Positions 1 to 64,000 of a stretch of DNA of 64,000 bases are shown piece after piece. Within the stretch, counting starts at the first letter, position 1; each line of letters begins with the position of its first letter. The notes under the pieces are model-generated. The model was given only the letters and a program-made list of their open reading frames with translations. It had not been told where the DNA came from and did not search any database. Source of the DNA: Verrucomicrobia subdivision 6 bacterium. GTDB taxonomy: Bacteria > Verrucomicrobiota > Verrucomicrobiia > Methylacidiphilales > Verrucolacustridaceae. Both the position numbers and the translations under genes were made by a program. The stretch covers positions 517 through 64,516 of the forward strand of contig CAMCFB010000002.1 of NCBI GenBank assembly GCA_945874125.1, in the 5' to 3' direction.

Positions 1-1
1 G

Positions 2-1708
2 ACGGATGCGGGGTTCTATTACGACTTTGATTTGTCTCACCGCTTCAGCGACGAGGACTTTGCGAAAATAGAGGCGGAGATGAAAAAGGTGGTAAAGGAG
101 AACCAACCGTTCACCCGCAAGGAGGTGAGTCGGGCAGAAGCGAAGGCATTCTTTGAGGGAAAGAAGCAGTCCTACAAGATTGGGCGCTTAGGGGATATCC
201 CGGAGGGGGAGGCCATATCGTTCTACACCAACGGGGAGTTCACTGATCTCTGTGCGGGTACTCATGTGAAGAGCACGGGAGAGATTCAGGCGTTTAAGTT
301 GCTCCGCTTGGCGGGGGCTTATCACCGGGGTGACGAAAAGAACAAGATGCTGCAGCGTATCTACGGGACGGCTTTTCCGACCAAGGAGGAGCTTGAGGCC
401 AGTCTCAAGGCCCAAGAGGAAGCCCTGCAGCGGGACCATCGGAAGCTGGGCAAAGAGTTGGACCTCTTTCTGATCGATGACGAAGTGGGCCAGGGGTTGG
501 TGATGTGGACTCCCAACGGGGCAATCGTTCGGCATGAGATGCAGAAGTTCCTTTTGGAGGAGTTGGGAAAGCGTGGATATGAGCAGGTCTTCACCCCACA
601 CATCGGAAGACTTGGGCTTTACCGCACCTCTGGGCATTTCCCGTACTATCAGGAGTCACAGTACCCGCCGATCATTGACCGTGAGACGATGGAGAAACTT
701 GCGAAAGAGGGTTGTTCCTGTGCCAAGCTGAGCAACAAGATTGAAAAGGGGGAGATTGAGGGATATTTGCTGAAGCCGATGAACTGCCCGATGCATATTC
801 GGATTTATGCGTCTCGCCCGAGGTCGTATCGGGATCTGCCGGTTCGTCTGGCCGAGTTTGGAACTGTGTATCGATGGGAGCAGTCGGGAGAGTTGAATGG
901 GATGACTCGGGTACGTGGCTTTACTCAGGACGATGCCCACTTATTTTGCACCGAGGAGCAGGTCGCGAAAGAAGTGGAAGGATGCTTAGAGATGGTGCGT
1001 CTCGTTTTAGATACTCTAGGCATTGGTGATTTCAGGGTTCGGGTAGGCCTACGAGATCCTGCCTCAGATAAATATGTTGGATCGAAAGAAGGTTGGGACA
1101 AAGCGGAGAAAGCGGTGAAGGAAGCCGCGAAGAAGCTTGGGGTACGGACGAGTGAAGAGCCTGGGGAGGCTGCTTTTTACGGACCCAAAATTGATTTTGT
1201 GGTGAAGGATGTGATTGGGAGGGAGTGGCAGTTAGGAACGGTTCAGGTCGACTACAACTTGCCGGAGCGCTTTGATTTAACTTACACAGGATCCGACAAT
1301 CAAAAGCATCGCCCGGTGATGATTCATCGGGCGCCCTTTGGTTCGCTCGAGCGGTTTACCGGGGTTTTGATCGAGCATTATCGCGGAGCCTTTCCAGTTT
1401 GGCTGGCCCCCGAGCAGGCTCGCTTTCTCCCGGTAAACGATCAGATGATTGCTTATGCCGAAAAGTGTGCCGAGCAGTTTAAGGCCGCGGGATTAAGGGT
1501 TTCGGTGGATAAGAAAGGGGATAAACTAGGAGGCCAGATTCGTAGGGGTCAGTTGGAGAAAGTTCCATTTTTATTGGTTTGCGGGAACAGAGAAGCGGAG
1601 GCAGGTCAGGTAGCGGTGCGGAGTCGGGAAAAGGGGGATGAGGGGGCGCAGAGTGTCGCGGTGGTCATGGAGCGGTTAGTGAATCTGATGAAACAGCGGG
1701 TTGCTTAA
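2..1708 (+). CDS. thrS: threonyl-tRNA synthetase (5' end lies outside the window)
   Basis: Open from base 2 (TDAGFYYDFD); editing motif DLCAGTH; KPMNCP, YRWEQSGELNGMTRVRGFTQDDAH, AFYGPKIDF, MIHRAPFGSLERF. Confidence 0.97.
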   Translation, partial: TDAGFYYDFDLSHRFSDEDFAKIEAEMKKVVKENQPFTRKEVSRAEAKAFFEGKKQSYKIGRLGDIPEGEAISFYTNGEFTDLCAGTHVKSTGEIQAFKLLRLAGAYHRGDEKNKMLQRIYGTAFPTKEELEASLKAQEEALQRDHRKLGKELDLFLIDDEVGQGLVMWTPNGAIVRHEMQKFLLEELGKRGYEQVFTPHIGRLGLYRTSGHFPYYQESQYPPIIDRETMEKLAKEGCSCAKLSNKIEKGEIEGYLLKPMNCPMHIRIYASRPRSYRDLPVRLAEFGTVYRWEQSGELNGMTRVRGFTQDDAHLFCTEEQVAKEVEGCLEMVRLVLDTLGIGDFRVRVGLRDPASDKYVGSKEGWDKAEKAVKEAAKKLGVRTSEEPGEAAFYGPKIDFVVKDVIGREWQLGTVQVDYNLPERFDLTYTGSDNQKHRPVMIHRAPFGSLERFTGVLIEHYRGAFPVWLAPEQARFLPVNDQMIAYAEKCAEQFKAAGLRVSVDKKGDKLGGQIRRGQLEKVPFLLVCGNREAEAGQVAVRSREKGDEGAQSVAVVMERLVNLMKQRVA

Positions 1709-1739
1709 GCTGAATATTTAAGGTGGCGGAGGGCAGGAA

Positions 1740-2915
1740 GTGGGGTATTTTCGCCCTTCCATCTTGAAAGCCAACGAGTTTAGGCCTGTTTCTCCCGATT
1801 CTTGGGGCTCCGTCCCTCTGCCCATGTGGCAGGATTGGTCCTGGCAACTCCGTAATCGAATTCAGACATTGGAGCAGTTAGAGGAGCGTCTTTCCCTTAC
1901 ACCCGAAGAGCGAGCAGGGACGATTTTAGCCGGGAAAAAGTTAGCCCTCGGCATTACCCCCCACTTTTTCAGCCTGATTGATCGGAATGATCCTGACTGT
2001 CCGATCCGGAGGCAGGTGGTGCCTCGCATCGAGGAGTCGGTCAAGGCCCCGGATGAGATGATGGACCCATGTGGGGAGGATTCCCACATGCCTGTTCCTG
2101 GCTTGGTCCATCGGTATCCGGACCGAGTCCTGCTTTTGGTGACCGACCGTTGCGCTTCGTACTGTCGTTACTGCACGCGGAGCCGTGTCGTGAGTGGAGC
2201 AGGGGAGCAGGAGTTGACGATGGACCTGGAGGGGGCGTTCTCTTACTTGGAAAAGCATCCCGAGGTGCGGGATGTTCTGCTTTCGGGGGGCGACCCGCTG
2301 CTCCTCTCCGACGCCAAGCTCAACGCGATTTTAACCCGCCTGAGGCAGATCCCGAGCATTGAGTTCATTCGCATAGGAACGCGAATTCCCATATTTCTGC
2401 CACAACGGATCACTCCGGAGCTGGTCGCCATCCTGAAAAGACATCACCCCTTGTGGATGAGTGTTCATTCGAATCACCCGGCAGAATTGACCCAGGAGGT
2501 TCGTCAAGCTTTGGAGAGGTTGGCGGATGCGGGGATTCCGCTTGGCAACCAGAGCGTTCTGTTAAAGGGAGTGAATGATCGCCCCGAGATTCTTAAAGAA
2601 CTTTTGCACAAGCTGCTGCTTTGCCGAGTGAGGCCATACTATCTTTACCAGTGCGATCTGATTACCGGCTCGGCGCATTTGCGAACTACGATTCGAGAAG
2701 GGCAGGAGATCATGGAGCAGTTACGCGGTCACACCACTGGGTATGCCGTGCCGACCTACGTGGTGGATGGGCCTGGCGGTGGGGGCAAGATTCCGATTGG
2801 TCCTAACTACATCGTTGGAATGGCGGATAATCGCGTCATTCTTAAAAACTATAAGGGTGATGTGTATGAATACCCTGAAATCGGCCAAACTCCTATAGCC
2901 GACCTTCGCGGTTGA
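1740..2915 (+). CDS. KamA-family radical SAM protein (lysine 2,3-aminomutase-like)
   Basis: GLVHRYPDRVL, CASYCRYC, LLSGGDPL, NQSVLLKGVND, PYYLYQCD, PLP-lysine motif GGGKIP. Confidence 0.92.
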   Translation: MGYFRPSILKANEFRPVSPDSWGSVPLPMWQDWSWQLRNRIQTLEQLEERLSLTPEERAGTILAGKKLALGITPHFFSLIDRNDPDCPIRRQVVPRIEESVKAPDEMMDPCGEDSHMPVPGLVHRYPDRVLLLVTDRCASYCRYCTRSRVVSGAGEQELTMDLEGAFSYLEKHPEVRDVLLSGGDPLLLSDAKLNAILTRLRQIPSIEFIRIGTRIPIFLPQRITPELVAILKRHHPLWMSVHSNHPAELTQEVRQALERLADAGIPLGNQSVLLKGVNDRPEILKELLHKLLLCRVRPYYLYQCDLITGSAHLRTTIREGQEIMEQLRGHTTGYAVPTYVVDGPGGGGKIPIGPNYIVGMADNRVILKNYKGDVYEYPEIGQTPIADLRG

Positions 2916-4078
2916 CCTGGGTAGACCGTCCGACGCTGCGGCTGAAACCGGGCGGAAGATCAAAAGCGCTTGCTGGGCATCCTTGGATTCTTAAGTCGGA
3001 AATCGAAACTGAACTCGGCCAGTTGTGGAGTGGTCAATCGGTCGGAGCAACGGGTCAGCAGGGGCAGTTGATGGGGACCGGGTTTTATCGCGAGGGGGCA
3101 CGGGTGGCCTGGAGAAGATTTCGCAAAGATGAGGGTGATTTTGATGAAGATTTCGTGGCGAAGGCTTTGCAAGCAGCCCTACATAAACGCAAGAGAACGC
3201 CTGCACGGAGGATTGTTTGGTCGGAAGCGGACTCGATGCCAGGACTGGTGCTGGATCAGTATGGAAAGTATCTCGTGGCACAGATCACTACTGAGGGCAT
3301 GGAAAGGAATTGGGAGCTTGTTCGCACGGTCGCAGAAAAGATCTTACAGCCGGAGGGGATATGGATTCGGAGGGATGCTTCAGGAAGAAAACTCGACGGG
3401 ATGGAGATCCTTCCGGGCGAGGCAGTCGGCACAGTCCCAGAAAAGCCTATCCTGGTTGAAATTGCTGGGACTGAGGTGTGGGTCGATTTGCGGGCTGGAC
3501 AGAAGACAGGCACCTATTTGGATCAGCAGGAGAATTATGGGATTGTTGCGCAGGAGAGTGGGGGACGAAAGGTTCTTGATCTCTTTTGTCATACGGGGGG
3601 GTTTGCCCTTCGTTCAGCCCGAGCGGGTGCGATCGAGGTGACAGGAGTGGATAGCTCCCGTCCTTCCTTGGAGTTGGCCAGGCAGAGTGCAGAGCACCAT
3701 GGATGGAAGATTCGGTGGGCTCAAGAGGACGTGACACGGTTTCTTCGGACGTGTCGCAAGAGGGAGTACGATCTGGTGATTTTAGATCCGCCAGGCTTAG
3801 TCAAAAGCCGTGATAGTGCCGAGGGAGGGACTAGGGTGATGGCTGAACTTCACCGCAGCTCCCTAAAAGTCCTCTCGAGGGGTGGATTACTGGCCACGTT
3901 TTCTTGCTCGCACCGCGTCGGCAGTGAGGAATTGTTAGGGATGGTCAAACAAGTTGCGCAAGAGGAGGGTCGGGTTTTGCAGATCAAGACCAAGTTGGAA
4001 CAGTCATCCGACCATCCGGTAGATCCGGCTTTTCCTGAAAGTCGCTATTTAAGCGGCTTTCTTCTGGAGGTGAGATGA
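2912..4078 (+). CDS. rlmI: RlmI-like SAM-dependent rRNA (cytosine-C5) methyltransferase
   Basis: PUA-like N-terminus GHPWI, SEADSMPGL, GQKTGTYLDQ, VLDLFCHTGGF, VILDPP, TFSCS. Confidence 0.85.
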   Translation: MTWVDRPTLRLKPGGRSKALAGHPWILKSEIETELGQLWSGQSVGATGQQGQLMGTGFYREGARVAWRRFRKDEGDFDEDFVAKALQAALHKRKRTPARRIVWSEADSMPGLVLDQYGKYLVAQITTEGMERNWELVRTVAEKILQPEGIWIRRDASGRKLDGMEILPGEAVGTVPEKPILVEIAGTEVWVDLRAGQKTGTYLDQQENYGIVAQESGGRKVLDLFCHTGGFALRSARAGAIEVTGVDSSRPSLELARQSAEHHGWKIRWAQEDVTRFLRTCRKREYDLVILDPPGLVKSRDSAEGGTRVMAELHRSSLKVLSRGGLLATFSCSHRVGSEELLGMVKQVAQEEGRVLQIKTKLEQSSDHPVDPAFPESRYLSGFLLEVR

Positions 4079-4671
4079 GGCTCTTGGCGCTGGCGCTGCT
4101 CTTCCTGTGCGCTCCGGTGGGTGCGAAGGAGTTGGTGCATCCCAAGGATTGTGACGGGAAGGTGGTGGAGCTCAATCCAACGAACCGAATCACGATTGTG
4201 CTGGCAAGTAGCCAATCCTTGGCGGATACCACACGGGAGTTTGGGCGGGCGGTTTACGGATGGCAGGGGAGAAAAGAATTTCGAGTCATCGTGGTCGTGG
4301 ATTTGAGAAAGTCCCTGGGAACTCTCTTTCAGGGGTGGACGGTGGGCAAGATGAAGGCAGATCTGAACGAGGAGGCGGAGAGACTGATTCCATGGTATCG
4401 AGCCAATCAAAATCCAGACAATCCCCGGCCGGACCTGTGTGGTATTGCCGATTTTGATGGAAAGGTCACTGAGTCCTTGGGTTGGGGTGGTGATGACACG
4501 AAGATGAAAGTGAAGATCTTTGGCAAGAGTGGAGATGTGGTATGGTCTGATATGGACGCCATCAGGCCCGATGCCCTTTGTCGCGAGGTACAGAAGCTGC
4601 TCGGCCCCCCTGTGCCCACTCCGCCGGACGCAGTCCCCAAGAAATCCCGAATGATTCTGCGTAAAGGATGA
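4075..4671 (+). CDS. exported hypothetical protein, possibly thioredoxin-like fold without CxxC
   Basis: Signal peptide MRLLALALLFLCAPVGA; ATGA overlaps with both neighbours. Confidence 0.7.
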   Translation: MRLLALALLFLCAPVGAKELVHPKDCDGKVVELNPTNRITIVLASSQSLADTTREFGRAVYGWQGRKEFRVIVVVDLRKSLGTLFQGWTVGKMKADLNEEAERLIPWYRANQNPDNPRPDLCGIADFDGKVTESLGWGGDDTKMKVKIFGKSGDVVWSDMDAIRPDALCREVQKLLGPPVPTPPDAVPKKSRMILRKG

Positions 4672-5693
4672 GTATTTCGGACGGTATCTTTTGTCTTGGG
4701 GTGGATCACCATGCGACACCGCTGGGGGTTCGCGAAGTTTTGGCCTCGTCCTCGGGGGACCGTTGGATTCCTCACCTAATTGAGCATGGGGGTGCGGCCG
4801 AAGTGGTTTTTTTGAGTACCTGTAATCGCGTGGAGATTTACGGGCGTTCGGAAAGTCGGGGACCCGGGATTGTTTCTGATGTAGCGCGTTCGATGCCTTT
4901 GGAGTTAGGGAACGCTTGGCGAGAGGCCCGGGGGGTCTACCTGCACGAAGGGATTCCGTGTTGGCGGCATTTAGCTGAAGTGGCCACGGGGCTTCGATCC
5001 ATGGTTGTCGGGGAGGGGGAAATATTGGCGCAAGTTCGTCAGGCGTATGCGGGGTCGAGGAATGCGGGCGGCACAGGACGCTCCATGCATGCACTTTTTC
5101 AGTCAGGTTTGCGGGCGGCACGGGCGGCGCGGGCGGTGGCGGGATTTGGCCAGGGGGATGCCTCCGTCGGTCGGTTGGCCGCGGAAGCGCTGGAAGAGAT
5201 GGGCAGCGGAGGAGAAAGTAGGCCTCTTCTTCTTTTAGGTTCCGGACTGACCGCGCGCAGCTTTGTCTCGGCCTATCGAACTCTATCGGAGCGGCCGCTA
5301 TGGATCTCCTCTAGATCAGCCGAGCGAGCGGGTACAATGGCGGCAGAGTTTCATGCTGATCAAGTGGAGTGGGGGAATTGGCCAAGGAGTGTGGCCGATG
5401 TGTCGGTGGTGGTTTCGGCTTTAGCCGGGGGGGAGTTGCCGTGGTCGGAAACGAGTCATGGGGGTCCTGACATATTGGTGGACTTAGGTGTTCCCAGGAC
5501 TCTGACAGCGCTTCAGCGTTCTTTTCCTGGAGCAACTTGGGTAGATTTGGAGGAGTTAGCCAGGAGAAGTGAGATCAAGCCTGAATCACTGCAGGCGATT
5601 CACCGTGCCGAAGAGGTTCTGCGGAGGCATGAATCGATCTTTGCTGTTGGCCGTGCCCCCAGCGTGGAGGGTTCTCAGGTAGTTGAGGGATGA
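4668..5693 (+). CDS. hemA: glutamyl-tRNA reductase (short form)
   Basis: LSTCNRVEIY, GLRSMVVGEGEILAQVR, DLGVPR. Confidence 0.92.
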   Translation: MSISDGIFCLGVDHHATPLGVREVLASSSGDRWIPHLIEHGGAAEVVFLSTCNRVEIYGRSESRGPGIVSDVARSMPLELGNAWREARGVYLHEGIPCWRHLAEVATGLRSMVVGEGEILAQVRQAYAGSRNAGGTGRSMHALFQSGLRAARAARAVAGFGQGDASVGRLAAEALEEMGSGGESRPLLLLGSGLTARSFVSAYRTLSERPLWISSRSAERAGTMAAEFHADQVEWGNWPRSVADVSVVVSALAGGELPWSETSHGGPDILVDLGVPRTLTALQRSFPGATWVDLEELARRSEIKPESLQAIHRAEEVLRRHESIFAVGRAPSVEGSQVVEG

Positions 5694-6580
5694 AGTTTCG
5701 GCTGGGAACACGAGGGAGTCGCCTTGCCCTCGGGCAAGCGAGAAAGGTAGCGGATCAGATGCGTCAACTTCACTCTGGCTTAGGGGTCGAGTTGGTCGTG
5801 ATCCGAACGGCAGGGGATGTACGTTCTGAGTTTGGTGACGAAGTTCCCACCGTGGTCGGTGAATTTAGTTCGGCTCTGGAGGAGGCTCTTTTTAAGTCAG
5901 AAATTGACGGAGCCGTGCACAGCGCGAAAGACTTGCCTACGATAATTCCGGAATCTCTGGTGGTGGGGGCTTATCCCGAAAGAGTGGATCCAAGAGATGC
6001 ATGGGTTTTTCGGGCGGGCGAAACATTTTCGCTGAATTCCTCAGGATGGGTGGGAACGGAGAGTCCGCGGCGAAGGCTTTTTTGGGCCGAGCATTGGCCT
6101 CAGACCCAATTTCGAACCATTCGGGGAAATGTGGATCGTCGAATGGAGAGATGTCGGCAAGAGAAAGAGTGGAGTGGAGTTCTTTTGGCCTGTGCGGGAA
6201 TTGATCGTCTTGGGGGTGTTATGGATGGACTTGTCATGGAGCGATTGGACATTCCGTGGATGATTCCAGCCCCCGGTCAGGGGGCGCTGGCCGTGCAGTG
6301 TCGTCGGGATGACCGAAAAGCACTGGAGATGCTCTCCCGTTTGGACGATCCAGACGTTCGCAGTTGTGTCAGTGCGGAAAAAAGCTTTCTACAAAACTGG
6401 GGAGGAGGCTGCTCTGAATCACTTGGGGCCTTGGCCAGGATTCAACCCAATGGAACACTCCATCTCCAGGCGGGGGTGAAAGACCGATTTGATCGTCCCC
6501 AGAGAGCCTCACTCGAGGGACCCGTACGCGAAGCGGAGATGGTGGGCGCACGCCTGGCGGAGGAGATGCGCCGTGGGTAA
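5690..6580 (+). CDS. hemC: hydroxymethylbilane synthase (porphobilinogen deaminase)
   Basis: GTRGSRLALGQA, AVHSAKDLP, IRGNV, PAPGQGAL, cofactor Cys in GGGC. Confidence 0.95.
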   Translation: MKFRLGTRGSRLALGQARKVADQMRQLHSGLGVELVVIRTAGDVRSEFGDEVPTVVGEFSSALEEALFKSEIDGAVHSAKDLPTIIPESLVVGAYPERVDPRDAWVFRAGETFSLNSSGWVGTESPRRRLFWAEHWPQTQFRTIRGNVDRRMERCRQEKEWSGVLLACAGIDRLGGVMDGLVMERLDIPWMIPAPGQGALAVQCRRDDRKALEMLSRLDDPDVRSCVSAEKSFLQNWGGGCSESLGALARIQPNGTLHLQAGVKDRFDRPQRASLEGPVREAEMVGARLAEEMRRG

Positions 6581-8015
6581 GTGCGGAAAAGTGTGGTTGG
6601 TCGGGGCGGGACCCGGAGATCCAGGATTAATGACTCAGCGCGGGATTGACGTGCTCAAAGTTGCTGAGGTGATCCTCTACGATCGACTGGTTCATCCGGC
6701 CATTCTCCTGAACGCGTCGCCGGACGTGCTTTGGATTAATGCGGGCAAGACTCCCCGCGGCCGACGAATGGAACAGCATGAAATTCATCGCCTACTCATT
6801 TCCCATGCGGCCAAGGGGAAAAGGGTGGTCCGCCTGAAGGGTGGAGACCCATTTATCTTTGGCCGAGGGGGAGAGGAGGCAGAAGTTTTGGCCCAGGCAA
6901 AGATACCCTTTGAGGTGATTCCGGGTGTAACCGCGGGTATCGCTGGGCCGGCCTATGCGGGAATCCCTGTTACTCAGAGGGGAATGAGCACGGAATTGCT
7001 GTTTCGGATTGGGGCTCGGGCGGAGGGATCGGTCCGAGGGAGGACTTTGGTCGGGTATATGACGGTGGAGGGCATGGGGGATTTTTTAGAGCGGGCACTG
7101 GATTTAGGATTCCCGCTTTCCACCCCGGCTGGGGTGATCGAAAGGGCAACCACCTCCCAGCAAAGGGTAATCACGGGAACGATCGGAACATTGGCCAACC
7201 TCGCCAAGAGGAAACGCGTTTCGGCTCCTGCCATTGTGGTCGTGGGAACCGTCGTTTCTCTTCGTAATAGGTTGAGATGGTGGGAAAAGAGAGTATTGGC
7301 GGGTAAACGTATTGTCCTTACGGCAAGCGAAGCTCTGAGGAAAGGTTGGCGGGAGTGTTTCGAGGATCTTGGCGCGGAGGTGTGGGAAATTCCGATGACC
7401 CACATTCAGCCGCTGATTCCCGAGAAGGCTTGGGTTCAGAAGATCTTGAAGGCGGATTGGCTGGTTTTCACTAGTGCTTCCGCGGTACGTTTTTTTCCCC
7501 AAGCTTTGGGTGATTTAAGGAAAGTGGCGGGGTGTAAAATTGCGGCGGTCGGGAAAGGCACGGCAGATGTCTTGGTTGCGATTGGTCTGCCAGCCGATTG
7601 GGTTGGGCAAGGACCCGGCTCGGAAAAGCTGGTACAGGGATGGCCGCAGTGGGCCAAGGGAAGAATCTTGCACATTACCGGTGATGCGGGAGATGACTCG
7701 ATGATCCAGAGGTTTCGAAAGCGCGGCTATCAGGCCGATCGAATCATCATTTATCGAAATCAAGGAGGTCGGTCTATTCCCAAGCCTGTGCAGGATGCTT
7801 TACAAAAAGAGGGGGCCGATTGGCTTGTCTTTGCCAGCGGAACGGCGGCGTCGCGCTTTCGCAGGCTTTTTCCAAGATTGAAAAAAATTCGCCAAGTCGT
7901 GGCTATTGGGCCGGCCACAGCGAGGGCCGCGCGCAACGCTGGGTGGAGGGTCTCCTGTGTGGCGAAGGAGCCCTCGGCACAGGGGGTGCTTCGTGCGATG
8001 ATGAGAGCCTCATGA
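6573..8015 (+). CDS. cobA: fused uroporphyrinogen-III C-methyltransferase / uroporphyrinogen-III synthase (CobA-HemD)
   Basis: LVGAGPGDPGL, VVRLKGGDPFIFGRGGEE, IPGVT; C-terminal HemD motifs VFTSASAV, AAVGKGTA, AIGPATA; GTG start at 6573 overlaps the end of hemC. Confidence 0.92.
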   Translation: MGKCGKVWLVGAGPGDPGLMTQRGIDVLKVAEVILYDRLVHPAILLNASPDVLWINAGKTPRGRRMEQHEIHRLLISHAAKGKRVVRLKGGDPFIFGRGGEEAEVLAQAKIPFEVIPGVTAGIAGPAYAGIPVTQRGMSTELLFRIGARAEGSVRGRTLVGYMTVEGMGDFLERALDLGFPLSTPAGVIERATTSQQRVITGTIGTLANLAKRKRVSAPAIVVVGTVVSLRNRLRWWEKRVLAGKRIVLTASEALRKGWRECFEDLGAEVWEIPMTHIQPLIPEKAWVQKILKADWLVFTSASAVRFFPQALGDLRKVAGCKIAAVGKGTADVLVAIGLPADWVGQGPGSEKLVQGWPQWAKGRILHITGDAGDDSMIQRFRKRGYQADRIIIYRNQGGRSIPKPVQDALQKEGADWLVFASGTAASRFRRLFPRLKKIRQVVAIGPATARAARNAGWRVSCVAKEPSAQGVLRAMMRAS

Positions 8016-8353
8016 ATCCACTTTTGGAAGAAACGATGGAAGGAGCTCATGTGGCCTTAGCGATGGGGAATATGGCAGCCGCTGCTGCCCTTTATCGAAA
8101 GGCAACCGAGATTGATCCCGCCTATGCCGAAGGCTGGCAGGCGCTGGGCATGGCTTTGGTGAAGCTCGATCAGTTGAATGAAGCAATTGAGGCACTACAA
8201 AAGTTGATTCAGTTACAGCCAAAGGACCCGTTGGCCTATAGCAGTCTTTCCCTGGCCTATGGGAGAGCAGGAAGGATTGCCGAAGCGGAGGAGATGTCGG
8301 CCAAGGCAAAAGTCGCGGGATGGGGTGGCGACCCAACTAAGATTGGGTCGTGA
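8012..8353 (+). CDS. small TPR protein
   Basis: TPR pattern (YAEGWQALGMALVKL...AYSSLSLAY); ATGA overlap with the upstream stop. Confidence 0.8.
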   Translation: MNPLLEETMEGAHVALAMGNMAAAAALYRKATEIDPAYAEGWQALGMALVKLDQLNEAIEALQKLIQLQPKDPLAYSSLSLAYGRAGRIAEAEEMSAKAKVAGWGGDPTKIGS

Positions 8354-8354
8354 G

Positions 8355-9704
8355 TTACGAGGATTGAGAGAAATATCGACGAGTTTCGGCAGCGATCACG
8401 CCGCTCAGAAGAAGCAAGGCGGCTAGATTAGGCAGAGCCATCAGGCCATTCATGATGTCACAGAAGTTCCAGACCGCGTCGCTCTTCCAAATCGCGCCAA
8501 TGAACACGGCAACGACCCACAGAAGCCGATAAGGCAGTACGGCTCGAACTCCGAGTAAATATTCCACTGACTTCTCTCCGTAGTATCCCCATCCCAAAAT
8601 GGTGGAAAAAACGAAGGTGAGAAGTCCACCAATCAGAATCATGTCCCCAAACGTGCCGAGATGATGGAACGCTAGGTCGCACAACTTCGCTTTGTTGATG
8701 TCGGGGGTGGTCCAATCGCCCGAGCTGACAATGACCAGACCCGTCAGAGCACAAACGACCACCGTATCCCAAAACGTGCCGGTACCAGAAACAAGGGCCT
8801 GCCGAACCGGATCACTCGTGCGAGCGGCCGCCGCGGCAATGGGGGCGCTTCCTAGGCCAGACTCATTCGAAAAAAGTCCTCGGGCGATTCCGTAGCGGAC
8901 AGCCTCCGCGATGCCCGCTCCGACGAAGCCTCCGAGCGCGGCCTGGCCCGTGAAAGCGGAGCTCACGATGAGAGAGATCGTTCCAGGGATCTTGTCCCAG
9001 CAATGGAGAAGTACCACGATGCACCCGCCCACATAAAAGAAAGCCATGAAGGGGACGACGAATCCACAAAATCGGGCAATGGAGCGAATTCCGCCTAAGA
9101 TGACTGCTCCCGTGAGGAGAGCCATAAGTAAACCCAAGCCAATCCGAATTGAGGCATCCGGCTGGGCCAGCCCAAGGATGGATTTTTTGACCACAACCAT
9201 TTCCACAATGGCATTCGATTGGGCCATATTTCCGATGCCAAAGGCTGCCACTGAGGTAAAGATGGCAAAGAGGATACCGGCCCAACGTGCATTCAGGGCG
9301 CGTTCTAAAACAATCATCGGGCCACCCGACATCTCCCCGCGACTATTGATCGTGCGATATTTAACGGCAAGGAGAGCCTCGGAATATTTGGTGGCGATCC
9401 CAAACACACCCGTCAGCCACATCCACAAAACGGCCCCAGGTCCACCGAGCAGGACTGCTCCAGCCACGCCGTAAATATTTCCTGTCCCAATGGTCGCGGC
9501 GAGTGCGGTCATCAGAGCGCCGAACTGACTCACATCCCCGAGAGCTCCTGGCTCCTTGGTGACGGAAAGGCGTAGAGCTTGACCAAGGTGACGTTGAACG
9601 AAGCCCGTCTTCCAGGTGAGAAAGAGATGAGTGCCAAATAGTAGGGCAATCAACCAGGGGCCCCAAATCCATGAAGCCGCTTGCGCTAGAATCGAATCGA
9701 TCAT
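8355..9704 (-). CDS. alanine/glycine:cation symporter (AGCS family)
   Basis: ALAATIGTGNI, GGPGAVLWMW, RGLFSNESGLGS, DTVVVC; many TM helices. Confidence 0.95.
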   Translation of the reverse strand: MIDSILAQAASWIWGPWLIALLFGTHLFLTWKTGFVQRHLGQALRLSVTKEPGALGDVSQFGALMTALAATIGTGNIYGVAGAVLLGGPGAVLWMWLTGVFGIATKYSEALLAVKYRTINSRGEMSGGPMIVLERALNARWAGILFAIFTSVAAFGIGNMAQSNAIVEMVVVKKSILGLAQPDASIRIGLGLLMALLTGAVILGGIRSIARFCGFVVPFMAFFYVGGCIVVLLHCWDKIPGTISLIVSSAFTGQAALGGFVGAGIAEAVRYGIARGLFSNESGLGSAPIAAAAARTSDPVRQALVSGTGTFWDTVVVCALTGLVIVSSGDWTTPDINKAKLCDLAFHHLGTFGDMILIGGLLTFVFSTILGWGYYGEKSVEYLLGVRAVLPYRLLWVVAVFIGAIWKSDAVWNFCDIMNGLMALPNLAALLLLSGVIAAETRRYFSQSS

Positions 9705-9710
9705 GAAAAT

Positions 9711-11348
9711 CTATTTTCGCCCGATGGGCTGGTCTTGAGTTCGTATCTTATCTTTAAATAAAGTGGCGGGTCCTCCTGTGGCCATGGCTTTGCGGTAGGA
9801 CTCCACCGCCTCCGTATTTCTGCCCAGAGCGGCCAGAATATCGGCGTAGTGCTCCAGCAGGGTGGGATCATCCGAAACTTGTTCCAGCGCTTGGACCATG
9901 AGGGGCTCGGCCGACCCAGGATCCCCCATCTTGAAAAGTGCCCAGGCTAAGCTGTCGAGATAGGCCGGGTTGTTTGGATTAAGCTCAAGGGCGCGATCGA
10001 TGAGGGCCTTGGCCTCTTTGAGATTCTTGCCTCGTTCCGCCCACATGTACCCGAGGTAGTTCAGGGATTGGTGGTGGGCGGGATTGATCGATAGGGCGCG
10101 TTGTAGGGCAGCTTCCGACCGCTGGGGTTGCCCTGCCTGTTCACAGGCCGCTCCGTATTCGAAGTAGAATCCAGCGTCACAAACTTTTGGGTTCCCTCCG
10201 GCTAACCGTTCCACTTGGGCAAAGGAGGAGGCGGCTTCCGCCATGCGGTTCTCCGCTTTTTCGGCCAGACCGCGGACCAGTAAAAGTTGAAGAGAGTCAG
10301 GGTGGGCGAGGGATGCTTGGGCTAAAGTGGCATTGGTTCGGCGAACTTGATTCTGCTTGAGCTGATGAAGAGCCAGGCGTAGCGATTCGGAGAGGCCAGG
10401 CTTGGTGGAGGTGTGCAAAGCGAGGACACAGTAAATCTCGGCCCGCGCGGGCAGGTTCAGCTCTTCATAAAGATTGGCCATGACTGGGTAAAGGTTGCGG
10501 CGGTTGGGCTTCTCGATTTCCACCCGGCGAAGTAATTCATCCGCCTCAGAGGGTTGGTGATTAAGAATAAGGACAGCCGCCAGTTGCTCCAAAAACGATA
10601 CTTCTTCCGGACGCTCGTCCACAAATTCGCGAAAGTAGCGTATGGCGGTCGGAAGATCATCGGCAACGAGCGCGATCTCTGCCGCCCGTAGGGTCAATCC
10701 CCCCAAACCCGTATTCAGGTCGGCCGCACGCACAAAGGCAGGAAGGACCGAGGTGGCGATTTCACGTTGGGATTTGCGGGCCAGGGAAGTACCCGAACGT
10801 AGAAGGCCCTCGGCCACGCGGGCCAGACGAACGGGATCGTCTACATCCCAGCCAGCTAACGCGGTTAAAGCGTCCCGTTGGGCCAAGGCGGCGGCGGGGC
10901 CTTGTTTCTCTTGAATCAGGGCAAGGCAAAGCAGGGTCGAACGCTCCGCCTCATCTTGTGGAGATGAGGGGAGAGATTGCAGAATCGAAATGGCCTCCTT
11001 TCCCCGATAGAGATCGACGAGGCAAGCGGCTTTGGCCAAGGCGGCTTGGCGCGAGGCGGGGTCTGATTCGAGGGCGCGACTGTAGGCATGAAGAGCCAGA
11101 GAGGATAGGCCCAGAGCATCCGCACGCCGACCCTCGGCAAAGGATAGAGCTGAATCGACCCGATCACTGCGCGCCGGGTCAACGGCAAAAAGCGCAATGG
11201 GGAGAAGAGCAAGGAGGGCGCCGAACGCCCAAGGCTTACGTCTTGTACCGCAGGCGCTTCTTATGGCGGTTCGCGCGACTACGCTTGCGGCGTTTGTGCT
11301 TCGCGATTTTTGATTTCCGCTTCTTTTTGACTGATCCCATGCAGGCAT
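9711..11348 (-). CDS. exported TPR-repeat protein (start uncertain)
   Basis: LNYLGYMWAE, AYLDSLAWAL, LEHYADIL TPR motifs; signal h-region AFGALLALLPIALFA; nearest canonical start is ATG 11348. Confidence 0.85.
   Translation of the reverse strand: MPAWDQSKRSGNQKSRSTNAASVVARTAIRSACGTRRKPWAFGALLALLPIALFAVDPARSDRVDSALSFAEGRRADALGLSSLALHAYSRALESDPASRQAALAKAACLVDLYRGKEAISILQSLPSSPQDEAERSTLLCLALIQEKQGPAAALAQRDALTALAGWDVDDPVRLARVAEGLLRSGTSLARKSQREIATSVLPAFVRAADLNTGLGGLTLRAAEIALVADDLPTAIRYFREFVDERPEEVSFLEQLAAVLILNHQPSEADELLRRVEIEKPNRRNLYPVMANLYEELNLPARAEIYCVLALHTSTKPGLSESLRLALHQLKQNQVRRTNATLAQASLAHPDSLQLLLVRGLAEKAENRMAEAASSFAQVERLAGGNPKVCDAGFYFEYGAACEQAGQPQRSEAALQRALSINPAHHQSLNYLGYMWAERGKNLKEAKALIDRALELNPNNPAYLDSLAWALFKMGDPGSAEPLMVQALEQVSDDPTLLEHYADILAALGRNTEAVESYRKAMATGGPATLFKDKIRTQDQPIGRK
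11236..11340 (-). CDS. 34-aa basic protein, bS22 / AURKAIP1-COX24 (DUF1713)-like ribosomal protein
   Basis: Manual translation MGSVKKKRKSKIAKHKRRKRSRANRHKKRLRYKT*; resembles mycobacterial bS22 (MGSVIKKRRKRMSKKKHRK...); too short for the ORF track. Confidence 0.85.
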   Translation of the reverse strand: MGSVKKKRKSKIAKHKRRKRSRANRHKKRLRYKT

Positions 11349-11364
11349 CGTGGCGTTTGGAGGC

Positions 11365-12240
11365 TTAGCTGACAACCTTATTTAGCGGATATTCGATGAT
11401 ACCTTCTGCCCCGATCTGCTTTAAGCGGGGAATAATGGAACGCACGGTCTTTTCATCCATGACTGTCTCCACCGCCACCCAACCCTCACGGGCTAAGGCC
11501 GAGATGGTGGGATCCCGCAGGGAGGAAAGAGTGGCGTTGACGGCCCGAAGGCAACGGCGGGGTACATTCATTTTCAAACCCACCAGGTCGCGAGCTCGCA
11601 AGGCCCCCTCCAGCAGTAAGGCTAGATTTTGAATTCGAGTCCGGTCGGCCGCGTTCGACCAAACTTTTCGGTTCGCGATCAGTTGCGGGTAGGACTCCAG
11701 TATTGTATCGAGGATTCGCAGTCCATTCGCAATCAAGGATGAGCCCGTTTCGGTGATGTCGGCCACCGCATCGGCCAGTTCGGGGACTTTTACCTCGGTC
11801 GCACCCCAAGAAAACTCCACCTTGGCCTTGATCTTGTGTTGGGCGAGATATTGGCGAACGAGCCCGACCGCTTCCGTCGCGATCCGTTTGCCGCGGAGTT
11901 GGGAAGGACGACGAATGGGGGAGCGATTGGGGACGGCAATGACCCAGCGGGCGGGCTGAGCGGTCGCTTTACTGAATCGCAAAGTTGAGACGGTTTGAAC
12001 TTTTGCTTTGGTCTCCTGAATCCAGTCGTTACCGGTCAGGCCGAGATCAAGAAATCCATCTTGGACATAGGCGGCGATTTCTTGAGCGCGAAGGAGGCGA
12101 ACTTCGAAGTTTGGATCGTCGATGGAGGGGCGATAGGTGCGGGATGCACGGGAAATGGAGTAGCCCGCCCGACGAAATAGTTCGAGCGTCGCTTCCTGCA
12201 AACTTCCTGATGGAAGACCAATTCGGAGGGGTTTAGGCAC
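11365..12240 (-). CDS. hisG: ATP phosphoribosyltransferase (long form)
   Basis: [31 protein letters not shown]-terminal regulatory domain ending [12 protein letters not shown]. Confidence 0.96.
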
Positions 12241-12320
12241 CAAGCCACCTTACCGAAGGGAGGAGGATGGATCAACCCGAGGTTCGGACTCGGAAAAAAG
12301 TAAGGGTGGGAAATTTGTGG

Positions 12321-13385
12321 TTAAGGAATGGCCGGCATTTGTTGCGTGATGCAGTGAATAGCTCCCAATCCTGCCACCAAATCTCGGCAGTCGATCCCGA
12401 CGACTTTACGGTCAGGAAAAAAGGGGCGAAGCCGATCCAGCACGATGGCATCGGTGGGAGAGGCAAAGGTTGGAACCAGCACGGCGGAGTTACCGATATA
12501 GAAATTGGCATGGCTAGCTGGATTGCGGTGATGAGGACCGTCGGAACGAGGGGGCATGGGCAGCTCGATGATCTGCAGTGGCTTGCCTTTGGCATCTTGG
12601 GCCGAGCGAAGGCGGGCGAGATTCTCTTGGAGGGGCGCGTGGTTGGCGTCTTTGGGGTCGGGCTCGACTACGGTTACGACCGTGCCTGGCGCAACAAAGC
12701 GAGTGATATCGTCGATGTGTCCGTCGGTATCGTCTCCCTCCAAGCCATCGTGGAGCCAAATCACTTTTTGAATGCCCAGCCACCGTGTGAGTCTTTCTTC
12801 AATATCGGTCCGACGGAGAGATGGGTTCCGGTTGGGGTTCAACAGGCACTGCTCGGTCGTCAGCAGGGTCCCTTGTCCGTCGGTATCCAAGGAGCCGCCT
12901 TCGAGAACAAAATCGTGCGTGACCCACGGAATGTCGAGCATCCGACAAGCGGCGGGAGGGATGACATCGTCTAGGTCCCACGGCCCATATTTTCGGCCCC
13001 AGCTATTAAAGATGAAATCGTGGGCAAGTCGCTGGGGCTGCTTGGCGTCGCGACGAAGGACGAAAATAGGGCCACTATCGCGAACCCAAGCATCGTCGCT
13101 CGGGATCGTTAAAATCTTCAGATTGGGGGAGCTAATCTTTTCGCGGGTGAGGCGTTCTTGAATCTGCGTAGCGGACGAACAATCTTTGGCCAAGAGATAG
13201 ACCTTCTCGCCCGGGAGCAGGGCTTGGATGATGTGCAGGTAAGTTTTTTCCACGCCTTCGAGAAGACCCGGCCAAGTCTCGGCATTATGGGGCCAAGCGA
13301 GAAAAGTAGCTTCGTGTTTTTCCCACTCTGCCGGAAGACGGTAGGCGGACCAATCGACACTCTCGCTGAGGATGGGTGCCTTCAA
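12321..13385 (-). CDS. aguA: agmatine deiminase
   Basis: LPAEWE, DAWVRDSGP, LEGGS, DDTDGHIDD, GAIHCITQQ; TTG start overlaps the aguB stop. Confidence 0.93.
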   Translation of the reverse strand: MKAPILSESVDWSAYRLPAEWEKHEATFLAWPHNAETWPGLLEGVEKTYLHIIQALLPGEKVYLLAKDCSSATQIQERLTREKISSPNLKILTIPSDDAWVRDSGPIFVLRRDAKQPQRLAHDFIFNSWGRKYGPWDLDDVIPPAACRMLDIPWVTHDFVLEGGSLDTDGQGTLLTTEQCLLNPNRNPSLRRTDIEERLTRWLGIQKVIWLHDGLEGDDTDGHIDDITRFVAPGTVVTVVEPDPKDANHAPLQENLARLRSAQDAKGKPLQIIELPMPPRSDGPHHRNPASHANFYIGNSAVLVPTFASPTDAIVLDRLRPFFPDRKVVGIDCRDLVAGLGAIHCITQQMPAIP

Positions 13386-14257
13386 GACCGGAGAAACCGT
13401 TGATCCAGTCCCGCGTAAGCATCTACTCGGCGATCCCTGAGAAAGGGCCAATGTTGGCGGGTCGTGGTGGTTTCCGACAGGTTGAGGCAAGCTAGCAGAA
13501 TCTGAGAGCGATGAGTGGATGCGACCTGGGTGACATGTCCAATCGGATTCGTGATGAAGGAGGTTCCCCAGAAATTCAGGTTTTTTTCGCGCCCGGTGCG
13601 ATTGATGGACAGGACAAAAAGACCGTTGGCAATGGCATGGCTTCGCTGGATCGTTTGCCAAGCACTTCGTTGGGTTTCGCAGACCGATTTTTTCTCGCCC
13701 CGCGCCCAACCGATGGCGGTGGGATAGATTAAGATTTGGGCGCCCCGCAAAGCCATTAAGCGGGCGGCCTCGGGATACCACTGATCCCAGCAAACCAAAA
13801 CCCCCAGACGACCGACAGGGGTGTCGATCGGTTGAAAACCGGTATCTCCTGGAGTGAAGTAAAACTTTTCGTTGAAGCCCGGGTCGTCCGGGATATGCAT
13901 TTTGCGGTACTTCCCGAGAATCTTTCCGGTCGGGCCGAAGACGACGGCCGTATTGTGGTAGAGGCCACCCGCCCGTTTTTCAAAAAGGCTGGCGACGAGA
14001 GTGATTTCATGTTTTTTGGATGCGGTCGCTAGAACTTCGGTGGTCGGGCCGGGGATCGTCTCGGCGAGTTGGAAGCTTTTATAATTCTGCTTTTGGCAAA
14101 AGTAGAGCGATCGAAACAGCTCCGGCAAACAGATCAGCTTCGCCCCTTTCCGCGCAGCCGTCGCGATGTGCGCTAAGGCAACGCGCAGGTTGGCCTCAGG
14201 ATCGGCCGTGCAGGACATTTGAATCAGTGCAACGGGGAGACTTTTCGATTGGGCCAT
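13382..14257 (-). CDS. aguB: N-carbamoylputrescine amidase (carbon-nitrogen hydrolase)
   Basis: CLPELF, YRKMHIPDDPGFNEKFYFTPGD, VCWDQWYPEAAR, WPFLRDRR; adjacent to aguA. Confidence 0.92.
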   Translation of the reverse strand: MAQSKSLPVALIQMSCTADPEANLRVALAHIATAARKGAKLICLPELFRSLYFCQKQNYKSFQLAETIPGPTTEVLATASKKHEITLVASLFEKRAGGLYHNTAVVFGPTGKILGKYRKMHIPDDPGFNEKFYFTPGDTGFQPIDTPVGRLGVLVCWDQWYPEAARLMALRGAQILIYPTAIGWARGEKKSVCETQRSAWQTIQRSHAIANGLFVLSINRTGREKNLNFWGTSFITNPIGHVTQVASTHRSQILLACLNLSETTTTRQHWPFLRDRRVDAYAGLDQRFLRS

Positions 14258-14266
14258 AGGATTTGC

Positions 14267-14704
14267 TCAGCGCAGGGCGACAGGTGGAGCGAGAATTTCT
14301 GCCAGAACAATTGCCTCTGGCCATGAATGAGAACGTTTCCCCCACCGCCGAGGAGAGGTAGCCACATCCCAGTTTTCCGCAGTGGAGAGGGGGGCTTGGG
14401 CGCGCAAGCGAGGCAGGGGAAGCGGGGAGGGAACCTGCGGGGCGAGGGCGAAAGCGGTCTCGATGGGTGGAAGAATCCGCGGGGGTGGGGCTTTCTCAAG
14501 CTGCGGGGGCGGCGGGGGCGATTCGTGCCGCCTTCGCCCAAGGGCCTCGAGCAGGTCGCCAAACTCATCCAGTGGATCACCAGAGGGTGGTGGATTTGGT
14601 GGGTACGCTTCGGGAGCCGAGTTGGGGGAATTCGCGACACGGCGCTTGGCCCACCACTGAAATAGGCTAACCAGAACGAAAAGAATTGGAACGAGCCATT
14701 CCAC
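14267..14704 (-). CDS. Pro-rich membrane-anchored hypothetical protein (YqfB-like position after floA)
   Basis: N-terminal TM; C-terminal AIVLAEILAPPVALR motif typical of floA-associated genes. Confidence 0.7.
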   Translation of the reverse strand: MEWLVPILFVLVSLFQWWAKRRVANSPNSAPEAYPPNPPPSGDPLDEFGDLLEALGRRRHESPPPPPQLEKAPPPRILPPIETAFALAPQVPSPLPLPRLRAQAPLSTAENWDVATSPRRWGKRSHSWPEAIVLAEILAPPVALR

Positions 14705-14715
14705 GGCAAGGAGAC

Positions 14716-15699
14716 TTATTTGGTGGGTGGCTTACCCGCGTCTTTGGCGATGGAGGCTCGCATATCGGTGTCGGCCGAAACGTTGCGAATCTTCTGGTAG
14801 TCCATAATGCCGAGGTTGCCTTTTCGAAAAGCTTCGGCCATGGCCAAGGGGACTTGTGCCTCTGCTTCCACTACTTTGGCACGCATCTCTTGTTCGGCCG
14901 CGACGGCGGCGGCTCGACGCATTTCCGCCTTGGCCTGAGCGACCTGTTTATCGGCGTCCGCTTGCTCGGCTTGTAACTTGGCACCGATATTGGTGCCCAC
15001 TCCGACATCGGCGATATCGATCGAAAGAATTTCGTAAGCCGTCCCTGCATCCAGGCCGCGATTGAGAACGTCTTTGGAGATATCCTGCGGGTTCTCTAAA
15101 ACTCCTTTGTAAGTCTCTTTGGAACCGATGGCGCGGACGATACCTTCGCCCACGCGGGCAATAATGGTTTCTTCGGTGGCTCCCCCAACAAAACGATCCA
15201 AATTCGAGCGAACGGTGACGCGAGCGCGAGCTCTCACCGTAATCCCATCCTTGGCGACCCCATCAATGGTGCCTTTGCCGGAATCGGTGCCTGGGCAGTC
15301 GATGACCCGGGGATTCACACTGGTGCGGACCGCGTCGAAGACCGTTTTGCCCGACCCTGAGGTGGCCAGATCGATGGCGCAGCAGCGGTTGAAATCCAGC
15401 TTAATTCCCGCTTTGTCGGCGGCAATAAGGGCACGAATCACCTGGTCAACGCTCCCACCCGCGAGGTAGTGAGTTTCGAGTTGTGCGGTCGAAACTTCGA
15501 TCCCAGCGCGAACCGCGGTAATGCGGGCATTGACGATGAGCGAGTTGGGAATTCCGCGAAGACGCATGGCGATCAGGGTGGGGATGCCCACAGGAGCGCC
15601 CGAAGTAAGGGCTCGAAGCCAAAGACCGAAAAAATTGATAAGGACTACGGCAAAGACCAAACCAACGACCGCAACCGCGATAAGGAGAATTATAGGCAT
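14716..15699 (-). CDS. floA: flotillin-like protein FloA (YqfA)
   Basis: [64 protein letters not shown]. Confidence 0.95.
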
Positions 15700-15752
15700 C
15701 AGAGAATCGTAGGGGAAAAGTAAGGATCGGGAAATGAAATATCGAATCGGCC

Positions 15753-17240
15753 TTACGCCTTCTTTTTTCCTGGCCGTTTTCTGGGGGTGGCGATGGCTTT
15801 GACAAAAATGGTGGCTCCTTCGATCTGGTCGATCTGGACCCTGCTTCCTTGGGGAATGAACTGGCCTTCCGCCAGAACATCGAATGTCTTTCCTTGAAAT
15901 TCGGCCGTGCCACTTGGGCGGAGATCGGTCAAAGCCTTGCCTTGGGTGTTGGGTTCGAGCGAAGGTTCGAACAGGTCGGCCCCAGCGGGAGAGCTGACAC
16001 TTAATCGAAAGGGACGAAAAAGGGCAGTTTCCGGCAAAAAGCGAGCCGCCAATAAAATGGCAGCTAAGCCGCCAAAGAACCCAACGGCTAAGTTCAGCGC
16101 AGGAGCGTTTAACTGGGTCAAGGTGGGCAGGGCGGGGTCAGACGGATATCGATCCACCATGGTGTTCAAGGCCGCGAAAAGAATTAAGGCCAGACCCAGC
16201 AGGCCCGGAACAAAGGTTCCGGGAAAAACGAAAAGCTCGGTGATGAGAAGAGCGAGGCCCAAAAGTAAAAGAAGGGTGTTTTCGTAACCGGATAAGCCCG
16301 CAATGTAGTGACCAAAGAGAAAGACAAAGGCACAAATTCCACACAAGACTCCAAAGAGGCCGAAGCCGGGAGTTTTGAATTCGAGATATCCGAAGAGGAA
16401 GGCGGCACTTAGGAGGATGGGGGAAATCGTGATAATCCAGCGGCTGATGCTCTCAAAACCGGTTGGCTGGATGCGCACAACGGTTGCGCCAGGTTGGATT
16501 GTTTTCTCGATCAGAGATTCCAGGTTCGGAGCAACTCCCGCGGCCAGGAGAGGTCGGGCAGGGGATCCAAAACGTCGCGTCGCCTCTTGCGTGGTGAGAG
16601 TAAGAATATCTCCTTTGGCCACAATTTCTTGGCCATCAAGTTTGAGGCCGATCTGCTTATTGACCATGGCATCGAAGACGGCGGGGTTGTGACCATTTTG
16701 CTCGGCGGCAGCGCGGATCAAGGCGGCGTAGCCTGAGACAAACTTGGGCGGAAGTTCCTTGGGGCCTTCTTGGCCTAAAGTCACGGGGGAAGCGGCTCCA
16801 ATGATTGCACCGGGAGCCATCCAGATATGTCGAGTGGCGGCGGAGATGAATGCCCCCGCGGAGAAAGCCTCCTTGTCGACATAGGTGTAGGTCCGGTCAG
16901 CGGGTTCAAATTTAGCCACGGTGGCCATGACTTCTTTCATGGCCTCCCCTTCACCCCCGGGGGTGTCCATATCGAGGACAAGGGCACTGGCCTTGGCCTC
17001 GAGGGCGGCTTTGACGCCCCGACGGACGACGTAGACCGTTCCTTTTTGAATCTCGCCTTGGATGGGCAGGACATAGACGGGCCCAGGGGTAGGCGCAGAT
17101 TCGGACCGGCCAAGGGTGGGGAAGGCGAGGAGGGCGACGAGGAGGCAGATGAACAGCGTGCGCGCTGAAGGATTTGAACCTCCGACCAACTGCGTGTAAA
17201 GCAGCCGCTCTACCCCTGAGCTAAGCGCGCGAAGTATCAT
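15753..17240 (-). CDS. nfeD: NfeD-family membrane-bound ClpP-like serine protease
   Basis: [29 protein letters not shown]-terminal TDLRPSG; N-terminus overlaps tRNA-Val. Confidence 0.9.
17159..17230 (-). tRNA. tRNA-Val(TAC), CCA not encoded
   Basis: GCGCGCT/AGCGCGC acceptor stem, TAGCTCAG..GGTAGAGC D arm, CTGC-TTTACAC-GCAG anticodon arm, GGAGGTTCAAATCCTTC T arm. Confidence 0.95.
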
Positions 17241-17245
17241 TCGGA

Positions 17246-17274
17246 ATCGTACTTGAATTCTTCACGGATAACAA
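17246..17274 (-). promoter_or_regulatory. sigma70-type promoter for tRNA-Val/nfeD
   Basis: TTGTTA-17 nt-TACGAT, ending 5 nt before ATG 17240. Confidence 0.6.
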
Positions 17275-17582
17275 ACCACCTGCCAGACCAGATGGTCCCC
17301 GTGGGAAAAGCAGACGACGGCGGTGGTGTAGTACTGATCCCGCTCGGCGACCTCAATTAACAAGTGGTTATAGATCCAGTCGAACCCTTGCTGGTGGTTC
17401 GGCGATCGGCCGAAGAAGTTGATCACCCCAATTTTGTTTTGGCCCACGAGAAGTTCGTGAAGTTGCTGGGGGGTGTAGGGGGCGGCTCCCCCTTGAAAGC
17501 CAATGTCCTGTGAAAACAGTTGGACCGGAAGTAGCGTGGTCATGACTCCAAAAAACAGAAAGAGGGCTCCGCGAGTTATCAC
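17262..17582 (-). CDS. small exported hypothetical protein
   Basis: Signal-peptide-like N-terminus; fills an intergenic gap; GATAAT 6 nt before the GTG. Confidence 0.6.
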   Translation of the reverse strand: MITRGALFLFFGVMTTLLPVQLFSQDIGFQGGAAPYTPQQLHELLVGQNKIGVINFFGRSPNHQQGFDWIYNHLLIEVAERDQYYTTAVVCFSHGDHLVWQVVCYP

Positions 17583-17647
17583 TCTTTGATTATCGGAGGT
17601 TCTGGATAAAGCGCCAGCCCCGCCTTGACCGCGCTTGGAAAAATCCT

Positions 17648-18487
17648 ATGGCTAATCGGGTGAAGTTTTCTCTTCCCGTGGTCATGCTTTTCGCCTTGCT
17701 GGGGGTGGCGAGTCGTTTGCCGGCGGAGGAATCGGACGCAGAAAAACGGTTGTTTGCCAAAGGGCCAGCCCCGGCCAAGGGAGAAAATGGAAAGTGGGGG
17801 TTTCGGGCACCGGACGGCAGTTGGGCGGTGGAGGCGAAGTATCTTGAGGTTCAGCCGTTTCAAGCCGACTTGGCCGCGGTGCGGGAAAAGGAGACCTGGG
17901 GCTATATTGATGCCACGGGGAATTGGAAAATTCCCGCGCGTTTCTCGTGGGCGGGAGAGTTTTCGGAAAATCTTGCGCCTGCTTCGGAAGGCGATCGGCT
18001 GACGGGTAAGTTTGGGTATATCGATCGTCAAGGTCGCTGGGCCATTGAACCAGAATATGATTGGGCTCGTCCTTTTCAGGGTGGGCATGGGGCGGTGAAA
18101 GATGGATCGAAGTGGGGCTTCGTCGACGGCAAGGGGAAGTTGGTCGTGGAGGCGGATTTTGACCAAGTGGGAGGTTTTTCTGAGGGATTGGCTCCTGTGC
18201 AAAAAAGCGGCCCCCCGGGGGATAAAAAAACTTGGATTTATATTTCGCCCGACGGGAAAAGTGCGTTTGAAACCAAGTTTGCTTGGGCGGGGGATTTTTC
18301 CGAGGGATTGGCCCGAGTTCAGCTCGACGATCGAATTCTGGGAAAATTTGGTTACATCAATACCAAGGGCGACCTGACCATTCCTCCTGAATTTGATGAG
18401 GCAACCAACTTTCAAAATGGCCATGCGACGGTGCGAGTTGGAAATCAGACTCGGTCGATCGACACCAAAGGGAAAGCGCGGGAATAG
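17648..18487 (+). CDS. WG-repeat-containing exported protein
   Basis: Signal peptide; repeated KWGF/WGYID/GKFGYI..G and FSEGLA motifs. Confidence 0.9.
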   Translation: MANRVKFSLPVVMLFALLGVASRLPAEESDAEKRLFAKGPAPAKGENGKWGFRAPDGSWAVEAKYLEVQPFQADLAAVREKETWGYIDATGNWKIPARFSWAGEFSENLAPASEGDRLTGKFGYIDRQGRWAIEPEYDWARPFQGGHGAVKDGSKWGFVDGKGKLVVEADFDQVGGFSEGLAPVQKSGPPGDKKTWIYISPDGKSAFETKFAWAGDFSEGLARVQLDDRILGKFGYINTKGDLTIPPEFDEATNFQNGHATVRVGNQTRSIDTKGKARE

Positions 18488-18539
18488 TTCGAATTCGGAG
18501 AACTCTTGTCATTTTCCTAAAGGCGGGATAAATCGTGTC

Positions 18540-18740
18540 ATGGTTTTAACCGCGATGACATTAGGGGCTGTCGGCACGGTGGCGGTGGCCGCCCAGCTGT
18601 TCAAGCATCGCAAAGACATCCCTCATTTTCCTTTGTGGGTTGGGTTTGGCTTAACCGTCCTTATTCCATCCGTCCTGATCGTATTTGTCATTGAGCTGAT
18701 GGCCCTTTTTGCGTGGAACCCACTGATTTGGATGGAGTAA
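18540..18740 (+). CDS. small two-TM hypothetical membrane protein
   Basis: 66-aa ORF from ATG 18540 with two hydrophobic segments, filling a gap. Confidence 0.55.
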   Translation: MVLTAMTLGAVGTVAVAAQLFKHRKDIPHFPLWVGFGLTVLIPSVLIVFVIELMALFAWNPLIWME

Positions 18741-18783
18741 GGACTATTTTTTAGCAGTTTCAGGGGGGGGGCGGGTTCGGGGA

Positions 18784-18812
18784 TTGTCAGGTCTAAGGTG
18801 GGGTCGTATGGT
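18784..18812 (+). promoter_or_regulatory. rnpB promoter
   Basis: TTGTCA-17 nt-TATGGT, 6 nt before the RNA 5' end. Confidence 0.65.
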
Positions 18813-18818
18813 TAATTT

Positions 18819-19222
18819 GGAATCAGGGCAGTCGCCCTCAGCTTGTCTGGGGGAGGAAAGTCCGGACACCACAGGATAATCCGCCCCGGGAAAGCTGGGG
18901 GCAGTCTTGGCGTAAGTTGAGATTGACGGAAAGTGTCACAGAAAAAATACCGCCTGGCGCAAGCTAGGTAAGGGTGAAAAGGCGGGGTAAGAGCCCACCG
19001 CTCTTGGGGCAACCCAAGAGAATGACAAACCACGGATGGTGCAAGGCCGAGCAGGGAGATGGGTGATCCGCCCGTTGCGCGCAAGTGCGACACTCCCGGG
19101 TTGGAGCCGCATCGGAACGGTGGCAACACCGGTTCGAAACTCGCCTTCGGGTGGGTTAGAGAAATGGCTGCCAGTTCATCGGGGAAACTTGATGAACCAC
19201 AGAATCCGGCTTACGGGTTCCA
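18819..19222 (+). ncRNA. rnpB: RNase P RNA (type A)
   Basis: GAGGAAAGTCCGGAC, AGTGTCACAGAAA, GGGTGAAA..GGTAAGAGC, ACAGAATCCGGCTTAC; GGAATC/GGTTCC closing stem. Confidence 0.96.
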
Positions 19223-19228
19223 CAGGAA

Positions 19229-19270
19229 CGAGGGCCGGGTGGCGTAAAGGCCACTCGGCCTTCGCCTTTT
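19229..19270 (+). terminator. intrinsic terminator after rnpB (possibly bidirectional)
   Basis: Stem CGAGGGCCGGGTGGC / GCCACTCGGCCTTCG followed by CCTTTT, between convergent genes. Confidence 0.7.
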
Positions 19271-19273
19271 CGG

Positions 19274-20653
19274 CTACTCGGTCTGCTGGTAGGCCGCTTC
19301 GACTCTTTCGGCAATATCGCGAAATTGACTATCCACTTCGTAGATTTTCTTAAACTCATCCAGTGCTTCCGCTTTTTTGCCCATCTCTTCCAAAATTACG
19401 CCCAAGGAGTAGATGGCGTCCTTTTTTACAATATCCATCCCCACAATTTCAGAGGCGGCCAGGGCATACTGTTTGGCCGCCAAATCCAACATCTTGCGGC
19501 GCTGGTAGGAAAGGCCGAGGAGGTTTAAAGATTTATGCCGAACCGAGGGTTGGCGGAGTGCCTGCTGTAGTTCGGGAACCGCTTCTTTGTAAAAACCATT
19601 ATCGATCAACGCTTCGCCCAGATCGAAACGGTACTGTAGGTCGTTCGGGTAACGTTTCACCCGTTCTCGGGCGCCCTCGAGTATGACCGACTTCTTCCGA
19701 GCGAGTATTTCCTCGCAGATGGAGTCATCCGATCCGGCGGCTTTGGCTTGCTCATATTCCAAGTCAAGCTGGGCGCATTGCAGGCGAAAGACGGATTTTT
19801 CCAGAACAGGGTCGGTCTTCTGCGTCATCTCATGGGCGAACTGAAACCATTGCAAAGCATGATCCAGCGAACCCTGCGTCTCACAAAGTTCCGCGATCTG
19901 CCTGGCGAGGGTCACGTTCTGGGGTTCCTGTTCAAACTGGGCGTGAAGACGGGCCAACTGCTCGGCGACCGCGTCAGCCGATTTCACCACTTTTGAGGCG
20001 GATTCGAGCGCCGCACTTTCGTCCTTATTTTTTAAGGAGTCGCGAAAATCTTCTGACTTCTCCCAACCGCCACTTTGGGTGGCGACCAAGGCGCTGGCGT
20101 CCTTCATTCCTTTGAGGGCGGCCCCGTCGGTGGGAGCGATATCCATAATCGCTTGATAGACATCCCGTGCTTTGGCCATTTGCTTGCAGGCGATGAGCGC
20201 CTTGGCCAAGCCGTGAAGGTTCTGCGTGTCCTGGGGTTTCGCGGCACGGAGCGTTTCAAACGCAAACACGGCGGTTCCGGGAAGATCATTTTCGAGCGCG
20301 ATTTCCCCCAAGGCGGAGTTGGCTTGGGGGCTATGAGGGTCGAGGGTCAGGGCCTCTTCCAGTTTTGCTAGTCCTGCACCTAATGATTTTCCCACGGCCG
20401 ACTTCGCCTGTATGACCGCAGGGGCAATGCGGACGGCGGCCATGTTTTTATCCATTTTGGAGGCGGATTTGGCCTTGGCGATCTGGCTGGCCCGGAGAAT
20501 TTTACGCCCCTCTAAAAGACCCGGATGTGCCTCTAGGACGGGGGGCATCAACATGACGACGTAATCGTGATTCTGGCGGGCCATGGCATCCTTAGCTTTG
20601 CGGAAGGTATCCAAGTGAGACCCAGTCAGTTGGGCAGAGGTAATCTCAGGCAT
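19274..20653 (-). CDS. cytoplasmic TPR-repeat protein
   Basis: Multiple TPR motifs (YPNDLQYRFDLGEAL, AIYSLGVILEEMG). Confidence 0.88.
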   Translation of the reverse strand: MPEITSAQLTGSHLDTFRKAKDAMARQNHDYVVMLMPPVLEAHPGLLEGRKILRASQIAKAKSASKMDKNMAAVRIAPAVIQAKSAVGKSLGAGLAKLEEALTLDPHSPQANSALGEIALENDLPGTAVFAFETLRAAKPQDTQNLHGLAKALIACKQMAKARDVYQAIMDIAPTDGAALKGMKDASALVATQSGGWEKSEDFRDSLKNKDESAALESASKVVKSADAVAEQLARLHAQFEQEPQNVTLARQIAELCETQGSLDHALQWFQFAHEMTQKTDPVLEKSVFRLQCAQLDLEYEQAKAAGSDDSICEEILARKKSVILEGARERVKRYPNDLQYRFDLGEALIDNGFYKEAVPELQQALRQPSVRHKSLNLLGLSYQRRKMLDLAAKQYALAASEIVGMDIVKKDAIYSLGVILEEMGKKAEALDEFKKIYEVDSQFRDIAERVEAAYQQTE

Positions 20654-20750
20654 GGTGGAGAAGAATACCCCAAAAGCACATTTCCCCCAAAGGAAAAGTC
20701 GCTTCTGGTTTTCCTTGCCCTTTCCTTTGCGCTAGGCCAACTGGCTGGAG

Positions 20751-21353
20751 ATGCAGAGGTCTTACTTCTATCTCGGTTTGGCGTTTTTCCTAGGCTCCCT
20801 TCCTTTTGGCTACTGGCTGGCTCTGGCACGAGGGGTTGACCTGCGCCAGCAGGGGAGCGGGAACACGGGGGCCACCAACGTCGGGCGAGTGCTCGGCCAA
20901 AAATGGGGATATCTGGTTTTTGGCCTGGATCTGGGCAAGGGGTGGTTGGCGGTCGCCTTGGCCCAATCGTTGGGAGGATTGTCGGACCGCTGGGTTCTGG
21001 CGGCCGGCGTTGGGGCCGTCTTGGGGCACGTTTTTTCTCCGTGGCTGGGCTTTCGGGGAGGAAAAGGGGTGGCAACTTCGGCGGGAATCTTGGTGGGGCT
21101 GACTCCGTGGATTGCCCTCGGGATGGCGGTTCTCTGGGCAGGTGTATTTCAGATCAGTCGCACCGTATCGGTCGCTTCCTTAAGTGCGGCCACCGCTTTT
21201 CCCGCGCTGGTTTTCTGGTTTCATCCGACGCAGGCTTTGCTCCAGTGGATGTCGCTAGGAATATCGGTCCTCGTTTGGATTCGACACCGCGATAACCTCC
21301 AAAGACTCTTTCAAGGAAAAGAAAACCGATTCAAAAAAGATTCGAGTAAATAA
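20751..21353 (+). CDS. plsY: glycerol-3-phosphate acyltransferase PlsY
   Basis: GSGNTGATNVGR, DLGKG, GHVFS..FRGGKGVAT, RHRDNLQRL. Confidence 0.96.
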   Translation: MQRSYFYLGLAFFLGSLPFGYWLALARGVDLRQQGSGNTGATNVGRVLGQKWGYLVFGLDLGKGWLAVALAQSLGGLSDRWVLAAGVGAVLGHVFSPWLGFRGGKGVATSAGILVGLTPWIALGMAVLWAGVFQISRTVSVASLSAATAFPALVFWFHPTQALLQWMSLGISVLVWIRHRDNLQRLFQGKENRFKKDSSK

Positions 21354-21356
21354 AAG

Positions 21357-22253
21357 ATGAAGCAAACGATTCTTGGAAAAGGGGCTTGGGGTGAGGCCAT
21401 AGGCCAAGCCCTCCAGCGACGGGGGCACACCGTTTTCTGGTTGGACAAGGGAGATATCCAAATTCCGGATCAGACCGACCTTTTGTGGATCGCTCTTCCG
21501 ACGCAAGCGGTTCGAGAGTGCTTAGAAAAAGTCCGTGGCCTGAAACCCGAAGTGCCGGTGGTGAGTCTCTCCAAAGGAATCGAAGTTTCGACCGGCAAAC
21601 GGGTCAGCGAAATTGTCGCCGCATTTTGCCCGAAATCTCCCATGGCGGCCGTCTCGGGGCCCAGCCTCGCCCAGGAAATTACCCAGCAAGTTCCCACCGC
21701 ACTGGTGGCGGCGTCCACGGACGATAACTTCTCGCGCACCGTGCAAAAAGCACTGCACGGTGACGCGTTGCGCGTTTATCGAAGCCCGGATCTGATTGGG
21801 GTGGAGTGGGGTGGCGCCCTGAAAAATGTGTACGCGCTGGCCGCGGGGATGTGTGCCGGCCTCGGGCTGGGGGAAAACAGTCTGGCAGGTTTAACCACTC
21901 GCAGTTTGCGGGAAATGAGCCGTGTCGCCGTTCACTTTGGAGCGCAGGAGGAAACGGTCCAGGGATTGAGCGGGGTGGGGGATCTCATTCTGACGTCTTA
22001 CAGTCGGGCGAGTCGGAATCGAAGAGTCGGGGAGCGAATCGGCGCGGGCGATACCGTGGCCCAAGCCTTGGCCTCGGTAGACGGAGTTTGCGAGGGAATC
22101 CCCACGACCCACGCCCTACATCAGATTTTGCTCTCCCAAAAGATCGATGCGCCCATTGCGGTCGAGCTGTTTCAAGTCCTTCAGGGCAAAAAAACTCCGC
22201 GAGAAGGGCTGTCGGCGCTGTTGGACCGGGGATCGAAGTCGGAAACCGAGTAA
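21357..22253 (+). CDS. gpsA: NAD(P)H-dependent glycerol-3-phosphate dehydrogenase
   Basis: GKGAWG, SKGIE, SGPSLAQE, GALKNVYA, GLSGVGDL..T..SRN. Confidence 0.95.
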   Translation: MKQTILGKGAWGEAIGQALQRRGHTVFWLDKGDIQIPDQTDLLWIALPTQAVRECLEKVRGLKPEVPVVSLSKGIEVSTGKRVSEIVAAFCPKSPMAAVSGPSLAQEITQQVPTALVAASTDDNFSRTVQKALHGDALRVYRSPDLIGVEWGGALKNVYALAAGMCAGLGLGENSLAGLTTRSLREMSRVAVHFGAQEETVQGLSGVGDLILTSYSRASRNRRVGERIGAGDTVAQALASVDGVCEGIPTTHALHQILLSQKIDAPIAVELFQVLQGKKTPREGLSALLDRGSKSETE

Positions 22254-22328
22254 AGGCACATTACTGTTCGACGAGATGGGGTTGGGAGGGAATGATAGAT
22301 ATCCAATGATGTGGCCTAGTTTATCCCC

Positions 22329-23048
22329 ATGGCAAAAAACTCATCGAAAAGGATGCAGCCGATGACCAATCGTCCACTCATTGTGGCGCCATCGATTCTG
22401 GGGGCAGATCTAGGGCGGATTGAGGCCGAGGCCAAGCGTATCCAAGAGAGCGGGGCGGAGTGGGTTCACGTGGACATTATGGACGGTCACTTTGTGCCGA
22501 ATATCTCCTTTGGGGTAAATATGGTCCGAACTCTGCGTCGCCTCATGGGGGAGGCAACGCTCGATGTCCATCTCATGATTGAGCAACCGGACCGATATGC
22601 GAATGAGTTTATCGAGGCAGGGGCGGATTGTCTGAACATTCATCTCGAGGCCCGACACCAGTCCGCCCGCACCCTGGCTTCGATCCGGGAAAAGGGGTGC
22701 CGCACCGGTCTGGCTTTAAATCCAGCGACTCTTTTAAAGCACGCTGTTCCTCTTTTACCTCTATGTGATCAACTTCTCTGCATGACGGTGAATCCCGGCT
22801 TTGGCGGACAACCTTTCTTGTCGGAGGTTTTGCCGAAAATTCGGGAGGCCCGGGAAATTATTCTTCGGCAAAATGTTCAGGTTGATATTTCGGTCGATGG
22901 AGGAATTAATAATGAAACGGCCGCCCAGTGTGTCGCATCCGGGGCCAATATTCTTGTTTCTGGATCTTATCTCTTCTCCCAACCCGACCTAACGAAAGCG
23001 GTTACCGCCATGCGCAGTGCCGCCACGGCAGCCAATGTTTCGGGCTAG
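22329..23048 (+). CDS. rpe: ribulose-phosphate 3-epimerase
   Basis: APSIL, HVDIMDGHFVPNISFG, DVHLM, MTVNPGFGGQ, VDGGI. Confidence 0.96.
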   Translation: MAKNSSKRMQPMTNRPLIVAPSILGADLGRIEAEAKRIQESGAEWVHVDIMDGHFVPNISFGVNMVRTLRRLMGEATLDVHLMIEQPDRYANEFIEAGADCLNIHLEARHQSARTLASIREKGCRTGLALNPATLLKHAVPLLPLCDQLLCMTVNPGFGGQPFLSEVLPKIREAREIILRQNVQVDISVDGGINNETAAQCVASGANILVSGSYLFSQPDLTKAVTAMRSAATAANVSG

Positions 23049-23065
23049 CGTGCTTTTTTCTTTTT

Positions 23066-24868
23066 ATGGACCCTAGCCTGATCCGAAACTTTTGCATTAT
23101 TGCCCACGTGGACCATGGGAAAACCACACTGTCCGATCGGCTTTTGCAAGTCACTGGGCTGATCGCTGAGCGGGATATGCAGGCCCAACTACTCGATTCC
23201 ATGGATCTCGAACGGGAGCGCGGGATCACCATCAAGGCTCACCCTGTGACCTTAAGCTACACGGCGAAAAATGGAAAAACCTATCGTCTCAATCTGATCG
23301 ACACTCCAGGACACGTGGATTTTTCCTATGAAGTTTCTCGCTCCTTGGCTGCTTGTGAGGGTGCGCTGCTGGTGGTGGATGCGGCCCAAGGAGTCGAGGC
23401 CCAGACTGTGGCCAATGTTCATTTGGCGAATAAGGAAGGTCTGACCCTGATTCCGATCATTAATAAGATCGATCTGCCCAGTTCCGATATTCCGGGAGTA
23501 AAAAAGCAGCTGGAGGAGATTCTCAGCATCCCCGGGGAAGAGGCCATCTTGGTCAGCGCGAAGACAGGGCAGGGGATTGAGGACGTACTGGAGGCGATTG
23601 TGGCTCGTCTGCCGGCTCCCGAGGAGGCCGATGGGAAGGAGCTGAAGGCGCTCGTCTTTGATAGCGTGTTCGACACCTTTCGCGGGGTCATTGCTTATGT
23701 CCGAGTCATCTCCGGAGAATTGACTGCGGGCACCCCCATCATGTTAATGCAGAGCGGCCGAAAATATGAGGTGAAGGAGGTGGGAACCTTTTGCCCGAAG
23801 ATGGTCGTTGGGAAAAAATTAGGCCCCGGAGACTCGGGATACCTTGTGGCGAATTTACGAACGACCGCCGAGATCGATATTGGGGACACGATTACCCATG
23901 CCATTTATCCGGCCAAGGAGCCGCTGACCGGATTCCGCAAAGTTCAGCCGATGGTTTTTTCCGGGCTTTATCCGATCAATACGGATGACTTCGAGAAACT
24001 GAAGCTGGCGTTGGGAAAATTGCAGGTGAATGATTCGTCCCTGGTTTTTATTCCGGAAAGCTCGCCCGCCCTCGGGTTTGGTTTTCGCTGTGGGTTTCTC
24101 GGACTCCTGCACATGGAAATTGTGCAGGAGAGGCTGTCTCGCGAATTTGGGATGGAGGTACTTTCGACCTACCCCAGCGTGATCTACGAGGTTCGCCTGA
24201 CGAGCGGGAAAGTTCTCTCGGTCGAAAATCCGGTGCAGCTACCCGACCCGAGCGTGATTGAGGAAATCCGGGAGCCGATGGTGACGGTTTTTCTGCTTTG
24301 TCCGAATGAGAACATCGGGGATCTGGTTTCGATGGTCCGGGAAAAGAGAGGGGAAGTGACCAAGACCGACTCTTTGGATGCCAAGAGGGTCATGTTAACC
24401 ACCCAGATTCCCTTGAGTGAGATCTTGGTCGATTTTAGCGACCGAATCAAAAGCATCACCCGAGGGTATGGGTCGATGGATTACGAGCATGGAGACTATC
24501 GGGCGGATGATTTGGTGAAGTTAGAGATTCTGGTGAATGGAGAACCGATGGACGCTTTTTCCTGTATTGTCCATCGGGAGAAGGCACCGGCCCGAGGTCG
24601 CGCCCTGACGGCGAAGTTGAAAGAGGTGATTCCGCCCCAGCTGTTCAAGGTGTCTTTGCAGGCGGCGATCGGCGGCAAGATCGTCGCCCGAGAGGATGTG
24701 AAAAGTTTTGGCAAGAATGTGACGGCGAAGTGTTATGGCGGAGACATTACGCGGAAGCGAAAACTGCTGGAGAAGCAGAAAGAGGGCAAGAAACGGATGA
24801 AGCAGTTTGGCAAGGTGAACATTCCGCAAGAGGCGTTTCTGCAGGTTTTGAAGGCTTTTGGAGATTAG
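23066..24868 (+). CDS. lepA: elongation factor 4 (LepA)
   Basis: IRNFCIIAHVDHGKTTL, RERGITIKA, DTPGHVDF, CGFLGLLHME, KCYGGDITRKRKLLEKQK. Confidence 0.98.
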   Translation: MDPSLIRNFCIIAHVDHGKTTLSDRLLQVTGLIAERDMQAQLLDSMDLERERGITIKAHPVTLSYTAKNGKTYRLNLIDTPGHVDFSYEVSRSLAACEGALLVVDAAQGVEAQTVANVHLANKEGLTLIPIINKIDLPSSDIPGVKKQLEEILSIPGEEAILVSAKTGQGIEDVLEAIVARLPAPEEADGKELKALVFDSVFDTFRGVIAYVRVISGELTAGTPIMLMQSGRKYEVKEVGTFCPKMVVGKKLGPGDSGYLVANLRTTAEIDIGDTITHAIYPAKEPLTGFRKVQPMVFSGLYPINTDDFEKLKLALGKLQVNDSSLVFIPESSPALGFGFRCGFLGLLHMEIVQERLSREFGMEVLSTYPSVIYEVRLTSGKVLSVENPVQLPDPSVIEEIREPMVTVFLLCPNENIGDLVSMVREKRGEVTKTDSLDAKRVMLTTQIPLSEILVDFSDRIKSITRGYGSMDYEHGDYRADDLVKLEILVNGEPMDAFSCIVHREKAPARGRALTAKLKEVIPPQLFKVSLQAAIGGKIVAREDVKSFGKNVTAKCYGGDITRKRKLLEKQKEGKKRMKQFGKVNIPQEAFLQVLKAFGD

Positions 24869-24872
24869 CGAC

Positions 24873-26009
24873 ATGATTGATTTTCTTTTTTTCGGCAAGG
24901 CGAAGGAGGAGCGGAAACAGCTTCATGCCATCGCCCACTTTTTAGCCAAGAGAGTCCACTACGGGCGGGATGTTTTACCAGAAAAGTTATTGGAACGTCT
25001 CGCGCAGGCGCGGGAACTGTGTGCGGAGGCGCTGCGGATCACCACCCCCGCGCCAAGGCGAACGGAGATCCTTCTGCAATTAGAGAAGAGTTATGCAGAT
25101 CTCCTTCGGACGGAAAGACATCATGGCAGGAAAGAGAATGCGGAGGTGGCTTTGGTCGCGATCGTTTTGGCGCTGGGGGTTCGGGCCTACATTTTGCAGC
25201 CCTTTAAGATTCCCACCCACTCGATGCGGCCGACCCTTCTCGGTATTTTGAATCAGCCGGAAAGTGAGAATCCGCCATCTTGGCCCATAAGGATTTTTCA
25301 TCTGGTGGTGGAGGGCAAGAGTTATCATCAGGCGATCGCACCGAAAGATGGGCAGATCGTTTCCGTGCGGGAGGGGCGACTGTTGGGTTGGGTTCCTTGG
25401 ACGACGACGGAGATCGTCTCGGACCATTGGAAACAGACTCTCATTTCCAGCTTACCGGAGGCAAGGGAAGGGGGGTTGCGGGTGAGGAGTGGGGATCGGG
25501 TGAAAGCGGGAGATGTTTTGGCTAACTTCAGCTCGGCCACGGGAGATCACCTTTTCGTGAACAAATTCATCTATCACTTTCGCAAGCCGACGCGCGCGGA
25601 GACCTTCGTTTTTACGACGGAGAGGATTGACGGGATTGAGTCGGGGTTGCGTCTGCGCGGAATTGAGGGCTCTCAATACTATATTAAACGGTGCGTGGCC
25701 TTGGGCGGCGACACCCTACAGGTCCAACCGCCTGAGCTGTGGATCAATGGTTCGCCGGCAACCGATCCGGCCTGTCAGCTGGTGGCGAGCAAGCGTGATG
25801 GTTATCCCGGATACACCTTCGGCCAAACCTATTTAACCAATCCAAACGATACTTATCGGGTTCCTGGGCGTGATTACTGGGCCATGGGGGATAACAGTCC
25901 GAACAGCTACGATTCCCGCGGTTGGGGGGCCGTTCCAGCCGCTAATTTAGTCGGCCGTGGTGCGGTCGTTTACTGGCCTTTTACGAAGCGTTGGGGCTGG
26001 ATCCATTGA
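24873..26009 (+). CDS. lepB: signal peptidase I
   Basis: IPTHSMRPTL (Ser), YIKRCV (Lys), GDNSPNSYDSRGWG; follows lepA. Confidence 0.93.
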   Translation: MIDFLFFGKAKEERKQLHAIAHFLAKRVHYGRDVLPEKLLERLAQARELCAEALRITTPAPRRTEILLQLEKSYADLLRTERHHGRKENAEVALVAIVLALGVRAYILQPFKIPTHSMRPTLLGILNQPESENPPSWPIRIFHLVVEGKSYHQAIAPKDGQIVSVREGRLLGWVPWTTTEIVSDHWKQTLISSLPEAREGGLRVRSGDRVKAGDVLANFSSATGDHLFVNKFIYHFRKPTRAETFVFTTERIDGIESGLRLRGIEGSQYYIKRCVALGGDTLQVQPPELWINGSPATDPACQLVASKRDGYPGYTFGQTYLTNPNDTYRVPGRDYWAMGDNSPNSYDSRGWGAVPAANLVGRGAVVYWPFTKRWGWIH

Positions 26010-26036
26010 TCTTAGCCTTGCCTCTCTAAGGTTTAT

Positions 26037-26064
26037 TTGTCGCACAATAAATATTGTATCAAAT
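26037..26064 (+). other. putative chromosome dimer resolution site (dif)
   Basis: TTGTCGCACAA-TAAATA-TTGTATCAAAT has the 11-6-11 dif layout; AT-rich gap between convergent genes; GC skew flips here. Confidence 0.7.
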
Positions 26065-26079
26065 ATTGAAAACCGCTCT

Positions 26080-26703
26080 TCAGGATCGTTCTGCCCTGCT
26101 CATCAGGGGCTGAATCATGCGACAGGCTCGGGCACGGTGACTGATCCGATTTTTGATGAATGAGTTCAGTTCGCCAAATGTCTTCGAGAAACCCCGCGGC
26201 TGGAATATGGGATCATAGCCGAAACCGCCCATGCCTTGCTCGATTGCCGTGATTCGACCCCAAACACGGCCGCTGGTCGACCCAATCACTCTTCCGTCCC
26301 GCGCGAGAACCAAAACAGCCTGAAAATAGGCCCGGCGGAGTGATCCCCGCAAGCGAGTCATTAATTTTAAGAGTTTCGCCCGGTTGCTCTCGTTGGTTGC
26401 CTTCGGGCCGGAAAAACGAGCGGATCGAACCCCGGGTCGTTCCCCCAAAGCCGGGACGACCAGACCGCTATCATCGGACAGAATCAACTTGCCCGGCAAT
26501 CGACGACTGACGGCCAGTGCCTTGATCTTAGCGTTGGCCAGAAACGTGGCGCCGGTTTCACGGATCGGCGGAAGTTTTGGTAAAGCGTGGAGATCCTGAA
26601 TTCGCCATCGCTTGGACAAAAGTAGTTTGAATTCACGAGTTTTACCGCGATTGGTCGTCGCCACCCATAACGTGGGCCGAGGAGCGGAAGTTGGACTTGG
26701 CAT
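26080..26703 (-). CDS. rdgB: RdgB/HAM1 non-canonical purine NTP pyrophosphatase
   Basis: ATTNRGK, ETGATFLANAKIKA, DDSGL, PGVRSARF, GFGYDPIF, KNRISHR. Confidence 0.95.
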   Translation of the reverse strand: MPSPTSAPRPTLWVATTNRGKTREFKLLLSKRWRIQDLHALPKLPPIRETGATFLANAKIKALAVSRRLPGKLILSDDSGLVVPALGERPGVRSARFSGPKATNESNRAKLLKLMTRLRGSLRRAYFQAVLVLARDGRVIGSTSGRVWGRITAIEQGMGGFGYDPIFQPRGFSKTFGELNSFIKNRISHRARACRMIQPLMSRAERS

Positions 26704-26725
26704 GTCGGATTGCGTTTAATAACCC

Positions 26726-29200
26726 ATGAACGTTCCTATGCCAACCCGCGCGCCGTATCCTTTCGCCACCCTCGAACCTCGCTGGCAAAAAGCCTGGGCA
26801 GAGGCTGACTGCTTTCGGGCCGCGCAACCCCAGCAACCAGGCTCTGAAAAACCAAAGAAGTATATTTTAGACATGTTCCCCTACCCTTCGGGAGCGGGAC
26901 TGCATGTCGGCCACCTCGAAGGCTATACCGCGACCGATATTGTCGCGCGGTACTGGCGGATGCGGGGGCACAACGTGCTTCATCCGATGGGTTGGGACGC
27001 CTTTGGGCTTCCGGCGGAGCAGCACGCGGTGCAGACAGGCACTCATCCTCGCGTCACCACCGCGAAAAACATTCAGAACTTTCGCCGTCAAATCCAAGCC
27101 ATGGGCTTCAGCTACGACTGGTCGCGGGAAATCGACACCACCGATCCGGCCTATTTTCAATGGACCCAATGGATCTTTCTCAAGCTTTATGAAAAAGGCC
27201 TCGCCTATGTCGCCGAGGCGCCCGTTTGGTACTGCCCTGCTCTCGGCACAGTTCTCGCCAATGAGGAGGTTCTACCGACACCCGAAGGTCCCCGCTCGGA
27301 ACGTGGCCACCATACCGTTGAGCGACGCCCCATGCGACAGTGGATGCTCAAGATCACCGCCTACGCCGAGCGACTCCTCCAAGATCTCGACCTGCTCGAG
27401 TGGCCCGAGTCCTTAAAGGAAATGCAAAGAAACTGGATCGGAAAGAGCGAGGGCGCCGAGGTCGACTTCTCCATCGCTGACTCCTCCCAAAAAATTACCG
27501 TCTACACTACTCGGCCTGACACTCTCTTTGGCGCGACCTATCTGGTCCTAGCCCCCGAACATCCCCTCCTCTCTTCTCTGACGACCCTCGAAAATCGAGC
27601 GACAGTCGAAGCCTATCGCCAGGAAAGCTCCTCGAAATCGGATCTTGAGCGAACCGAGCTAGCTAAGAAAAAAACCGGCGCCCCTTTGGGCTCCTTCGCC
27701 ATGAATCCGGTCAACGGAGAGAAAATTCCCATCTGGGTGGCGGACTACGTCCTCGCCTCGTACGGGACGGGTGCGGTCATGGCGGTTCCCGCGCACGACA
27801 AACGGGACTTTGAATTCGCCCAAGCCTATCATCTGCCGATTCGGTATGTGGTTCGATCAAGCTCGGGCAAGGCGAGCGAGGATGCTTTTATCGACGATGG
27901 GATTAACTTTGCCTCTGGTTTCTTAGATGGTCTGCCCACATCGGAGGCCAAAATCCAAGCAGTCGAGTGGCTGCAAAACAACCGGCATGGCCGGGCCCAA
28001 ACCCGATACAAACTACGGGACTGGCTCTTCTCCCGGCAACGATACTGGGGAGAACCTTTTCCGATCCTCTGGCGCGATGGGAAACCCCATCCCCTTCTTG
28101 AAAAAGATCTCCCTCTCGCCTTGCCGGAGATGGCTGATTATCAGCCTTCCCCCTCCGGAGAGCCGCCCCTTGGAAAAGCAGTCGCTTGGAAAAATCTGCC
28201 CGATGGATCTGTTCGTGAACTGAACACCATGCCGCAATGGGCGGGATCATGCTGGTACTACCTGCGCTTTTGCGACTCCCAAAATACGGCAGCTCCCTTC
28301 GGGCGAGAGGCCGAGAAGTACTGGATGGGAAATGGCGGGGTGGATCTGTATGTCGGTGGAGCCGAACATGCCGTTCTTCACCTGCTTTACGCACGGTTCT
28401 GGCACAAAGTCCTTTTTGACCTAAAGATTGTCTCCCATCCCGAACCGTTCCGTCGCTTGGTGAATCAGGGCATCATTTTGGGTGAAGACAATCGGAAGAT
28501 GTCTAAGTCGGTCGGCAATGTGGTGAATCCGGATGATGTCATTGCCGAACATGGGGCGGATGCGCTGCGGGTCTTCGAGATGTTCATGGGGCCGCTCGAA
28601 CAGATGAAACCGTGGAGCTCAAAGGGAATGGAGGGATCGGTCCGTTTTCTGGCTCGTGTTTGGCGTCTGATTTGTGAAGAGACTGAGACGGGGGATTGGA
28701 TTCTCTCCCCTGCCCTGACCGAGGATGCGCCGGATCCAGAAACCTTGCGCGCCTTGGCCAAGGCGACCGCCAAAGTCACCGCCGATATCGAGGGCTTGCA
28801 AATGAATACGGCCATCTCTGCCCTGATGATTCTCGTGAACCATCTCACCGGGCTCACCCACCGCCCAAAATCTGCCATCCTTCAGCTCAGCCGACTGCTC
28901 GCTCCCTTTGCCCCACACCTCGCGGAGGAAGTCCACCAACGGCTCGGTGGCCAAGGGTTTGTCAGCCTGGCGGAATGGCCCACGGCTCGTCCGGAAGACC
29001 TCATCGAGGACCAAGTGGAACTTCCCGTTCAAGTCAACAGCAGGGTAAAGGGGAAAATTCAAGTATCCCCTCGGGCAACCCAAGAGGAAATCGAGGCGCT
29101 GGTGCGGACTCATACCGATCTATCGCAATGGACAGCAGGCAAAAAGATTCAGAAGCTGATTATCGTTCCGGGCAGAATCGTGAATTGCATCTGCCCATGA
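26726..29200 (+). CDS. leuS: leucyl-tRNA synthetase
   Basis: MFPYPSGAGLHVGH, GWDAFGLPAE, YTTRPDT, SRQRYWG, KMSKS. Confidence 0.98.
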   Translation: MNVPMPTRAPYPFATLEPRWQKAWAEADCFRAAQPQQPGSEKPKKYILDMFPYPSGAGLHVGHLEGYTATDIVARYWRMRGHNVLHPMGWDAFGLPAEQHAVQTGTHPRVTTAKNIQNFRRQIQAMGFSYDWSREIDTTDPAYFQWTQWIFLKLYEKGLAYVAEAPVWYCPALGTVLANEEVLPTPEGPRSERGHHTVERRPMRQWMLKITAYAERLLQDLDLLEWPESLKEMQRNWIGKSEGAEVDFSIADSSQKITVYTTRPDTLFGATYLVLAPEHPLLSSLTTLENRATVEAYRQESSSKSDLERTELAKKKTGAPLGSFAMNPVNGEKIPIWVADYVLASYGTGAVMAVPAHDKRDFEFAQAYHLPIRYVVRSSSGKASEDAFIDDGINFASGFLDGLPTSEAKIQAVEWLQNNRHGRAQTRYKLRDWLFSRQRYWGEPFPILWRDGKPHPLLEKDLPLALPEMADYQPSPSGEPPLGKAVAWKNLPDGSVRELNTMPQWAGSCWYYLRFCDSQNTAAPFGREAEKYWMGNGGVDLYVGGAEHAVLHLLYARFWHKVLFDLKIVSHPEPFRRLVNQGIILGEDNRKMSKSVGNVVNPDDVIAEHGADALRVFEMFMGPLEQMKPWSSKGMEGSVRFLARVWRLICEETETGDWILSPALTEDAPDPETLRALAKATAKVTADIEGLQMNTAISALMILVNHLTGLTHRPKSAILQLSRLLAPFAPHLAEEVHQRLGGQGFVSLAEWPTARPEDLIEDQVELPVQVNSRVKGKIQVSPRATQEEIEALVRTHTDLSQWTAGKKIQKLIIVPGRIVNCICP

Positions 29201-29292
29201 TGGGATGGACCTTGCGTCGTCGTGAGCGAAAAGTGATTCTACTGACGGGATTCACTCTTCTTCTTTACAGCATTTGGCGTCACTGGGCGTAA
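29197..29292 (+). CDS. putative 31-aa membrane peptide
   Basis: MMGWTLRRRERKVILLTGFTLLLYSIWRHWA; ATG overlaps the leuS TGA (ATGA). Confidence 0.45.
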   Translation: MMGWTLRRRERKVILLTGFTLLLYSIWRHWA

Positions 29293-29331
29293 CCCATAGA
29301 CAAACCAGCGCAATTCGATCATAATTTTAAT

Positions 29332-29817
29332 GTGAGTCACCTTTCTCTGCCCGAAGCTGTTCAAAAGATTCTCCAGACCGATACGCGGTTTTCTCCCGCC
29401 GCTTACGATTTTGTTCGTCGCTCTTTGGATCAATCCCTGCGGAAATTCGGCAAGCGGGAGCAGCCGACCCCTTCCCACGTGCAAGGACACGAGCTTTTGG
29501 AGGGGTTTCGCCTGCTCGCCCTGAGCGAATTCGGCCCGATGGCGAAAACGGTTTTGCAGGAGTGGGGAATCCAAAATTGCACGCAAGTCGGGGAAATCGT
29601 TTTTCACTTGGTCCAACATGGAATCCTAGGCAAGAGCGAGTCCGATCGACCCGAAGATTTTCAAGAAATCTGGACCTTCAATGAGGCTTTTGTCCTCCCT
29701 TTCCAGCCTTCCCACCTTTCTTCGATCCGTAAAAAAATTGTGCGTCGCGTGACCCCCTCCCCAGGAACCAGAGGAAAGCGAAAACAGAAGACCCACAGCC
29801 CGACGAAAAACAGTTAA
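29332..29817 (+). CDS. Minf_1886 / TIGR04138-type conserved protein
   Basis: D.RF...AY.FV, HVQGHELLEG, FGPMAKTVLQEWGI, GEIVFHLV, D..EDF. Confidence 0.8.
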   Translation: MSHLSLPEAVQKILQTDTRFSPAAYDFVRRSLDQSLRKFGKREQPTPSHVQGHELLEGFRLLALSEFGPMAKTVLQEWGIQNCTQVGEIVFHLVQHGILGKSESDRPEDFQEIWTFNEAFVLPFQPSHLSSIRKKIVRRVTPSPGTRGKRKQKTHSPTKNS

Positions 29818-29818
29818 T

Positions 29819-30286
29819 ATGGCCGAACTGCAGAAGAACAACCCTGCCCTGACCTCAGAGATGACGAAGCGCTTTGTTCAGTTCGTCATGGTGCAGGCGC
29901 AAAATATTCTCTATGTGCTTGGCCGTATCCCCACGCCTGAGGGGGAGCGAATTCCGCCTAACCTGCCAGCGGCCAAGATGATGATTGATCATCTGGAGCT
30001 CATAAAAATCAAAACGGAAGGCAATCTGTCGTCGCAAGAGACCAAGATTATCACCGAGGCACTCCAACAGGTTCAACTGGCTTTTGTCGAAGCTAGCGGT
30101 GGTACCCCGGTGGGAATGATGCCGGACCGAGGTCCGCAAGTAGACATGTCGGCTTTAGAAGAGGAGATGGATTCGGGCGAGCCCGCCCCTTCGGCTCCCC
30201 CAACCTCGACTCACCCAGCCAATTCCTCCCCCAGCGTTACGTCCGAAGCGGAGGAGAAAAAGAAATATTTTAAGAGCTACGGGTAA
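29819..30286 (+). CDS. DUF1844-like protein
   Basis: LGRIPTP, NLPAAKMMIDHLELIKIKTEGNLS..E motif. Confidence 0.8.
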   Translation: MAELQKNNPALTSEMTKRFVQFVMVQAQNILYVLGRIPTPEGERIPPNLPAAKMMIDHLELIKIKTEGNLSSQETKIITEALQQVQLAFVEASGGTPVGMMPDRGPQVDMSALEEEMDSGEPAPSAPPTSTHPANSSPSVTSEAEEKKKYFKSYG

Positions 30287-30303
30287 AACCCTCCCCGAAG
30301 GTT

Positions 30304-31725
30304 CTACTTGGGAGCGGGACCAAAGAGGCTCTTCAACACATGAACGGCTGCGCCTGCTGCGTCCCCCGTGCCTTGAGCCCCCGCCGCCTTTTCTAAAATC
30401 TGCGCCCCCGTCCGAATCGCCGTTCGGGTAAGCGCGCCAGTTAGCTTGGGCTGAAGATCGTTTTTGGGGGAGGATAAGGTCCCGGAGAGCTGAATCGTCT
30501 GCACCGAGTACCCATTTTCAAGCCGCGCAAAGCACTCGCCCCCCGTCAAAGCATTGACCTTGCGCCCCAAATCCCCTTCTAAACCCAACTCGATCGTTCC
30601 ACTCAGATTTTCCCCGCGAATCTGGACCTGCCCCACCGCCCGCAACAGACCTGGCGCCTCCGCCAGAATTTCGCTCACGTCGTATAAGTTCGGTTGAATG
30701 TACCAGGTGGCCTTAGCCGTCGTCAGCGGACAGCCCCGCAGCCTGGGTTCGCCCGTGAGTAAGCCCAAAACCCCAAGTACCGTCTCCGAGCCTTTGCCCG
30801 GCTCCAACCTTGCGTCAACCAGACGAACTTCTCCTTTGCCCACGGGAACCCCATTTCTTAACTCCTGCAAAACAAAATCCCCTGACATCGAGGCTGGGAT
30901 TTCAAACAGACCCACCCCTAACTTTCCCCCTGGGACTGGCCAGCGTTCCCAGGTCACCCTCCCTTTTCCTTGGGGCGCGGAACTTGGGATGAATTCGCCC
31001 GACATCTCTAAGGTTCCGCCCGATTTCCCTTTCAGCATCAGGTCGGTCAGAAAAAGTGTGGGTTCGGAGTAACGCCCCTTGGCTTCGACCAGATTCACCT
31101 CCCCGATCCAGCTGGAAGGAGTTACGATGTTCCCCTGCTGCAGCAAAAACTCGACCCGTTGCTTGGAGGGTTGGATCCGCGCGGCAACCCCTTTTGCCCC
31201 CCAGCCACTTGTTCCGAGCGAGGGGATCAGTTCGAAGTCCCGAATTTCAATCCGGCCAACTTGAACGTCTTGAAAAAGCTCTGCGCTGGCACCTTTGGGC
31301 TCGGCAGCTCGAATCACAGCCTCTTTGGGCATGGCGGCCTTGGTTCCAGCTTGGAGGGCGAGTCGGCCGATCGAGATTTCGGGGAAACGCAAAATTCGAT
31401 CGAGAAGCAGACGGGGCGAGATTTCGGTGCGGATGTCTTGCAAATCCCATATCCACGGACCCACGGCTCCTGGACGACTTTGAAAACCAGCGGTATAGAC
31501 CGAGAACGAAGACCACTCGAAAGATTGAAACTCCCCTTCCGTCTGCAAAAGAGAAGACGCCTGCTGGGAGGCGAGGCGCTGAAAATCTTTCCCGCCCAAC
31601 CATCGCACGACCCAAACGGGAAGAAAGGCCGCCACCACGATCGCCAGAATGATCGCCCCACCCAGGAGACCGAGGATGATCCACTTCAGATTGATTTGAT
31701 TCTTCGTATTCGGGCGAACCGCCAT
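30304..31725 (-). CDS. membrane-anchored hypothetical protein, possibly AsmA-like
   Basis: N-terminal TM anchor, beta-rich body, C-terminal IQLSGTLSSPK motif seen in AsmA-like proteins. Confidence 0.7.
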   Translation of the reverse strand: MAVRPNTKNQINLKWIILGLLGGAIILAIVVAAFLPVWVVRWLGGKDFQRLASQQASSLLQTEGEFQSFEWSSFSVYTAGFQSRPGAVGPWIWDLQDIRTEISPRLLLDRILRFPEISIGRLALQAGTKAAMPKEAVIRAAEPKGASAELFQDVQVGRIEIRDFELIPSLGTSGWGAKGVAARIQPSKQRVEFLLQQGNIVTPSSWIGEVNLVEAKGRYSEPTLFLTDLMLKGKSGGTLEMSGEFIPSSAPQGKGRVTWERWPVPGGKLGVGLFEIPASMSGDFVLQELRNGVPVGKGEVRLVDARLEPGKGSETVLGVLGLLTGEPRLRGCPLTTAKATWYIQPNLYDVSEILAEAPGLLRAVGQVQIRGENLSGTIELGLEGDLGRKVNALTGGECFARLENGYSVQTIQLSGTLSSPKNDLQPKLTGALTRTAIRTGAQILEKAAGAQGTGDAAGAAVHVLKSLFGPAPK

Positions 31726-31807
31726 TCTTGAACACTAACAGAAAGTTTCTACGGCGGGAGAGCTTTTCCACGTTGCCTTTCCTGCCCCGTGGGCTTTCTC
31801 TATTGGA

Positions 31808-33505
31808 ATGCTGGCCCTTCACTCGATCCACCTAGAAATGGATGGTGTCGAGAATCCACTGCTTTCCGACATATCCGCGTGTTTTCCTGCCCGCCACTTT
31901 GGGGCAATTCTGGGACCTTCCGGTTGTGGAAAAAGCACACTCCTGAAGGTGATTGCCGGAATTCTCCCCCACACCTCAGGCTCGATTTTTTGGCAGGGAA
32001 AAAATCTGGAGGATGAAGACCTTCCCGCGCACCAACTCGGCTACGTTCCGCAATTTAGCTGCACCCACCCTCGATTGACGGTCCGCGAAAACTTAATCTA
32101 TGGCGCCCGCTTGCGGCAAAAAGGGACGCGTCAACCGATCGAGGAGCGGGTGGATCAGGTCTCGGAGGAAACAGGCTTAGCCGATCTTCAGGATCGTTCC
32201 GCCGGTGTGCTGTCGGGGGGGCAACTGCGCCGCCTCGGCTTGGCCATGGAGTTAACCACACGGCCGAGTCTTTTACTGGCGGATGAGGTTACCAGTGGAT
32301 TGGACCCCAAGTCCGAAGAGGAAATGATCGCACTCCTTGCCTCTCTTTCCCAAGAGCACGGTCGCCTTGTTTTACTGGTGACCCACAGTCTTCGGCAACT
32401 CGAGGTCTACGACTCGATCACGGTTTTAACCGGCGGACGCCTTGCCTACTCAGCCGATCCCCGTGACCTGACGGAGTACTTTCAGGTTCGGAGTCCCGAG
32501 TTCATCTACCCGACTCTGGCCAAGCAAGAGCCCCAAGAGTGGGCCGCCGATTGGAGTGCCGTTCCCAAGCCAGAAGGACTTACCCCGCAGAATATTTTGG
32601 GTGAGATCGAGGCGATTTCGCTCACGGAGGATCAAAAAGAAACTCTGGAGCTCCCGAGTCTGCTCTCTCAGGCCACGACTTGGCTGAGCCGACGCCTGAA
32701 GATCTTTTTTCGAGATCCCGCCCAGGTTTTCCTCCAACTCACTCTCCTCCTCGTCTTTCCTGCGGTGGTCACTCTTTTCGCGTACCGGGGGCTCCCCGAA
32801 GTACGAAATATGGCCATGTCCTCCGATACAGGGGTGGTCGAGCAGTTGCGAGAGTCGCTCGCCTTCACCATTCAATCCAGCCGAGTGGGAACACTCGTGA
32901 GCGGCTTGGCCATGTTTCAGGTCATTCTGTTAGCGCTGATGGGTTCGAACAGCTCCGCCCGTGAAGTTGTCGGAGACCGACCCATATTGGAAAAAGAGAA
33001 ACTCGCGGGGTTACGGCCTGGTGCGGCTCTTTTAGGAATGAGCATTTTTCTCTCTTTCCTTGTTTTGGCCCAAGCCAGCTGGATGACTCTATTTGTTCGG
33101 GCAATTTGCCAATTTCCCGGGGATGTCCTAGGTCAGTGGCTGCCCTTTTTTTTGGTCACGGGGGCAGTCACCTCCCTCTGTCTGGCCATCTCCAGTTGGT
33201 CCTCTTCTTCGGAGCAGGCATCTCTTGGCAGTCTGTACTTGGTCGGGTTTCAGTTGCCCCTTTCCGGCGCGATTTTGGCTTTACCGGAAACTTTGGGAGT
33301 GATCACCCGCCCCTTCATTAGTGCGTATTGGGCCTGGTCGGCCTACCTGCAAACTCTGCGGGACACTCGCTTCTATGATCTCGTCAAATCGATTACCGAA
33401 ACTCCCCTCGCCACTTCGCATGTCTCGTTATGGATCTTGCTGGTTCATCTGCTCTTGGGCTTGGTTTTAGCATACTTTGGCATGCGTCGGAGTCAGTGGC
33501 GATAG
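31808..33505 (+). CDS. ABC transporter, NBD fused to ABC-2-type permease
   Basis: GPSGCGKST, GYVPQ, LSGGQ, LLADEVTSGLD, VTH; about 6 C-terminal TMs. Confidence 0.9.
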   Translation: MLALHSIHLEMDGVENPLLSDISACFPARHFGAILGPSGCGKSTLLKVIAGILPHTSGSIFWQGKNLEDEDLPAHQLGYVPQFSCTHPRLTVRENLIYGARLRQKGTRQPIEERVDQVSEETGLADLQDRSAGVLSGGQLRRLGLAMELTTRPSLLLADEVTSGLDPKSEEEMIALLASLSQEHGRLVLLVTHSLRQLEVYDSITVLTGGRLAYSADPRDLTEYFQVRSPEFIYPTLAKQEPQEWAADWSAVPKPEGLTPQNILGEIEAISLTEDQKETLELPSLLSQATTWLSRRLKIFFRDPAQVFLQLTLLLVFPAVVTLFAYRGLPEVRNMAMSSDTGVVEQLRESLAFTIQSSRVGTLVSGLAMFQVILLALMGSNSSAREVVGDRPILEKEKLAGLRPGAALLGMSIFLSFLVLAQASWMTLFVRAICQFPGDVLGQWLPFFLVTGAVTSLCLAISSWSSSSEQASLGSLYLVGFQLPLSGAILALPETLGVITRPFISAYWAWSAYLQTLRDTRFYDLVKSITETPLATSHVSLWILLVHLLLGLVLAYFGMRRSQWR

Positions 33506-33541
33506 GTTGCTCCTTTCCCGCTCTTCAGAGTAAGCTTGGGT

Positions 33542-33946
33542 ATGTCTCGTCGGGCTCACCAAAAAACACCCTCCTCTCTTCTTTTTGGGTTGGTCGCGGT
33601 GTTTCTCGTCATCGCCGCCGGGGGCGCACTCTTTCTCCAGAAAGGGTCCAATCCCTATCGTACGGTGGAGCCCCTCCAGCCGAGTGACTATTTTGAAAAC
33701 GCCAATAGTCTTCGGGGCAATGTCTATCAGATCGAAGGGGTGATTCTCAATGCCCTCGCCCAGAACCCGGAAAAAGGGCGGCTCTTTAGTATTAGTGTGA
33801 CCACCGATTCACGGAAGTGGCCGATGCCCATTTTCATTCCGGCGCAATTACGGCAGATCAATTTGCAAAAGAATCAATCTTATCGGGCTAAAGTTCGGGT
33901 GAACGATTCTGGGATTCTAGTGGCGGAGGAGATCCAAAAGTCATGA
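33542..33946 (+). CDS. single-TM hypothetical protein, possibly OB fold
   Basis: TM LLFGLVAVFLVIAAGGALFL then a beta-rich domain; ATGA overlap downstream. Confidence 0.7.
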   Translation: MSRRAHQKTPSSLLFGLVAVFLVIAAGGALFLQKGSNPYRTVEPLQPSDYFENANSLRGNVYQIEGVILNALAQNPEKGRLFSISVTTDSRKWPMPIFIPAQLRQINLQKNQSYRAKVRVNDSGILVAEEIQKS

Positions 33947-36003
33947 AGCTCAATCGCGAACTGGTCGCTTTTCTTTGGCTGGCAAGCAGCCTTTCCCTTT
34001 TCGCGCAAAGTGATGGGGATTCCAAGGCGGCCACGGGGGGAGCTCGTCCGGCCCAAATGAACCCAGGCTTTTTAGGTCGGGATGTTCCCGTCGTGGATCC
34101 AGGTTCCGACAACGCTACTTTTGACGGTAAGCTCGTGAATCTGGCCAACAACCGCCTGTTCCGTTCCCGCTTCGAAAAGTATCTCAATGCCCCAGCAGAA
34201 ACTTCCGCGGCGGACCTCGAGTACGAGAAGACGATCACTGAGATCTTATCCCTCCTGAGCCCGGGCAAAGTGAACACCGCAAACATTGATGCGGCCTGGA
34301 AACTACTTCCCAAGGCATCCGAATATCGAAGCGACGCCAATCTCTGCAACTCGATGGCCGATGTGGTTTACAGCGTTTGGCTGGCCAAGAACGAGGTGGC
34401 GCGGTTGGAAATGGCGAATCGAAGCCTGCAAAGAGAGAAATCGACCTTGGAGTGGAATTACCGAATGAATCTTGGGCCCAGCGCCAAAAGCATGACCCAA
34501 ATTGGAACCAATCCTACCAGCCAAAGTTCCATTCTCTCGCCCGAGGATGAAGCGCGGGTTGAACCCATTAAGGAGGCTTTGTCGGACGTGCGGGCCACCA
34601 TGGTCAATAATAAGCTCAAAAAAGAGGCCTCCATCGTTCAGGCCAAAATCGATTTTCAGACGATGATTATTCAGTACTTTGCCCAGAGACGCTTCCGCCA
34701 CGTGCTGATTGGAACCCGCTTTTATCGTGCCCTTTTTGGCGATGGGGATAACCGCATCAGCGCCCTCGACCAGATCTCCTCTGAGTTGCCCGTGGATAAA
34801 GATGCGGGCCAAGTCAAAGTGAAGGCAAAGCTCGACCCCAAGATTTCCGGCAAAGGAGGATCCGGCGGTTATGTGGGAGCAGGGAGCGGCACGGGAGACG
34901 GACGGCGCAACACCGGCGTGGCGGCGCGGGGCGATACCTCCTCGTCCGGTGGTGCCTTTAGTGCGGAAGGAATGCAGTTGGGGGTGGAAAACTTGGGAGT
35001 GGAAAGTCTCATCAGTGCGGGCGCCAGCGGCCTGAAGGCGTTGGGAAAAATGATAAACTCGCTTGGGCAACTCGATTCCCTGGCCAATGAGGCCATCCGT
35101 GATGTCGATGAAGGGGTCGAAGCCTATAAATTTCTTCTCGAAAAAAATGAGTTAAAGAGTGCCACGGAGCGGCTGTTCGAAACGTTTATGATGGGAGAGT
35201 ATATGCCGTCGGTTCGCAAATTATCCCGAGACGAAAAAAGGCGCGCGCTCGAATTCACCCAAAAAACCAACGAGCTGCTCGCTGCCTTGGAAGTCAATGA
35301 TCTGACCCGGGCGGAGGACATTATTCTGGAGTTAAGTAAGGGTGCGCGCGACTTTGACACCTCGAAACCACTGGCGGTGGTTGAGACGGCCAAGACCGTC
35401 AGTGCCATGCATCTAGCCAAAGCCAAGGCGGCGGCCGCTTCGGGAGATAAGGCTACTTTGGAAACGGAACTACGTGCGGCCACGGAAATCTGGCCCCGCA
35501 ACCCTGCCCTCGCGGAGGTTTCGGCGGCAATCTTTAGTCAGACCGATGTGCAGCAACAAGCTTTGAATGACTTTGATCGTCTGATTGCGCAAAAGAACTA
35601 TCGCCAGATTTTTGATGATAAGGTCCGTTTCATTGCCGCTACCGCCATGTTCCCTGATCGGCAGGAAAAGCTGAAAGGAGTCCTCGATCGCGTGCAAAGT
35701 GCCGAGGCCTCCCTCATGCGTTCCCATGAGCTGGCCAAACGAGGAGACCCGGCCGGTGCGTGGGAAAGTGTCGAGCGTGGTTTCTCCGATTACCCGGATG
35801 ATCCCAAACTCAATCAGGCTCGGGCAGATTATACCACCCAAGCGGCCGAGTTTGTGCGTGCGGTTCGGACGGCCCAGGAAATGGAGCGCAAATGGCAAAT
35901 CGGCTCGAGCTTGGCTTGGTACCTGCGAGCGCTGCAGGATTATCCCAATAGCGAGATCGCCCGCGAAGGCATCGATCGCATTTCGGCTGAATTGGTGAAG
36001 TGA
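33943..36003 (+). CDS. large exported helical/TPR-like hypothetical protein
   Basis: Signal peptide, coiled coil, Gly-rich insert, C-terminal TPR-like helices. Confidence 0.8.
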   Translation: MKLNRELVAFLWLASSLSLFAQSDGDSKAATGGARPAQMNPGFLGRDVPVVDPGSDNATFDGKLVNLANNRLFRSRFEKYLNAPAETSAADLEYEKTITEILSLLSPGKVNTANIDAAWKLLPKASEYRSDANLCNSMADVVYSVWLAKNEVARLEMANRSLQREKSTLEWNYRMNLGPSAKSMTQIGTNPTSQSSILSPEDEARVEPIKEALSDVRATMVNNKLKKEASIVQAKIDFQTMIIQYFAQRRFRHVLIGTRFYRALFGDGDNRISALDQISSELPVDKDAGQVKVKAKLDPKISGKGGSGGYVGAGSGTGDGRRNTGVAARGDTSSSGGAFSAEGMQLGVENLGVESLISAGASGLKALGKMINSLGQLDSLANEAIRDVDEGVEAYKFLLEKNELKSATERLFETFMMGEYMPSVRKLSRDEKRRALEFTQKTNELLAALEVNDLTRAEDIILELSKGARDFDTSKPLAVVETAKTVSAMHLAKAKAAAASGDKATLETELRAATEIWPRNPALAEVSAAIFSQTDVQQQALNDFDRLIAQKNYRQIFDDKVRFIAATAMFPDRQEKLKGVLDRVQSAEASLMRSHELAKRGDPAGAWESVERGFSDYPDDPKLNQARADYTTQAAEFVRAVRTAQEMERKWQIGSSLAWYLRALQDYPNSEIAREGIDRISAELVK

Positions 36004-36012
36004 CAGTTGGAT

Positions 36013-37377
36013 TTAACTGGCGCTTTTCTTATCTCTCCCCCGCCAGCGCCACCGCAGAGGACATCCTCCGAGGTTAAAGTGCTCCCGGATTCGGTTGCTT
36101 AAGAATCTCTCGTAGGCCTCCGACATAATCGCAGGGTGATTGACGAAACCCATCAGCGTCGGGAGAGGTCCCTCGACTTGGGTGGCGTAGTAAAGACGCA
36201 GCTTCTTCCCTCCTTTGACGGGGGTGCTTCGTGACTCAGTCGCCCGTAAAAGAACCCGATTCAACTCCCCCGTGCCGATTCGAACCGAACGGGCTTTCCG
36301 CATCGTCGCGACCGCATCGGTCAACTCCCGGAACCCGCTTTTCTTGAGAGAACTGACAAAGACCATCGGCACATCGGGAAGAAAAAATAGAGCCTGGCGC
36401 AGGGCCGCCTCGTACTCCTTGCGGAAAGTAGCCCCCTTTGTCTTTTCCCCGCCTTGGGCGGTCAGATCCCACTTGGTGATGGCGACAATACATGGCCTTT
36501 GGGCTCGTTGAATGAGGCCCGCCACCTTCTTTTCCACCAAACCAACCCCCAGAACAGAATCTACCGCCAGAATGGCTAAATGGCAGCGATCGATCGCGTG
36601 CGCCGTTCTCCCGCCCATGATCTTCTCCAGCGGGTCCTCCACCCTTCTTTTTTGGCGTAATCCGGCCGTATCGATAAACAGAACCTCCTCCCCGTCCAGA
36701 TCGGCGGGCACGTCCACCGCATCCCGTGTCGTTCCCGCAAGCGAGGCTACCATCGTGCGATCGGCCCCCACCCACGCATTGACGAGGGAAGACTTCCCCG
36801 CGTTGGGCCGCCCCACCACCGCAATTCGTGTTCTCTCATCTTTCACCCGATCTTCTTCCGGCCAATCCGCTCCAATCTCGGCCATCAAGCTCCCAAAGCC
36901 TAAGCCGTGCTCCGCGGAAACTTCTCTTCCCTTGCCAAAGCCCAACTTGGCAAATTCGCCCTGCTTCCCTCCCCCATAACCTGGATCCATTTTATTAATA
37001 ATGAGGGTCACTTTTTGCCCCGCCCGGCGCAACCGTTTGGCCACCTCCGTATCCAAGACATGCAGCCCCTCTTTTCCGTCCACCACCAGCAAAACACGCT
37101 GAGCGGCCGCGATCGCCAAGTCGGCCTCCCGCTCGACCGCGTCCTGCAAGCCCGTTCCGTCCTCGTGACCCAACCCGCCCGTGTCGATCAGGACAAACGG
37201 ACGACCCTCCCAATCGGCGTCGGCAATCAGTCGATCCCGCGTGACTCCCGGACGATCGAAAACCAGCGCGATCCTGCGCTTGCAGATACGATTAAAGATC
37301 GCGCTTTTTCCGACGTTAGGACGACCCACAATCGCCACCACGGGCCGCTGAGTTTTAAGAGTGGGTGGGGTCGCCAT
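36013..37377 (-). CDS. der: ribosome biogenesis GTPase Der (EngA)
   Basis: Two G domains GRPNVGKS / GRPNAGKS, GVTRD, DTGG, DTAG. Confidence 0.97.
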   Translation of the reverse strand: MATPPTLKTQRPVVAIVGRPNVGKSAIFNRICKRRIALVFDRPGVTRDRLIADADWEGRPFVLIDTGGLGHEDGTGLQDAVEREADLAIAAAQRVLLVVDGKEGLHVLDTEVAKRLRRAGQKVTLIINKMDPGYGGGKQGEFAKLGFGKGREVSAEHGLGFGSLMAEIGADWPEEDRVKDERTRIAVVGRPNAGKSSLVNAWVGADRTMVASLAGTTRDAVDVPADLDGEEVLFIDTAGLRQKRRVEDPLEKIMGGRTAHAIDRCHLAILAVDSVLGVGLVEKKVAGLIQRAQRPCIVAITKWDLTAQGGEKTKGATFRKEYEAALRQALFFLPDVPMVFVSSLKKSGFRELTDAVATMRKARSVRIGTGELNRVLLRATESRSTPVKGGKKLRLYYATQVEGPLPTLMGFVNHPAIMSEAYERFLSNRIREHFNLGGCPLRWRWRGRDKKSAS

Positions 37378-37951
37378 AACTTGTTTGATGAAAAAGATCC
37401 CACCCTTGCTTTAAATAAATGACCAAGGACAAGGAGGTCATGGCCCCCGCCGCCCACAAAATGGGCCAGGTGGTGGAGTTTCCCGGTAGAAGGAGACCCA
37501 CCAGAACCACCGCGATTTGGAAAAATGTGCACACTTTGCCCGTCCAGTGAGGTTTCACAAAATCGTAGTTGTGTAAGATCGTTCCCAGAAAAAGAGTTCC
37601 TGAAACAAGGATCAGATCACGGCTTACCACCAAAACCGGAAACCAAAGTGGCAACCTGCCCTTTCCGGCAACCCCAATCGTCCCCAGCAGAACGATCCCC
37701 GTAACCAGCAGAAGTTTATCCGCAATCGGGTCCAAGATTCGGCCCAGCCGACTCCGTTGATTGAAGTGGCGCGCAATCCATCCATCTACCCCATCCGTCA
37801 AAGCCGCGAATGCAAAAAGAGCCACCGCCGCATAGTACCAGGCGTAACCCGAGTAACCCTCCTCGTGATACTCCCGATGGTAAAGGAGCGCGGCCGCAAA
37901 TAGAGGAACAAGAAGGATACGCAGGAGGGTCAGGACGGTCGCAAAGGTCAC
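37355..37951 (-). CDS. pgsA: CDP-alcohol phosphatidyltransferase (PgsA-like)
   Basis: TDGVDGWIAR...LGRILDPIADK motif; GTGA overlap with gltX. Confidence 0.85.
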   Translation of the reverse strand: MTFATVLTLLRILLVPLFAAALLYHREYHEEGYSGYAWYYAAVALFAFAALTDGVDGWIARHFNQRSRLGRILDPIADKLLLVTGIVLLGTIGVAGKGRLPLWFPVLVVSRDLILVSGTLFLGTILHNYDFVKPHWTGKVCTFFQIAVVLVGLLLPGNSTTWPILWAAGAMTSLSLVIYLKQGWDLFHQTSYGDPTHS

Positions 37952-39309
37952 GACGACTCCCCTAGCTTGCCCGCCTCCCAAAGGGTTCGCGTGCGGTGCA
38001 ATCGAGCGACCACCCGATCCTTACCCAAAACACTCAACAGAGGGAAAAGAGAGGGACCCACGGTATGACCCGAAACAGCCGACCGCAGGAGGTGAATCAC
38101 TCGCGCCGGTTTTGGTAGTTGATTTTCTTCCGCGATTTTCTTGCAGATCAACTCGGCCGAAGCGTCGTTCAAGACCTCGGTGCTGTTTTGGAATCCTTGC
38201 TCGATGGCCTGGAGGAGCCTCCCGCTGTCCGGACTGGAGAACTGTTTTTTTCTCGCCTCGGCAGAGTAAGGATATTCCTCCGTCAGGTATGGATCCAACC
38301 ACTCGGCCATCTCTTTCCCAGTGCGGATCTTCTCTCGAATCACGCGCAGAAGTCCCTCCCGAACCGAATCGGGCAAGGCACTAGCCGCCGGGCGATTCTT
38401 TTCCAAAAAAGAACCAGCGAATTGGGTGAAATCGAGATCTTTCATCGATCTCCAATACTCCCCGTTCATCCAAAACAACTTCGCCGCATCAAAGCGGGCG
38501 TTACTTCGATTAAGCTCTTTCAGCTCAAATCGCTTCACAATATCCGCCAAGGGAAGGATTTCCTCATTCGCCCCGGGAGACCACCCCAGCAGGCATAAGT
38601 AGTTTCGAACCGCTTCTGGCAGATAACCCGCATCCTCATAAAAGGATAAAGCCGCCCCATCATCTCGCTTGCTCATCTTCGATCCCCCCTTGTTCAGGAT
38701 CAGGGGAATATGGGCAAATTGGGGAGCGGGCGCGCCCAGGGCTTCATAAAGTGCGATGTGCTTATGGGTATTGCTGAGGTGATCCTCCCCGCGAATGACA
38801 TGGGTGATTCCCATCTCCAAATCATCAATCACGTTCACGAGGTGGAATACGGGGCTGCCATCTTTTCGGCGAATCACCAGATCTGGTTCCATCGTTCGAT
38901 CGAAAGTCACATCTCCGCAAACCATATCTTTCACCACCCCGGGGGTCCTGGGCATTTTGAATTTGAGCGCCCCACCCTCCTCATACGTCCTTCCGGTGGC
39001 CTGCAATTTCTCCAAATACTTCGCGTAAATCGCGCCGCGCTGGCTTTGGAAGTACGGCCCTTTTTCTCCGTGGGTTCCGCCTTTCCCATCCGGTCCCTCA
39101 TCCCAATCTAACCCCAACCACCGCAGCCCACGAAAGATCACCTCCACTGCCTCCTGACTGTTTCGCGATTGATCCGTATCTTCCACCCGCAAAACGAAAG
39201 TCCCGCCCGTGTGTCTCGCGTACAGCCAGTTAAAGAGCGCCGTTCTAGCTCCTCCGATATGGAGAAGTCCAGTCGGAGATGGGGCAAAGCGAACTCGAAC
39301 GTTACTCAT
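37948..39309 (-). CDS. gltX: glutamyl-tRNA synthetase
   Basis: RFAPSPTGLLHIGG, LRVEDTD, HVIRGEDH, KMSKR. Confidence 0.96.
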   Translation of the reverse strand: MSNVRVRFAPSPTGLLHIGGARTALFNWLYARHTGGTFVLRVEDTDQSRNSQEAVEVIFRGLRWLGLDWDEGPDGKGGTHGEKGPYFQSQRGAIYAKYLEKLQATGRTYEEGGALKFKMPRTPGVVKDMVCGDVTFDRTMEPDLVIRRKDGSPVFHLVNVIDDLEMGITHVIRGEDHLSNTHKHIALYEALGAPAPQFAHIPLILNKGGSKMSKRDDGAALSFYEDAGYLPEAVRNYLCLLGWSPGANEEILPLADIVKRFELKELNRSNARFDAAKLFWMNGEYWRSMKDLDFTQFAGSFLEKNRPAASALPDSVREGLLRVIREKIRTGKEMAEWLDPYLTEEYPYSAEARKKQFSSPDSGRLLQAIEQGFQNSTEVLNDASAELICKKIAEENQLPKPARVIHLLRSAVSGHTVGPSLFPLLSVLGKDRVVARLHRTRTLWEAGKLGESS

Positions 39310-39388
39310 ACCTTAGTTCTGCCCATTTTTGCCCCCCGCATCAATGTCGGATGGTGGGGCACTCCCATGAAACCGCGAAATGATACGT

Positions 39389-40147
39389 TTAAGTCAACTC
39401 GAGTGGGATCTTTCCGCTACTCGCCACCAGGTGAATTTTCCCATTTGGCTCGGATGGGCCAATCGACACGACTCCTCCCGCCTCCGTCACCATCAAGGCC
39501 CCCGCAGCCACATCCCAAATACTGACCCCCTGCTCGATATACGCATCCAGCCGACCCGAAGCGACATAGGCTAAATCCAAGGCCGCCGACCCCATCGCCC
39601 GCAGTTTTCGGACCTTGTCCCCATAGAAATGATAAAGCTGAAGGCACTTTTCGATCGTCTTTTTCCCCTTGGAGAAACCCAATGCCAATATGGCCTCATC
39701 GAGTCGTTCGCGATTCGATACCTTGATGGGGGTGCCGTTGCAATCAGCGCCCCCACCTCGATGAGTTGAAAATAGTTCGTCTCGGTTTGGATCATAGATC
39801 GCCCCCGCTAAAACTTGTCCATCCAGCCGACAAGCAATCGAAACCGCATAGTGGGGGATGCCATAAAAAAGATTCATCGTGCCATCAATCGGATCGACCA
39901 CCCACTCATGTTGCCCCTCCGAGGCCTCCTCCCCCCCCTCCTCTCCCAGAAATCCATCCTCCCGATAAACCTGAGAAATCTCCTTTCGAATTTGATCCTG
40001 AATTCTTCGATCCAATTCGAGCTTCACATCATGCTGCTCCGACGAATCCACCAGCAGAACTTTGCCTTTCTCCGCCCGCAAGGTCATCCCTGCACTCTTG
40101 GCGACTCTTCTCGCCGCCGCTCGGCGCGCTTCGAGGCCGGAAGTCAC
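39389..40147 (-). CDS. suhB: inositol monophosphatase family protein
   Basis: GEE, WVVDPIDGT, GSAALDLAYVASGRLD, WDVAAG. Confidence 0.9.
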   Translation of the reverse strand: MTSGLEARRAAARRVAKSAGMTLRAEKGKVLLVDSSEQHDVKLELDRRIQDQIRKEISQVYREDGFLGEEGGEEASEGQHEWVVDPIDGTMNLFYGIPHYAVSIACRLDGQVLAGAIYDPNRDELFSTHRGGGADCNGTPIKVSNRERLDEAILALGFSKGKKTIEKCLQLYHFYGDKVRKLRAMGSAALDLAYVASGRLDAYIEQGVSIWDVAAGALMVTEAGGVVSIGPSEPNGKIHLVASSGKIPLELT

Positions 40148-43100
40148 CTAAGCTTCCGCTTGTGCAAATAGAGGGGTCTCATCCTCTCGCGTCAGTTGGA
40201 TCGACATCATGCGGGAAACCCCTGGCTCGATTGCCGTCACCCCATACAAAAGATCAGCGGAAGACATGGTCCGTTTATTATGAGTGATGACCAGAAACTG
40301 CGACTTTTCCACAAAACGCTCAATAATCTGGACAAAGCGAACCGTGTTGGATTCATCCAGTGGCGCATCCATCTCATCCAAAACGCAAAACGGACTAGGC
40401 TTAACCGAGTAAATTGCCAGCAGTAGCGCTAAAGCGGTCATCGCTTTCTCCCCACCAGAGAGCTGGGATATATTCTTCGGCTGCTTTCCTGGGGGTTGCG
40501 CCTCGATATCGATACCTCCCTCCAGGGCATCCTCACCCTCCGTCATCTTGACGGTAGCGCGACCACCACCAAAAAGCTCACCAAAGAGAGTCCCGAAACT
40601 AACCCGAACTTTATCAAACGTTTCCTCAAAAAGTAGACGCGTTGTCTGATTGATTTTTCGGATGGCCTCCTCAAGTTGCGCCTTAGCTGTGGTCAGATCC
40701 TTCTCCTCTGTCTCAAGAAACTTAAGACGATTTTCCAACTCTTCATACTCCGAGATGGCTTCCGTATTCACTGGCCCCATCTCATCCATTTTTTCCCGTA
40801 AAGCCTTGGCCTCATCCTCGAGCTTTCCCCACTCCTCTTCCGTCTGCGGAAGCCCATCCCCCTCCGATTTTGCCTCCATCAAGGGAGTTGCATACTCTCT
40901 CTGGAGTCGATCGGCTAACGATTGCCGTTGAAAATCGAGTTGCGAGCTTTTGACGGCCAGCTCGGCCAGGCGATCTTTCGCTTTTTCCCCCTCCTGCCTC
41001 CACCGTACCACTTCGCCCTCTTTCTCGGTTAAGAGGGAGACCTCATTCTCTCTCGCCTGCTTAAGCCCCGAAGTGGAAGCCTCGACCTCCTTGGCTCTCT
41101 GGCTGGCGACTTGCTGAGCTTGAGCTGAGGATTGGGATTCGGATCGGGCACTCTCCATTCGAGCCGTGTCAGAACTTATTTCCTCTCTTCGCTTCAGCAC
41201 GAGATCAGCTAACTCAATTCGGCGAGCCTCCGCCGGATGTAATTGAGCGGCACAGGAGTCTCTGCGCTGCTGCTGGGCTGACCTTTCAACCCTTCGATCC
41301 GTGAGAACATCATTCAACCTCAACTCCTCGGATTCGGCCTCTTGTCTGCGTTGCTCCGACCCCTTGATCTCTTCATCGAGAGCCTGCTCATCAGCCAAAT
41401 ACCTTGATGCTTCCGCATTTTTCTCCTGCGCAATTTTTTGATGAACGAGGATCTCTTGCTCGAGTCGTGTAGCCTCATCTTTTCGACGAGCCGTCTCTGA
41501 AGCCAAGCTACGAACCTGAGCCTCTTTACGGTCATACTCCCGCCGAATTTCGTCCAAGGATTGACGGATCTGTCTTTCATGACCCCTGGATGCCTCAAGA
41601 TTCTCCCTCCCCCTCTGAATGCGATCTCGAATCGATGTGACTAGGGTCGCAACCTCTGCCGTGACCTGATCGAGTCGAAGCACAAGTTCTCGTGCCGCCT
41701 CACACTCTTGCCGACCGGGGCGCGAATTTCGGGCTTTGCCACGACGTTGCCATCCTCGCGCACTGATCATCCTCCCATCGCGACAAATGATCGTAGCCTC
41801 GGGACGACTGGCCTGCAGAGCCTTCGCCTCCTCCCAAGAATCAACGATACAGATGCCCGCAAGAAGACGATTCAGTAGGGCCTGCCACTCGGGTGCCCCT
41901 TCGACAAAGTTCCACGCACCTTCGGTCCAATCGCTCATTCCTAAGGGAGAGATATCTTTCGACAGAAGAATTCCGGAGGCAACCCCTTCACCTTCCTCAA
42001 GCACTCGAGCCATCGACTCAATGTCATGGACCAATACGCCGTCCAAAACAGGTCCGAGAGCTAGCGAAATCGCGACTTCGTACCCTGGACGTACCCGGAG
42101 AGCAGGCCACAACGCTTCAGCACCTACTTCCCCTTTTTCCAATCCCACTTTTAAGCAAAGCTCGGCCTCTCCAGTCGATCGCTCCCGAATCGCCTCTTCT
42201 CGCGATCGAGCCATTGTCCTTTCCGATTCCGCTTCCGAGAGCTTTTTCTCCGCATCAACCAGATCCGACTCGGCCCGTCGTAACTCCTCCTCGGCAGTCT
42301 TCAGCCTGTCCCTTGCCTCAGGAAATAAGGCCTCCGCCTCCCCCAACCTGCGGAAAAGTTCCTCCAATCCAGCCCTCTCTCTTTGCTCCTCGATTTCTTT
42401 GGTAGAGATTTCAAGGCGAATCTTTTCAAGTGTCTCGCTGCGCTGACGAGTGTTTAACTCTTCTGCATTTGCACGGGCACGGGCCCCCTCCCCCTCCCGT
42501 CGGGCACTCTCGCGCTTCGATCGAATGAGCTCCATCTGCGCCACCGCCTCTTCCCTTTTGCGCCGCGCGACTGCCACCTGCTCCTGCGCCTCTTGGCATG
42601 CCTGTTCAGCTTGCTGAAAGTCCGAAGTAACTTTCTCCATTTCCGCCGTCAGGGATCGGATCAGGTCCTCCTGGGCGGAATTTTGTCTTTCCGCTAAAGC
42701 TATCTCCCCACGAGCACGCTCAATCGCTGCACCCAACTCCTCCGCCCGTTGCGCCTGCATACTCGCCCGCTCCCCGCATCGAACCTCCTCCGCCTGAGCC
42801 GCCACCACCTCTCGCTCCGCCTCCCGCCACGCCCGATCCGCATCTTCCAACTTCGTTCGTTGACCTCGAACCGCCTGCTCGCAGCTCGCTTCCGCCGATT
42901 GGGCGCGCTCGAAATCCGCTTTGGTTCCAGCTTGGGCACTAGAAAGTTCGTCAATTTTCAGCAGAAGCTGATCTCTCTGCCTGGCCGAAAGAGCCAGATC
43001 AAACCGTTTCAGTTTATCGAAAATTTCACGGTGCCGACGTGCTTTACCCGCTTGGCGTTGCAACGACCCTATCTGGCGACGAACTTCTCGTAAAATATCA

Positions 43101-43675
43101 GCCAGCCGAAGAAGGTTCGCCTCCGTTCCCTCAAGCTTTCTTTCCGCCTCTCTCTTCTGAACCTTGAAACGCATCACTCCTGCGGCTTCTTCAAAAATGG
43201 CCCGGCGATCCTCTGGCTTCGAGGAGAGAATCTGGTCGATCTTCCCCTGCTCCATGATCGAGTAAGCGGCCCGACCAATGCCAGTATCCAGAAAAAGCCT
43301 CTGAATATCCTTCAGCCGGCAGTCCACCCCATTGAGCGCGTACTCTCCCACCCCGTCACGAAATACTCTGCGAGTAATCTGGACCTCATGGTAATCAGTC
43401 CCTAAAATGGTTTCACAATCACTGAAAGTCAGAGTCACCTCCGCCATGCCACTGGCCTTACGACCTGCTGCTCCGTGGAAAATACAGTCCGCCATCTCCT
43501 GCCCACGCAAGGCCTTGGCCGACTGCTCCCCCAAAACCCAGCGGATTGAATCAAGAATATTGCTTTTCCCAGTGCCATTGGGCCCGACAATTGCCGTGAT
43601 GCCTTGGTGAAAATCTAAAACTGTCCGATCACAGAAGGATTTGAATCCCTCCATTTCAAGGCGTTTTAACTTCAT
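40148..43675 (-). CDS. smc: chromosome segregation protein SMC
   Basis: GFKSF, GPNGTGKSN, long coiled coils with hinge, LSGGEK, PFCVLDEMDAPLD, ITH. Confidence 0.97.
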   Translation of the reverse strand: MKLKRLEMEGFKSFCDRTVLDFHQGITAIVGPNGTGKSNILDSIRWVLGEQSAKALRGQEMADCIFHGAAGRKASGMAEVTLTFSDCETILGTDYHEVQITRRVFRDGVGEYALNGVDCRLKDIQRLFLDTGIGRAAYSIMEQGKIDQILSSKPEDRRAIFEEAAGVMRFKVQKREAERKLEGTEANLLRLADILREVRRQIGSLQRQAGKARRHREIFDKLKRFDLALSARQRDQLLLKIDELSSAQAGTKADFERAQSAEASCEQAVRGQRTKLEDADRAWREAEREVVAAQAEEVRCGERASMQAQRAEELGAAIERARGEIALAERQNSAQEDLIRSLTAEMEKVTSDFQQAEQACQEAQEQVAVARRKREEAVAQMELIRSKRESARREGEGARARANAEELNTRQRSETLEKIRLEISTKEIEEQRERAGLEELFRRLGEAEALFPEARDRLKTAEEELRRAESDLVDAEKKLSEAESERTMARSREEAIRERSTGEAELCLKVGLEKGEVGAEALWPALRVRPGYEVAISLALGPVLDGVLVHDIESMARVLEEGEGVASGILLSKDISPLGMSDWTEGAWNFVEGAPEWQALLNRLLAGICIVDSWEEAKALQASRPEATIICRDGRMISARGWQRRGKARNSRPGRQECEAARELVLRLDQVTAEVATLVTSIRDRIQRGRENLEASRGHERQIRQSLDEIRREYDRKEAQVRSLASETARRKDEATRLEQEILVHQKIAQEKNAEASRYLADEQALDEEIKGSEQRRQEAESEELRLNDVLTDRRVERSAQQQRRDSCAAQLHPAEARRIELADLVLKRREEISSDTARMESARSESQSSAQAQQVASQRAKEVEASTSGLKQARENEVSLLTEKEGEVVRWRQEGEKAKDRLAELAVKSSQLDFQRQSLADRLQREYATPLMEAKSEGDGLPQTEEEWGKLEDEAKALREKMDEMGPVNTEAISEYEELENRLKFLETEEKDLTTAKAQLEEAIRKINQTTRLLFEETFDKVRVSFGTLFGELFGGGRATVKMTEGEDALEGGIDIEAQPPGKQPKNISQLSGGEKAMTALALLLAIYSVKPSPFCVLDEMDAPLDESNTVRFVQIIERFVEKSQFLVITHNKRTMSSADLLYGVTAIEPGVSRMMSIQLTREDETPLFAQAEA

Positions 43676-43811
43676 TCCCTTCTATGCCTAGTCACAGCCC
43701 CTTTAACAGCAAGTAAATCCAATCCCTAGTGTGAATACTTTGTTATGTGTCTACATATAGAAAATATCCCTCTTGCTACACCCTCCGCATTTCGTCCATA
43801 AGTGAATCTAC

Positions 43812-45227
43812 ATGACCCCTGCCGGATCAAATCCAAAAGCTTTTCGGAAAGAGTCTGACTCCATGGGATCTGTCGATGTTCCGGCCGACCGATATTATGG
43901 TGCCCAAACCGCACGATCCCTCCACCACTTCGACATCGCCCATGACACGATGCCCGCCCCGCTCATCCACGCCTTCGGTCACTTAAAACGAGCCTGCGCT
44001 CTGGCCAATCAGGAGCTCGGCTTCCTCACAAAGGAAAAGGCAGATCTCATCGTCAAAGCCGCCGCTGAGGTCGCCGAGGGCAAACTGGACGACCACTTCC
44101 CGCTTCGCATTTGGCAAACCGGTAGCGGCACCCAGACCAACATGAATGTAAACGAGGTAATCTCCAACCGAGCCATTGAAATGGCTGGAGGAGTGCTGGG
44201 CTCAAAAAAGCCCGTCCACCCAAATGACGACGTGAACATGTCGCAATCTTCCAATGACACTTTTCCCACCGCCATGCACCTGGCCGCCGTATCCGAACTC
44301 AAAAAGACCCTTCTTCCTTCTGTCCGACAACTCCGCGATGCCATCGACAAAAAGGCGAAGGAGTTCAAGGATCTAATCAAAATCGGTCGAACCCACCTGA
44401 TGGATGCCGTCCCCATGACTTTAGGACAGGAGTTTTCCGGCTATGTCGCTCAACTGGATGCAGCCATGGCTCGGATCGAGGCAACTCTTCCCGAACTTTA
44501 TGAATTAGCGCTTGGTGGTACGGCTGTAGGGACAGGCCTCAATACTCATGTCCAATTCCCCGTTAAAGCGGCGGCTCACTTGGCTAAGTCCACCGGTTTT
44601 CCCTTTGTTTCCGCCAAAAACAAGTTTTACGCTCTCGCCACTCACGATCCTCTGGTGGCGGCCAGCGGAGCCCTTCGCTCTCTTTCGGTCGCCCTAATGA
44701 AAATTGCCAATGATATCCGGTGGCTCGGGTCAGGGCCTCGGGCTGGCCTCGCCGAACTTCAACTCCCCGAAAACGAGCCGGGCTCCTCCATTATGCCCGG
44801 CAAAGTGAACCCGACCCAATCGGAAGCGATGACGATGGTTTGCGCGCAAGTACATGGAAACGATTCCGCCATCGGATTTGCTGGTTCCCAGGGCAACTTT
44901 GAACTCAACGTATTCAAGCCGGTCATCATTCATAACTTTCTCCACTCCGCTCGGCTCTTGGCCGATTCTTGCCGCTGCTTTCGTGAGTTCTGCGTGGATG
45001 GAATCAAAGCCGACGCCGCCAAGCTCAAGGACTACACCAACCGCTCTCTTATGCTGGTGACCGCCCTCTCCCCTAAGATCGGCTACGACAAGGCGGCTGA
45101 GGTAGCAAAGAAGGCACATCATGAAAACTCCACCCTGAAAGAAGCCTGTCTCGCCCTCGGATATCTGAAAGCGGATGAATTTGACAAACTTGTCCGACCC
45201 GAGGAAATGCTCGGGCCCAAGCAGTGA
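43812..45227 (+). CDS. fumC: class II fumarate hydratase
   Basis: [36 protein letters not shown]. Confidence 0.98.
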
Positions 45228-45403
45228 ATTTGACCCAGTTTTCAGGCAGTTTTCTCACTTAAGAAACTTAACACCATCAGACGACGTTTATTTTAACGTA
45301 AATGCCTATATCGATATCGAAAAAAAGTATTTTTTACAGATAGTTATAACGTTAAAGCAGCTTTTTTGTTTGAATTTACAGGTCATTAACCAATAGTGAT
45401 CAT

Positions 45404-47545
45404 ATAACAACCACCGAACCGAACACCAAATCAGCGATTAACGTAGCGATTCTCGAGCAACTTGCTGCTGTTACTGGGGCATATTTTGACCTCGAGCGGT
45501 CTCGGCTTGCAATCCAGAACTCACTTCAAGCGTCCGAGAATCCCCTGAAACAGCTGGTCGGCGCATGTGCTGAAGTTTCTATGGTTGCTTCGCTCATTCG
45601 GATGCCACTCACTAATGCAATTTGGCAAGCGAACACGCACACTCCGGTCGTAATTTGGCACCCAAGTGAATCCCGTTGGGTAGTGATCACTTATGCTGGT
45701 CTTTTCACTCTTCGGTATTTGGATGGAACTGATCTTAAGTCTTATAAAACAATCGCGCGCTGGAACTTTACTCGCTGGCTCGGATTGACCAATTCTCATG
45801 ATGAAGTCGACGCAGCTGTTGTGCAGTTGGAACGTCCCGCCCATGGAATGAGTTCTCATGCTCACAGCGCGATGGGAGCGAATCCAGGTAGACGGTTTTT
45901 TGCCTTACTCAAAGCAGAAAAGAAAGACATCCATACCTTGCTAATTTTTTCAGTATTCTCCGGAATTCTGTACCTCGCCGCACCACTTGCCGTTGATGCG
46001 GTGGTAAGCAATCTGGCCTTTGGCGGTCAGTCTCAACCCTACATGCAAGCACTGGTCATACTCTCGATCGCGCTTTTTGCCTGTCTTGCTCTCCAAGGCG
46101 TAATTACGGCTTTTCAGTACTACATTGCTGACATCATCCAGCGACGCGTTTTTGTGCGTGCGGCCTCCGATATGGCTTATCGCCTTCCCCGAGTAAAAGC
46201 TGAGTCACTCGATGGAGTTTATGCACCAGAACTGGTCAATCGATTTCTCGATATTGTAATCGTTCAGAAGAGCACTGCTCTGCTGCTTTTGGATGGGGTG
46301 AATTTGGTCTTTAGTACGGTCATAGGGATGATTCTTTTATCCCTTTACCACCCCCTCCTTCTCTCTTTTGCTGCCGGACTTCTCGTTCTCATAATACTCG
46401 TGATCTGGTTATTCGGGCAGGGTGCCGTTGAAAGCAGTATTCGTGAATCGATGATGAAATACGACCTCGTGAACTGGTTTGAGGAAATTGCCCATTTCCC
46501 TTTTCTTTTTAAAGGACCCGGAGGGTATGCCCTCGCTTATGAACGCGCCAATGAGCTTGCGACAAGCTATCTCCACGCACGCGAAAAGCATTTTCGCATC
46601 TTAATGCGCCAGATTTCTGGATTGTTGACTCTACAGGTTTTTGCCGCTGCCATCCTCCTCGTCGTTGGCGGATATCTCGTGATCAGCCAGCAGATCACGT
46701 TAGGGCAGTTGGTGGCAAGTGAGTTAATTATGGCAACTATCGTCGGTGCCTTAGCGAAAATGGGGAAGAAACTTGAGGCCTGGTACGACGCCTTGGCTGC
46801 CATGAACAAGCTTGGCCATATCTTTGATCTAGATATCGAACGAGAGGACGGAGAAAAACAGGTTGATAAAAAAACTGGCGCCCATATCCAAGCGGAAGGC
46901 CTCACCTTCGGCTATGATCGTGCCCCCCTGTTTTCAGGCCTCAACTTCACCATCCTGCCAGGCTCTCGCACAGCCATCGTCGGTCCCCATGGTTCAGGAG
47001 GAAGCACTTTGCTGAATATTTTATTCGGCCTTCGCCAGCCTACCGCAGGATTTGTCAGGATCGATGGGCTCGACCTTCGCAACTGTTATCTAGAATCTCT
47101 GCGCGAAGGCGTGATGCTACTGAGGCGAGATGAAATCGTCGGCGGTACGATTATCGAGAACCTTCGACTTGGCAGCACGGGAATTGGGATGGATGAAATC
47201 CAGACTGCGTTGACCGAGGTAGGCCTGCTCGATGAGTTACTTCATCAACCAGAAGGGTTAAATCTCCAGCTTAAAATTGCTGGCGCTCCCCTCAGCGGAA
47301 ATCAAAGAACTCGCCTTCTTCTTGCACGTGCCCTAGTTCAGCGACCGAAACTGTTGCTTGTCGACGAGCTTTTTGATGGCTTGGACGCCGACTCGCTGGA
47401 TCAACTCTCTGCTTCTATTTTAGGAAAATCGCAAGAGTGGACAGTGGTTCTTACTACTCGGGATCATGATGTAACCCTCAAGTGCGACCAAATCATCCGG
47501 CTCGCAAACCGCCATCTAAGCAGCACTTCCTCCTCAAAAAAATGA
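45404..47545 (+). CDS. type I secretion-type ABC transporter (permease plus degenerate NBD); start uncertain (first ATG at 45581)
   Basis: TM domain with ITLGQLVASE; NBD with LSGNQ and LLLVDE; frame stays open upstream of 45581. Confidence 0.85.
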   Translation: MTTTEPNTKSAINVAILEQLAAVTGAYFDLERSRLAIQNSLQASENPLKQLVGACAEVSMVASLIRMPLTNAIWQANTHTPVVIWHPSESRWVVITYAGLFTLRYLDGTDLKSYKTIARWNFTRWLGLTNSHDEVDAAVVQLERPAHGMSSHAHSAMGANPGRRFFALLKAEKKDIHTLLIFSVFSGILYLAAPLAVDAVVSNLAFGGQSQPYMQALVILSIALFACLALQGVITAFQYYIADIIQRRVFVRAASDMAYRLPRVKAESLDGVYAPELVNRFLDIVIVQKSTALLLLDGVNLVFSTVIGMILLSLYHPLLLSFAAGLLVLIILVIWLFGQGAVESSIRESMMKYDLVNWFEEIAHFPFLFKGPGGYALAYERANELATSYLHAREKHFRILMRQISGLLTLQVFAAAILLVVGGYLVISQQITLGQLVASELIMATIVGALAKMGKKLEAWYDALAAMNKLGHIFDLDIEREDGEKQVDKKTGAHIQAEGLTFGYDRAPLFSGLNFTILPGSRTAIVGPHGSGGSTLLNILFGLRQPTAGFVRIDGLDLRNCYLESLREGVMLLRRDEIVGGTIIENLRLGSTGIGMDEIQTALTEVGLLDELLHQPEGLNLQLKIAGAPLSGNQRTRLLLARALVQRPKLLLVDELFDGLDADSLDQLSASILGKSQEWTVVLTTRDHDVTLKCDQIIRLANRHLSSTSSSKK

Positions 47546-48837
47546 CTTCTCCCACAACAAATTCAGCGCTTCCGGCTCTTGCTCTTGCTGCATCCGCTCG
47601 TTTTATCCTGTTTGTAACTCGGATTTTGCTTATCGGGTTTGGGTTATTGGTCTTTGCGCTCTGCTTTTTGCCTTGGCGACAATTTATTTCCGGAAACGGC
47701 AGGGTGATCGCCTTCGATCCTCTGGAACGCCGGATCAATATTGAGGCCCAGGTTTCCGGTCGGGTAAAGCACCTGCACGTCACCGAAGGGCAACGCGTCA
47801 AGATGGGCGACCTGATCATTGAGATTCAGGATAATGATCCAAATCTTGTCTCGAACTTAAAGGCCCAACGCGAAGCCATCGAGAGTCGCCGTGACTTCGC
47901 TTTAGGTCGCGTGGAATCACTCATTGCCCAGATCACTCAACAGGAAATGGCCAAACGGCAAGCCATCGATGGTGCCGAGCAGCGCGTTGCTATGGCGAAG
48001 ATTGCCTTCGAAACGGCCCTGCTGAATTTTACCCGTACACAGGAGCTTTATACCAAACAGTTGGAATCTCAGCGCAATTTGGAACTCGCCACGCTTTCGC
48101 GTGATTCGACCAGTGCCGAATGGAAATCTGCTGCCGCAGCACTGAAACGAACTGAGAATGATATGGACGCTTCTATTTCCGCTACTCATGCAGCCAAAGG
48201 CACTGCTTTGAGTGAGATGGCTACAGCCGAGCGGGATCTCTCAGTGCTCGATATTCAGATTAGCCAGAACGAACGGCAGATCGTTCTTTCTCCTCGAGAC
48301 GGTATCGTCCTGAATGTCGCCACCACGGATGGCACCTACCTACGCCCCGGCACACTCATCTGTGTTATTATACCTGAGACCGACAGTCGCTTCGCGGAGA
48401 TTTTGATCGATGGAAATGATATGCCTCTCATTCACTCGCGCAAAGATGGCCAACCTGGGAGCCCAGTCCGTCTGGCTTTTGAAGGATGGCCCGCCGTGCA
48501 GATGATCGGTTGGCCACAACTCGCCATCGGAACCTTTGGAGGTGAAGTCGTTTTTGTCGATGCCACAGACAACGGAGCAGGTAAATTTCGTGTCGTGGTT
48601 GGACCAGCGGATGACACAGTGAATCGACTGGATGGAAAGGGTCCCGTCACTGTCGGTTGGCCTGAAAAAGATCGGTGGCTTCGTCAAGGCACCCGGGTCA
48701 ATGCGTGGATATTGCTCAAACAGGTCCCACTTTGGTTTGAAGTTTGGCGCCAACTGAACGGCTTCCCTCCGGTGGTGAGCAATCAGGATGGGAAACTTGA
48801 TCCTACCAAAAAGAATGACAAATATGGCACTCCATAA
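47542..48837 (+). CDS. HlyD-family membrane fusion protein
   Basis: N-terminal TM, lipoyl-like SGRVKHLHVTEGQRVKMGD, coiled coil, VRLAFEGWPAVQ. Confidence 0.92.
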   Translation: MTSPTTNSALPALALAASARFILFVTRILLIGFGLLVFALCFLPWRQFISGNGRVIAFDPLERRINIEAQVSGRVKHLHVTEGQRVKMGDLIIEIQDNDPNLVSNLKAQREAIESRRDFALGRVESLIAQITQQEMAKRQAIDGAEQRVAMAKIAFETALLNFTRTQELYTKQLESQRNLELATLSRDSTSAEWKSAAAALKRTENDMDASISATHAAKGTALSEMATAERDLSVLDIQISQNERQIVLSPRDGIVLNVATTDGTYLRPGTLICVIIPETDSRFAEILIDGNDMPLIHSRKDGQPGSPVRLAFEGWPAVQMIGWPQLAIGTFGGEVVFVDATDNGAGKFRVVVGPADDTVNRLDGKGPVTVGWPEKDRWLRQGTRVNAWILLKQVPLWFEVWRQLNGFPPVVSNQDGKLDPTKKNDKYGTP

Positions 48838-50272
48838 CTCCAGGATAGTGTTGGTGGTACGGACGGCGTGGGTAGCGGCTTGGCTCTGGTTTCCCATCAC
48901 CTCATGGGGATCCGAAAAACCCCTACTTCTCCCGGAAGTCCTTGCGAGCGTTAAAAAGATGTATCCACCCTTTCTTGCCGCATTGATCGATCAAGACATC
49001 GCAAAAGGAAGAATTCGCCAGGCCTTGGGATCCTTTGACTTAAATCTGAATTCCGGAGGAGCCCAAAGTCTGGCTGGGCCCAACGATGGAGCCGCCGGCT
49101 ACGCTCTTCTCGACCAACCCTTACCTTTTTGGGGGGGGAGTGTATACGGGGGCTACACAAGCTATGCGGATTATTATCTGTTGAGCAGTGGCTACCTACC
49201 CAACTACAGAAAAAATAATTCCCTCGGCAATAGTGAGGGAGTGGGGGTGGTTGGAATGCGCATTCCTCTTCTCCGCGACGGTGTCATCGACGAGCGCCGT
49301 GCCAAGCTTTGGCAAGCTAAGATCGACCAAGAATTGGCAGATCCAGTTATATTACGCCAATATCTTGATTTCGTCCGTGCCGCGACGATCAGCTATTATA
49401 CTTGGGTTGCCAGCGGTCAACGACTCGCTTTGACAGAGGAATTGCTACGGATCGCTCAGGATCGCGATAGCGCCATCGCGGAGCAGGTAAAGTTCGGGGC
49501 AGCCGCCCCTATTGTTCAGGTGAATAACCAACAGCTGGTGGTCAGCCGAGAGATTGCCTTGGTCTTGGCGGAACGCAAATTTCAAGCCAGTGCAATTGAG
49601 CTTTCGCTTTTTTATCGCACGCTTGAAAACTCTCAGCCCATCATTGCTCAGCGAAAACGACTGCCAAAAGTGTTTCCTCCGCAACACCCAATAGACAAAA
49701 ACCGAATGACCTCCGACCTTGCCAAAGCCGTGTTTCAGCGACCAGAAATGCGACGAATCGATCTGATCCTGAAAAAAGCTGACATCGATCAAAAGCTCGC
49801 GAAAAACACCCTTCTACCCAATCTTGATATTGGCCTACTTGCAGCCCAACCCGCTTTTTATGGAGATACGGAACTCGAAGGTTTGGTACAGCTGAAAATG
49901 CCCTTACAACAACGGGAAGCCGAAGGTCGGGTCTTGGTGGCCGATTCGGCGATTTCCCGCTTGAATCTAGAAAAACAGTTTACCCGAGATCGGATTGTTG
50001 CGGATGTCCGGGATGCCTTTATTTCCGTGGACGCCGCCTATCAGGCTCTAATGAAGACTCGTCGCAATATCGATCTGGCCCGTCAGCTGGAGTCTGCCGA
50101 GCAAGAGCGGATGAAACTGGGCGCCACCGACATGCTAAATCTGCAGATTCGGGAGCAATTTGCTTTTGATGCAGAAGTAATGTGCGTTGAGGCCCAAGCC
50201 GACTACTTTCGTGCCCAAGCCAACTATGATGCTGCCGTTGTGGCGGATGCTCCCACCACCTTTGATAAGTAA
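48824..50272 (+). CDS. TolC-family outer membrane protein
   Basis: Signal peptide, IPLLRD, RPE, LLPNLD, MPL motifs of outer membrane factors; follows hlyD. Confidence 0.88.
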   Translation: MALHNSRIVLVVRTAWVAAWLWFPITSWGSEKPLLLPEVLASVKKMYPPFLAALIDQDIAKGRIRQALGSFDLNLNSGGAQSLAGPNDGAAGYALLDQPLPFWGGSVYGGYTSYADYYLLSSGYLPNYRKNNSLGNSEGVGVVGMRIPLLRDGVIDERRAKLWQAKIDQELADPVILRQYLDFVRAATISYYTWVASGQRLALTEELLRIAQDRDSAIAEQVKFGAAAPIVQVNNQQLVVSREIALVLAERKFQASAIELSLFYRTLENSQPIIAQRKRLPKVFPPQHPIDKNRMTSDLAKAVFQRPEMRRIDLILKKADIDQKLAKNTLLPNLDIGLLAAQPAFYGDTELEGLVQLKMPLQQREAEGRVLVADSAISRLNLEKQFTRDRIVADVRDAFISVDAAYQALMKTRRNIDLARQLESAEQERMKLGATDMLNLQIREQFAFDAEVMCVEAQADYFRAQANYDAAVVADAPTTFDK

Positions 50273-50436
50273 TGATATTTTCCAATCGGCAGATTGACCC
50301 GTGTCATTGCTTTTTTTTCGGTAAGACGAGCTCGACCGTTGGTGATACCAGAGGATTTTCTTGAGCCCTGAATTCTGAACGATCCAAGGGATAATTCCCC
50401 TCGTGCTTTTGGGGAATTCTTTGGGCAGAGTGTCGG

Positions 50437-51720
50437 ATGCCCTTTCAACAGCTTGGTTTAGCCGAACCGATACAACACGCGGTGAAGGATGCAGGTTATA
50501 CGGAGCCCACGCCGATTCAGACTGCCGCCATTCCCGTCATACTTCAGCGAAGCGACTTGATGGGTATCGCTCAAACCGGTACCGGAAAGACCGCCGCTTT
50601 TGTTCTTCCCCTCCTCTCCCTGATGGCCACGCAACCCCCGCAACATCGCGGGATCCGGGCTTTAATCATGGTCCCAACCAGGGAGTTGGTCGTGCAAGTG
50701 GAGGAAAATGTTCACACCTACGCTCGCCACCTCCAACTTCGCATTGCCACCATCTTTGGCGGAGTCAGTGAACGTCCGCAAATTCGGGCTCTGCAACAGG
50801 GCGTTGATCTGGTTGTGGCCACCCCAGGAAGACTTCTCGATCTGATTCGTGGACGGGAACAAAGCCTTCGAACGCTAGAATTCCTAGTTCTGGATGAGGC
50901 CGACCGAATGCTCGATATGGGATTCGTCCCAGCCATTCGACAAATCGTACGCCTTCTTCCCCGCCAAAGGCAGACGCTACTCTTTTCCGCAACCCTTTCC
51001 CGAGAAATCGAGCGATTGACCCGAGAGTTCATGCACAACCCGAAACTGATCGAGATCGGTCGCCGCTCAAATCCAGCGGAAACGGTGACCCAATACTTAT
51101 TCGAGGTATCCCATCACGCCAAATCAGCTCTCCTTTCTCATCTCCTAAAGAATGAAGCCATGAAGACCGTTCTCGTCTTTTCCCGTACGAAACACGGAGC
51201 CGACCGTATTGCCCGTCGTTTAGAGTCCCTTCGAATCCCCTGCGCGACTCTGCACGCCAACCGCTCCCAAAATCAGAGACTTCGTGCGCTCCAGGATTTT
51301 AAAACTGGACGGGTCCGTGTTCTGGTTGCCACCGACATTGCCGCACGCGGAATCGATGTCGAAGGCATCTCCCACGTGATCAATTACGACTTTCCCCGTC
51401 ATCCCGAGGATTATGTGCACCGGATCGGCCGTACTGGCCGCGCCCAAGCAGTCGGAGAAGCGATCAGCTTCCTTGCCCATGATGATTTCGCCCACTTAAA
51501 GACATTAGAGCGGTTTCTGGGTCGTGGGATCCTCCGTAGGAAGGTTGAAGGCTTTTCCGAGCCGGCGAACACGGCCGCTCCCAATCGCCCATCCGGGCCA
51601 AGGGATCCTTCGGCTCCACCTCCCGCGCCATACCGCCCCCGTCGCGACACCATGCCTTGGCGGCTCCGCCGAAGTTACCAAAACAAAAGGCGCTTCCCTG
51701 GACACGACCGTTCCAACTAA
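50437..51720 (+). CDS. rhlE: DEAD-box RNA helicase (RhlE-like)
   Basis: PTPIQ, AQTGTGKT, PTREL, TPGR, DEAD, SAT, ARGID, HRIGRTGR. Confidence 0.92.
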   Translation: MPFQQLGLAEPIQHAVKDAGYTEPTPIQTAAIPVILQRSDLMGIAQTGTGKTAAFVLPLLSLMATQPPQHRGIRALIMVPTRELVVQVEENVHTYARHLQLRIATIFGGVSERPQIRALQQGVDLVVATPGRLLDLIRGREQSLRTLEFLVLDEADRMLDMGFVPAIRQIVRLLPRQRQTLLFSATLSREIERLTREFMHNPKLIEIGRRSNPAETVTQYLFEVSHHAKSALLSHLLKNEAMKTVLVFSRTKHGADRIARRLESLRIPCATLHANRSQNQRLRALQDFKTGRVRVLVATDIAARGIDVEGISHVINYDFPRHPEDYVHRIGRTGRAQAVGEAISFLAHDDFAHLKTLERFLGRGILRRKVEGFSEPANTAAPNRPSGPRDPSAPPPAPYRPRRDTMPWRLRRSYQNKRRFPGHDRSN

Positions 51721-51821
51721 TCATCCCACTTTCTCGGGAAAGTAGGAGTATGGGCGGCTCGGGAATAGTATTGGGATTGGGATGTTGACCTTTCCCTTTT
51801 TTGCTTCCATGGGTTAACCAC

Positions 51822-52139
51822 ATGGAACCGTCCCCATCTCACCCCCTTCAGCCCATTCTTGATCAGATTCCTTATCAGTCAGGGCGCTCCTTTGTACATC
51901 AAATCGAATCCGACCAGTGGAAAGATTTGGGCGTGAGAAAGCAGGACCAACTCCTGATCGAGTTTCGACCTCTGAAAGAGGGAGACCTAGCCCTCATCCT
52001 TCACCACGGCCAAGCAATCCTCACCCGCTACCGCCACCTTCCTCAGGCCACCTTCACTCCACCAGCGCCACTCGAACCAATCCCAAAGGATGATGCGGTT
52101 CTTCAGGGGGTCGTCACCTGTCTGGTCCGCACGATGTGA
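51822..52139 (+). CDS. degenerate peptidase S24 (UmuD'/LexA C-terminal-like) protein
   Basis: Pattern F...I.SD.W...G....D.LLI.....EGD.......G....R ... LQGVV..LVR; GTGA overlap with dinB. Confidence 0.65.
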   Translation: MEPSPSHPLQPILDQIPYQSGRSFVHQIESDQWKDLGVRKQDQLLIEFRPLKEGDLALILHHGQAILTRYRHLPQATFTPPAPLEPIPKDDAVLQGVVTCLVRTM

Positions 52140-53365
52140 ACGGCTCAACTCGCTCCATTCTTCATCTCGATGCCGACGCCTTCTACGCCTCGGTCGAGCA
52201 AGCGGCCGATTCTCGCCTTCGCGGGAAGGCCATTGCCGTCGGTGGAACCTCGCGGGGAATTATCGCCTCCGCCAGCTACCCCGCCCGCGCCAGAGGAGTT
52301 CGCACCCCCATGCCCACGTCCCAAGCTCTTCGCCTCTGCCCAGAATTAATCATTCTCCCAGGCGACTTTGCCAAGTATGAGCGCTTCTCCCAGCTCCTGT
52401 TTGCTTACGCCTATGACCTGACGCCTGAAGTCGAAGTTTGCTCGATCGATGAGGGCTACCTTGACCTGACCCATCAGCGTCAATCCCCCCGAGATTCTAT
52501 GCGTTGGCTCTCGCAGCAAATCGAATCGGAGCTCAAGATCACCATCTCCCAAGGCCTGGCCACGAATAAGTTCTGCTCTGCGGTGGCTTCAAAACTCAAA
52601 AAGCCGGCCAACCAAATCGAGGTGCCAGCGGGCGAGGAACAAGCATTTCTCGGTCCCCTGCCGGTGCGCTGGTTGCCGGGGGTGGGCACCAAGACCGAGC
52701 CCCGTTATCTCCACGCTGGGCTTTTGCATATTCAACAGGTTGCCACCCTGTCGTTATCAGAATTAGAAAAGATTGCCGGCTCTTCCGCCGGTTCGCTCCA
52801 GCAATTGGCCCAAGGCATCGATCCTCGGCCCGTCATCCCTACTTCACCGGATCCAAAATCGTTCGGTGAACAGGAAACCTTTGGGGTCGATCAAACCGAC
52901 GAGACTTACTGCTTGGCTGTTCTGCGCGCTATGGTCGATCGGCTTTGTCGCAAGTTGCGTGCCACGGGATTGGCCGCACGAACGATCACCGTCCGTGTGC
53001 GTTACCGCGACATGGAAGATACCATGCGGGCAGACTCTCTATCCGAACCATCCCCTCTCGAAAGTGACTTTTACCCCATTCTCCAACCCCTGCTGCGTAG
53101 ATGCTGGACGCGCTCCTCGCCTCTTCGCTTGGTCGGTGTTCGACTGACCAATTTTCATACCGCTCTGCCTGAACCCGAGCTGCCGCTGACTGGTTTACCC
53201 CAAAAGAGCACGACGGAGAGACTCCAGCTAGCCGATGCCACCGATCAAGTCCGCCGCCGCTTCGGGAGCCAGGCCATCCTTCGTGGCCACGATTTGTGGT
53301 TGCAGAAGAAACGGTCAGCTGGAGAGAGCCAGGGAGATCTTCATTCCCAACCAAGCCAGAAGTAA
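52136..53365 (+). CDS. dinB: Y-family DNA polymerase (Pol IV/DinB)
   Basis: HLDADAFYASVEQ, SASYPAR..GV, SIDEGY, SKLKKP, LPGVG, LRLVGV. Confidence 0.93.
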   Translation: MNGSTRSILHLDADAFYASVEQAADSRLRGKAIAVGGTSRGIIASASYPARARGVRTPMPTSQALRLCPELIILPGDFAKYERFSQLLFAYAYDLTPEVEVCSIDEGYLDLTHQRQSPRDSMRWLSQQIESELKITISQGLATNKFCSAVASKLKKPANQIEVPAGEEQAFLGPLPVRWLPGVGTKTEPRYLHAGLLHIQQVATLSLSELEKIAGSSAGSLQQLAQGIDPRPVIPTSPDPKSFGEQETFGVDQTDETYCLAVLRAMVDRLCRKLRATGLAARTITVRVRYRDMEDTMRADSLSEPSPLESDFYPILQPLLRRCWTRSSPLRLVGVRLTNFHTALPEPELPLTGLPQKSTTERLQLADATDQVRRRFGSQAILRGHDLWLQKKRSAGESQGDLHSQPSQK

Positions 53366-53713
53366 TCCGCCCGCCACGCTGGCCAATAGATAGAGCCACG
53401 CAGACCAATCCTCCCCTCGTCGAAAGAGAAGGAGCGTCTCGATGCTAAAGGCCGAGAAAGTCGTCAATCCTCCGAGAAGTCCCGTGATGATGAAGTAGCG
53501 CAGGTGAAGACCAAAGAGTGCACGATCGGGAATCCAGCCAAAAATGAGTCCAATAATGAAACAGCCTACCAGGTTCACACTTAAAGTCGCCCAAGGTAGT
53601 TTAAGATTCGGATAGTGGTGCAAAGTCCAGGCCGCCACCCCGAACCTCACCAGAGATCCCAAACCTCCGCCAATCGCCGCGGCGAGAGCATGGCCGATCA
53701 GATTCGAGCTCAT
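53315..53713 (-). CDS. crcB: fluoride channel Fluc/CrcB
   Basis: GG..GSLVRF, ATLSVNLVGCF, TGLLGGLTTFSAFS. Confidence 0.95.
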   Translation of the reverse strand: MSSNLIGHALAAAIGGGLGSLVRFGVAAWTLHHYPNLKLPWATLSVNLVGCFIIGLIFGWIPDRALFGLHLRYFIITGLLGGLTTFSAFSIETLLLFRRGEDWSAWLYLLASVAGGLLLAWLGMKISLALSS

Positions 53714-54033
53714 TTTTGCAAGAGTCCGCGGGCGAAAAGAACGCCCGACAGCCAACTTCCTAAGACCAAGATTACACCGAAAAGAAGGTGGAAGGTGTGT
53801 GGGGCAAAGGCTTGGGGTAATGTCATCGACTCATCCCTCTCCCCCATCGCACGAAAAAGGGTCAAACAGAAAAAGAGTGTACCACCGAGCGCCATTCCCA
53901 TCTCGACCAGTCCGCGAAAACGATTCCCGATGCGAAAGGTTCCCAGTCCAGGCAGAACGGTGGCATTCAATCCCAGGCAGTTCCGGGCCGCTTCCGATTC
54001 AGCGAGAATGGGGGGCTCGGAAGATCTGCTCAT
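53710..54033 (-). CDS. small membrane hypothetical protein
   Basis: LPGLG motif and TM segments; overlaps both neighbours. Confidence 0.65.
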   Translation of the reverse strand: MSRSSEPPILAESEAARNCLGLNATVLPGLGTFRIGNRFRGLVEMGMALGGTLFFCLTLFRAMGERDESMTLPQAFAPHTFHLLFGVILVLGSWLSGVLFARGLLQK

Positions 54034-54919
54034 AGGCCACCATGGTCGCAATTAAAGTGAGAGGAATCGTGACAAATAGCCCCACCACCAAACAAAGAGC
54101 GCCCAGAATATTGATCCCACCCAGAACGAGAAGAAGGATCAGGTAAGACCAAAAGTTATTCCGTACCCCTTTCCAGCTCAGAGACATCGCACTCCAAAAG
54201 TCAGTCGAGCTACAGGCCGCAATGGGCACAGCCATGGACCAGCAAATCAGCAGGTACATCATAGCGAGAAATCCGGATAGCAGAGGAAGACCCATCCCCC
54301 AGAGTAACTTGGGATGCGCCGCAATCTCCTCCATAACAACTCCCGATGCGCCAAACAACGCCACCGCCGGAATTAGAGCTAAAAGGAGCGGCGCAAAAGC
54401 TAAGAGGCTGGAAACGGTCGTGGCCAAAAAACAGGGCAGAAACCGCTCCTTTACAATTTCGGTCACATCAGCAATGCCACGAGTCTCGCCATGCAGAACT
54501 TGAAGACAAAAGTGGTAAACCCCGCCCAAAATTGGGCCATTCAGCAAAAAGGCAAAAAGAGCGCCCGCTAAAGGGATGCTGTTGAGCAAAAACTGGGCAA
54601 GAAAAACTAGGACAATGATGCCCGTAATCCTCCACGGGTCTTGGCGATACGCCCTCCAAGCTTGGCCCAAGCAATCCCCAATCCGAACCGTACCTGCCGC
54701 GAGCGGAGTTCCTAAGGATGGCCGTTGTGAAATTCTGGGAGGAATCGTGGCCTTGGCAGGATAGAATTCGGCAAGGGACCCTAGCTCCTCCCAGTTTTGC
54801 GCGCCCTCCCTCTTCACTTGGGTTCGCTCATCCGCACGACCCTCTCGAATCCAGCGATGAACCTCATCCACTGAAACAGGCCCGTACGTTTTGCCGTCTC
54901 CGCCAACGATGGAGTACAT
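53999..54919 (-). CDS. GYF_2 (DUF4339)-domain membrane protein
   Basis: YGPVS...WIREGR....VKREG..NW..L N-terminus followed by several TMs. Confidence 0.8.
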   Translation of the reverse strand: MYSIVGGDGKTYGPVSVDEVHRWIREGRADERTQVKREGAQNWEELGSLAEFYPAKATIPPRISQRPSLGTPLAAGTVRIGDCLGQAWRAYRQDPWRITGIIVLVFLAQFLLNSIPLAGALFAFLLNGPILGGVYHFCLQVLHGETRGIADVTEIVKERFLPCFLATTVSSLLAFAPLLLALIPAVALFGASGVVMEEIAAHPKLLWGMGLPLLSGFLAMMYLLICWSMAVPIAACSSTDFWSAMSLSWKGVRNNFWSYLILLLVLGGINILGALCLVVGLFVTIPLTLIATMVAYEQIFRAPHSR

Positions 54920-55037
54920 ATCCCATCATTGAAACGTTTTGGTTCACCCACAAGTTCCTTTTTCTTATCCACATCTTAATCTCAACCGAAAGGCGAGTTT
55001 CGTTGGCCTCGTTCCAGCGTTCCTTCATAAGAAAGTG

Positions 55038-55778
55038 ATGCGCGCCTCCCTCGTTTCCTTTCCTCTGGTTTGTCTTTGGCCTCTGCTCGCCCACTCCGCC
55101 CCGACCATGGAAACCCCCTCCCAGCCCTTCGATTTCGATACTCATCGGCGAAATCCGATCGAGGCGAAGCGCAAAGCCTCGTACGCCGCTGAGGGACGGG
55201 ATCTGCAAGACAATCTCCTGGCCGGCCCCAAGGGAGGCAAATCTGATATATCCAAACAAGCCGCTGGACTCTTTCCCGAGATGGAAAGTATCCCCCTGAA
55301 GCAGGAACCCGCGCCACTCCCGACGCCACGAGAGCTGACCGATCGCGTCACGGCCCAGCGGTCTGGTGAGGATACGAAAGGTCGAATCGATCTTTTGGCG
55401 CGGGGTAAAGTTGCCAAAGAGCTCAACCTTTCCTCCATGTCGGAAAGTGAATACGAGCTGTACGCCAGCCAAACACAGGATGCGATGGCAGAAACCCCGC
55501 AACGCCCGAACTTACTCAACCCGATGCCCACCGTGACCAATGTGAAGACAGATGGACCCGCCCACGCCTACTCCGTTACGCAGGCAGGCATCGGTGCCCG
55601 AGCCAAGACCGGCTCAAACCAAAATCCTTTCGAAGATGTGATCAAACTACTGCGCCTCGACCAGCCGGTGACCCATGGGGAGGATCCACTCCCCACCACC
55701 AAAGCCAAGATCGTGGCAACGGAAACTCCTGCACCCTCGGGCACGAGCCAGGCCAGTCCATCGGCCGGATCCTACTGA
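55038..55778 (+). CDS. exported hypothetical protein, Pro/Thr-rich
   Basis: Signal peptide MRASLVSFPLVCLWPLLAHSA; fills the gap. Confidence 0.65.
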   Translation: MRASLVSFPLVCLWPLLAHSAPTMETPSQPFDFDTHRRNPIEAKRKASYAAEGRDLQDNLLAGPKGGKSDISKQAAGLFPEMESIPLKQEPAPLPTPRELTDRVTAQRSGEDTKGRIDLLARGKVAKELNLSSMSESEYELYASQTQDAMAETPQRPNLLNPMPTVTNVKTDGPAHAYSVTQAGIGARAKTGSNQNPFEDVIKLLRLDQPVTHGEDPLPTTKAKIVATETPAPSGTSQASPSAGSY

Positions 55779-55864
55779 TTCGTTTCGACGAACGGCCCGC
55801 CCCCCGCCACCTTCAAAAACCGGGTTGGCTCTTGGAGTCCCTTTCTCGTATGTTCCTCATTCCG

Positions 55865-55953
55865 GGTGCGGTGGCAGAGCGGTCGAATGCGGCGGTTTGC
55901 TAAACCGTTGTACGGGTAAAACCGTACCGGGGGTTCGAATCCCCCCCGCACCG
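55865..55953 (+). tRNA. tRNA-Ser(GCT), CCA not encoded
   Basis: GGTGCGG/CCGCACC acceptor, GCGGT-TTGCTAA-ACCGT anticodon arm, long variable arm GTACGG..CCGTAC, GGTTCGAATCC. Confidence 0.95.
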
Positions 55954-56249
55954 GTTTATTTACGCCTTATTTTCTTTCCCTTGGCTACCGCTTGGTCAAG
56001 TTACCTGAGTGAACTCCAAGGCCTATCGCGCCGTATCTTCTGCCCAATCCAAGCGTTACTTTGCCCGGAAAAAGAGCTGGGCAGGCTCCCAATCGTCCGA
56101 GTCCTGTTTTTTTTCTTCTGCAAAAAAGCCCGCCCCAACATCCAAACCCCCCAAAAAAGGGCCAACCCTCTCCAAGTAATCGTTGAGTTATTGACAAACA
56201 TCCGAATTCATTCTTTGACCCATCCCTCCCTACTTAGGATGATTAACAG

Positions 56250-56513
56250 ATGCAGAAAATCATCCTTTGGGCTCTCAGTGGGTTGGTCAGTGTACTCTTG
56301 CTGGTGAACCTTGCTCTTGGATTGAGTACACGTGGGGCGATCTCCCAAATTCAAGCAGTGCAAGCGCAAGTGGCCAATGGTCCGCAAATGGAAACGGTTT
56401 TGCGTAATCTAAGCATTCGGATCGCCATGGCGGGTGAAAAAGATCCTGCCTTCAAAGAAATCCTCAAAAAACATGAGCTCAATGTGAAGCTCGATGAGAA
56501 AGCCAATCCATGA
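56250..56513 (+). CDS. small single-TM coiled-coil hypothetical protein
   Basis: N-terminal TM, amphipathic helix; ATGA overlap with the next gene. Confidence 0.7.
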   Translation: MQKIILWALSGLVSVLLLVNLALGLSTRGAISQIQAVQAQVANGPQMETVLRNLSIRIAMAGEKDPAFKEILKKHELNVKLDEKANP

Positions 56514-56827
56514 ACGACGATAATCAATCTTACGAATCCCCTGTTTCCTGTGTTTGGCCTCTGGTTACCGTCCTTGGCGCTTTCCTTTTGGTTAACTTGG
56601 TTCAACTGGTCTCGATCGTAAAAGAACGCCAAGCCGTGACCCAGACCACGACCGCCGCCGCCCAAGCGATCGGCCGATACAAAACCGTCTCGACCAAGCT
56701 GGAAGAGCTGGCCAAAGATCTCATGCGTCTCAGCCTGACCAATACCGAGGCCAAAGAGATTGTCACTCAGTTCAATATTCAGATGAATCAGCCCACTGCC
56801 GGGGCGCCTACCGCTACAAAGAAATAG
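56510..56827 (+). CDS. small single-TM coiled-coil hypothetical protein
   Basis: TM WPLVTVLGAFLLVNLVQL then coiled coil. Confidence 0.7.
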   Translation: MNDDNQSYESPVSCVWPLVTVLGAFLLVNLVQLVSIVKERQAVTQTTTAAAQAIGRYKTVSTKLEELAKDLMRLSLTNTEAKEIVTQFNIQMNQPTAGAPTATKK

Positions 56828-56839
56828 CTCTTCTCCCGA

Positions 56840-57709
56840 TTAAGGGGCTTTTTCGATATCGAGACTCATATCGATCGCGCGCGCACTGTGGGTCAGTGAC
56901 CCTACGCTGATCCACTCCACCCCCGTCTCGGCCAAGGCCCGAGCCCGCTCCAAGGTCACTCCGCCCGAAGCCTCAAGACCCACGCCAGAGCCCATCTCCG
57001 CTCTTTTCTGGATCACCCTGGCCACCTGCTCCGGCGACATGTTATCGAGCAGAATTCGGTCGACCGGTTGACCCAAAAGCTGGATGGCCAAATCAACCGA
57101 ATCCGCCTCAACCACCAAAGGGAATTCCGGAAACTCCTGGCGGCACTTTTGAATCACTTCGCCCATCTTTTCCTGAGGCAGGAAAACTTGATGGTTCTCT
57201 TTCATTAAAATCGCATCGTATAAGCCAGACCGGTGATTCACCCCGCCCCCTGCTAACACGGCCTTGCGCTCTAAAGCTCTCAAACCCGGGGTTGTCTTTC
57301 GTGTATCCAGGATCTTCGCCTTGGTTCCTTGAACGGCCCGCACAAAATCCGCCGTCCGAGTGGCCACTCCAGAAAGCCTCTGCAGAAAGTTTAACGCAGA
57401 GCGTTCTCCGGAAAGAATCGATCGGGCCGACCCGCTCACCTCTGCCACGACACAACCTGCCACCACCCGATCTCCATCTTTCACCAGTGACTTCCACTGC
57501 AGAGAACCGTCCACTTCACGGAAAACTGCCTCGGCCAACTCCATCCCCGCCACCACACCAGACTCCCTCGCGACCAAGGTGGCGACTGCCCGCGCCTCGA
57601 TGGGTACGGCCACCCGACTGGTTAGATCCACTGGCCCTACATCCTCCCCAACCGCCCGCGACGCCGCTTCTCGCACGACCGCCTGCCAATCCTTTTGGGA
57701 GAGATCCAT
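56840..57709 (-). CDS. nadC: nicotinate-nucleotide diphosphorylase (carboxylating)
   Basis: ERSALNFLQRLSGVAT, DTRKTTPG, NHRSGLYD, LLDNM, EASGGV, ISVGSLTHS. Confidence 0.96.
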   Translation of the reverse strand: MDLSQKDWQAVVREAASRAVGEDVGPVDLTSRVAVPIEARAVATLVARESGVVAGMELAEAVFREVDGSLQWKSLVKDGDRVVAGCVVAEVSGSARSILSGERSALNFLQRLSGVATRTADFVRAVQGTKAKILDTRKTTPGLRALERKAVLAGGGVNHRSGLYDAILMKENHQVFLPQEKMGEVIQKCRQEFPEFPLVVEADSVDLAIQLLGQPVDRILLDNMSPEQVARVIQKRAEMGSGVGLEASGGVTLERARALAETGVEWISVGSLTHSARAIDMSLDIEKAP

Positions 57710-57796
57710 CTTGTCAGCGTGCAATCTCCCCTAGGCAGAAGTCGAGGAAAACTACCCCCTCTTTTCACCGGCCAACCTTTCTTCTATCCTTTTCTA

Positions 57797-58834
57797 GTGA
57801 AAACACGGATCGTTCCAATATCAGCCAGCTCTCTCCGTGAGGCGTGCCAAATCCTCCAAGGAGGTGACCTCGTCGCCTTTCCCACCGAAACTGTCTATGG
57901 ATTGGGCGCCCTCGGACTCCGCTCGGACGCTGTGCAGAAAATCTTTCACGCCAAAGGGCGACCCTCCACCGATCCTTTGATCCTTCACCTACCCTCACCC
58001 GACCTAAATCAGGCCGTTACTCATCACTGGATGGCGGCTCCAATTCCCCCCTTCGCAAACGAATTAGCTAAGAAATTCTGGCCTGGTCCGCTCACCATGG
58101 TCGTGCCTAAGGGAGCCAAGGTTCCACTTGAGGTGACCGCTGGGCTTGGGACGGTCGCCCTGCGTGTCCCCGCCCATCCTGTCGCCGAAAAACTTCTGCA
58201 GGTGTTAGGCGAACCCCTCGCCGCCCCCAGCGCAAACCGCTTTGGTCGAATTAGCCCAACCGATGCCTCCGCTGTTCTCCAGGAGCTCGAGGGTAAAATT
58301 CCCCTGATTCTGGATGGCGGCCCTTGCCCGCATGGGATCGAATCAACCGTGCTTTCGCTTCTTTCGGATCCGCCCACCATCCTCCGCCCTGGCTCGATCA
58401 CGGCCGAGATGATTTCTCAAATAATTCAAACGGAAGTCCTGCTTCGTTCCCAACCCAGGGATTCGAAAAGCGCCTTACCCTCACCCGGAATGCTGGAAAA
58501 CCACTACGCCCCCCAAACGCCACTTTACCTATGCTCAGCCCCCATCGAATCCTTCCCATCTTCCTACCAGTTCATTCTCTACCATCGTCGCGCTGCCTCC
58601 CCTCAAGCCCAGACCTATCTTCTTTGTCCGGACGGAAATCCTTCGACGGCCGCCCAAAATCTCTACCGAATTCTGCGAGAGGCAGATCAGGTGGGTTCCC
58701 AAGCTATCTTCATCGATCCCATCCCAGACTCTCCTTGGGCTCCCGCCCTACGAGACCGTCTCCATCGTGCCAGCGCGGGCACCGCAAATTGGGCGAATGG
58801 CCAGTGGAATTTACGGCCGCGCGAAACTACCTAA
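57797..58834 (+). CDS. sua5: L-threonylcarbamoyladenylate synthase (Sua5 type)
   Basis: [51 protein letters not shown]. Confidence 0.94.
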
Positions 58835-60852
58835 ATCTGCCCGCCTGGACCCGTCGCACCTTCCTGATCCTTGTCTTTCAATCCGACCAAGCTCAAGACG
58901 TGACTCAGCAGTCGTCCGACCGACTCCTCCACACTCTCCTTGGCCGTGTCTAGAATCAGATCCGCCTTTTCGGGAATCTCATAAGGAGAATCAATCCCCG
59001 TAAATCCTTTAATCTCCCCTTTCCGAGCTTTTCGATATAACCCTCGGGGATCACGCTTCTCGCAATCGGCAATCGATGCACTGATATAAATCTCAGAAAA
59101 GTTCAGGCCTGCTGTATGACAGGAGGCGCGCACCGCATCACGCTCTTTTCTTAACGGCGAGATCAGCGAACTAATCACAACCAGTCCGGATTCTGCCATG
59201 AGTTTCGCAACTTCTCCTGCCCGACGAATATTCTCGGCCCGATCGGTCAGGCTGAATCCTAAATCGGCGCACAGCCCATGTCGCAAGTTATCCCCGTCCA
59301 AGATCATTGTCCCAATCCCCCTTCTAAATAATAAACTCTCCAGCGCCACCGCCAGGGTCGACTTCCCGGATCCCGACAAACCCGTCAACCATATCACGGC
59401 TCCCTCATGTCCAAAATGACTCGCCCGTGCCTCTTGGGATACCCGACCCTCCGTCCACGTTAAATGCTCCCCCGTGACCGCCTTGGCCAACGAAGTCGGG
59501 TACTCCGCCACGGTAATGATTCCCCCTCCACCAATGCGTGCCCCACGCTGCAGGGCAAAGCGCCCAGTGGCAGAAACCTTTTCGTGAGCGTCATAGACCA
59601 GTGGGCGTCGGCACCGGATTCTCACCTCCGCCACTTCGAATCTCCCCACCTCTTCCCGCAGATCACTCGCCGCCTCCAGCTTTTCCGCATCGACCACTCG
59701 ATCGATCGCCACCAGACGCGCCTCGACCGATTGGGTGCCTAAACGAAGGGTAACCGGGGCTTGTAAACGCAACGGTTCCGTATCCAGCCAAAAGATTCGC
59801 GCGCGAAGCTCTCGGGATTCGACGGGAGGCTGGTCAAGCGAGGCTCCGACATGCCCGCGCTCGACAAAGATCTGCTCCTCCAGCGTGACCCCCACGCTTT
59901 GCCCCGATCCCACCTCCAAGACAGGTGTTTCTTCGCCCCACGATTCGATGCTTCTAATCCGACTGGCTTTTCGGTCGGGAAAAAAGACGACTGGGTCCCC
60001 CACTCGAATCCGTCCGCTTTCCAATTTGCCCGCGATGACTCGCCTGGCATCAAAGCGATAAACATCCTGAATACTGAAACGCAGAGGTCCATCCAGGGAT
60101 GGTTGACTCTTTCCTGCTCCCACCAAAAGAGCCTCCAGTAAGGTCGGCCCCTTCCACCAGGGCAGATGCGACTCATCCCGGCGCATCACCGTCGCCCCCT
60201 CGCGGGCAGAGATCGGGATGACCTCTCGGGGCACAATTTTCAGCCCCGCCAGATACTCTCGAATCTCTTTTTCGAGTAGACGAAAGCGATCCTCTTTCCA
60301 CCCCACCAAATCCATCTTGTTCACCGCGACAATGACCTTGGAGACTCCGAGGAGCGATAAGAGAAGGCCATGCTTCCGGGTCTGCTCTTTCAAACCCTCG
60401 GCCGCATCGATCAGTAAAATCGCCTCCTCCGCCGCGGCGGCCCCTGTGACCATGTTCTTGATAAACTCCCGATGGCCGGGTGCGTCGATAATTTCAAAAG
60501 ATTGCCCCTGATAACGAAAGCCAATCCTCGTCGTGTCGATGGTGATATTTTGCGCCTGCTCCTCCAGAAAAGCATCGAGAAGGAAGGCATACTCCAGCGG
60601 CATTCCCTCCTCGCGAGACGCTTTCTCCGCCGCCTCTAGCTTCCCTTCCGGCAAAGATCCCGTATCCGCTAAAAGTCTGCCAATCAGCGTGGACTTCCCG
60701 TGATCCACGTGACCGACGACGACAATACTCGTCCGTGGCTCTTCCGCACCTCCCGACGCCCCAGCTCCTCCCTGCCTTTTTGGAAAAAAGGCCGCGACAT
60801 AATCTTTAGGCACAGGCTTCGGTGCCGGAGGCATGACCACTCCCTGGCTCAC
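58831..60852 (-). CDS. cysNC: bifunctional sulfate adenylyltransferase subunit 1 / adenylyl-sulfate kinase (CysN-CysC)
   Basis: [19 protein letters not shown]; C-terminal [28 protein letters not shown]. Confidence 0.94.
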
Positions 60853-61652
60853 ATGAATCCTTTCGCCCGCAATTTCTGCATGGCATTTCGCTCGTGATGA
60901 TCTTGGGCCCGCCCGGCTCTTTCCGATGTCTTGGTGACCTTGAGCTCCTCGACAATCCCCTCGATAGTATTGACCGAGCTTTCAATCGACTTCGTGATCG
61001 GCCAGCACCCCAAGGAGCGATAGCGACGACCGTTTTGGGAGAAGTACATCTTCGGAATTGGGATTCCCTCCCGGCGGACATACTCCCAAATATCCAGCTC
61101 CGTCCAGTCGAGGAGTGGTTGAACCCGCACGTGCTCTCCCGGCTTCACCGCGGTGGTGAACTGCCCCCAAAACTCGGGGGGCTGATCCCGATACTCCCAC
61201 TCGTTATCGGCGGTTCGAGGAGAAAAATATCTTTCCTTGGCGCGGGTTGAATCCTCATCTCGGCGGATTCCAGTGACCAAGGCATCCCACTTGTACTTCG
61301 CTAGCGCCTGCTGCAAGGCAGCCGACTTCAACTCATGCGTGACTGTGACGGGATCGTGGGTTTCATAACCGATCCCCCTTTTTCTCGCCTCCTCATTGAC
61401 CATGACAATGAGGTCGATCTCATAATGCTTTCGCGCCCACTCCCGAAACGCCAACATCTCAGGAAATTCATACGTGGTGTCGATATGAACCAGCGGGAAT
61501 GGAATTTTTCCGGCAAATGCCTTCTTGGCCAGCCAGATCAGGGTATTTGAATCCTTGCCCATCGACCAAGGCATAGCCATATTCTTAAAATTCGCGAAAG
61601 CCTCGCGAAAGATATAAATGCTCTGATCCTCAAGGTTTTGCAAATACGACAT
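60849..61652 (-). CDS. cysD: sulfate adenylyltransferase subunit 2
   Basis: [34 protein letters not shown]. Confidence 0.95.
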
Positions 61653-61676
61653 AAACCATAGACTTTGTATGGTTTA
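61652..61676. promoter_or_regulatory. palindromic operator between divergent cysD and cysH
   Basis: Perfect 9-bp inverted repeat TAAACCATA-N7-TATGGTTTA. Confidence 0.65.
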
Positions 61677-61692
61677 GGTGCATAATGCAAGC

Positions 61693-62403
61693 ATGATTGT
61701 GGCTGATTCAAAGAAAAAAGGGACATGCCCAGCGGAGCTACCCGATCTGGAGTCGAAATCTCCGAAGGAGCGGATCGCTTGGGCCATGGAAGCGTACCCA
61801 GATCAGCTACTCCTCACGACCTCCTTTGGCGCGCAATCCGCTGCCTTCCTCCATCTCGCCACCCAGCAGAAAAAGGATCTGCCCATCATTTTTATTGATA
61901 CCGGATACCATTTTCCCGAAACCCTCGCCTTTGCCCAAGAGCTCACCAAAAAATTGCGCCTTAATCTCAAAACCTACTCCCCCCGACTCGCCCCGGCCGA
62001 GCTTGAGCAAAAACACGGAAAGCTGTGGGAGTTAGGCCCACTGGGCTTGGAGCAGTTTCATGAAATCGTGCGGGTCGAGCCACTTCGTCGGGCCATGCAG
62101 GAACTTCAACCGGCACTTTGGTTGGCGGGGTTACGTCGGGCGACCGCCGATTCTCGCAAAGAGCTATCGGTCCTATCCCAATCCGAATCCAGAATCAAGA
62201 TGCTGCCGATCCTCGACTGGTCGGATCGAGATGTGGGTCAATACCTCCAGGAACACTCTCTTCCCTATCATCCCCTCTGGTCGAAAGGATACGTCTCGAT
62301 CGGAGACCGCATCACCACGAAACGACTCGACGAAGTGACCGATCCTTCCGAGTTGAGGCACTTTGGCTGGAAACGAGAGTGCGGTATTCACGAAAAAGTC
62401 TGA
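61693..62403 (+). CDS. cysH: phosphoadenylyl-sulfate reductase (no Fe-S cysteines seen)
   Basis: TTSFG, FIDTGYHFPET, GLRR, GYVSIGD, RECGIH. Confidence 0.94.
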   Translation: MIVADSKKKGTCPAELPDLESKSPKERIAWAMEAYPDQLLLTTSFGAQSAAFLHLATQQKKDLPIIFIDTGYHFPETLAFAQELTKKLRLNLKTYSPRLAPAELEQKHGKLWELGPLGLEQFHEIVRVEPLRRAMQELQPALWLAGLRRATADSRKELSVLSQSESRIKMLPILDWSDRDVGQYLQEHSLPYHPLWSKGYVSIGDRITTKRLDEVTDPSELRHFGWKRECGIHEKV

Positions 62404-62457
62404 GTCGGTCGGAAAAAAGGTTTCGCTCGAACGCTCTTCCCCCTACGCTTTCAAACT

Positions 62458-62715
62458 ATGGCAGGTGAAGTTGTTGAAGTAGAAGGAGTCGTGAAGTCGG
62501 TCCTCAAAGGCACCCTCTTCCGGGTCGAACTGGTCAATGGCCACACGGTCCTCGCTCATATCTCTGGCAAAATGCGCAAGAACTACATCCGCCTGAATAT
62601 TGGCAACAAGGTGAAGATGGAAATGTCCCCCTACGACCTCAGCAAAGGCAGAATCACCTACCGGATCCCGCCCCCCTCCGCCGATGGGCAACCCGTCGCC
62701 CCCGTCCCTCTTTAA
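62458..62715 (+). CDS. infA: translation initiation factor IF-1
   Basis: [38 protein letters not shown]. Confidence 0.97.
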
Positions 62716-63998
62716 GCCGCCTTATCTTTGGCAATCATCTCCGCGTACGCCTCCCAGGGGACATCCCCACCGTCATCCCTCGGAATCCTCGCCAAATCGG
62801 ATGAATCGAAATGGATGCCAAACAAACCAAAACGCGGATCATAGGTTCCCCACTCGTAGTTATCAGTCAAAGACCAGTGAAAGTATCCCACCAAGGGATA
62901 GCCCTCGGCTTTCAACTTCTGAACCTCCCCCACATGCTGCCGAATAAAATAACTACGACTTTGCTGATCAGTTCGTAAGGTACACTGTTCACCTGGATGA
63001 CAGCGACGCTCGGCCATCCCGTTCTCCGCGATGAGAATCGGCATCTGGGGGTACTCCTGCGCATACCTCTCCACAAAAAACCGCAAACCACGGGGCAAAG
63101 CTTTCCAGTCCCACCACTTGGTTGTCAGACTTTGCGTAATCCACTCCCGCAACCCGACACGTCCCAAACGCAAGTCCGCCAAAGCCGGTAGCCGGACAAT
63201 ATTTCCAACAAATGGATCGTAGTAATCGAACGAGATGTAATCCACCACCTCCTCCTCCCTCCTCTCCCGAACCAGAGGCACCAGACGCGAAAAGGTGCTC
63301 TCGTGCAAAAACTTTCGGCTCAACCCATGCTGAATCTGCTTAATCAACTCCCCCACCGCTTCCGAAAAAAGACCGTGGTGGGGAAAGTCCATCGCTCGAT
63401 AGGCCCGCGTAAACTCTCGATACCGATCGGTTAAAAAAGAGAGGATCGGCTCGTTGCCATGCGTTTGCCGCGCCCCCTCTAAGACATCGAGAAGCATTTT
63501 GTCCATCCAGTACAAGTCGCTGGCGAAGTTATTAAAACTCAGTTGGGGACGCCCCCAATCGGGATGCTCCGCGTAAAGAGCATGGATTTCCCGGCGAACA
63601 CGCACGTGCGCCTCCAACATGGTCTGCAGGGCGCAAAGAGCCGCCGACCACCACACGCGTCGCCCTGCCGGAAACGATCCTACATTGTAGGTGCAAGCCG
63701 CCAGCATGTTCGGCTCGTTGATCGTGATGAACCAGGTCGGTGGGGCCACCCCCCGCTCCGTCAGCTTTCGATTGAGCAAAGCCCACAGCTTTCTTTGGAA
63801 AGCGGCCAAGAGATGCGGGGTTTTCTCATCCAGCCAAGGGTCTGTTCCCAGCCAGTGGGGGGTGGTAAAGTGACAAAGGGTGACGAGCGGTTCGAGGTGT
63901 CGCGCCCGCAGCGCAGCGATCATATCCGCGTAGCGATTCACCGCATCCTTCTGGAATTCCCCGGTCGATCCCTCGGGTTGAATTCGGGTCCAATCCAC
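62712..63998 (-). CDS. glycoside hydrolase family 1 (5' end lies outside the window)
   Basis: W.RIQP, VTLCHF, TINEP (acid/base), IAENG (nucleophile), WSLTDNYEW. Confidence 0.9.
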
Positions 63999-64000
63999 CC

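What the first reader, a model, noticed from the sequence alone, without database searches (positions are those of the whole stretch)
17100..17274. tRNA-Val gene embedded in the nfeD coding frame: a pre-tRNA that may double as a leaderless mRNA
Seen: promoter TTGTTA-17-TACGAT ends 5 nt before ATG 17240, and the tRNA starts 10 nt after that A. The frame reads through the entire tRNA without a stop ([28 protein letters not shown]) into the signal h-region [16 protein letters not shown]. No ATG/GTG/TTG lies between the tRNA 3' end and the h-region; the only other canonical start is a TTG at 17189, inside the tRNA. Inference: each transcript is either translated into NfeD or cut by RNase P and 3' nucleases to give tRNA, a possible translation-versus-processing switch. 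This is the second case here of a small housekeeping gene occupying a signal-peptide n-region, and rnpB lies about 1.6 kb away.
Basis: partly seen in the sequence, partly recalled or inferred. Interest (0 to 1): 0.85.

Follow-up and report, generated by a model that had tools for sequence, protein, structure and literature searches.

The report
Valine tRNA nested inside signal peptide
In a genus of freshwater Verrucomicrobia, the only gene found for an essential valine tRNA lies in frame inside the start of a membrane-protease gene, so the same 72 bases very likely serve both as the tRNA and as 24 codons of the protein's export signal, an overlap not yet tested in cells.

Summary
Confirmed. 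An intact, single-copy tRNA-Val(UAC) gene (17230-17159, minus strand) lies in frame inside the nfeD ORF, 10 nt after its ATG. All 31 genus genomes with a full nfeD share this layout. An in-frame ATG/GTG lies within 34 nt upstream of the tRNA in 41 of 42 distinct flanks (other frames 4 and 2; shuffles 10; unrelated tRNA-Val 13 of 54), at six different distances. The ten codons after the tRNA are under purifying selection (dN/dS 0.17), and no start after the tRNA is shared. Related families keep the tRNA beside nfeD but with their own ATG behind it, so the nesting is derived. NfeD is therefore very likely translated through the pre-tRNA (0.85). A leaderless start is supported in 25 of 42 flanks; here the spacing is one base off the genome's leaderless peak. 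A regulated switch is unsupported. A fixed kinetic split, in which a transcript may be read first and cut later, is likelier. Print precedent: tRNA-Sec nested in selB (PMC8124441, prediction only). This scan reported tRNAs inside signal-peptide codons before on other DNA. No RNA data were available.

The parts
17269..17274 (-). -35-like hexamer TTGTTA, lying in the last codons of the upstream ORF
   Evidence: sequence; best promoter under a genome-derived matrix; its conservation is not independent of the upstream coding frame
17246..17251 (-). -10-like hexamer TACGAT, predicted shared promoter of tRNA and nfeD
   Evidence: score 9.8 against 3.0 for the next site; variants in contigs of 4 runs (1 study) change only the free positions
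17238..17240 (-). ATG start of nfeD, likely the first bases of the transcript
   Evidence: in-frame ATG/GTG in 41 of 42 distinct relatives' flanks; 5 nt after the -10 box
17231..17240 (-). 10-nt tRNA 5' leader, which is also codons 1-3 plus the first base of codon 4
   Evidence: length in relatives 7, 10, 13, 19, 25 or 31 nt; no amino-acid constraint, pN about equal to pS
17159..17230 (-). tRNA-Val(UAC), 72 nt, single copy, no encoded CCA; also codons 4-28 of nfeD (n-region of the signal peptide, supplying the Arg in front of the h-region)
17112..17156 (-). hydrophobic h-region of the signal peptide (codons 29-43), also the C-rich 3' trailer of the pre-tRNA
   Evidence: dN/dS 0.17 over the first ten codons from the discriminator on; hydropathy; C/G ratio
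15753..17240 (-). nfeD (NfeD1b/YqeZ type: ClpP-like domain, membrane domain, OB domain), 495 aa
   Evidence: Pfam PF25145, PF24961, PF01957; dN/dS 0.04 in the protease-like domain
14716..15699 (-). floA (flotillin-like), next gene of the predicted operon, with its own ATG
   Evidence: Pfam PF12127, 466 bits
17262..17582 (-). upstream same-strand ORF of unknown family (106 aa); its read-through is a second possible source of nfeD message
   Evidence: no family; homologue upstream in 29 of 31 genus loci

Best explanation
The tRNA-Val(UAC) gene lies in frame inside the first 28 codons of nfeD, and NfeD is very likely made by ribosomes that start at the ATG just before the tRNA and read through it, so one precursor RNA would be both pre-tRNA and message. 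Shown by sequence comparison: the layout, the retained upstream start, the lost downstream start, and protein-level selection beginning at the tRNA's last base. Inferred mechanism: (1) a sigma70-type promoter starts the RNA at or next to the AUG, making a leaderless message in most lineages; in the others the AUG would be read on longer transcripts. (2) A ribosome has a few seconds to load before the acceptor stem closes 10 nt downstream. If it loads, it unfolds the cloverleaf and makes pre-NfeD with a 26-34 residue n-region that signal peptidase would discard. (3) Otherwise the tRNA folds, RNase P cuts off the AUG-bearing leader, and RNase E/G and exonucleases trim the 3' end. The headless, C-rich remainder would be decayed or stopped by Rho, since no intrinsic terminator follows the tRNA. 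(4) Cutting is irreversible and translation is not, so a molecule may be read first and matured later. The result would be a fixed kinetic split giving much tRNA and little NfeD. Likely origin: an ancestral tRNA-Val next to nfeD lost the spacer and nfeD's own Met/n-region in a small-genome lineage. This was tolerated because this frame of the tRNA has no stop, ends in Arg, and encodes a disposable peptide.
For: 31 of 31 genus genomes with a full nfeD, and 18 of 18 metagenome loci of the group, have the tRNA in frame directly before the h-region. In-frame ATG/GTG within 34 nt upstream: 41 of 42 distinct flanks, against 4 and 2 in the other frames; controls 13, 13 and 11 of 54; shuffles mean 10.2, maximum 19 in 2000. 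The start sits at six distances that change about 7-8 times on the NfeD tree (my count on the quick tree), while its distance from the upstream gene takes all three frame classes. ATG is replaced by GTG at the same spot in 3 loci. Blind promoter test: in-frame ATG/GTG 5-7 nt after the best -10 box in 25 of 42 flanks, against 1 of 31 other tRNAs of this genome. Leaderless genes are a real class here: TAnnnT 6 nt before ATG in 77 of 958 ORFs, against 3-12 at spacings 10-29. dN/dS 0.17 for the ten codons from the discriminator on. No K/R between tRNA end and h-window in 42 of 42, whereas 36 of 48 NfeDs of other groups have Met and K/R before it. 12 of 13 neighbouring-lineage genomes with the tRNA beside nfeD have an ATG behind the tRNA and before the h-region, 8 of 13 in another frame. 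In G012, where foreign DNA follows the tRNA instead of nfeD, the promoter remains but the start codon is gone (one incomplete genome). rnpA, RNase E/G and rho matched in 5 of 5 genomes searched (this genome's rho is split over two contigs and under the cut-off).
Against: No transcript, ribosome or peptide data. Kin are not independent, so the counts overstate significance. L016 (G024) has a 1-nt deletion in the tRNA that puts its upstream ATG out of frame; assembly error or real, untested. In 17 of 42 flanks the best promoter is not followed by an in-frame start. In the 25-nt and two 31-nt flanks the ATG overlaps a -10-like hexamer and could be its by-product, and 7 of 8 loci of the 25-nt clade have a Met three codons after the tRNA. 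This window's spacing of 5 is barely enriched genome-wide (14 of 958). The leader codons show no amino-acid selection. The overlap of ribosome and RNase P site holds only for the short leaders. The C-rich trailer is only suggestive of a Rho site (median C/G 2.26, against 1.39 in 13 outgroup NfeDs).
Confidence: 0.8

Rival explanations
1. Regulated switch: the split between translation and processing is actively tuned, for example by free ribosomes, RNase P load, valine supply or start-site choice (A of AUG versus the G two bases on), so that NfeD/FloA output answers a signal.
For: The arrangement has been kept throughout the genus. No intrinsic terminator follows the tRNA, so polarity could couple floA to the outcome. 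The same idea was proposed for selB-selC (PMC8124441, section 2.6, hypothesis only).
Against: No conserved leader sequence or length, no Val-codon run in the leader, and no functional link between tRNA-Val and a membrane protease. Related families do without the overlap. Conservation is explained by irreversibility once nfeD's own start was lost.
Confidence: 0.2
2. NfeD starts inside the tRNA (TTG at 17189) or at a near-cognate codon at its 3' end, and the upstream ATG is only the tRNA's start site. The tRNA would then be only partly translated, or not at all.
For: The TTG is present in 46 of 49 loci and would give a normal-length signal peptide. The discriminator codon is ATT/ATC/ACG in 28 of 47 loci, and one outgroup has ATG exactly there (L038).
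Against: TTG is AGG in 3 of 49, and its conservation is explained by tRNA structure. The discriminator codon is ACC/ACT in 19 of 47. This reading does not explain an in-frame ATG/GTG at six distances upstream, the ATG-to-GTG swaps, or 25 of 42 starts at the predicted transcription start against 1 of 31 for other tRNAs.
Confidence: 0.12
3. Read-through is real but not leaderless in this window: the ATG is used on a longer transcript from the upstream gene, while the TACGAT promoter starts past the A and makes tRNA precursor only.
For: Spacing 5 is off the leaderless peak. The upstream ORF ends only 21 nt before the ATG on the same strand. Several lineages lack the leaderless layout.
Against: The same spacing with ATG recurs in at least 6 distinct flanks. 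Spacing-6 layouts dominate two basal clades. Shine-Dalgarno signals are weak genome-wide. Five loci lack the upstream-gene anchor yet keep the start.
Confidence: 0.3
4. Annotation artefact: nfeD is untranslated or begins at Met91 without an export signal.
For: Database entries of 495 aa are automatic gene calls and prove nothing.
Against: dN/dS 0.04 in the protease-like domain, 0.29 in the signal and linker, 0.17 in the h-region. Met91 lies inside the NfeD1b_N domain (55-222).
Confidence: 0.02

Closest known systems
selC (tRNA-Sec) nested in the selB ORF of Alphaproteobacteria (Mukai 2021, PMC8124441; main text read through methods, figures and last part of references not seen)
   Same: A whole tRNA gene in frame, same strand, inside a bacterial protein gene; conserved across a clade; the paper proposes that tRNA processing and protein expression are alternatives; bioinformatic prediction only.
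   Different: [quoted passage not shown] Here a housekeeping, single-copy tRNA lies at the 5' end, the start codon sits in the tRNA leader, the peptide is a predicted disposable signal n-region, cutting removes the start rather than the stop, and the two products have no known link.
tRNA-mRNA co-transcripts cut by RNase P, e.g. E. coli secG-leuU (PMC2241853; abstract, section list and section 15 read)
   Same: One transcript yields a tRNA and a membrane-protein message; RNase P cleavage separates them and the mRNA part decays fast (under 30 s).
   Different: The tRNA lies outside the ORF there, so cleavage leaves the ORF whole; here it would cut the ORF after codon 3.
tRNA-Lys inside cox1 of the Armadillidium vulgare mitochondrion (seen only as cited in PMC8124441; the paper itself was not available)
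   Same: Whole tRNA in direct orientation inside a coding region of a compact genome.
   Different: Organellar processing system; not a signal peptide, not a bacterial leaderless start.
NfeD1b/YqeZ-YqfA(FloA) operons (PMC2636767; three passages read)
   Same: NfeD with N-terminal ClpP-like domain followed by the SPFH5/FloA gene.
   Different: The other NfeDs examined here begin with an ordinary Met-K/R-hydrophobic signal, not a tRNA-encoded one.
Earlier notes of this scan: tRNA-Phe in a lipoprotein signal region (e1-8443232), tRNA-Gly in a signal region (e1-9770426), phage tRNA-Thr (e1-6054038); unchecked AI notes
   Same: tRNA nested in frame in signal-peptide codons.
   Different: Other phyla, tRNAs and proteins; seen only as short listings, not tested here.

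Membership tests
Functional tRNA-Val(UAC) gene | Cloverleaf with canonical stems and TAC anticodon | tested here: met
   ARAGORN; Rfam 70.7 bits, full model
Functional tRNA-Val(UAC) gene | Selection on RNA structure | tested here: met
   paired changes in D stem, anticodon stem and T stem among 10 variants in 49 loci (read by eye); 1 variant has a 1-nt deletion (L016)
Functional tRNA-Val(UAC) gene | Needed: no second copy, GTA codons in use | tested here: met
   one near-identical copy in each of 5 of 5 genomes, one of them a single contig; 1551 GTA codons in this genome's long ORFs
Functional tRNA-Val(UAC) gene | Mature, charged tRNA in cells | not testable with these tools
   no RNA run listed
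NfeD1b/YqeZ | ClpP-like N-domain, membrane domain, OB domain | tested here: met
   PF25145 107.7/40, PF24961 68.7/26, PF01957 43.8/29.1 bits
NfeD1b/YqeZ | Adjacent SPFH5/FloA gene | tested here: met
   PF12127 at 14716-15699
NfeD1b/YqeZ | Protease activity / catalytic residues | not tested
   residues not mapped
tRNA nested in a bacterial ORF (selB-selC type) | Whole tRNA, same strand, between start and stop of a conserved ORF | tested here: met
   the start is inferred from conservation
tRNA nested in a bacterial ORF (selB-selC type) | tRNA-Sec at the 3' end of its own elongation-factor gene | tested here: not met
   tRNA-Val at the 5' end of nfeD: works like it, is not a member
Leaderless mRNA | -10 box 5-7 nt before the start codon, no Shine-Dalgarno | tested here: inconclusive
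   met in this window at spacing 5 and in 25 of 42 flanks, but the genome's peak is at 6
Leaderless mRNA | Transcript 5' end at the A of AUG | not testable with these tools
   needs dRNA-seq
Sec signal peptide | Positive n-region, hydrophobic h-region, cleavage site | tested here: inconclusive
   net charge +1 to +4 and a 9-residue hydropathy window of 2.2-3.5 in 42 of 42; n-region long (26-34 aa); no SignalP available; cleavage site judged by eye
Regulatory RNA switch / attenuator | Conserved sensing element and signal-dependent output | tested here: not met
   leader free in length and sequence; no terminator; output not measurable here

The most novel reading that the evidence does not exclude
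An essential housekeeping pre-tRNA is itself the leaderless mRNA of a membrane protease. A race between 70S loading on the 5' AUG and cloverleaf folding with RNase P cleavage, backed by Rho on the C-rich trailer, sets nfeD-floA output according to the cell's spare ribosome capacity. Together with the scan's other cases, signal-peptide n-regions would be a recurring, unannotated site where bacteria nest working tRNA genes.
Probability: 0.2. Interest if true: 0.88.

Novelty: new variant of a known kind. Interest (0 to 1): 0.72.

Why it matters
Bacterial tRNA genes are assumed not to lie inside protein genes. The one printed bacterial case that my searches found (selB-selC) is an untested prediction for a specialised tRNA. 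This locus gives a case with strong comparative support: a single-copy, essential tRNA; 49 loci; a start codon that moves or changes yet stays in frame; and an outgroup series showing the state before the overlap. If confirmed, ribosomes can initiate on and translate through a pre-tRNA without starving the cell of that tRNA. That makes a minimal natural substrate for measuring how leaderless initiation, co-transcriptional folding and RNase P compete. It also implies that annotation rules forbidding tRNA/CDS overlap truncate real secreted proteins.

Tried and rejected
No RNA holder listed for the locus; the four runs are contigs of unrecorded kind from one study, and none spans the whole stretch. 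Single-sequence AlphaFold model: mean pLDDT 42, uninformative. MFE folding of the first 181 nt does not recover the cloverleaf, z -0.76; not used. Stop-codon depletion in the leader has no power: the leaders are pyrimidine-rich and nearly stop-free in all frames. Codon-position bias in the leader: none. RNase Z over its cut-off: 0 of 5 genomes searched, so 3' maturation by RNase Z is not assumed. No viral contig carried the tRNA 3' half pattern. In-frame ATGs before the tRNA in the two sister genera (L035, L038) were first read as an intermediate stage. I dropped that reading as evidence: both keep ATGs behind the tRNA, and the upstream ATG may be part of a -10 box. G050 (L046, another family) may be an independent case but has ATG/TTG codons within its h-region; unresolved, and its family holds only 2 genomes. 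Other tRNAs of this genome with long open frames (Tyr, Ala, Ser, Met, Val-GAC) either have the downstream gene's own ATG or show no evident gene (read by eye). Literature searches: searches found no report of this locus or of a tRNA inside a signal peptide; two searches found only the selB-selC paper; two searches found no paper on a culture of this group. The library lacks most subscription journals, and no supplements were read. The careful tree did not finish, so the quick tree was used.

Full report
Observation. On the minus strand the window carries TTGTTA (17274-17269), a 17-nt spacer, TACGAT (17251-17246), 5 nt, and ATG 17240. A tRNA-Val(TAC) begins 10 nt after that A: ARAGORN 17230-17158, Rfam 17230-17159 at 70.7 bits over the full model, without encoded CCA. 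The ORF from 17240 runs 495 codons through the tRNA. It is an NfeD1b/YqeZ-type protein followed by floA. Among the first 110 codons the only other ATG/GTG/TTG before codon 91 is the TTG at 17189. rnpB lies at 18816-19228. The tRNA is the only near-identical copy in 5 of 5 genomes searched, including a single-contig one, and GTA codons are in use (1551). Named relatives are titled Verrucomicrobia subdivision 6 / Candidatus Methylacidiphilales, many with lake-type isolate names (some titles are evidently mislabelled bins). The open frame alone is weak evidence: it is the only stop-free frame of this tRNA in 49 of 49 loci and is open in unrelated tRNA-Val genes too.

The layout is genus-wide. Of 32 genus genomes including this one, 31 hold a full nfeD. 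All 31 have the tRNA in frame directly before the hydrophobic region. A metagenome scan returned 80 loci: 18 of this group, all with the same layout; one outsider (L081) with its own ATG after the tRNA; and 61 tRNA-only hits that served as controls. The 49 group loci give 42 distinct 34-nt upstream flanks. In 41 of them an in-frame ATG (38) or GTG (3) precedes the tRNA without a stop; the other two frames have one in 4 and 2. The 54 usable control flanks give 13, 13 and 11, and base-shuffled flanks give 10.2 on average, at most 19 in 2000 trials. The start lies 7, 10, 13, 19, 25 or 31 nt before the tRNA. On the quick NfeD tree I count about 7-8 changes of this length. The distance from the upstream gene's conserved end to the start takes all three frame classes (39, 44, 45, 46, 47, 57 nt), so the start follows the nfeD frame and not the neighbour. 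These genomes are kin, so the counts are not independent trials. The exception is L016, with one base missing from the acceptor strand of its only tRNA-Val(UAC); I could not test whether this is an assembly error.

Translation must begin at or before the tRNA's end. In 14 hand-picked, gap-free and partly overlapping pairs, dN/dS is 0.04 in the protease-like domain, 0.29 in signal plus linker, and 0.17 in the ten codons starting at the discriminator base. No start is shared there. The discriminator codon is ATT 22, ACC 11, ACT 8, ACG 3, ATC 3. The next codon is CTG in only 11 of 49, and the internal TTG is AGG in 3 of 49. 19 of 48 loci have no ATG/GTG/TTG at all between tRNA and mature domain. 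In the 25-nt clade 7 of 8 have Met three codons after the tRNA, but the codons before it vary almost only at third positions, as coding sequence does. No K/R lies between tRNA end and h-window in 42 of 42, while the tRNA-encoded n-region has net charge +1 to +4. Of 48 NfeDs from other groups, 40 have a Met shortly before the h-window and 36 a K/R between. The leader codons themselves show no amino-acid constraint (pS 0.20, pN 0.21): only start and frame appear to matter.

Origin. In 28 regions from other genera of the order (some cut by contig ends), 13 have tRNA-Val(TAC) upstream of nfeD. Twelve of these have an ATG behind the tRNA and before the h-region, and 8 of 13 have the tRNA in another frame. 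Among 104 genomes of the order, a match reaching into the tRNA-derived residues occurs only in this genus, the two sister genera, G060 and G050. So adjacency is ancestral and the obligatory nesting is derived, most simply by loss of the spacer and of nfeD's own Met in a lineage with 1.3-2.2 Mb assemblies (inference). G012 falls inside the genus on two small trees. It has foreign DNA after the tRNA and no nfeD N-terminus on that contig, keeps a TAGTTT box, and has no start codon. This fits loss of the start once uncoupled, but it is one 73%-complete genome.

Leaderless or not. Among 958 long ORFs of this genome, TAnnnT lies 6 nt before the ATG in 77, against 3-12 at spacings 10-29, and Shine-Dalgarno signals are weak. 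With a matrix built from those 77 and applied blind, the best promoter is followed 5-7 nt later by an in-frame ATG/GTG in 25 of 42 flanks (one more has an out-of-frame ATG), against 1 of 31 other tRNAs of this genome. Against: this window's spacing is 5, seen in only 14 of 958. In 17 flanks the layout is absent, and in the 25-nt and two 31-nt flanks the ATG overlaps a -10-like hexamer, so there it would have to be read on a longer transcript. I put leaderless initiation in this window at about 0.65.

Mechanism (inferred; timings and footprint are general knowledge, not measured). A ribosome loading on the 5' AUG needs single-stranded RNA where the acceptor stem forms, so with short leaders it must load before about 95 nt are made. 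If it does, it translates through the tRNA into a signal peptide whose long n-region is discarded. If not, the tRNA folds and RNase P removes the AUG. rnpB, rnpA, RNase E/G and rho are present; RNase Z over cut-off was found in 0 of 5 genomes. No intrinsic terminator follows the tRNA. The 70 nt behind it are C-rich (median C/G 2.26, against 0.89 for 265 comparable gene starts here, 1.39 in 13 order outgroups and 1.0 in 48 others), which would suit Rho but does not prove it. Because cutting is irreversible and translation is not, a molecule may serve first as message and then as tRNA.

Comparison. The closest printed case is tRNA-Sec nested at the 3' end of selB (PMC8124441), described there as the first nested tRNA in a bacterial ORF and given the same alternative-expression hypothesis, without experiments. 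secG-leuU (PMC2241853) shows RNase P cutting a tRNA-mRNA co-transcript, but outside the ORF. My searches found no paper on a housekeeping tRNA at the 5' end of a gene or in a signal peptide. This scan's own notes list similar cases in other genomes and none for this locus; they are unchecked and not counted as support.

Verdict. Real, conserved, and very likely a tRNA that is also translated (about 0.85 for read-through, 0.8 for the model as stated, 0.2 for regulation). New variant of a known but rare and experimentally untested kind. Interest 0.72.

Noticed in passing
Conservation not checked.
   Followed up: partly
L061 (G012:C305): Foreign DNA including a cytosine-methyltransferase-like ORF (judged by eye) follows tRNA-Val instead of nfeD; the upstream start codon is absent. 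How nfeD starts in this genome is unknown.
   Followed up: partly
L046 (G050:C306), around 890-1100: In another family of the order the tRNA is also in frame with nfeD, with upstream ATGs at 22 and 28 nt and a hydrophobic stretch right behind the tRNA: a possible independent origin.
   Followed up: partly
L016 (G024:C2), tRNA 5' acceptor strand: One base missing in the genome's only tRNA-Val(UAC), shifting the upstream ATG out of frame; assembly error or real variant.
   Followed up: no
L018, L020-L022, L024-L027, L030, L062: A second, short nfeD-like gene sits between nfeD and floA in one clade of the genus, in G012 and in many outgroups, and is missing in this window's clade.
   Followed up: no
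whole genome G000: Clear class of leaderless genes (77 of 958 long ORFs with TAnnnT exactly 6 nt before ATG) and weak Shine-Dalgarno use; most tRNA genes have a -10 box only 8-14 nt upstream and lack encoded CCA; RNase Z not found over cut-off.
   Followed up: partly
L047 (G037), behind the tRNA: A duplicated tRNA-Val 3' half lies between the tRNA and nfeD, like the scar of an integrated element.
   Followed up: no
window 12321-14257 (-): Carbon-nitrogen hydrolase and agmatine-deiminase-like (PAD_porph) genes are adjacent, downstream of floA and a 145-aa ORF, followed by hisG on the same strand.
   Followed up: no
G000:C12:6020-6122: ARAGORN calls a 103-nt 'tRNA-Stop(tta)' inside long open frames; probably spurious.
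   Followed up: no
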